A stretch of 24,254 nucleotides of DNA from an uncultured archaeon. Its GTDB lineage: Archaea; Asgardarchaeota; Lokiarchaeia; Sigyniarchaeales; SOKP01. Below, piece by piece: positions 1 through 24,254 of the stretch. The stretch spans positions 1 to 24,254 of the forward strand of contig CAYUTF010000027.1 in the NCBI GenBank assembly GCA_964447495.1, read 5' to 3'. The notes below the pieces were generated by a model. That model saw nothing but the letters and a program-made list of their open reading frames with translations. It ran no database searches and was not told the origin of the DNA. Position numbers and translations under genes: made by a program. The number at the start of each line of letters is the position of its first letter. The stretch's first letter is position 1.

Positions 1-96
1 TCTTATTTTCGTAAACTTTTTTAATTTTATGACTTAGAGATCATTATATAAGTAATAATTTTTAAACTTAAAAAAATAAAACAAAGTGAAGTCGAA

Positions 97-1701
97 ATGT
101 CACAATTATCTGGTGTTCCCATACTTATATTGAAAGAAGGAACTGAAAGAAAAACTGGAAAAGATGCTCAAAAAAATAATATTGCTGCTGCTAAAGCTGT
201 AGCTGAAGCCGTAAGAACTACTTTGGGTCCAAAAGGCATGGATAAAATGCTTGTTGATTCACTAGGAGACGTTACCATTACAAACGACGGAGCAACAATT
301 TTAGATAATATTGATGTTGAACATCCCGCCGCTAAAATGATAGTAGAAGTCGCCAAAACACAAGATGACAAAGTGGGAGACGGCACAACTACCAGTGTAG
401 TTATTGCAGGTGAATTGCTAAATTTTGCCCAGGAATTAATGGAACAATCCGTCCATCCTACAATAATTTTTAGAGGTTATCGTAAAGCACTTCTTAAAAG
501 TAAGGAGATTTTAAAAGAATTAGCCACCCCAATTGATATTAATAACAAGGAGATCTTAAAAAAAGTTGCAGAAACTTCGATGAATAGTAAATTAATGGGA
601 GGAGTGAAAAGTCACTTCGCACAAATTGCTGTTGATGCTGTGAGCCTAATACGAGAAAAGCGTGGAGATAACATAATTATCGATTTGGATCAAATTCAAA
701 TCATAAAAAAAGAGGGGAAAAGTCTTCTTGATTCAAGAATTATCGATGGAATTATTGTAGACAAAGAGGTGGTCCATCCAATGATGCCGAAATCTTTAAG
801 GGATGCTAAAATAGCCTTAATAAACTCCTCTTTAGAAATTGAGAAAACCGAATTTGACGCAGAAATTAGAGTGCAAACTCCTGACCAAATCAATCAATTT
901 CTTGAAGAAGAAGCCAATATGCTTAGAAAAAAGGTAAATAAGATTAAAAATGTTGGCGCAAATGTGGTTTTTTGTCAAAAAGGGGTTGATGATAAAGCAC
1001 AAAATTTTCTTGCTCAAGAAAACATTATTACAATAAGAAGAGTGAAAAAATCTGATATGGAGAAATTAGCTCGGGCAACACACGCAAAAGTAATTAATAA
1101 TTTGTTTGAAATCTCTGCCGATGATCTTGGAAAGGCTGGTAAAGTAGAGGAAAGGAAAATTGGTAATGATAACATGATATTTGTATCCGATTGCGTTGAT
1201 CCAAAAGCAGTAAGTATCTTAATTAGAGCTGGAATAGAGCATGTTGTTGATGAAGCGGAAAGAATGATTAATGACGCATTACATGTAGTCAAAGCTGCAA
1301 TAGAAAACCCATTTGTTTTGCCTGGAGGAGGTGCCTCAGAAATAGAATTAGCTAAACGATTAAGAACGTTTGCTAGTTCAATTGGTGGAAGAGAACAGTT
1401 AGCTATTGAAATTTATGCTAATGCGTTAGAAAGCATTCCAAAAACCCTCGTTGAAAATGCAGGGTATAATCCCGTAGATTTATTAGTAGAATTACGTTCC
1501 AGACACGAAAGTGAAAATGGAAGCCACTTTGGCATAAATATCGAAACTGGAAAGCCTGATAATATGATGGAATTAGGTGTTATTGAACCTCTTTTAGTAT
1601 TATCTCAAGCTATTCAATCAGCTACGGAAGTTTCTTCCATGATTTTAAAAATAGATGATGTCATAGCTGCTTCTGGTCTTTCAAAAAAAGGCGAAGATTA
1701 A
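97..1701 (+). CDS. ths: Thermosome (group II chaperonin, CCT/TCP-1 family) subunit
   Basis: 534 aa with [26 protein letters not shown] and PGGGASE motifs of group II chaperonins; GTGA SD-like element just upstream. Confidence 0.97.
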
Positions 1702-1709
1702 AATAAACC

Positions 1710-1730
1710 TTATTTATTTTTTTTATTTTT
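1710..1730 (+). terminator. Oligo-T tract, possible archaeal terminator of the thermosome gene
   Basis: T8 at 1717-1724 and T5 at 1726-1730 right after the stop; weak evidence in an AT-rich genome. Confidence 0.35.
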
Positions 1731-1763
1731 CTTATATCTTTTATCTAATTAATTTATTGTAGA

Positions 1764-2225
1764 TCAAAAGCCATTTATTTTCTTAAATTGTAAGCCCCAT
1801 GTAAATTTAGAAAGTATTAAATCAGCATCTTCCCTAAATTCTGTCAAATATAATGCCGCAGCTAAAGCTTCGACAGAACTTAATTTTTCCCATTTTCCAT
1901 AGTTAATTGGATTTGCAGCAATTAACGGAGGGAGTTTTCTAGAACTAAGCACGGGTATACTTTTTAGATTTAAAATTTTTTTCCAAGAACAATCTATTAC
2001 TACTAAACCATACTTAATGATAATTTCTTTATCTCTTACAGATAATTCACAATTAGAAAATGGATTTAAAATAATCGCTTTTTTTAACGATCCATCAATT
2101 TTTTTTACTATTCTTAGTAAATTATACTTCTTTAATCTTAAAGCAGTACATTTTTTTGGATCACATTCATTAAAATGTAGACAATGCAGTCTAGGTTTAA
2201 AAAAATTATTATTTAATTTACTCAT
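1764..2225 (-). CDS. tsr3: SSU rRNA aminocarboxypropyltransferase Tsr3 (DUF367)
   Basis: CDPKKCT, IDCSW, LPPLIAANPINYG, LSSVEALAAAL and FTWG motifs; C-terminus looks somewhat short. Confidence 0.93.
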   Translation of the reverse strand: MSKLNNNFFKPRLHCLHFNECDPKKCTALRLKKYNLLRIVKKIDGSLKKAIILNPFSNCELSVRDKEIIIKYGLVVIDCSWKKILNLKSIPVLSSRKLPPLIAANPINYGKWEKLSSVEALAAALYLTEFREDADLILSKFTWGLQFKKINGF

Positions 2226-2246
2226 GACTAATTTTAGAGTGACCTT

Positions 2247-3248
2247 TTAATCATATTTAAAACTTGTTAAGACATTTACAGATTTGATGAACTTTTCTGT
2301 TGTCTCTTCTGAACCAATTATATTTAAAATAGAATAGATAATATTTCTAGATTCACAAATTATGGGGATGCCTCCGTAAGTTAAAGCAAACAATCCAACA
2401 AATGAAACTTCTTGATAATTTGATGTATCTTCAGATTTTGAAAATTTAAGTATACCTGAAGGGCATGTTATTAAACCATAAAAATTCTCAGGATCTTTAC
2501 CTGAAATGGCAATATAACTTAAAAATTTACCGATTGAGCTTCCCTCCGATTCCTCTTTCATTTTTTGAAACGCTACATTAGCATTTGCTGAGAATGCCTC
2601 AACTGAAATCGGGAGGTCTTGTCCTGATACTTCTCTTGCATCTAATGTCAACCCATTAGGACTTACTAAACAATATCGAATAAAAATTGGATTCTGGAGA
2701 GAATCCAAAACAAAACTCAATGCAGGTAGTAAGTTGATAGAATCAAATTTTTCAGGTGAGTAAGATATAAATGGTACTTCAGATCCCATTCCAAATAAAT
2801 AAATTGCACTTCTTACTTTATTAGAAAATTCTTCTAGACTGGTTTCAGTTTCAGCTGCGGTGCCAAAGAATTCTCCTAACTTTTGTTTTATATAATACAT
2901 GGAACTTGCTAAACTATCTGCATCTAAGGGCCATTCTTTATAATAATCATGTGCGATTGTCAAAAGAGTTTCATTAATTCTGATAGTTATTAAACAAACT
3001 TTCTCAAAGAATGTAAAAGAAATAACTTGTTCTTTTATATCTAAATCTTCCCAATTTTCTTCACTAGCTGAAAACGCAGCAGAAGCAAGACTAGTAATTT
3101 GATTGGGATTTATATCAATATCACTTTTCCTACCAATTTTTGCTATTGAGAGCCCATTAAGGTCACAAAGTATCACCAGAATTGTGCTATTAGAGGCTCT
3201 TAAAATAGAAGTTAGATGTTTAATTAAAGATTCTCTTACACTCATCAA
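2247..3248 (-). CDS. Tandem Roadblock/LC7 (MglB/LAMTOR-like) domain protein
   Basis: Domain 1: LVILCDLNGLSIA...ITSLASAAFSASEENWEDLDI; domain 2: YCLVSPNGLTLDA...EAFSANANVAFQKM. Both fit the Roadblock helix-strand pattern. Start TTG 3248 or ATG 3245. Confidence 0.7.
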   Translation of the reverse strand: MMSVRESLIKHLTSILRASNSTILVILCDLNGLSIAKIGRKSDIDINPNQITSLASAAFSASEENWEDLDIKEQVISFTFFEKVCLITIRINETLLTIAHDYYKEWPLDADSLASSMYYIKQKLGEFFGTAAETETSLEEFSNKVRSAIYLFGMGSEVPFISYSPEKFDSINLLPALSFVLDSLQNPIFIRYCLVSPNGLTLDAREVSGQDLPISVEAFSANANVAFQKMKEESEGSSIGKFLSYIAISGKDPENFYGLITCPSGILKFSKSEDTSNYQEVSFVGLFALTYGGIPIICESRNIIYSILNIIGSEETTEKFIKSVNVLTSFKYD

Positions 3249-3438
3249 ACTAGACCTATTTTTATGATTTATCCTAAATAAATATCTTGTTTTAATAACA
3301 CTAATATTTATTCATAAATATATCTATTTTTTAATATTAACTATACACCATTCTTTACTAAATCTATTGAAAATCATGATAAATTTATTTATTTTTAAGC
3401 CTTTTAATTAATAAATTAAAATATAATAATTCTATTAC

Positions 3439-3523
3439 GCGGGAATTGCCAAGTTTGGTCAAAGGCGATGGACTTAGAATCCATTCTCGTAGGAGTTCGG
3501 GAGTTCAAATCTCCCTTCCCGCA
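3439..3523 (+). tRNA. trnL: tRNA-Leu(TAG), intronless
   Basis: Acceptor GCGGGAA/TTCCCGC, anticodon arm ATGGA-CT TAG AA-TCCAT (TAG 3475-3477), long variable arm, T arm GGGAG TTCAAAT CTCCC, discriminator A; CCA not encoded. Confidence 0.97.
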
Positions 3524-3664
3524 TTAGACTCATATTAGATATGAATTGATAATTATTTGGAATGGTCCTCCCCTTCTAATACTATTTTAATAAAATTTAA
3601 AATCGACGATTAATTAAAAATTATATTTAGAACGGTTGATCGCCAAGTCTAAATATGAAAAATC

Positions 3665-3768
3665 GCTCCCGTAGTGTAGTCCGGCCAATCTTTCTTATTA
3701 GCTAAAGAAAGGGCTTAGCATGCTAGGCTTTCACCCTGGTGACCCGGGTTCGAATCCCGGCGGGAGCA
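3665..3768 (+). tRNA. trnE: tRNA-Glu(TTC) with a 29-nt D-loop intron (3689-3717, position 21/22)
   Basis: Acceptor GCTCCCG/CGGGAGC; anticodon arm CTAGG-CT TTC AC-CCTGG (TTC 3730-3732); T arm CCGGG TTCGAAT CCCGG. Splice motif: helix GGCC/GGCT, bulges AA|T and TA|G, inner stem CTTTCTT/AAGAAAG. Confidence 0.95.
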
Positions 3769-3833
3769 TTTTAATAATAAATTATCTTATTCTCATGAAA
3801 TAAGTTTATATCTTTAAGTAAAAAGAAGGATAG

Positions 3834-3984
3834 CGCCCCGGGCATGGAACTCGTCCCAACTGGTCATTAGCAGAAGGAATCTCGAACATGCGACCGCCCG
3901 GTTAACTTCCGGAGGTAAAATAAACCTTAGCCGGGTGCTTTAGGCACACCGAAACGGGGCTCTACCTAACTGAGCTACCGAGGC
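3834..3984 (-). tRNA. trnN: tRNA-Asn(GTT) with three introns: 3961-3940 (22 nt, 22/23), 3928-3907 (22 nt, 33/34), 3880-3848 (33 nt, 59/60)
   Basis: Spliced product is a 74-nt cloverleaf: GCCTCGG TA GCTC AGTTAGGTA GAGC A CCCGG CTGTTAA CCGGG CGGTC GCATG TTCGAGC CATGC CCGGGGC G. Each intron is bounded by a 4-bp helix with two 3-nt bulges. Confidence 0.93.
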
Positions 3985-4162
3985 GCGTGTATATATGGAG
4001 ACTTTTAAGGTTACATCTCGTATAATAAATAGTATTTATTTTCCTTTTTAGGTTTTTCGATAGATAGAATTATACTTCTTATTCAAAAATGAAATACATT
4101 CTATATTCTTTTTATTAAAGTTAGAAATATAAAGAAACAATAAAGTTTAGATTATATAAGAG

Positions 4163-4687
4163 TTAAAATTGAGCTGCGTAATATATTAACCATTTCGCCA
4201 TTGCCTGGAAAGATTCATTTACATTAATGTTTTCTTTAGAAGAACATAAAACACACTGGTTACATTTAGCTTTTATTGCATAATCATGGGCAATTTCTAA
4301 ATCTACCTCATGATTAGGAAGATCCCATTTCATACCCATTAAAATTATAGGAATAAATCCTGCCTTTTGACGTATTATTTTTAACCACTCAGGAATCTCC
4401 CGGAATGTATCATAATCGGTGATATCAAAACATATAAATGCTCCACTAGCACCTTTGCAATAATCGGGGAGTAATTCTCTAAAACGCTTTTCTCCCGCAA
4501 AATCCCATAGCTGCATTTTTACAGACTCTCCCGTATCTAATGTTTCCGATTTAGTGTGAAATCCTGCTCCTATTGTCATTTTATAACCTTCCTGAAATTT
4601 TCCCGTACAGTATCTTGTTATCATCGCAGTCTTTCCAACTCCCCCTGCACCAGCAACAATAACTTTAAAGATCCATGAACTCATCAT
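4163..4687 (-). CDS. Rab-like small GTPase (Ras superfamily)
   Basis: G1 GAGGVGKT, switch I YKMTIGAGF, G3 KMQLWDFAGE, YCKGA, ICFDIT, G4 GMKWD, G5 CSSK; no C-terminal prenylation cysteines. Confidence 0.93.
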   Translation of the reverse strand: MMSSWIFKVIVAGAGGVGKTAMITRYCTGKFQEGYKMTIGAGFHTKSETLDTGESVKMQLWDFAGEKRFRELLPDYCKGASGAFICFDITDYDTFREIPEWLKIIRQKAGFIPIILMGMKWDLPNHEVDLEIAHDYAIKAKCNQCVLCSSKENINVNESFQAMAKWLIYYAAQF

Positions 4688-4834
4688 TATTTATCAAATT
4701 ATTTCTATAATTTTTATTAATAATAAAAAAGAATTTATTTTTATAGTATTGTTTAAGCTAAAATCTGATCCAAATATAAAAATATAATATTGAAAGAATT
4801 AACTATATAAATATATAAATGATCTTAATAGAAA

Positions 4835-4853
4835 TAAAAAAGATTTTTATAAG
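4835..4853 (+). promoter_or_regulatory. Putative BRE + TATA promoter for the aIF1 gene
   Basis: Purine-rich AAAAAAGA followed by TTTATAAG (4846-4853) fits the archaeal BRE/TATA layout; other TATA-like words lie nearby, so the assignment is tentative. Confidence 0.4.
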
Positions 4854-4921
4854 ATTTTATTCTATTATTTTTATACTGAACTATATTAAGTTTTTAATAA
4901 TAAAGGTTGTGAAAAAAGAGT

Positions 4922-5254
4922 ATTAAAGACGACGATATTTGTCCCATATGTAGTTTTCCGAAAGAACTATGTATATGTGATAGTCTAAGCGCGGATGAGC
5001 AACAAATTATTATTTCTAACGATAGAAGGAAATGGGGGAGGGTTGTCACTGTTATTACTTTTGAAGGAAATATTGATGCGAATTTAAAGGATATTTTAAC
5101 AAAAGCTAAGAAAAAATGCGCTTCTGGGGGTACGGTACGAGGAAATGAAATTGAATTACAGGGAGATCATAAATTCAAACTTAAAAAGTTTCTAATAGAT
5201 CTTGGATTTCCTGAAGAAAATATTTCCATTCAAGAAAGAATGAAGCAATCTTAA
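4922..5254 (+). CDS. sui1: Translation initiation factor aIF1 (SUI1/eIF1 family), apparent ATT start; absent from the ORF track
   Basis: Manual translation: (I/M)KDDDICPICSFPKELCICDSLSADEQQIIISNDRRKWGRVVTVITFEGNIDANLKDILTKAKKKCASGGTVRGNEIELQGDHKFKLKKFLIDLGFPEENISIQERMKQS*. It has the archaeal SUI1 Cys-rich N-terminus, KKKCASGGTV and IELQGDH. In-frame TGA at 4910-4912; the only in-frame ATG is at 5240. Identity is secure, start position is inferred. Confidence 0.92.
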   Translation: MKDDDICPICSFPKELCICDSLSADEQQIIISNDRRKWGRVVTVITFEGNIDANLKDILTKAKKKCASGGTVRGNEIELQGDHKFKLKKFLIDLGFPEENISIQERMKQS

Positions 5255-5336
5255 GTAAATTATACATTTTAATGATAAAAAACCCTTACTCTCATAAAAA
5301 TATATTAATACGTGAACATATATTTAACTAATTATA

Positions 5337-5789
5337 ATGAGCGAAATTGTTTTTAAGGTTATACTAAGGGGAAATGAACGAGATGAGAGTTACCAATACG
5401 GTTCGATGATCTTGTCATTTAAAAACATTTTAAACGATAATCTTATCAAAATTCCTTCTCACTATTTATCATCAATTAAAACTATGAGTGAAAAATTTGA
5501 TCATATAATAAGTTTTCAAAATCTTGAGGAAGTAATTACTATTGGAGATTTTTCAAAGGAATATACCATTAATTATTATATCGTTATTTTATATTCAATG
5601 AAATCTGAAGAGAAAAAAAAAGGTTACTTGATAGCAAATATTAAGAAGATTGGAGATGTTTTAATTGGAATTTGGCCATTTACTGAAGAAATAGGTACAA
5701 TTAATCAAGAGAATATTCATGAAAAATTCAATGATTTTATAAAAAATAATGAAAAATATAGAAATTTAGTAATAATTAATCCCAATTAA
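5337..5789 (+). CDS. Hypothetical protein
   Basis: 150-aa ATG ORF filling the space between aIF1 and the PfkB gene; no motif recognised. Confidence 0.7.
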   Translation: MSEIVFKVILRGNERDESYQYGSMILSFKNILNDNLIKIPSHYLSSIKTMSEKFDHIISFQNLEEVITIGDFSKEYTINYYIVILYSMKSEEKKKGYLIANIKKIGDVLIGIWPFTEEIGTINQENIHEKFNDFIKNNEKYRNLVIINPN

Positions 5790-6711
5790 TATCCTTATCT
5801 TTTAAAAACTGGAGTAATTCTAACTGAGTTGGCATTCCAGTACGTGCTCCGAGTTTTTTAATTTTTAATGCTGCTGCTGCATTAGCATATTTACAAGCTC
5901 TTTCTAAATCCCAACCTTTAATCCAATAACCATAAGAAAATGCTCCATTAAAACAATCTCCTGCTCCGGTAGTATCTATAACTTTTTCAATATTATAAGC
6001 GGGTATTTTTTTCTGGAACTTTTTGGTTGTTATTAAGACTCCTTCTTTCCCTAAAGTGATAATTACAATTGGAATTCCTTTTTTAACTAATATTCCTGCT
6101 GCTTTTTCCGGAGAATTATTTTTTGTTATAATTTTAGCTCCATTCTTATTTGGAATTAATACATCCGTGTTTAGGAGTATCCTTTTAAGACATTGCCAAC
6201 CTCTTTGGGCAATTTGCGATTCTAAATCAATACTTATGTTTACATCATATTTTTTTGCGATTTCTATTGCTCTCTCTGTTACTTTTTGGTGTATTATTGT
6301 TGTATGCAGAAGTTTAGCACTCCCAATATATGATTCATCTAAATCAGATGCATCTATCTTTGTCGTTTGCATATGAGGTGATTGAACAATAGATTTCTCA
6401 CCTTGAACAATGATTATAAAATTAACTGGAGTTTTTTTTCCCGCTTTCTTAATTGTTAAGAATGTGTCTATGTTTTCTCTCTTAAAATCATCAAGCAAAA
6501 AATCTCCATAAAAATCATCACCGACGGCTCCTATAAATCCACATAACCCTTTTAATCTTGAGATTGCTACCAAATAATTAGCAGTAACACCGCCTGGAAA
6601 ATAATTTTCACTTAATGCATCTACCTTATCATCTGGTTTTGGAAAGTATGGGACTTCTGTAACCCAATCAATTACAACTTCTCCCAGCCCAATAATATCT
6701 ACTTTCTTCAT
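5776..6711 (-). CDS. PfkB/ribokinase-family carbohydrate kinase
   Basis: GLGEVVID, PGGVTAN, GAVGDDFYG, ITLGKEG and DTTGAGDCFNGAF PfkB signatures. Confidence 0.93.
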   Translation of the reverse strand: MKKVDIIGLGEVVIDWVTEVPYFPKPDDKVDALSENYFPGGVTANYLVAISRLKGLCGFIGAVGDDFYGDFLLDDFKRENIDTFLTIKKAGKKTPVNFIIIVQGEKSIVQSPHMQTTKIDASDLDESYIGSAKLLHTTIIHQKVTERAIEIAKKYDVNISIDLESQIAQRGWQCLKRILLNTDVLIPNKNGAKIITKNNSPEKAAGILVKKGIPIVIITLGKEGVLITTKKFQKKIPAYNIEKVIDTTGAGDCFNGAFSYGYWIKGWDLERACKYANAAAALKIKKLGARTGMPTQLELLQFLKDKDINWD

Positions 6712-6823
6712 TACAATTTTTCTAAATTAGATTGTATATTCATTAATTACTATATTTCTTTCTGAAAATATATTATTTCTGGATAAGGATTAATAAAAGA
6801 GTATTTTGATACAAAATATCTTT

Positions 6824-8548
6824 TTAAGTTGCGATCTTCTTTATTTTATCTTCTAATTCTCTGTTTAAATCAATATTTTTAACATCTTTCGCCATAATCT
6901 CATAAGATCCACTATAATCACTGAATTTTGCCTTTCCCTTAATATAAATATCTTTACCGACGAGTTCTGAAGAAATTTTTTCTAATAACTTTTCATAATC
7001 TGGAGTTTCTCGAATTTTCATTATTAAATCAGTCTTCATATTTAATAACTTTTCAGCATTATCCCCAATAAAAGTAGTTCTAATAGTACCACTCTCATCA
7101 TCTATGATTAAATTTATAATCATCCGAAATTCTGTATCTGTTTGTTCACTACAAATACAATTATCAATTTTTTTAAAACATTTAGAACAAGCTTCATATA
7201 TCGTTATGTTTGATATATCTTTTGCGATAAATCCTTTGATTTCATAAAATCCGGGTGAATTGATTGAAGCTATTTTTGTAAAATTTCTTGAAAAAGATTC
7301 CTCTTTTGCTCTATTATAAGGTTCTAGATTTTTCAAATCAGAAAATGTTAGGTCTGTTTCTTCAAATGAAGAATTTACTGAATAAGTTATTTCTTTCCTA
7401 TTAGAGAACGAGTTGTATTTTATATTACCATTTTTTATAACTATACCCTTTCCAATATTTAACTTTTGAACTAAATCTTCAGCTAAATCTCGCCAAGCAG
7501 TGACTCTTATAGCGTCAGTATCATCACTCACAATAAAACTAAGTAATGATACTTGATCACCCGAATTTAAAGTAATTTTTTTTAAATTGTCAATTGAAGA
7601 TATAACACCTTTAAATGAAACTAGGTCTTCTTTTTCTTGAAGATTCTTGATACTATCAACAATTTCTATCTTAAAAGTTAATTTTTTGTTAAATTTTTCT
7701 GTTTGAGTATAATCATTTGCATTTAGCTCAATTGTATTAGGGCGATAACTACTCTCACGAGGTCGTACGTTTTTTATAGATATAAAATCTCCAATTTCAT
7801 AATTTTTTACTTTTTCAACGCTATCATTCCAAAAATTAACTCTTACCGTACCAGAATTATCTCTTAAAATTAAACTACAAATCTTACCAGAATCCCCATT
7901 TTTTTTACTAAATTCTTTTATTGGAAATTTATTCATAATCATTCCTTCGATTGATACAGAAAACGAATCTTGGCTAACATCTTTTATCAAAAGGGTCTTT
8001 TCTTTGATTTTAGGATATTTTTTGTAATCAATATCTTCAGGAGCAATCACTATTTTTCCTAATCGTCCTAAATGAATTTCAATATCCCCATTTCTACCTT
8101 CTTTAGGGTATCCATTAATGATTTTCACTATTTCTCCTTTTATAAAATTACTATCTTGAAAAATAGCTACATCATCATCCCATAATACTACACGAATATC
8201 ACCTGAATCATCACATAATAAAAAAGATCCAACATATCCTTTACTACCCTCTTTTTTATCAAATTCATAAATTCTAAGTATCTCCTTAATTCTTCCTACT
8301 AGTGTAATATTTTTCATTTCCTTTCTTACATCGGAAATATTTATTTCCAAGTCTCTAATGAGTTCTTTACTTTCAGTTTTGACATCAACTCCAAGTTCTC
8401 GTGCAATAATGAATAATGCGCCTTCATCAGAAATTAACCCCTTCAATTCTTCTTTCTTCTCTTTTACTAAATCTTGAATCTCTTTTCGATTTAATCCTGT
8501 TTCTTCTATTATCTTCGTAATATACGATTCAGTTTTTGTTTCATTCAT
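6824..8548 (-). CDS. rpa: Replication protein A (ssDNA-binding, about four OB folds and a C-terminal Zn finger)
   Basis: Repeated OB motifs (DDSGDIRVVLWD, DNSGTVRVNFWN, DDTDAIRVTAW, DDESGTIRTTF), YEACSKC...CIC Zn motif, and the N-terminal helical GLISDEGALFIIARELGV segment of archaeal RPAs. Confidence 0.9.
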   Translation of the reverse strand: MNETKTESYITKIIEETGLNRKEIQDLVKEKKEELKGLISDEGALFIIARELGVDVKTESKELIRDLEINISDVRKEMKNITLVGRIKEILRIYEFDKKEGSKGYVGSFLLCDDSGDIRVVLWDDDVAIFQDSNFIKGEIVKIINGYPKEGRNGDIEIHLGRLGKIVIAPEDIDYKKYPKIKEKTLLIKDVSQDSFSVSIEGMIMNKFPIKEFSKKNGDSGKICSLILRDNSGTVRVNFWNDSVEKVKNYEIGDFISIKNVRPRESSYRPNTIELNANDYTQTEKFNKKLTFKIEIVDSIKNLQEKEDLVSFKGVISSIDNLKKITLNSGDQVSLLSFIVSDDTDAIRVTAWRDLAEDLVQKLNIGKGIVIKNGNIKYNSFSNRKEITYSVNSSFEETDLTFSDLKNLEPYNRAKEESFSRNFTKIASINSPGFYEIKGFIAKDISNITIYEACSKCFKKIDNCICSEQTDTEFRMIINLIIDDESGTIRTTFIGDNAEKLLNMKTDLIMKIRETPDYEKLLEKISSELVGKDIYIKGKAKFSDYSGSYEIMAKDVKNIDLNRELEDKIKKIAT

Positions 8549-8714
8549 TTTATCTTATATTCCTTTCATTATTTAAGGAATTAATTAGAAGATATAATTT
8601 AAAAATAAAATTATTTAATGATTAATTAGCCATCATATATAAAAGAAAAGAGTACTTCATATTGTTAATTTCTTGATTAAATTATAAAATCACTATTTGC
8701 TTTATGTCGACGTA

Positions 8715-9449
8715 ATGAAAAATTTTAAAATTATTCCTGTAATTGATATACTAAATTCTAAAGCAGTTCATGCTGTTAAAGGAGAAAGAAATAATTATAA
8801 ACCTTTAAAATCTTATTTATTCGATTCTGATGACCCTATAGATATAATAAATATTCTTCACCAAAAATATAAATTTTCATATTTCTATATCGCAGATTTA
8901 GATGCTATTATGAAACAGGACCCTAATTTAGACTTTTTAATTAAAATTTCCAAAATTTCTTCTATTAAAGCTATGATTGACCCAGGAATCTCGCTATATA
9001 ATGATATATTAAAATATGTAAATTATAATATTGAATACATCATAGTAGGATTAGAAACAATTAGTAGTATTGAAATATTAAGCAATATCTTAAATTTTTC
9101 AACACAAAATAAAATTATTTTAAGTATAGATATGTATAAAGAAAAGTTGTTAACAAATATTGATTTGTTCAAAAATCAAAATCCCTTAAAGATAATAAAA
9201 ATAATTCAAGACCTTGGCATAAATCAAATCATACTACTTGATCTGTACAAGGTTGGACAAAAATTAGGCGGAATTTCTCCCCTTTACTTAGATATTAGAG
9301 AAATCTTTAATGGAGACATTTATGTTGGGGGCGGAATTAAAGATTTTGAAGATATTGATAACTTTTATAACAATAAATTCTCAGGAGTTTTATTAGGAAC
9401 CGCTTTATACGATGGTTCAATAAATATTCAGAAATTAGTAAATTTTTAA
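8715..9449 (+). CDS. HisA/HisF-related TIM-barrel protein (family associated with methanopterin/methanofuran C1 metabolism)
   Basis: IIPVIDILNSKAVHAVKGERNNYKP, YIADLDAI, LLDLYKVG and VGGGI motifs; ATG 8715 preferred over TTG 8697. Confidence 0.8.
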   Translation: MKNFKIIPVIDILNSKAVHAVKGERNNYKPLKSYLFDSDDPIDIINILHQKYKFSYFYIADLDAIMKQDPNLDFLIKISKISSIKAMIDPGISLYNDILKYVNYNIEYIIVGLETISSIEILSNILNFSTQNKIILSIDMYKEKLLTNIDLFKNQNPLKIIKIIQDLGINQIILLDLYKVGQKLGGISPLYLDIREIFNGDIYVGGGIKDFEDIDNFYNNKFSGVLLGTALYDGSINIQKLVNF

Positions 9450-9453
9450 TGAT

Positions 9454-9984
9454 TTAATCTATAAATATAACTCCTGTACTCGATACGTTTAAAGATTTTT
9501 TGCAAACTGGGCAGGAATGCTTCATTCTAACCCAATCGATCATATGCTCCTTATGTGCTCTTGATTGGCACAATGGACACCCAATTACGTCATCAAATAT
9601 CTCGATATTTTTTCCACACACTGCACATTTAGTTTTTGATGCAGTAGATACCTTAACGGTTTCCTTTTTAATATCTAATATTACTTTTTCCGTATTTTCT
9701 GCTGTTGGATTAATTTGTTTTAATTCGCTTTTGTTATCTACACAAAAAACAGTTCCTTCACTCTCATCCTTTTTATTTCCTATCCAGACAATTTTACCTT
9801 TAAAATAAGTAGCTCCTTCATTTTCTAATGATAAATTTAACCTCCGATCTTCCATAACAAAAGTTTGAATGACTTTAGTATACTTAATGTCTTCTAAATT
9901 AGACGAAATTTGCTTTAAAACTTCGATAGGTTCCTTAAAAACAGCATTTGTGATATCTACTTTAGTAAGCTCTTTTGGTGACAT
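9454..9984 (-). CDS. Protein with a C-terminal RING-like zinc finger (candidate E3 ligase)
   Basis: CAVC-x12-CPLC-x4-H-x2-H-x3-W-x6-CPVC; has the RING-typical I before the first loop turn, W and CPxC. Confidence 0.75.
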   Translation of the reverse strand: MSPKELTKVDITNAVFKEPIEVLKQISSNLEDIKYTKVIQTFVMEDRRLNLSLENEGATYFKGKIVWIGNKKDESEGTVFCVDNKSELKQINPTAENTEKVILDIKKETVKVSTASKTKCAVCGKNIEIFDDVIGCPLCQSRAHKEHMIDWVRMKHSCPVCKKSLNVSSTGVIFID

Positions 9985-10146
9985 AATAAAATCATAATTT
10001 TTTTGATATTTAATAATAATTATTTAATTTAAATCTTTATATACCAATCTTCTATTAACATTTTTTTCATTTTTTAAAGCAAGAGTATAATTCAAAAAGA
10101 ATTAAAAAAACGTATAAATAAGATATTAGAAAAATTATAAATTATA

Positions 10147-10662
10147 ATGGCATTTAGTAATGAAAAGTCTAAAATTTCAATTAAAACAGGGAACAAAGAA
10201 GATTTAATGGAATTACAGTTATGTGCTAACGAATTTATAGACTTTATTGATGATTTTGAAATAAATTTACAAAATGAAAAGTATTTTATACTTACTGCAT
10301 ATTATATCAATAATTTATCAGGAATACTATTAGCAGAAAATCAAATTTCTAAAATAGATGAATTAGAAATGCTTATTCCAAAAATTCAACTAATATTTTT
10401 ATTTGTCAATCCTTCATATCGCAATAATTCAATAGCTAACCAGCTTTTAAATACCTTCATTAAAATTCAAAAAAAAAGACAAATCGCCAGTATATTTATT
10501 AAATTGCCTCAAAAATATAAAAAGGGTATTAAATTTTTAGAAAAATACGGCTTTCTCCAAATTATAACTTCTAATAATGAAGTTATTTTAGAAAGAAACC
10601 TATGGTATGATTTTGGCTTAAGTTTCTGTGATTTTATTGAAAATGGGATATATGAAATGTAA
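10147..10662 (+). CDS. GNAT-family N-acetyltransferase
   Basis: LFVNPSYRNNSIANQLL (motif A, degenerate R-x-x-G-x-A) and IKFLEKYGF (motif B). Confidence 0.8.
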   Translation: MAFSNEKSKISIKTGNKEDLMELQLCANEFIDFIDDFEINLQNEKYFILTAYYINNLSGILLAENQISKIDELEMLIPKIQLIFLFVNPSYRNNSIANQLLNTFIKIQKKRQIASIFIKLPQKYKKGIKFLEKYGFLQIITSNNEVILERNLWYDFGLSFCDFIENGIYEM

Positions 10663-10754
10663 AATCGAAATGAATAATTAATAATAGGTTGTCTACTTAA
10701 AAACAAACAAAAATTATGAAAAACTTATTTTAGGAACAAAAATGATATAAAAAC

Positions 10755-11576
10755 ATGAATAAAAAGGATTTAGGTATTATAGGAGTAGGAAAAATTGGTT
10801 CAACCCTTTTAAAAAGAATAATATCAACTAACACTATTAATAAAGATAATATCCTCATTTATGACATAAATTCAAAAAAATTAGATGAGATTTCAAAAGA
10901 ATATGGTGTTCAATCAGCAAAAAATAATGCGGAATTAGTAGAATCATCGAAATTTATTCTTATTGCAGTTATTCCACAAGTAATTGATACCGTCTTAAAA
11001 GAAGTGGGAAGTCTAGTAAATGAAAATCAAATACTAATATCTATTGCTGCTGGCGTATCCATTAATCATATTCATAATTTTTTTGGAGAGAAAGTAGGAA
11101 TTATTAGAGTTATGACTAATATTCCCGCTCTAGTAGGAGCTGCTGCTACTGGTCTTAGTTTTAACAATTATGTTGGCAGAAATGAATTAGAATATGTTAA
11201 AAACATATTTAAAGCTGTTGGTATTGTAGTAGAGCTAGAAGAAAAACATCTAGACGCGGTAACAGGATTATCGGGCAGTGGTCCTGCTTACATTTTTATA
11301 ATAATTGAGGCTCTTGCCGATGGGGGTGTAAAAATGGGTTTACCAAGAGACATTTCTCAACGATTGGCTGCTCAAACTGTCTTAGGAGCAGCAAAATTGG
11401 TCTTAGAAACATCAAAGCATCCAGGAGAATTAAAAGATATGGTTGCTACACCTGGAGGAACAACAATTACAGCAATTCATGAAATAGAATCAGCTAAACT
11501 GAGAGCTACTCTAATAAGAGCAGTTGAAGCTGCTACTCTTAAGTCGAAATCTCTGAATTCATTGAAAGACGAATAA
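10755..11576 (+). CDS. proC: Pyrroline-5-carboxylate reductase
   Basis: GIIGVGKIG, ISIAAGV, RVMTN, TGLSGSGPAY, HPGELKDMVATPGGTT. Confidence 0.96.
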   Translation: MNKKDLGIIGVGKIGSTLLKRIISTNTINKDNILIYDINSKKLDEISKEYGVQSAKNNAELVESSKFILIAVIPQVIDTVLKEVGSLVNENQILISIAAGVSINHIHNFFGEKVGIIRVMTNIPALVGAAATGLSFNNYVGRNELEYVKNIFKAVGIVVELEEKHLDAVTGLSGSGPAYIFIIIEALADGGVKMGLPRDISQRLAAQTVLGAAKLVLETSKHPGELKDMVATPGGTTITAIHEIESAKLRATLIRAVEAATLKSKSLNSLKDE

Positions 11577-11585
11577 AATATAGAA

Positions 11586-12536
11586 TCATGATTTTTGTAT
11601 TAAAATTTTGTTGTTTTCATTAATTGTTGACCTAAAAATTTTTAGGTCAGGTTCATAAGATTTAAAAACTTCTTCAACATGCTTGAAAGAATACTTATTA
11701 CAAAATGCAAAAACAGAACGCCCTAATTGGTTCATACTTGCTCCTAAAATGTCAATTTTATTCAAATCGTTTAATAATTCTTCAGTTTTGGATAAATTAA
11801 GAATATTCAGAATTTCAGTTTCTAAAACAAAAATATATGAAACTTTAACAAAATTTTGAATATTAGGATTTTTGATTAAATAATTTAGGGCTTTTTTACC
11901 AGCAATTTTTATCTTAAGGTTTAATTGAGGATTGACTAAAATTGATTTAGTTTCAATCTTTCCAAAACTACCACATATTACAATTAAATCATCTGGAACT
12001 TTTATGCGTTTAAAAGTACACGGATATCCTGGTTCTAACAACATACTTAAACCTCCCCCTAATTGACCACAAACGGTACCTAAACCGGTTCTATTGATCA
12101 CTTCTGCAATATGCGCAATTCTTCCTTTCTCAAAAGACGAAAACTTTAAATCAAGTAAATAATCCAATCCATAAGCGCAACCTAATGCACCAGAACCACT
12201 AGCTCCAAAACCACATCCAACAGGTAAGTCAAAATTATGAACAATTTTTATCAATTTTGGGTCTTGATTGTACTTTAAACAATAATTCAATACATAGTTT
12301 GATGTTTCAGCCACCTCATTTAATTCTTCATCATTTATATAAATTTTATATTCAGTTCTGAATTTATCATTAGATTCTTCAATATTTATTTCTGTTGTCC
12401 CAAAACTATTTAAGTTGAAACCTGCTCCTCTTGAACCAATTCTCTCGGGATCTTTAATTTTGACACCTTTAAATTCATCAACAATCTCGAAAAAACCCGA
12501 TATTCTGTGAGGTACTTTTACAATTACCTTCTTCAT
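11586..12536 (-). CDS. pok: Pantoate kinase (GHMP family, archaeal CoA pathway)
   Basis: VPHRISGFF, GSRGAG, LPVGCGFGASGSGAL, AHIAEVINRTGLG, ASMNQLG. Confidence 0.88.
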   Translation of the reverse strand: MKKVIVKVPHRISGFFEIVDEFKGVKIKDPERIGSRGAGFNLNSFGTTEINIEESNDKFRTEYKIYINDEELNEVAETSNYVLNYCLKYNQDPKLIKIVHNFDLPVGCGFGASGSGALGCAYGLDYLLDLKFSSFEKGRIAHIAEVINRTGLGTVCGQLGGGLSMLLEPGYPCTFKRIKVPDDLIVICGSFGKIETKSILVNPQLNLKIKIAGKKALNYLIKNPNIQNFVKVSYIFVLETEILNILNLSKTEELLNDLNKIDILGASMNQLGRSVFAFCNKYSFKHVEEVFKSYEPDLKIFRSTINENNKILIQKS

Positions 12537-12619
12537 TTTTATAGAAATGTCTTAAGTAACTTAATTTATCCTATTAACTATATTATATTAAATAATAAGT
12601 AATTTCAAATTTGATTATT

Positions 12620-13324
12620 ATGAAAAATATTGTTATTAAAGTTGGTGGGTCTTTATTATTTAACAAGGAAAACAAAATTAATCATGAGTTTATTTCCCAG
12701 TTTTGCAATATTATTCAAGAAGGAAAAAATTTCCAGCAGGTTATAATTGTTTGTGGCGGAGGTTCACTAGCACGTGAGTTTATTAAATTTCTTAGAAAAA
12801 TTAATACAAATGAGGCATTATGTGATATAATTGGCATTGATATTTCACGTATAAATTCCAAAATGATTATGGCCTGCTTAAAAGATAAAGCATATCCAAA
12901 AATTCCAAAGAACCTTGAAGAATTATCTCTTGGACTACAATTTAATAAAATAATTACAATGGGTGGTATTCAACCAGGACAATCAACTACTACAGTAGCA
13001 ATGGAAATTGCAGAATATATTGAAGCTGATAGGTTATTAATTCTTACAGACGTCCAGGGTATTTTTGATAAAGATCCTGATAAATATGATAACGCGAAAC
13101 TGATTAAAAGAATAACATGTGATGAATTGTATGCATTATTAATGAAAGAATCAAATTCTATGCAAGCAGCAGCAGGAGAATATAGAATTTTTGATATGGT
13201 TTCTTTACAAATAATAAGAAGAAGTAAAATGAAAGTTTATATTACATCTGGAAAGAACTTAAATGAATTTAGAAAGTTTTGGTTAGAAAATAAAGAGATA
13301 AATGGGACATTAATTTCAAATTGA
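12620..13324 (+). CDS. pyrH: UMP kinase (archaeal type)
   Basis: IVIKVGGS, VCGGG, MGGIQPGQST, TDVQGIFDKDP; ATG 12620 preferred over TTG 12611. Confidence 0.9.
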   Translation: MKNIVIKVGGSLLFNKENKINHEFISQFCNIIQEGKNFQQVIIVCGGGSLAREFIKFLRKINTNEALCDIIGIDISRINSKMIMACLKDKAYPKIPKNLEELSLGLQFNKIITMGGIQPGQSTTTVAMEIAEYIEADRLLILTDVQGIFDKDPDKYDNAKLIKRITCDELYALLMKESNSMQAAAGEYRIFDMVSLQIIRRSKMKVYITSGKNLNEFRKFWLENKEINGTLISN

Positions 13325-13407
13325 AAAATATTATAATAAATTATATTAAACTTCAAGAGTTTATTATCACATATTTAGTTTAAATTAATAAAAATTCATT
13401 CTTAATA

Positions 13408-13644
13408 ATGTCCCAATCTTCATGGAAAGATCAAATTAAAAAAAAATGGGGTCCTCATAGTCATTGTCCAATCTGTGGAAAAGCTATGCCTGCGGATAAA
13501 CAGTTTTGTAGTCAATCTTGTAGAGATAATTATGTTACAAAAGAAAGAAAACAGAAAAGAAAAGGAAGATATCAGATGATTTTCCTTTTTGGAATGATGG
13601 CTGTAATGTTTATATTTTTATTCTTATTCAATCCTGGTGGATAA
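13408..13644 (+). CDS. DUF2116-like Zn-ribbon protein with a C-terminal transmembrane helix
   Basis: PHSHCPICGKAMPADKQFCSQSC followed by a basic stretch and a hydrophobic helix. Confidence 0.8.
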   Translation: MSQSSWKDQIKKKWGPHSHCPICGKAMPADKQFCSQSCRDNYVTKERKQKRKGRYQMIFLFGMMAVMFIFLFLFNPGG

Positions 13645-13756
13645 GAGAATAGCTTTGAAATAGTACTCTTTTATATTATTGGATTTACTCAAATTTTAGC
13701 TATTATAAGCATTTGATATATTTTATTATTATAAATGACATATAAATAAAAAATAA

Positions 13757-13859
13757 TGCAGAGAGTGGGATTTGAACCCACGTAGGGCCTATGCCAATGG
13801 ATCTTGAGTCCATCACCGTTGGTCGTGTATTCACATTGACCTGGCTTGGTTATCTCTGC
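13757..13859 (-). tRNA. trnL: tRNA-Leu(CAA) with a 17-nt D-loop intron (13835-13819, position 21/22)
   Basis: Acceptor GCAGAGA/TCTCTGC; anticodon arm ATGGA-CT CAA GA-TCCAT (CAA 13806-13804); long variable arm; T arm GTGGG TTCAAAT CCCAC. Splice motif: helix GGTC/GACC, bulges AA|T and AA|C, inner stem GTG/CAC. Confidence 0.95.
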
Positions 13860-13927
13860 ATTAATATTATTATTTATTATTTATCAATTAAGATAAAGAA
13901 TTAAAATTTTCTTTTCTAATTAAATGA

Positions 13928-14290
13928 TTACTTATCTATGTTTATCTCATTTAATATATCATTTAAGAATATTATTAAAGATTTTAAAAAACTCTCTTCA
14001 GAATATCTAGATCTTAAGAAGAATAACAATAAAACCGGGGCTTTAAGGTATGAAGCAGCTCTTTCCACGATTATTTTATTGATAATATTATTCCCTAATC
14101 CAAATAATTCAAAGGATGCAACAGATGCTTTAATTCCAGCAATTGTTGGTGGATTTCCTAATAGTACATTTCCAATACCCATTTCTTCATGATCAGAGAT
14201 CATCATAAGATAACTTTTATGCAATTTTAAAATTTTAAAATAAATGTTTATACCGTTAATTTCTCTATCTTTTTCTATTATTATTTTCAA
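13928..14290 (-). CDS. Proteasome assembly chaperone PAC4 (PAC3/4 fold)-like protein
   Basis: YFKILKLHKSYLMMIS...GIGNVLLG...LFG...IVERAASYLKAPVLL resembles the PAC4 pattern; TTG start. Confidence 0.55.
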   Translation of the reverse strand: MKIIIEKDREINGINIYFKILKLHKSYLMMISDHEEMGIGNVLLGNPPTIAGIKASVASFELFGLGNNIINKIIVERAASYLKAPVLLLFFLRSRYSEESFLKSLIIFLNDILNEINIDK

Positions 14291-14442
14291 AATTCATCAA
14301 AAATTCTATTATTTAGTTACTTCTCGTAAATTTTACATGCTTATAGGCAATTTATTTTTATTTTTAAATGTACTTAAATAATTATTAATTAATTTAAACT
14401 TATATTTTAAAATTCCCTCAAAATTCCTGTATTTCGAAATTT

Positions 14443-14676
14443 ATGTCTCATAAGGATAAAAAAGATCATCAAAATCTTGGAAAATTTGAATCCAAGTGTT
14501 ACAATTGTAATACAACTATTATAAACCGTAAACAAAAGTATTGTTATAATTGCAAAGCGATTTTAAATCCAAATGATTTAAAATGGAAAAATAGTTTTCT
14601 TCTTTTTATTTGTTTTTTATGTTTGACTCCTATACTCCTATCTCTCTTATTAGTTTATCTATCGATGATCATTTAG
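14443..14676 (+). CDS. Small Zn-ribbon membrane protein
   Basis: CYNC...CYNC followed by a C-terminal hydrophobic helix. Confidence 0.65.
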   Translation: MSHKDKKDHQNLGKFESKCYNCNTTIINRKQKYCYNCKAILNPNDLKWKNSFLLFICFLCLTPILLSLLLVYLSMII

Positions 14677-14712
14677 ATTAAAAAATATTTATATAAAAGG
14701 TATAAAATAAAA

Positions 14713-15216
14713 TCATTCTTTATCTGAAATCACAACATCAGATATTCTTTGTCTTCGTATATCATAATCTTTGTCTAAATAAAGAGTTATGCAATGTAAA
14801 TCTTTTGCATCTGGATTATTATGTACAAAACTCACAGGAACCACCGGAATTTTCGATTTAATTATAAATTTTTTTGGTATCGGAACTGCTATGACTTCAT
14901 TACATCTTTCGCAGTTAACTAATACTACTTTTGTTGATTTATTTTCTAATTTCTTAACTTCTTGCAAGATCCTAGTAGATAATCCAGGAGATTTCAGTGT
15001 AATTTTACTTTTTTTTGGAGGTTCGGGAATTGCTGGAATATCTAAATTATTAATCTCATCAGAATGGTATTTTTTTTCACTCTCATTTATTTCCCCCTTT
15101 TTTTGAGTTTTCTGATTTATAGATGACTCTTTAAGAGATAGATCTGACGCTTCCTTATTCTTTAAACCATTTCGATTTTTTTCTCGATTATTATTTGAAT
15201 TTTCCAGAAGGATCAC
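14713..15216 (-). CDS. Hypothetical protein: disordered N-terminus and a putative Cys2/His2 metal-binding C-terminal domain
   Basis: N/K/E/S-rich N-half with IPAIPEPP; C-half VNCERC...PVSFVH...LHCITLYLDKDYDIRRQ; start uncertain (GTG 15216 or CTG 15207). Confidence 0.7.
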   Translation of the reverse strand: MILLENSNNNREKNRNGLKNKEASDLSLKESSINQKTQKKGEINESEKKYHSDEINNLDIPAIPEPPKKSKITLKSPGLSTRILQEVKKLENKSTKVVLVNCERCNEVIAVPIPKKFIIKSKIPVVPVSFVHNNPDAKDLHCITLYLDKDYDIRRQRISDVVISDKE

Positions 15217-15292
15217 ATAAAAATGAAATTTGCAGTTATAATATTATAATATCTTAAAATTATTTATTAATTACCAATAGAAAGTAGATTTA

Positions 15293-15898
15293 TTATACAC
15301 CAAAAATTTGTCTTAGTTCTGTATAAATTTTGGATAGCTGAGATATTATCTGAGCATTGTTCTGTTGAAGATAATAATTAATGTAGCCTGATAAACCCTC
15401 ATTATCTTTAATCCAATCTAAAAATGATTGGATTTCTTCTTTGAGCTGTGGGTCAATATTGACACCTGCAGATGAAGTTCCTACTCCCATAGATTTACCT
15501 AATTGAGATTTATCATCTAAATAAGGATTTTTAGTGCTTAACTCAGACACTGCTCTTGCAGTATCCATAGTTGCTCCCATTGGTTCTCCGTCGGGTTCTA
15601 AATATACGATTATTTTATGTTCCTCATCTTTTGAACCAAGGATGTGACCTTCTCCTCGGATTGAAGTAGCAACTAGCCTTTCTGAAGTACATTGTAGAAT
15701 TGAATATTTAACTCCGGATATCATGATAAATTGGGCATTCATACTATTCCAACTTGAAATCACATTACCAACATCTGCACTAATATCCCAATTATCTGTA
15801 GAATATAAAATATCTTTTCCTTTTATTACTGCAGCAGCGATAATACTAGGATCTTTTTGTATTAACTTATAAATTGCAGACTCAGCGGTAGATGGCAT
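15293..15898 (-). CDS. Lokiarchaeal profilin-family protein with a C-terminal extension
   Basis: AAAVIKGKDILYSTDNWDIS and ISGVKYSILQCTSERLVATSIRGEGHI match the pattern I recall for Loki profilins (TENWNIS...GIKY...EER...GKGH); about 75 extra residues at the C-terminus. Confidence 0.8.
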   Translation of the reverse strand: MPSTAESAIYKLIQKDPSIIAAAVIKGKDILYSTDNWDISADVGNVISSWNSMNAQFIMISGVKYSILQCTSERLVATSIRGEGHILGSKDEEHKIIVYLEPDGEPMGATMDTARAVSELSTKNPYLDDKSQLGKSMGVGTSSAGVNIDPQLKEEIQSFLDWIKDNEGLSGYINYYLQQNNAQIISQLSKIYTELRQIFGV

Positions 15899-16002
15899 TT
15901 TTTAATCCTCAATTTTAATTATTAATTATCTTTCGGGACAATTTAATGATATTATTATATTGGTATAAATATAATTATAAAATTTTTATTAAAAATTTAT
16001 GG

Positions 16003-16467
16003 TTACGAACTATTCTTATTTACTTTTTTAATATTAACTCGACCAAATTTAGGGCTATGAAAATCATTTAATTTGTTATTTTTATTATGAGATCCTTCAT
16101 TAAATGTTATTCTGTTCTTAATAAATTGTTTATGCTCAGAATCGGTTCTCCTTAATTGCATTAAATGGTCATTTAAATTACTATCATTATTGAATACCTT
16201 ACCACAAATTGGACAATTAAATTTTGAATCCTCAAATAGCCTGTTTGGAGTCTTAACAATAACATTGAATTTATTTGTATTTGCTTTAATGGACTGATAT
16301 TTCCGACAATAATGTTTTACTAATTTTCCATAGGGAGGATATTCAAAAAATATCTTACTTCCATGGGTGCATTCCCAATATAATACATCTACTCCACACG
16401 TTGGACAAGTTGTCTTAAAAGATCGGAGATAACAATGTCTACCATGGCTTTTATAAAAATGTCGCAT
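16003..16467 (-). CDS. Zinc-finger protein (N-terminal Cys/His cluster plus a C2H2-like finger)
   Basis: CPTC...C-x-H...H-x-C and FNCPICGKVFNNDSNLNDHL...H. Confidence 0.7.
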   Translation of the reverse strand: MRHFYKSHGRHCYLRSFKTTCPTCGVDVLYWECTHGSKIFFEYPPYGKLVKHYCRKYQSIKANTNKFNVIVKTPNRLFEDSKFNCPICGKVFNNDSNLNDHLMQLRRTDSEHKQFIKNRITFNEGSHNKNNKLNDFHSPKFGRVNIKKVNKNSS

Positions 16468-16635
16468 TATATTATTAGAATAATTAAACTTATTAAAATT
16501 TTTGGGTATAACTATATTATCTAAAAATAATAAATACTTGTCATATTAACTGGGAAATCTTCAAAACGCAAATATTTAAATGCTCGAATTCAATTATAGA
16601 GAGTAAGGATCAGATATATTTTAGGGTAGAAGTGT

Positions 16636-17571
16636 TTGGATCTTTCATTATCTCAGAATAATTTAAATTTATGTCCTGAATGTGGGAATACTAGTTTAAT
16701 TTCAGATGAGGCTAGGGGTGAGATAGTTTGCAGTGTATGTGGTTTGGTTTTAGGACAAAGAATAATTGATTCTGGACCCGAATGGAGAGCTTTCTCATCA
16801 GAAGAAGCGAATAAGAAAGTGAGAGTTGGAGCACCAACAACTTTAACTCTCCATGATAAAGGGTTAAGTACTATGATCGGGTGGAAGAATAAAGATGCGT
16901 TTGGGAAATCAATAAGTCCAAAAATGAAAGCGGAAGTATACAGATTAAGAAAGTGGCATGTCAGGACGAGAACTAATAAATCTATTGACAGGAATCTCGC
17001 TTATGCTATGAATGAATTGGATAGATTCTCTTCACAACTAAATTTATCTAAAGATTTAAAAGAATCTGCAGCACATATATATCGAAAAATGGCAATAAAA
17101 AACCTTATAAGGGGTAGATCCATAGAGGCAATGCTAATAGCATCTATTTATTTATCCTGTAGATTAAACAGCATTCCTAAAACCCTTGATGATTTTTTAG
17201 AATTTGCATTGGTTGATAAAAAAAAAATTGCTAGATGCTATCGATTAATAATAAATGAGTTAAGAATTAATATAGGTGTGTCATCACCTATAAATTTCAT
17301 TCCCCGATTCTGTGCCTCTCTGAATCTTTCGGGAAAAACTCAAAATCGGGCTGCAGAATTACTAAAGTTGGCTAAAAAGCATCATATCACTGCAGGCAAA
17401 GCACCTACTGGCTTAGCTGGAGCAGCATTGTATGTTGCTGCTATACAAGAAGGAGAACGTAGAACTCAGAAAGAAATATCTTTAGCAGCAGGGGTGACTG
17501 AAGCTACCATTCGTAATAGATACAAAGAGTTAATAGATCATTTAAAATTTGAAGTAAATATCTATAAGTAA
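16636..17571 (+). CDS. tfb: Transcription initiation factor IIB (TFB)
   Basis: Zn ribbon CPECG...CSVCG, GPEWRAF, LHDKGLST, RLRKW, two cyclin repeats (LIRGRSIE, GKAPTGLA, VTEATIRNRYKEL); TTG start. Confidence 0.98.
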   Translation: MDLSLSQNNLNLCPECGNTSLISDEARGEIVCSVCGLVLGQRIIDSGPEWRAFSSEEANKKVRVGAPTTLTLHDKGLSTMIGWKNKDAFGKSISPKMKAEVYRLRKWHVRTRTNKSIDRNLAYAMNELDRFSSQLNLSKDLKESAAHIYRKMAIKNLIRGRSIEAMLIASIYLSCRLNSIPKTLDDFLEFALVDKKKIARCYRLIINELRINIGVSSPINFIPRFCASLNLSGKTQNRAAELLKLAKKHHITAGKAPTGLAGAALYVAAIQEGERRTQKEISLAAGVTEATIRNRYKELIDHLKFEVNIYK

Positions 17572-17581
17572 ATAAAAAATA

Positions 17582-17731
17582 TTAACGAACCTTTAGTCTT
17601 TTAATTACATCTGGGCGTTTCTTATATAAAATACGAAATCCGCAATGGGAGCATTTTATACCAGGAAGAGCACTTAATTCTTTTCTAGACACTTCTTTCC
17701 CACAATTTTTCCTAGCACAAACATACTTCAT
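17582..17731 (-). CDS. rpoP: RNA polymerase subunit Rpo12 (RpoP)
   Basis: 49 aa MKYVCARKNCGKEV...IKCSHCGFRILYKKRP; ATG 17731 fits the family length better than the track start at 17785. Confidence 0.92.
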   Translation of the reverse strand: MKYVCARKNCGKEVSRKELSALPGIKCSHCGFRILYKKRPDVIKRLKVR

Positions 17732-17829
17732 ATTAAAATAAAAAGATTCATAATTAAAATATTTTTTGATAATATAAAATTGCAAAATTTAAACCAAATT
17801 TTGAAACTCAAGTGAGAAATAAGCAGATT

Positions 17830-18645
17830 TTAGATGTATAATGATTTCTTTTTATCTTCAGCATCAACAAATTGGAAACTATCAAGATCTTTTTCTAGTT
17901 GGTCTCTTTTACTTTGTAGATTCTTTGTAATACTATCTATATTATCAAGAGAATATTTCTTCTTTATTGGTAATGCAAATGACTTCTTCAACATTTCAAG
18001 TAATGTAATAGATGCTTTTAAGTCTGTTATATCCTCATTAATCATTGCGACATTATCAGTTTCTGCCAAGAGCACTAACCCATCAATATTAAATCTCGCT
18101 TTCGCTAATGTTGGAATTAACCCATTAGCTCCTATAATTACTCCTTTTTGAATTTTTTCACAATGGTTTTTTGAGAGAAAATTCTCTAATAATTGACGAT
18201 TGGTAGAACTTACATAAATTTTTGGAATTTTAGAATTTAATTTTCTACTGCTTACAGGATATGCTCCTAAAGCGATAATTAATTTGATTCCATAATCATT
18301 TATAATATCAGAAAGAAAATTAGATATCTTATAAATTCCCTTTGGAGTTAAGCTTTGAGCATCAGCAGTAATTAATATTATATCTCTTGCATTATTTGAG
18401 TCCTTCCAAAATAATATTTCTGCTTTTGGGGCGGATAGAAGACTATCATCTACAATTGCTCCAGCAGGATAATCATCAAAAATAAAATCCATAAAATTTT
18501 GGGCATTTAATTGACCAATTAGTGAGTCTATAGCAAATTTGCCCACATCAGCAATTCCTGGCATACCTAAAATACAAATTGGATTTTTAAAATCATCTTT
18601 CATTAGATCCATGTGTTTAATAATTCTTATTCCCGTTTCTAACAC
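17830..18645 (-). CDS. Proteasome assembly chaperone PAC2/PbaA family
   Basis: GMPGIADVGK, LITADAQ, IIALGAY, IIGANGLI, LLAET; C-terminal LYI fits the HbYX motif; GTG start preceded by AAGGT. Confidence 0.9.
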   Translation of the reverse strand: MLETGIRIIKHMDLMKDDFKNPICILGMPGIADVGKFAIDSLIGQLNAQNFMDFIFDDYPAGAIVDDSLLSAPKAEILFWKDSNNARDIILITADAQSLTPKGIYKISNFLSDIINDYGIKLIIALGAYPVSSRKLNSKIPKIYVSSTNRQLLENFLSKNHCEKIQKGVIIGANGLIPTLAKARFNIDGLVLLAETDNVAMINEDITDLKASITLLEMLKKSFALPIKKKYSLDNIDSITKNLQSKRDQLEKDLDSFQFVDAEDKKKSLYI

Positions 18646-18841
18646 AGTTTATACCTTTTAATTATTAAAATAAAATCATTATTAAATGAGTCTTCTTTAT
18701 ATCTTTAAAAACAATGTGTTATCCTAATAGACACATAATTTACCGTAAAAGTAATATATTAATAACATCACACAAAGAATATAATCGAAATGAAATGCTA
18801 ATTTACTTCTTGAATGACTTATTAAGTACTAAATTTTTATT

Positions 18842-19447
18842 ATGAGTGAATTGAGATATGAATGTATGAAATGCGGAATTTGTTGTTCTATATCTGAAGA
18901 AATTCAAAATAATTACATTAAAAGAATTCCACTTTATCCCGAAGAAGTTGAAAAATTAATCGATATCGCAAAAGTGAGGAATCTACCTTTTAAAGTTAAG
19001 GAAGATCTTGTATTTCCTGATATTAAAAATAAAAAAATACTTATTTTGACCTATAGGTTAATATTAAAACCTGAGGGAAGATGTGTATTTTATGATGTAA
19101 AAGAAGGATGTACTATTCATAAGATAAAACCGTATGCATGTCAAGCATATCCATTAGCGATAAGAAGAGTGGACTCTTTTAACTTAGAGATAACCATTGA
19201 TCCATTGTGTAATTTTGTCTCTAATAATTATGAAAACTTAAAAGACATAGATCTCAAAAAAATTAAGGAAATTTTTATAAATGAATACCCCAAAGCCGAA
19301 AAATTTTATGAAAAAAATAAACGACTTCAATTAAAAATAAGAAGATTAGAAGCAGAAGGTAAAATTCAAATTTCTAGACAAATTACTATAGAAGAATTTA
19401 ATAAAGCATTAAAAAACTGGGATCGTGAAGAAATTAGGGTGAAATAG
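18842..19447 (+). CDS. YkgJ/CxxCxxCC-family cysteine-cluster protein
   Basis: CMKCGICC, CVFY...CTIHKIKPYACQAYP, DPLC. Confidence 0.88.
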   Translation: MSELRYECMKCGICCSISEEIQNNYIKRIPLYPEEVEKLIDIAKVRNLPFKVKEDLVFPDIKNKKILILTYRLILKPEGRCVFYDVKEGCTIHKIKPYACQAYPLAIRRVDSFNLEITIDPLCNFVSNNYENLKDIDLKKIKEIFINEYPKAEKFYEKNKRLQLKIRRLEAEGKIQISRQITIEEFNKALKNWDREEIRVK

Positions 19448-19453
19448 GGTATC

Positions 19454-20095
19454 ATGATTACAAAGAAATTTATTTCACTAATTTCAGGGGGTTTTGACAG
19501 TCCCTTAGCAGCAATTTTAATGATAAAACAGGGGTTTTCTCCTATTTTTTTATCATTTCTCACTTCCGATGATGAAACTCATTCTATGAGAAATAAGGTT
19601 ATCAATCTCATTACATTTTTAAAAAGATTGACAAATATTAATGTAAAAATATACTTTATTGATTTTGACTATAGTTTAAATAATTTGAAACTTAAATGCG
19701 AGCGTAAGTTGACATGTATTTTATGTAAACGTTTGATGCTTAGAATAGCAAAAAGAATTAGTATACTTGAAAATACAAATATCATAGTTACGGGAGATAT
19801 CTTAGGAGAACAAGCTAGTCAAACTTTAGATAATTTATATAACTATAATGACATAATTAAAGACTTTATAATATTGCGCCCCCTTATAGCATATGATAAA
19901 AATGAAGTTATTAATGCTGTTAGGGAGTTAGGATTGTATAATCTTATTTCTCAATCCTCTGCTTCTTGCCTTTTCAATCCTCAATATCCAGAGACCCATG
20001 CGAAAACTAAAGAAGTAGAATATTCTGAAATTAATGTCAATATCTCTGGACTAGTTGATAAAGCGCTTGGAAAGGCAGAGATCGTTATATTATGA
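19454..20095 (+). CDS. ThiI-like PP-loop sulfurtransferase, catalytic domain only (no THUMP)
   Basis: SLISGGFDS, CILCKRLM, IVTGDILGEQASQT, LRPLIAYDKNEV and a distal Cys; only 213 aa. Confidence 0.85.
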   Translation: MITKKFISLISGGFDSPLAAILMIKQGFSPIFLSFLTSDDETHSMRNKVINLITFLKRLTNINVKIYFIDFDYSLNNLKLKCERKLTCILCKRLMLRIAKRISILENTNIIVTGDILGEQASQTLDNLYNYNDIIKDFIILRPLIAYDKNEVINAVRELGLYNLISQSSASCLFNPQYPETHAKTKEVEYSEINVNISGLVDKALGKAEIVIL

Positions 20096-20494
20096 TTTCA
20101 AATTATTGATGGTATTATCAAATTCATCTTTAAATAAGATTCGGAACTCATCATAGGAAATCCTTTTTTCCTCATAATTGTTTAGTAATTCACAAATGAT
20201 CTGTGCTAATATATGCTTACAAAAGTCTCTCTTACGTTCAATTACAACGTTTAGATAAAAGTCCTGGCAACTACAATATAATTTAGGATATATAATATGC
20301 TCTGAGTTCTCTCCCATTGCGGTCCAAATGATCCTATCCTCTATATGATATTTAGTAATTCCCCGCTTAATAGTTTCTAAAACGCGGTCTGCATTTTTAG
20401 AAAAAATCGAATTAATATAATTTAGCAGCTCATCATCAATTTGAGATTTATCTTTGACAATAGATATAAGTTTTAATACTAAATCTTTTGACAT
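20090..20494 (-). CDS. SWIM zinc-finger protein (Sws1/ZSWIM7-like)
   Basis: YCSCQDFY...FCKHILA fits SWIM CxC-xn-CxH in a small stand-alone protein. Confidence 0.82.
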   Translation of the reverse strand: MSKDLVLKLISIVKDKSQIDDELLNYINSIFSKNADRVLETIKRGITKYHIEDRIIWTAMGENSEHIIYPKLYCSCQDFYLNVVIERKRDFCKHILAQIICELLNNYEEKRISYDEFRILFKDEFDNTINNLKS

Positions 20495-20542
20495 CTAAAT
20501 TCATATAATTATTATCATATATCAATATAAAGGATTAATAGT

Positions 20543-21847
20543 TTGAATAAAATTTTATATCTTCCAACTCGATATTTTCCTGCTATTTCAGGAGCAGAGT
20601 TGTATATTCAGAGATTAGCAGAAATTCTTCAATCAAGATATAATTATCAAGTTAGCATTTTAACTTCAAATGCTATTGATTTCAGAGCTTTAAGATCATC
20701 TAAAGGAAAAATCATAAAGATTAACAACAAATATTTTAAATCAGTCAATAATGTAGAAATAAATCGATTTTCGATTAATTATGATGACAATCTAGAAAAA
20801 AAGATAGAAAAATTACATCAGATTGAATCCTTTAAGCTTTTAAATATATCAAATGAAACACTTAGAAAAATTTTAAAAAATGGTCCCTACTTGGATAATG
20901 TTTTTGAAAATTTTGGAACTCTTATTTCTAATAACTATAAACTCATCCATACAACTTTTTATCCCTATTTTAATTTAATACTTGCATTAATGATAGGGAA
21001 AAACCAAAATATTCCCACTATTTGTACTCCTTTCTTTCATTTTTCGAATCCAAGATATTTAGATTCAGATATGATTGAAATTTTAAAAGCTTTTGACTTA
21101 TTAATTGCTTGCACAGAAATAGAAAAAAGGAAAATACAAGAACTTCTTAATATACCCAATTCTAAAATCCAAGTAATACCAATGGGAGTTGATTATAATG
21201 CATTTTCTAACTCAGATAAAGATAAGGGTGAATTTAATTTTAAAAAACATTTCTTTCAAAAAGCTGAGAGAAAATACAAGATGATACTTTTCTGTGGGTA
21301 TAAAAATTTTGAAAAAGGCGCTATTTCAATCTTAAAAGCCATACCAAATATTATAAATCGCTATAAAAAGGTCTACTTTGTATTTATTGGACCATCAACT
21401 ATAGCTTTTAACCGGGAACTTTCAAAAATTCATAAACTAAAAGATGCTCGTATAATTAACTTATCTCCCGATAATTTAACAGGTTATTTAGATAAGAAAA
21501 AAATATCCGCATTCAAACATTCTGATATATATTTAATGCCTAGCAGAAGTGATGCCTTTGGAATAGCATTTCTGGAAGCTTGGGCTGCGAGTAAACCTGT
21601 GATTGGTGCTAACATCGGAGCAACACCTCAAGTAATTAGAAATAATATTGATGGATTATTAGTGGAATTTAATAATGAACAAGATATTTCCAATAAAGTT
21701 TTAACACTTTTAAAAAGTAAGAGATTAAGAAATAAGTATGGTTTAGAGGGAAATTTAAAGGTTTTACACTACTATACTTGGGAAAGAATTGCCGCCCAAA
21801 CCCATGAATTATATAACAAATTTGAAAAACGAGGTGAAGAACCATGA
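20543..21847 (+). CDS. Glycosyltransferase family 4 (GT-B)
   Basis: YFPAISGAE, IPMGVD, MPSRSDAFGIAFLEAWAASKPVIG, DGLLV; TTG start after AAGGA. Confidence 0.92.
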   Translation: MNKILYLPTRYFPAISGAELYIQRLAEILQSRYNYQVSILTSNAIDFRALRSSKGKIIKINNKYFKSVNNVEINRFSINYDDNLEKKIEKLHQIESFKLLNISNETLRKILKNGPYLDNVFENFGTLISNNYKLIHTTFYPYFNLILALMIGKNQNIPTICTPFFHFSNPRYLDSDMIEILKAFDLLIACTEIEKRKIQELLNIPNSKIQVIPMGVDYNAFSNSDKDKGEFNFKKHFFQKAERKYKMILFCGYKNFEKGAISILKAIPNIINRYKKVYFVFIGPSTIAFNRELSKIHKLKDARIINLSPDNLTGYLDKKKISAFKHSDIYLMPSRSDAFGIAFLEAWAASKPVIGANIGATPQVIRNNIDGLLVEFNNEQDISNKVLTLLKSKRLRNKYGLEGNLKVLHYYTWERIAAQTHELYNKFEKRGEEP

Positions 21848-23076
21848 AAAGTATTTCTGGAAATGAATATATTAAGCAGAAAGAAGATAAGATTTTCCTT
21901 GATTCTATTGAAATTGATAAATTTTTAAAATCTACAATAACCCCTTTCATCATATTCTTTGAAAATAAGATTCGGGATAACATTAAAGTTTTTAAGAATG
22001 CTGTTATGAATGTTTTTAAGGAAGCCTCTATCTTTTATTCATTTAAAGCAAATTTTTTAAAGGATATATGTAGAATTATCAATTCAGAGGGAATTGGAGC
22101 AGAAGTAATAAGTTTACCTGAATTAAATTTAGCTCTAAATTTAGGGTTTGATTCAAAAAAAATTCTTGCAGGTGGACCGTTTTTAAGCAACAAATTTCTA
22201 GAAAAATGTATCGTTAACGATATTGGGGAAATTGTCGTATACTCTTTAAATGATATAAAAAGAATTAATTCAGTTGCCAAAAAAAATGATAAAGTACAAA
22301 ATTTATGTATTAGAATAAGCTCTCAAAAATATGATACAAAACTCGGTATTAAATTACTTGAAAAACAATTGAATCAAATTGAACTATATCATAAAAATTG
22401 CAGTTACATCCAGTTTACGACAATACTATCGCATTATTCAACTCAGATGAACAATATTAATCAATTTACTAAAAATGCTGAAATTTTAATCGACGCTTTT
22501 GTTAAATTGCAGAATTCGGGTATTAAAATCAAAAATATTAATTTTGGAGGGGGATTTCCTGAAGCGGTTATCATGTCTGAATCTCAATTAAGAAAAATAT
22601 TTTCTAAAATTTACGCTTTACTTGAAGAACGTAATATTAATTATGATAAGATTTATTTTGAACCAGGAAGGTATTTTGTTGGTGATGCAGGAATATTTAT
22701 TGCAGAGATTGTTAATAAAACAGAAGATAGGTGGATCTTTTTGAATGTTGGAAATAATATCTGTCCAAAATTTTCCAAAAGCTCTTTTAGATTTTATAAC
22801 GCTTCAAAAATAAATCAAGCTCATAAATATAAGACTTCAATTGCAGGAATAATTCCAACGGATCAAGATATTTTAGCAAAAAATTATTTTTTTAATAATG
22901 AAATCGAAATAGGGGATAAAATATTAATCACAAATGTAGGAGCATATACACTTACTTTTTCTAATCGCTTTCCTTATGAGTTACCATATATCTTTCTAAT
23001 AAATGGGGAAAAGATAGATACAATATTTGATCCTATGAAAGATCATGACATTTCATTAAAAGCATTTTATCCCTAA
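21844..23076 (+). CDS. Fold-type III PLP enzyme, diaminopimelate/ornithine decarboxylase-like (divergent)
   Basis: YSFKAN (PLP Lys), INFGGGF, EPGRYFV, VGAYT; GAGGTGA SD and ATGA overlap with the GT4 gene. Confidence 0.82.
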   Translation: MKSISGNEYIKQKEDKIFLDSIEIDKFLKSTITPFIIFFENKIRDNIKVFKNAVMNVFKEASIFYSFKANFLKDICRIINSEGIGAEVISLPELNLALNLGFDSKKILAGGPFLSNKFLEKCIVNDIGEIVVYSLNDIKRINSVAKKNDKVQNLCIRISSQKYDTKLGIKLLEKQLNQIELYHKNCSYIQFTTILSHYSTQMNNINQFTKNAEILIDAFVKLQNSGIKIKNINFGGGFPEAVIMSESQLRKIFSKIYALLEERNINYDKIYFEPGRYFVGDAGIFIAEIVNKTEDRWIFLNVGNNICPKFSKSSFRFYNASKINQAHKYKTSIAGIIPTDQDILAKNYFFNNEIEIGDKILITNVGAYTLTFSNRFPYELPYIFLINGEKIDTIFDPMKDHDISLKAFYP

Positions 23077-23181
23077 CATTTCCAACTACAAAGAATTGAT
23101 ATTATGTGAATATTATATTAATTCTAATTTTTCATAAATATTATTGCAGTAACATTTAATTAATTCTATAAGCAGATTCAA

Positions 23182-24254
23182 ATGGAATCTTTAATAAAAA
23201 ATGCTCGAGCAAGGGAAGTAGTTAGACCTCCCCGCGAAAATTTTGGATATGCAAATATCAAAATTATAGGATGTGGAGGTGCTGGTAATAATACCGTTGA
23301 TAGATTAATGAAGATCGGTATTAAAGGCGCTAAATGTGTTGCAATAAATACAGATTGTCAGCATTTAGATATGGTTGAAGCTCATATCAAAATCTTAATT
23401 GGGAAAAATTTAACAAGAGGTCTAGGTGCTGGTGGAAATCCGGATATTGGAAGAGCAGCAGCTGAAGAATCAAGGGAAGACTTAACCAAAGTTTTGAGAG
23501 AATCAAACCTTGTTTTTATAACATGTGGAGAAGGGGGTGGTACTGGGACAGGAAGTGCACCAATTGTTGCAGAAATAGCTAAACTTGAAGGAGCGATTGT
23601 AGTAGGAGTGGTAACCCTCCCTTTTGATACTGAAATAGGGAGAATAGATAAAGCCCAAATTGGTCTAAATGAACTTAAGAAGTATGCAGATACACTTGTA
23701 GTAATTGATAACAATCGACTTTTAGAGATTGCTCCTGATTTACCTATCATTGAAGCCTTTAGTGTTGCCGATGAGGTATTAGCGACTATGGTTAAAGGGA
23801 TCACAGAAACAATTTCTTTACCCTCTTTAATTAATTTAGATTTTGCGGATGTTCGAACTATATTAAGTACGGGTGGAGTTGCTATTGTGGGAGTAGGAGA
23901 GTCTGGAGATAAAGATCATCGAGTAGATGATGCTATTGAAGATGCTCTTAGTTCTCCCCTGTTAGACGTAAGTATAGATGGAGCAAAAGGAGCCTTAATT
24001 CATATATGTGGAGGAAATGATATGACTCTCGCTGAAGCAAATTCAGTTGCTAAGAAGATATCCGAAAAAATGGATGTTACCAATTCTATGGTAATTTGGG
24101 GTGCTAGAGTAAATGATGAATATGATGGGTATTTAAGAGTTATGTTACTTATAACTGGTATAAAGTCTCCTCAGATTTTTGGAAAAAATATCTCGGAATT
24201 TACTACTATGCCAAAAAAGCAAACATCAAAACAAAAAGTTAGTTTATCCGATGA
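23182..24254 (+). CDS. ftsZ: Cell division protein FtsZ (FtsZ2-like), 3'-truncated by the window edge; absent from the ORF track
   Basis: Manual translation MESLIKNARARE...IIGCGGAGNN...AINTD...TRGLGAGGNP...GGGTGTG...PSLINLDFADV...LIHICGG...VIWGARV; the frame is open to the last base. Confidence 0.96.
   Translation, partial: MESLIKNARAREVVRPPRENFGYANIKIIGCGGAGNNTVDRLMKIGIKGAKCVAINTDCQHLDMVEAHIKILIGKNLTRGLGAGGNPDIGRAAAEESREDLTKVLRESNLVFITCGEGGGTGTGSAPIVAEIAKLEGAIVVGVVTLPFDTEIGRIDKAQIGLNELKKYADTLVVIDNNRLLEIAPDLPIIEAFSVADEVLATMVKGITETISLPSLINLDFADVRTILSTGGVAIVGVGESGDKDHRVDDAIEDALSSPLLDVSIDGAKGALIHICGGNDMTLAEANSVAKKISEKMDVTNSMVIWGARVNDEYDGYLRVMLLITGIKSPQIFGKNISEFTTMPKKQTSKQKVSLSD

Follow-up and report, generated by a model that had tools for sequence, protein, structure and literature searches.

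A tRNA-Asn(GUU) gene with three bulge-helix-bulge introns in a Loki-type Asgard archaeon

Results

Structure of the locus

We analyzed a stretch of 24,254 nt (hereafter the window) that forms the start of contig C27 in a draft genome assembly of 3.81 Mb (223 contigs, 98.4% complete, 3.75% contamination, 31% G+C). The window has four tRNA genes, of which three, those for Glu(TTC), Leu(CAA) and Asn(GTT), are interrupted. Among its protein products are a thermosome subunit, a Ras-family GTPase, RPA, TFB, a PAC2 protein and FtsZ. The Ras-family small GTPase gene lies directly upstream of the tRNA-Asn gene, and such a neighbor is typical Asgard gene content. The closest relatives of the EndA gene of this genome were found in MAGs labeled Promethearchaeota or Promethearchaeia archaeon (76-91% identity). 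An earlier note, made from the letters of the window alone, had assigned the DNA to Asgard archaea, which agrees with both the EndA relatives and the gene content of the window; the genome is of the Loki-type class (Promethearchaeia).

The tRNA-Asn gene consists of four exons and three introns (Table 1). Its encoded sequence lacks the CCA end. When the introns were cut out by script in the reading direction of the gene (3961..3940, 3928..3907 and 3880..3848), 74 nt remained, which ARAGORN recognized as tRNA-Asn(gtt), whereas the unspliced 151 nt gave no ARAGORN call. In the spliced product ARAGORN reported an acceptor stem of 7 bp (one of them G-U), a D stem of 4 bp, an anticodon stem of 5 bp and a T stem of 5 bp. 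All of the conserved positions are in place (U8, A14, G18 G19, U33, G53, T54 T55 C56, A58 and C61), the anticodon GUU sits in a 7-nt loop with U33, and the discriminator is G73, which we take to be an identity element for Asn. The earlier note had deduced a 151-nt gene giving a 74-nt cloverleaf after loss of 22+22+33 nt, with one intron each in the D (22/23), anticodon (33/34) and T (59/60) arms; our reconstruction reproduced the lengths exactly and all three sites proved correct.

Two other kinds of disrupted gene were considered. A split or permuted tRNA gene is ruled out, as the four exons are collinear, in normal order and on one strand within 151 nt. The 60 nt upstream of the gene contain no copy of the 7-nt acceptor strand, and none of the introns of the gene adjoins the acceptor stem. 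Group I and group II introns are ruled out as well, the inserts being only 22, 22 and 33 nt long and no Rfam intron family matching positions 3300..4300 up to E = 10. Beyond the end of the gene, the run of five T might possibly serve as an archaeal oligo-T terminator, judging from its sequence.

Table 1. Coordinates of the tRNA-Asn gene, its parts and neighbors, and of other interrupted tRNA genes of the genome. Positions without a contig name refer to the window.
Feature	Position	Strand	Remarks
Pre-tRNA-Asn(GTT) gene, 151 nt	3834..3984	minus	base 1 = 3984, discriminator G73 = 3834
Exon 1, 23 nt	3962..3984	minus	acceptor 5' strand, U8 A9, D stem 5' strand, D loop, G22
Intron 1, 22 nt, 22/23 (D arm)	3940..3961	minus	relaxed BHB; core common to the D-arm introns of relatives
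Exon 2, 11 nt	3929..3939	minus	A23-C25, A26, anticodon stem 5' strand, C32 U33
Intron 2, 22 nt, 33/34 (anticodon loop, not canonical 37/38)	3907..3928	minus	HBh' motif
Exon 3, 26 nt	3881..3906	minus	anticodon GTT, A37 A38, anticodon stem 3' strand, variable loop, T stem 5' strand, T54-G59
Intron 3, 33 nt, 59/60 (T loop)	3848..3880	minus	full hBHBh'
Exon 4, 14 nt	3834..3847	minus	C60, T stem 3' strand, acceptor 3' strand, G73
Five-T run, 10 nt beyond the gene end	3820..3824	minus	possible terminator, from sequence
Ras-family small GTPase	4163..4687	minus	Pfam Ras 4.5e-39; directly upstream of the tRNA-Asn gene
tRNA-Glu(TTC)	3665..3768	plus	29-nt D-arm intron 3689..3717, H 4/4, inner helix 7 bp
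tRNA-Leu(CAA)	13757..13859	minus	D-arm insert of 17-19 nt, boundaries ambiguous; Rfam 47.6 bits, ARAGORN silent
Thr(CGT), three introns	C15:26018-26163	minus	solver
Ser(GGA), three introns	C19:28295-28451	plus	solver
Ser(TGA), two introns	C12:22223-22355		solver
Arg(CCT), two introns	C140:2328-2451		solver
Met(CAT), two introns	C27:28683-28819		solver
Thr(GGT), two introns	C29:21993-22125		solver

Splice motifs and chance controls

The archaeal splice signal consists of two 3-nt bulges separated by a 4-bp helix (bulge-helix-bulge, BHB). All three introns of the tRNA-Asn gene show such a motif with a complete central helix (H). For intron 1, H is AGGT/GCCT (4/4 pairs) with bulges AG|A and AA|A, an inner helix of 2 bp and an outer helix of 1 bp. 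For intron 2, H is CCGG/CCGG (4/4) with bulges CT|A and AA|G, an inner helix AGGT/ACCT of 4 bp and an outer helix of 0 bp. For intron 3, H is TTCG/CGAG (4/4) with bulges AG|A and TT|C, flanked by an inner helix TTCC/GGGA of 4 bp and by the 5-bp T stem as outer helix. These strings, including the full hBHBh form of intron 3, had been listed in the earlier note, and our recomputation returned them unchanged.

We compared the motifs with three kinds of control. First, the letters of each intron were permuted 20000 times with the exons held constant, and a shuffle was counted when H was 4/4 and the flanking pairs were at least as many as observed; this happened in 200/20000 shuffles for intron 1, in 5/20000 for intron 2 and in 8/20000 for intron 3. 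Second, when the length of each intron was slid along the gene, H was 4/4 at 2/121, 2/121 and 5/110 other positions for introns 1, 2 and 3, respectively. Third, at random places of the genome, H was 4/4 in approximately 2.4% of cases, and H 4/4 together with at least 3 flanking pairs in approximately 0.4%. Thus, at all three junctions the combination of central helix and flanking helix greatly exceeds what the shuffle, slide and random-place controls gave. In its minimum-free-energy fold, the precursor forms the acceptor stem, the motif of intron 3 in full and, for intron 2, the central helix, bulge and inner helix. On the other hand, the energy of this fold was not distinct from that of shuffled sequences (z = -1.16; 27 of 200 shuffles folded as well), so that the energy alone is no evidence.

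We also gave 391 nt of raw sequence to a blind solver, which starts from a 7-bp acceptor pairing with U8 after it, collects all BHB candidates, searches their subsets and passes the products through a cloverleaf check and ARAGORN. From 579 BHB candidates only 2 solutions emerged, both of which contained introns 2 and 3. One of them comprised exactly the introns at 22/23, 33/34 and 59/60, and the other differed in the D arm only. This search is not independent of the BHB motif because the motif is part of it. The result bears on the reading that the cloverleaf is a chance outcome of choosing which 77 nt to delete. Three free deletions do allow many possible products, but the scarcity of solutions, the three controls above and the coincidence of the exon junctions with those of intron-free relatives (see below) all speak against it, and we count this reading, whose probability appears negligible, as already refuted.

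The same gene in related genomes

BLAST of the locus against 40 relatives (24 of the same genus and 16 of other families) gave matches in 14 of the 24 same-genus genomes and in none of the 16 genomes of other families. Intron boundaries were resolved at 16 loci by intron-tolerant alignment followed by a BHB-guided choice within 5 nt; L019, a duplicate of L014, was left out. All 16 same-genus loci spliced to a tRNA-Asn(gtt) of 73 or 74 nt (ARAGORN). Their intron numbers varied considerably: one locus had none (G003), one had the T-loop intron only (G002), eight had three and six had four. The 33/34 intron was present in 14 of the 16 loci and the 59/60 site was occupied in 11. As a side observation, one genome (G008) has two tRNA-Asn loci on two contigs (L016 and L018) with the same upstream sequence, one with three introns and the other with four, the extra one at 59/60; the pair could reflect mixed strains within the bin, or else a recent event of gain or loss.

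A second search used the intron-free G003 gene as query against 151 genomes of the order, 103 of which matched. The match-range patterns of this search are indirect readings rather than resolved gene models. Read in this way, an unbroken 1-73 match to the compact gene was observed in 6 genomes, and a fragment starting at 27 or 28, the same as that of this window and produced where the 3' end of the intron mimics the exon, in 37 genomes. Another form of break at 33|34 was found in 4 genomes, a 5' fragment ending at 37-39, which would fit a canonical intron, in 8, any fragment ending at 58 or 59 in 60, and any fragment ending at 63 in 20. The best 30 loci of the 151-genome search comprised 6 compact genes, 16 with the 59/60 intron only, 6 with a 63/64 intron only, one with an odd 60-nt insert and one truncated copy; all 29 resolvable loci among these 30 spliced to tRNA-Asn(gtt). 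Taking both searches together, 45 of the 45 resolved loci spliced to tRNA-Asn.

Across the loci, the exons are nearly invariant, and the introns diverge in both sequence and length. At sites that lack an intron the exons abut exactly as predicted, and exon 1 is uninterrupted in the compact relatives. Thus, the intron-free orthologues fix the junctions without recourse to the splice motif. Two of the compact Asn genes scored 66.8 and 64.9 bits against the Rfam tRNA model.

The motifs also covary. At 33/34, the first four pairs of the inner helix occur in 7 different sequences among the 14 loci and are always paired, and the central helix is CCGG/CCGG in 11 loci, TCGG/CCGA in one (a compensatory change on both sides) and TCGG/CCGG in two (wobble). 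At 59/60, the intron side of the central helix is CGAG, CGAA, CGGA or CGAC against the fixed exon sequence TTCG among the 11 loci, with wobble changes keeping the pairing in 10 of the 11, and the inner helix has nine different starts. The 33/34 anticodon-loop intron is conserved over several genera, while intron number ranges from 0 to 4 inside one genus.

The D-arm intron and its possible origin

Intron 1 has the weakest of the three motifs, and its shuffle control, at 200 of 20000, is the least favorable. Four excision positions yield an identical product, and it is only at 22/23 that a BHB forms. This raised the question of whether the gene, although real and spliced, has its first intron cut elsewhere, either at one of the equivalent positions from 23/24 to 25/26 or as in the solver's second solution, which takes out 21 nt after base 17. 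Such a reading gains from the weakness of the motif, which is missing from the minimum-free-energy fold (the D stem pairs there with an AGC of the intron itself), and from the D-arm intron of relatives, which was placed at 17/18 or 18/19. However, all 4 central pairs are formed only at 22/23, as compared with 1, 3 and 2 of 4 at the three equivalent shifts, and the 21-nt alternative would leave a D loop without the GG dinucleotide. Moreover, two relatives (G012 and G019) share the same 22-nt D-arm intron at the same place as here, with an inner helix of 6 bp. A different cut of intron 1 therefore seems unlikely, and excision at 22/23 is the reading that we prefer.

In a MAFFT alignment, the D-arm intron of this gene (22 nt, at 22/23) has one core in common with those of relatives at 18/19 (30-39 nt), the 22/23 form being 8 columns shorter and excised 4 nt further 3' than the 18/19 form. 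In one relative (G011, L008:1501-1564), a direct repeat of 10 nt of exon sequence borders the D-arm insert on both sides, so that excision at any of nine positions leaves the same product. The 18/19-type introns open with a degenerate copy of their downstream exon. When they were locally aligned with their own mature tRNA, from 11 to 93 of 2000 shuffles were as good for 7 of the 9 distinct introns; introns at other positions showed no such likeness in the same test. These few and related sequences tentatively suggest that the D-arm intron may have been born from the tRNA itself by local duplication and may then have moved or slid, an origin that we regard as possible but clearly not the probable one. 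In the genome studied here, a blastn-short search with the three introns returned only the introns themselves and matches of 10-16 nt at E >= 0.1, with no copies in other genes.

Detection by tRNA finders and uniqueness of the gene

On the whole window, both ARAGORN and Rfam left the Asn locus unreported, and each reported two other tRNA genes. It was also missed by a permissive Rfam scan of positions 3300..4300 to E = 10 and by a tRNA-model search over the whole genome to E = 10. The suggestion of the earlier note that this is an under-annotated case is thereby borne out, as ARAGORN and the Rfam tRNA model stay silent even at E<=10. Because of these misses, automatic annotation would list the genome as lacking tRNA-Asn.

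We then asked for any other tRNA-Asn gene in the assembly, a check that the earlier note had proposed. The gtt anticodon was absent from the 43 calls made by ARAGORN without introns and from the 56 made with introns over the whole assembly. None of the Rfam tRNA matches left unnamed by ARAGORN was Asn; they read as Ala(CGC), Leu(GAG), Leu(CAA), Thr(TGT), Ile(GAT), Lys and Lys(CTT), and an odd sequence on C77 was non-Asn as well. Intron-tolerant alignment of the mature sequence to both strands of the 3.8 Mb scored 127 at the Asn locus and at most 61 elsewhere, the latter at a Lys(CTT) gene. No other tRNA-Asn gene was thus found in the draft assembly by ARAGORN, Rfam or intron-tolerant alignment, and the locus is the sole tRNA-Asn gene within the limits of that assembly.

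Silence of the standard tools might also be expected from a decaying or silent tRNA pseudogene, with the working tRNA-Asn located in unassembled DNA, and the assembly is indeed a draft of 223 contigs. However, the exons are free of defects in every stem and at every conserved position, and are nearly identical to those of compact Asn genes scoring 65-67 bits (Rfam). The interrupted form appears to be maintained, the fragment signature of this window recurring in 37 of the 151 genomes of the order, and the splice motifs covary. Furthermore, no other Asn candidate in the genome exceeds 61, as against 127 here. We consider a pseudogene very unlikely, and a working, interrupted gene remains our reading of the locus.

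Other tRNA genes of the genome

A census was performed by running the solver on all tRNA-model matches and on 198 pre-filtered acceptor/T-arm pairs genome-wide. By intron number, the native tRNA genes comprised approximately 12 with none, approximately 20 with one, approximately 4 with two and 3 with three introns; these counts are lower bounds and are not motif-independent, because the solver reports the solution with the fewest introns and relies on the BHB. For 7 of the 32 anchor regions the solver gave no solution. Left out of the counts are the compact arrays of C80 and C26 as well as six doubtful solutions (C109, C19:36852-37061, C8:49041-49336, C77, C130 and C1:172831-172958). Genes for Tyr, most of those for Met and those for several other isoacceptors were not found by the census solver. 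T-loop introns of 29-34 nt at positions 57-61 occur in 11 different tRNA genes of the genome, usually with the T stem as outer helix. At the tRNA-Glu(TTC) gene of the window, ARAGORN calls a wrong piece of 76 nt (3692-3767), and the Rfam score of 27.7 bits lies below threshold.

Two further searches gave little. The regions upstream of 42 solved tRNA genes were uniformly AT-rich, with TATA-like words at no preferred distance, and a GC-island scan for hidden RNA genes yielded 1511 islands and was too noisy. As a separate observation, the genome bin contains dense arrays of compact, intron-free tRNA genes, approximately 22 on C80 (a 15-kb contig) and 5 on C26:33639-34079. They include anticodons unusual for archaea, such as Ile-TAT and Leu-AAG, and the only Phe(GAA) gene found sits in the C26 array. 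These arrays may belong to a mobile element or a virus, or may be contamination.

Splicing enzymes

Two EndA paralogues are present in the genome, on contigs C196 and C3, both with the Pfam N- and C-terminal domains. Paralogue 1 (201 aa) gave its best PDB alignments with 3p1z_B (8e-36) and 3ajv_B (2e-34), of which 3p1z is, we assume, the EndA of A. pernix. It keeps the active-site Tyr, His and Lys and, within a 'KPR' loop that also aligns, has a Lys matching residue 44 of 3p1z_B. In the EndA of Aeropyrum pernix, broad substrate specificity comes from a loop whose conserved lysine is K44, and an (alpha-beta)2 EndA with this loop has been described for Asgard archaea (PMC5829648). Paralogue 2 (205 aa) has a Ser at the position of the catalytic His in PDB 1a79 and, as expected, would fit a structural beta subunit. 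RtcB is present as well (561 bits). With two EndA paralogues and RtcB, the proposed pathway, in which EndA would cut and RtcB would join, is encoded in this genome.

Discussion

Proposed processing of the tRNA-Asn precursor

Taken together, the features that were observed, namely the gene structure, the conserved and covarying splice motifs and the enzymes encoded in the genome, lead us to put at about 0.9 the probability that 3984..3834 is the only recognizable tRNA-Asn(GUU) gene of this Loki-type Asgard archaeon and that its three BHB introns are removed by EndA and the exons joined by RtcB. According to this reading, the locus is probably transcribed as a precursor of approximately 151 nt, in which each insert would fold with the neighboring exon into a bulge-helix-bulge. 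A two-subunit EndA of (alpha-beta)2 form would then cut once per 3-nt bulge, the lysine loop of its catalytic subunit permitting relaxed motifs. RtcB would join the four exons into the 74-nt tRNA, to which CCA would be added afterwards. Acceptance of relaxed motifs by this EndA, and its action on the Asn precursor, are predicted from its sequence; likewise, we infer that the locus is transcribed and its RNA cleaved at exactly these bonds, in what order the introns are spliced, and that ligation and aminoacylation take place.

Comparison with known systems

The earlier note had supposed that this would be a rare case in Asgard archaea. This part did not hold, since multi-intron Asgard tRNA genes have been published and the solver predicts at least two other three-intron genes in this genome. 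In four Asgard genomes, including that of a Lokiarchaeote, tRNA genes were predicted and multiple-intron genes mapped, and the incomplete tRNA sets pointed to undetected disrupted genes (Kaneta et al. 2018, PMC5829648). Three complete Asgard genomes were reported to have introns in 92-95% of their tRNA genes and several introns in more than half of them (Valentin-Alvarado et al. 2024, PMC11291895). More recently, in an analysis of 90 Asgard genomes, 30% of inserts escaped tRNAscan-SE, most of these being in the D arm; a gene could contain as many as five inserts, the number per gene was 0.91 outside the focal families, BHBs were enriched, and how introns arrive was explicitly left open (Goswami et al. 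2026, bioRxiv 10.64898/2026.10.13.758758). In the main text of that preprint, as available to us, the strings 'Lokiarchae', 'Promethearchae' and 'Asn' do not occur.

The gene described here resembles the published Asgard multi-intron tRNA genes in its short introns (the preprint gives a median of 22-23 nt), in their sites in the D arm, anticodon loop and T arm, and in their BHB boundaries. Published Asgard D-arm introns are also missed by standard annotators, and an (alpha-beta)2 EndA with the L1 loop has been reported for Asgard archaea. On the other hand, the focal lineages of the published work were Atabeyarchaeia and Jordiarchaeia/Freyarchaeia, whereas the genome studied here is Loki-type. 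With approximately one intron per native gene, which is a lower bound, this genome lies near the preprint's value of 0.91 for non-focal Asgard families. The tRNA-Asn gene is a well-controlled Loki-type example of the published intron-rich Asgard tRNA genes, and knowledge of the mechanism is unchanged by it.

Outside Asgard archaea, up to three BHB introns per gene, non-canonical sites and relaxed motifs are textbook knowledge for Crenarchaeota (PMC4090602). Thermoproteales resemble the present case in that a gene can have as many as three introns, that hBH/HBh' motifs of relaxed form occur, that EndA is alpha2-beta2 and that joining is of the RtcB type (PMC4090602), but they belong to another phylum and another temperature range. 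Transposition between genes is the explanation offered for the Thermoproteales introns (introduction of bioRxiv 10.64898/2026.10.13.758758); unlike what that account describes, the three introns have no paralogous copies in this genome. The split and permuted tRNA genes of Nanoarchaeum, Caldivirga and Thermofilum depend on the same endonuclease and on BHB-type junctions (PMC4090602), whereas the exons here are contiguous and nothing is trans-spliced or permuted.

Eukaryotic nuclear tRNA introns, located at 37/38, are also spliced by proteins, namely homologues of EndA/Sen (PMC4090602), and Cyanidioschyzon merolae resembles the present case in having several introns per gene at odd positions (PMC4090602, PMC3728597). 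In contrast with the eukaryotic pattern, none of the three Asn introns lies at 37/38, although the 5' fragments that end at 37-39 in 8 related genomes touch that position. The relevance to the eukaryotic use of mainly 37/38 introns, which the earlier note suggested, is speculative.

Implications

In this nearly complete Asgard genome, an essential tRNA, tRNA-Asn, is invisible to both ARAGORN and the Rfam covariance model, and several other isoacceptors are concealed likewise. If the proposed origin of the D-arm intron is true, local tandem duplication of exon sequence could give rise to BHB introns in the Asn gene family, and small deletions could make them slide. With 0 to 4 introns in one orthologous gene, the species of a single genus provide a natural series for studying intron arrival.

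Follow-up and report, generated by a model that had tools for sequence, protein, structure and literature searches.

The aIF1 (SUI1) gene in the analyzed DNA, a stretch of 24,254 nucleotides referred to below as the window, is very probably translated from an AUU codon at 4922 on a leadered mRNA bound via GGTTGTGA, giving a protein that begins MKDDDICPIC. The comparison of related sequences strongly supports this start, about as firmly as such a comparison allows. The gene itself is best explained as a working aIF1 gene of a Loki-type (Promethearchaeota) archaeon. Our analysis further makes it moderately probable that aIF1 limits its own synthesis through this AUU, and the combined explanation of a working aIF1 gene, an AUU start and a self-limiting loop that we infer is likewise favored, if modestly. 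The features of the locus and the further genes discussed below are listed in Table 1.

Table 1. Positions of the aIF1 features in the window and of further genes of the same genome with a Pfam domain upstream of any canonical codon
Feature	Position	Strand	Basis
Promoter-like block, purine-rich then TATA-like TTTTTATAAG (4844-4853)	4831..4859	+	Near-invariant in same-genus alignment
Shine-Dalgarno-like GGTTGTGA	4905..4912	+	Pairs with 16S 3' end; includes in-frame TGA 4910-4912
Out-of-frame mini-frame GTG AAA AAA GAG TAT TAA	4909..4926	+	TAA overlaps ATT
Spacer, non-coding, 9 nt	4913..4921	+	No third-position pattern, stops present
ATT start codon (probable), read as Met	4922..4924	+	Family comparison, codon periodicity
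aIF1 (SUI1) coding sequence, 110 codons + TAA	4922..5254	+	Profile matches, 17 orthologs with 83-93% identity
N-terminal Cys knuckle, CPIC + seven residues + CIC	4940..4978	+	Invariant Cys in Asgard alignment
SUI1 domain	4997..5212	+	Pfam PF01253, residues 29-100 of the 113-residue frame from 4913
Pfam domain before any canonical codon, part 1	C12:10654-11031(-), C37:19817-20578(-), C32:19700-21004(+), C14:17108-17581(+)	As given	Pfam domain
Pfam domain before any canonical codon, part 2	C1:145684-149154(+), C39:25308-25784(-), C84:393-878(-), C67:8950-9726(+)	As given	Pfam domain
Pfam domain before any canonical codon, part 3	C103:286-765(-), C122:2798-3856(+), C2:23987-24385(+), C74:185-835(+)	As given	Pfam domain

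Reading frame, start codon and ribosome-binding site of aIF1

The aIF1/SUI1 frame is intact from 4913 to 5251 (+), ends with the stop TAA at 5252-5254 and translates from 4913 as KKSIKDDDICPICSFPKELCIC..., which matches SUI1. Three in-frame TAA lie upstream of AGG, TTG (4907-4909) and, at once, the in-frame TGA (4910-4912), after which the codons read AAA, AAG, AGT and ATT (4922-4924) and the protein continues KDDDICPICSFPKELCIC.... The only ATG, GTG or TTG of the frame after this TGA is ATG 5240, codon 107 of 110 and four codons before the stop. The original prediction described the intact frame, its TTG-TGA 5' end and the late canonical codon exactly. With the codon usage of the genome (ATG, GTG and TTG together 3.93%), a run of 109 codons free of all three has a p of ~0.013. 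This near-absence is a quirk of the window gene, since internal in-frame ATG, GTG and TTG were not depleted in the ATT-start aIF1 genes of its family f1 (mean 3.06 per gene in 62 distinct sequences, compared to 3.08 in the sister family f2, 3.4 in other Asgards and 3.88 in non-Asgards).

The frame matched Pfam SUI1 (PF01253) with 58.8 bits (cut-off 25.5, E 7e-16) and NCBIfam NF002096 with 110.3 bits (cut-off 98) over profile positions 2-101 of 102; the equivalog TIGR01158 was matched with 75 bits, below its cut-off of 111.65. Residues C7, C10, C17 and C19 of the N-terminal knuckle, which we take to bind zinc, were invariant in an alignment of 15 Asgard aIF1 sequences (A1). A Ras/Roc-family small GTPase gene (4163-4687, -; Pfam Ras, E 4.5e-39) is divergent from the aIF1 promoter region, and a 150-codon ORF at 5337-5789 (+) had no Pfam match.

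A first search of 40 relatives yielded the 17 same-genus aIF1 orthologs (83-93% identity), all with the same frame and an invariant AAAGGTTGTGAA block, and with the A run interrupted in many. The order-wide search covered 151 genomes, 129 of them with a match, and 60 regions were taken. The pooled f1 set comprised 64 loci from 12 genera outside a clear paralog group, of which one was masked and 63 were readable; these loci are relatives, not independent events. In 56 of the 63, the interval from the closest upstream stop to the first Cys contained no ATG, GTG or TTG, which bears out the prediction of an ATT start 9 nt past a Shine-Dalgarno-like site and excludes that the close orthologs all have ordinary starts. 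Alignment of the 5' ends, as had been proposed, revealed a codon kept at the homologous position 9 nt after an invariant GGTNGTGA: ATT in most f1 genera, ATC in one genus and ATA in another. The seven exceptions each have an in-frame GTG. In six of them (four g14 loci, one g18 and one g21) this GTG lies within the ribosome-binding site and falls in frame because the spacer has 8 nt instead of 9, and a g15 locus has a separate, plausible GTG start. In one g12 locus TGA, TAA and TAG are followed by one sense codon and then ATT, and TAG stands one codon before ATT in two g17 loci and one g20 locus.

Sequence variation was analyzed in 39 distinct sequences with the GGTNGTGA-N9-ATH layout, taken from 44 of the 64 loci. 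The spacer varied by 0.87 bits on average without periodicity, and one or two more in-frame stops were present in it in 10 of the 39. The three positions of the start codon varied by 0, 0 and 0.39 bits (ATT 36, ATC 3), and codon positions 1, 2 and 3 of the coding sequence by 0.26, 0.08 and 0.83 bits. The non-periodic spacer thus gives way to codon-periodic variation right at the ATT, where coding-type constraint begins. In an aIF1 tree of 54 sequences, weakly resolved on few columns, several family subtypes were found, nearly all with such a start. The N-terminal peptide predicted for the ATT start is MKDDDICPICSFPK, or the same minus Met.

Upstream of the gene, the promoter-like block was almost unchanged across the 17 same-genus upstream regions, with variable flanks carrying indels; by the archaeal promoter consensus it may be a BRE and TATA box. 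The aIF1 transcript probably starts at about 4870-4878, giving a leader of ~45-50 nt. The 16S rRNA of this genome ends in GGATCACCTCCT, with which GGTTGTGA is predicted to form a duplex of 3 + 4 bp around a 2x2 mismatch at -7.9 kcal/mol. This ribosome-binding site is not weak: the duplex energies of 1612 ATG-start ORFs have a median of -3.7 kcal/mol, with only 13% reaching -8. The 9-nt distance from the site to ATT falls within the genome's own 4-10 nt range. In the 39 distinct family sequences, seven of the eight positions of the ribosome-binding block varied by 0 bits, the sole varying base being the mismatched fourth (T, C or A).

The AAAGGTTGTGAA block (4902-4913) is conserved more strictly than the coding sequence, in at least five genera, and includes two bases unpaired with 16S rRNA, one of them invariant; neither an RNA structure nor another reason for this invariance was found. 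RNAalifold on 20 family leaders gave -2.16 kcal/mol with no pairs over 4905-4924, and conserved structure over the aIF1 site and start was absent (single-sequence z-score -1.38).

Other origins of the protein were weighed against the AUU. A start at GTG 4909-4911, one base out of the aIF1 frame, would demand a +1 shift on the A run, or termination at TAA 4924-4926, which ends the six-codon frame opened by this GTG, and a restart at ATT. Such a course is very improbable, even though the in-frame TGA overlaps an NTG offset by one base (GTGA in the window, ATGA and TTGA in two f2 loci), the A6G of the window looks slippery and the TAA overlaps the ATT. Many orthologs have a broken A run (AAACAAG, AATAAAAAG, AAGAAAGAAC, GATAAGAGAG), the spacer lacks codon periodicity in any frame and contains the stops counted above, its 8-nt form in g14, g18 and g21 brings the GTG into frame, ATC followed by AAA in g16 abolishes the TAA, and the GTG is itself part of the ribosome-binding site and is preceded by no other such site. 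The mini-frame is probably incidental. A programmed +1 frameshift of the prfB type was rejected, with stops directly upstream and a spacer variable in sequence and in length (8 or 9 nt). A start at the second ATT (4937), which immediately precedes the first Cys codon, would likewise use an in-frame near-cognate codon. This ATT is 24 nt from the ribosome-binding site, however, and in the preceding codons for K, D, D and D nearly all variation is at third positions or a D/E exchange, while the f2 starts at TTG, GTG or ATG lie 8-9 codons before Cys; this codon drifts freely among ATT (32), ATC (4) and ATA (3) in the 39 distinct sequences, like an ordinary Ile codon, and is therefore hardly credible as the start.

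Least credible of all are explanations by misassembly (A6 in place of A5), by a recent frameshift that left a pseudogene, or by initiation at TTG 4907 with the TGA decoded as an amino acid. An A5 run would bring GTG into frame, a second aIF1 copy is present on contig C23, and some ENA predictions read MWKKSIKDDD. Yet a DNA contig from another sample (X3, 316 nt, 4860-5175) had 0 differences and 0 gaps relative to the window, and a metatranscriptome contig (X24, 4890-5038) had five substitutions and no gap; together with the orthologs in the same frame, these uphold the A6 run at 4912-4917. Assembly error is ruled out by the independent contigs and by 56 family assemblies sharing the frame. Purifying selection on the frame is strong, the second copy occurs in few of the genomes with a match, and TGA, TAA and TAG are consecutive in one ortholog; the genome has a tRNA-Sec, and TGA ends its ordinary genes.

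Non-canonical starts in the genome and in aIF1 of other archaea

The window genome (3.81 Mb, 223 contigs, 31% G+C) contains at least 14 further genes that probably start at ATT, ATA, ATC or CTG. A scan for frames of at least 80 codons, with the first canonical codon at least 40 codons in and unshadowed by a longer ORF, returned 113 frames, of which 20 were covered by a Pfam test. In 12 of the 20, the domain begins at profile positions 1-3, well upstream of any canonical codon (Table 1), and two look truncated. Most of the 12 have a GGTGA-like site ~6 nt before ATT, ATA, ATC or CTG; their domains are flavodoxin, NiFe hydrogenase, SMC, Roc/Ras GTPase, ABC ATPase, cytidylyltransferase, Usp, NTP transferase, prefoldin, radical SAM, Fer4 and methyltransferase. 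In the genes for eS26 (C6:10588-10857) and a TFB zinc ribbon (C6:6379-6498), too, no canonical start precedes the conserved N-terminus. The TFB gene inside the window (16636-17571, +) starts at TTG.

Two of these genes were compared with their relatives. Prefoldin beta has ATT in the window genome only, the other aligned f1 loci having ATG or, in four, TTG, in an alignment where distant f2 rows match poorly at their 5' ends; this comparison suggests that ATT works as a start in this organism. The NTP-transferase (nucleotidyl-transferase) gene has ATT in 7 of 10 aligned f1 loci, the window genome's included, and GTT, TTG and ATG in the remaining three, the ATG locus being one that the search placed under f2; seven more distant loci all have ATG. 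A conserved ATT alone is therefore no mark of a fidelity sensor. ORF 5' ends with a binding core at 5-8 nt and no canonical codon nearby comprised ATG (69), ATA (15), ATT (13) and TTG (13). The spacing of ATT and ATA behind ribosome-binding cores showed only a slight rise at 6-7 nt above a background that is high in this AT-rich sequence and thus gives no clean genome-wide count of such starts. At the canonical codon frequency of the genome, only a fifth of such genes would clear the 40-codon filter, which as a rough extrapolation suggests a total of at least 65 or so, ~2% of genes.

The second aIF1 copy, at 57% identity, is located on contig C23:10873-11208 (L002 1474-1845), with a perfect GAGGTGA (-12.0 kcal/mol) 8 nt before ATT (ATA in relatives). 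In-frame GTG and ATG lie upstream, and the GTG makes its start less certain. Paralogs of this type form their own clade and were found in no more than about 10 of the 129 matching genomes; among them, L083 is a pseudogene carrying a Cys-to-Tyr change and a stop. By protein or Pfam model, no SUI1 match was obtained in the same-genus genomes G009, G012, G017, G018 and G023 (completeness 82-100%), which may be due to binning or assembly. In the whole window genome, aragorn predicted 43 tRNAs, or 56 with introns allowed, tRNA-Sec among them; in this incomplete assembly it found no initiator-like tRNA, the one tRNA with a CAT anticodon being not initiator-like.

Beyond the family, the 13 f2 loci start at TTG (6), GTG (1), ATG (3) or ATA (2), with one ambiguous between ATA and an in-frame GTG, and all three loci of families f3 and f4 have ATG. 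From other Asgard families outside the order 53 loci were taken, of which four were without a recognizable knuckle and 49 were read: 27 have ATG, 10 GTG, 11 no canonical start, and one is ambiguous. The 11 non-canonical loci have CTG in f6 and the Thor-type f9, and ATA in f11, f17 and one f16 locus. Among the best-scoring 80 loci of a scan with one peptide pattern and one genome per species, which extended to Bathyarchaeia, Thermoplasmata, methanogens, Woese-, Aenigm- and Altiarchaeota and others, every one of the 58 non-Asgard aIF1 loci has an ATG, placed 2-6 codons ahead of the Cys knuckle. A weak aIF1 start as a pan-archaeal trait is rejected by these 58 of 58, a single Aenigmatarchaeota locus included. 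Such starts thus appear, by sequence comparison, to cluster in Asgard archaea.

The partner gene aIF1A served as a control in the same Asgard genomes: in each of its 40 loci a canonical start precedes the conserved domain, and the 11 genomes with non-canonical aIF1 are all among them. Its first canonical codon (L323-L362, n = 40) is TTG in 22, ATG in 10 and GTG in 8, and both copies of the window genome start at ATG. The aIF1A start often seems to be a TTG directly before a PKK or KKK motif, weak yet canonical.

The public annotation of the gene is uneven. The original prediction that gene callers would miss or mis-start it applies to JGI, ENA and Logan, where the predicted proteins are cut to 74-90 aa at internal codons or, on short contigs, TGA is read as W. 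It fails for NCBI, whose records (105-113 aa, named 'stress response translation initiation inhibitor YciH') begin MKDDD... and are thus annotated from the ATT. Predictions such as P0003 (115-119 aa, short ENA contigs) begin MWKKSIKDDD, with TTG taken as the start and TGA read as Trp, probably because the caller selected genetic code 4 on account of the AT richness of the contigs. Starts at ATT, ATA and CTG occur often enough in this family for genuine genes, aIF1 among them, to be shortened or missed by callers of the Prodigal type, and such calls distort marker-gene counts and gene-content comparisons of Asgard genomes. No paper reporting or discussing an archaeal aIF1 with a non-AUG start was found in the literature searched, most subscription journals lying outside it.

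Proposed self-limitation through the AUU and its relation to known systems

The leadered aIF1 mRNA very probably binds the 30S subunit through its above-average, imperfect Shine-Dalgarno site, with initiation 9 nt downstream at the AUU, read as Met by the initiator tRNA. In the proposed loop, as aIF1 destabilizes initiation complexes on near-cognate codons, a rise in its level would lower initiation at the AUU of its own gene and a fall would raise it; the output of the other AUU- and AUA-start genes of the lineage would then depend on that level as well. Such a loop requires that discrimination against AUU by this aIF1 be dose-dependent within the physiological range. For S. solfataricus aIF1 in vitro, the accessible text of PMC4705826 describes a 30S complex that binds an AUG, not an AUU, model mRNA. 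In the accessible text of PMC6237735, the analogy to eIF1 is drawn and the start of the aIF1 gene itself is unmentioned. The wide tolerance of the lineage for AUU and AUA may mean that its aIF1 discriminates poorly, which would weaken the loop.

The main competitor of the self-limiting loop is ordinary expression tuning, in which AUU and AUA serve as weak starts in perhaps 2% of genes and aIF1 is kept scarce without any meaningful dependence on itself. This is a possibility to be taken seriously, although on balance we doubt it. It is favored by the 12 of 20 tested ORFs with Pfam domains upstream of any canonical codon, by eS26 and a TFB as added cases, by the NTP-transferase gene, with ATT retained at 7 of 10 f1 loci, and by the frequencies of ATA and ATT behind binding cores, level with TTG and below ATG. 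In contrast, the partner gene aIF1A never has such a start (0 of 40 loci), the prefoldin ATT is restricted to the window genome, and six or more Asgard families have an aIF1 gene that has gained ATT, ATA or CTG. Even a residue of discrimination on the part of aIF1 would suffice to make the weak start on its own mRNA a feedback. The repeated near-cognate starts in Asgard aIF1, their absence from aIF1A and the ATG of non-Asgard aIF1 argue for a role specific to aIF1, as far as sequences can tell.

In E. coli pcnB and other AUU-start genes, the weak start merely limits expression. The window gene resembles pcnB in having a weak AUU as a brake, as seems to be the case for the other ATT- and ATA-start genes of its genome; pcnB encodes no fidelity factor, so no loop arises there. 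The prfB gene (RF2) is autoregulated by a +1 frameshift. Like prfB, aIF1 is a translation factor gene with an SD-like element beside an in-frame TGA, and control through the monitored step is proposed for it. Unlike prfB, it has no upstream frame to shift from, as three TAA precede AGG, TTG and TGA, and its orthologs have no conserved shift site.

The closest bacterial parallel is infC, encoding IF3, which has an AUU start and translational autocontrol (Butler et al. 1987, cited in the accessible text of PMC4705826). The infC loop is proven by an AUU-to-AUG mutation. Like infC, the window gene encodes behind an AUU a factor rejecting non-canonical starts, the codon is conserved among relatives, and the logic is self-limiting, for aIF1 as a proposal only. 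Unlike the case of infC, the aIF1 loop is deduced from sequence, and the proteins IF3 and aIF1 are not related. E. coli has very few AUU starts. In this respect the window genome, with its many AUU starts, differs from E. coli and its infC.

Eukaryotic eIF1 is autoregulated through an AUG in poor context (Ivanov et al. 2010, cited in the accessible text of PMC4705826 and PMC6237735). The aIF1 protein is its homologue through the SUI1 domain, and in both cases a weak initiation site is present on the factor's own mRNA. Unlike in eIF1, where the weak point is the Kozak context of a scanned AUG, in aIF1 it is the codon, an AUU preceded by a Shine-Dalgarno site. Weak aIF1 starts are concentrated among the Asgards, yet 27 of the 49 Asgard loci outside the order have ATG.

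A broader reading, which we put forward only tentatively, is that Asgard aIF1 repeatedly took near-cognate starts, making its concentration a homeostat for the stringency of initiation at its own gene and at an AUU/AUA regulon, and that this arrangement predates eukaryotes. The codons would be AUU, AUC and AUA in Loki-type families, CUG in Thor-type families and AUA elsewhere, and the regulon in this genome would include TFB, eS26, prefoldin beta, SMC and a hydrogenase. If this were true, e/aIF1 would have controlled itself by start-codon stringency before eukaryotes arose, and such control would form part of the Asgard heritage. Should aIF1 limit itself through its AUU, all three domains of life would control the proofreader of initiation by the very step that it proofreads (IF3, eIF1 and aIF1), and the archaeal case would lie in the closest known relatives of eukaryotes, with a homologue of eIF1. 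The AUU start of aIF1 also offers a testable handle on the start-codon strictness of Asgard ribosomes.
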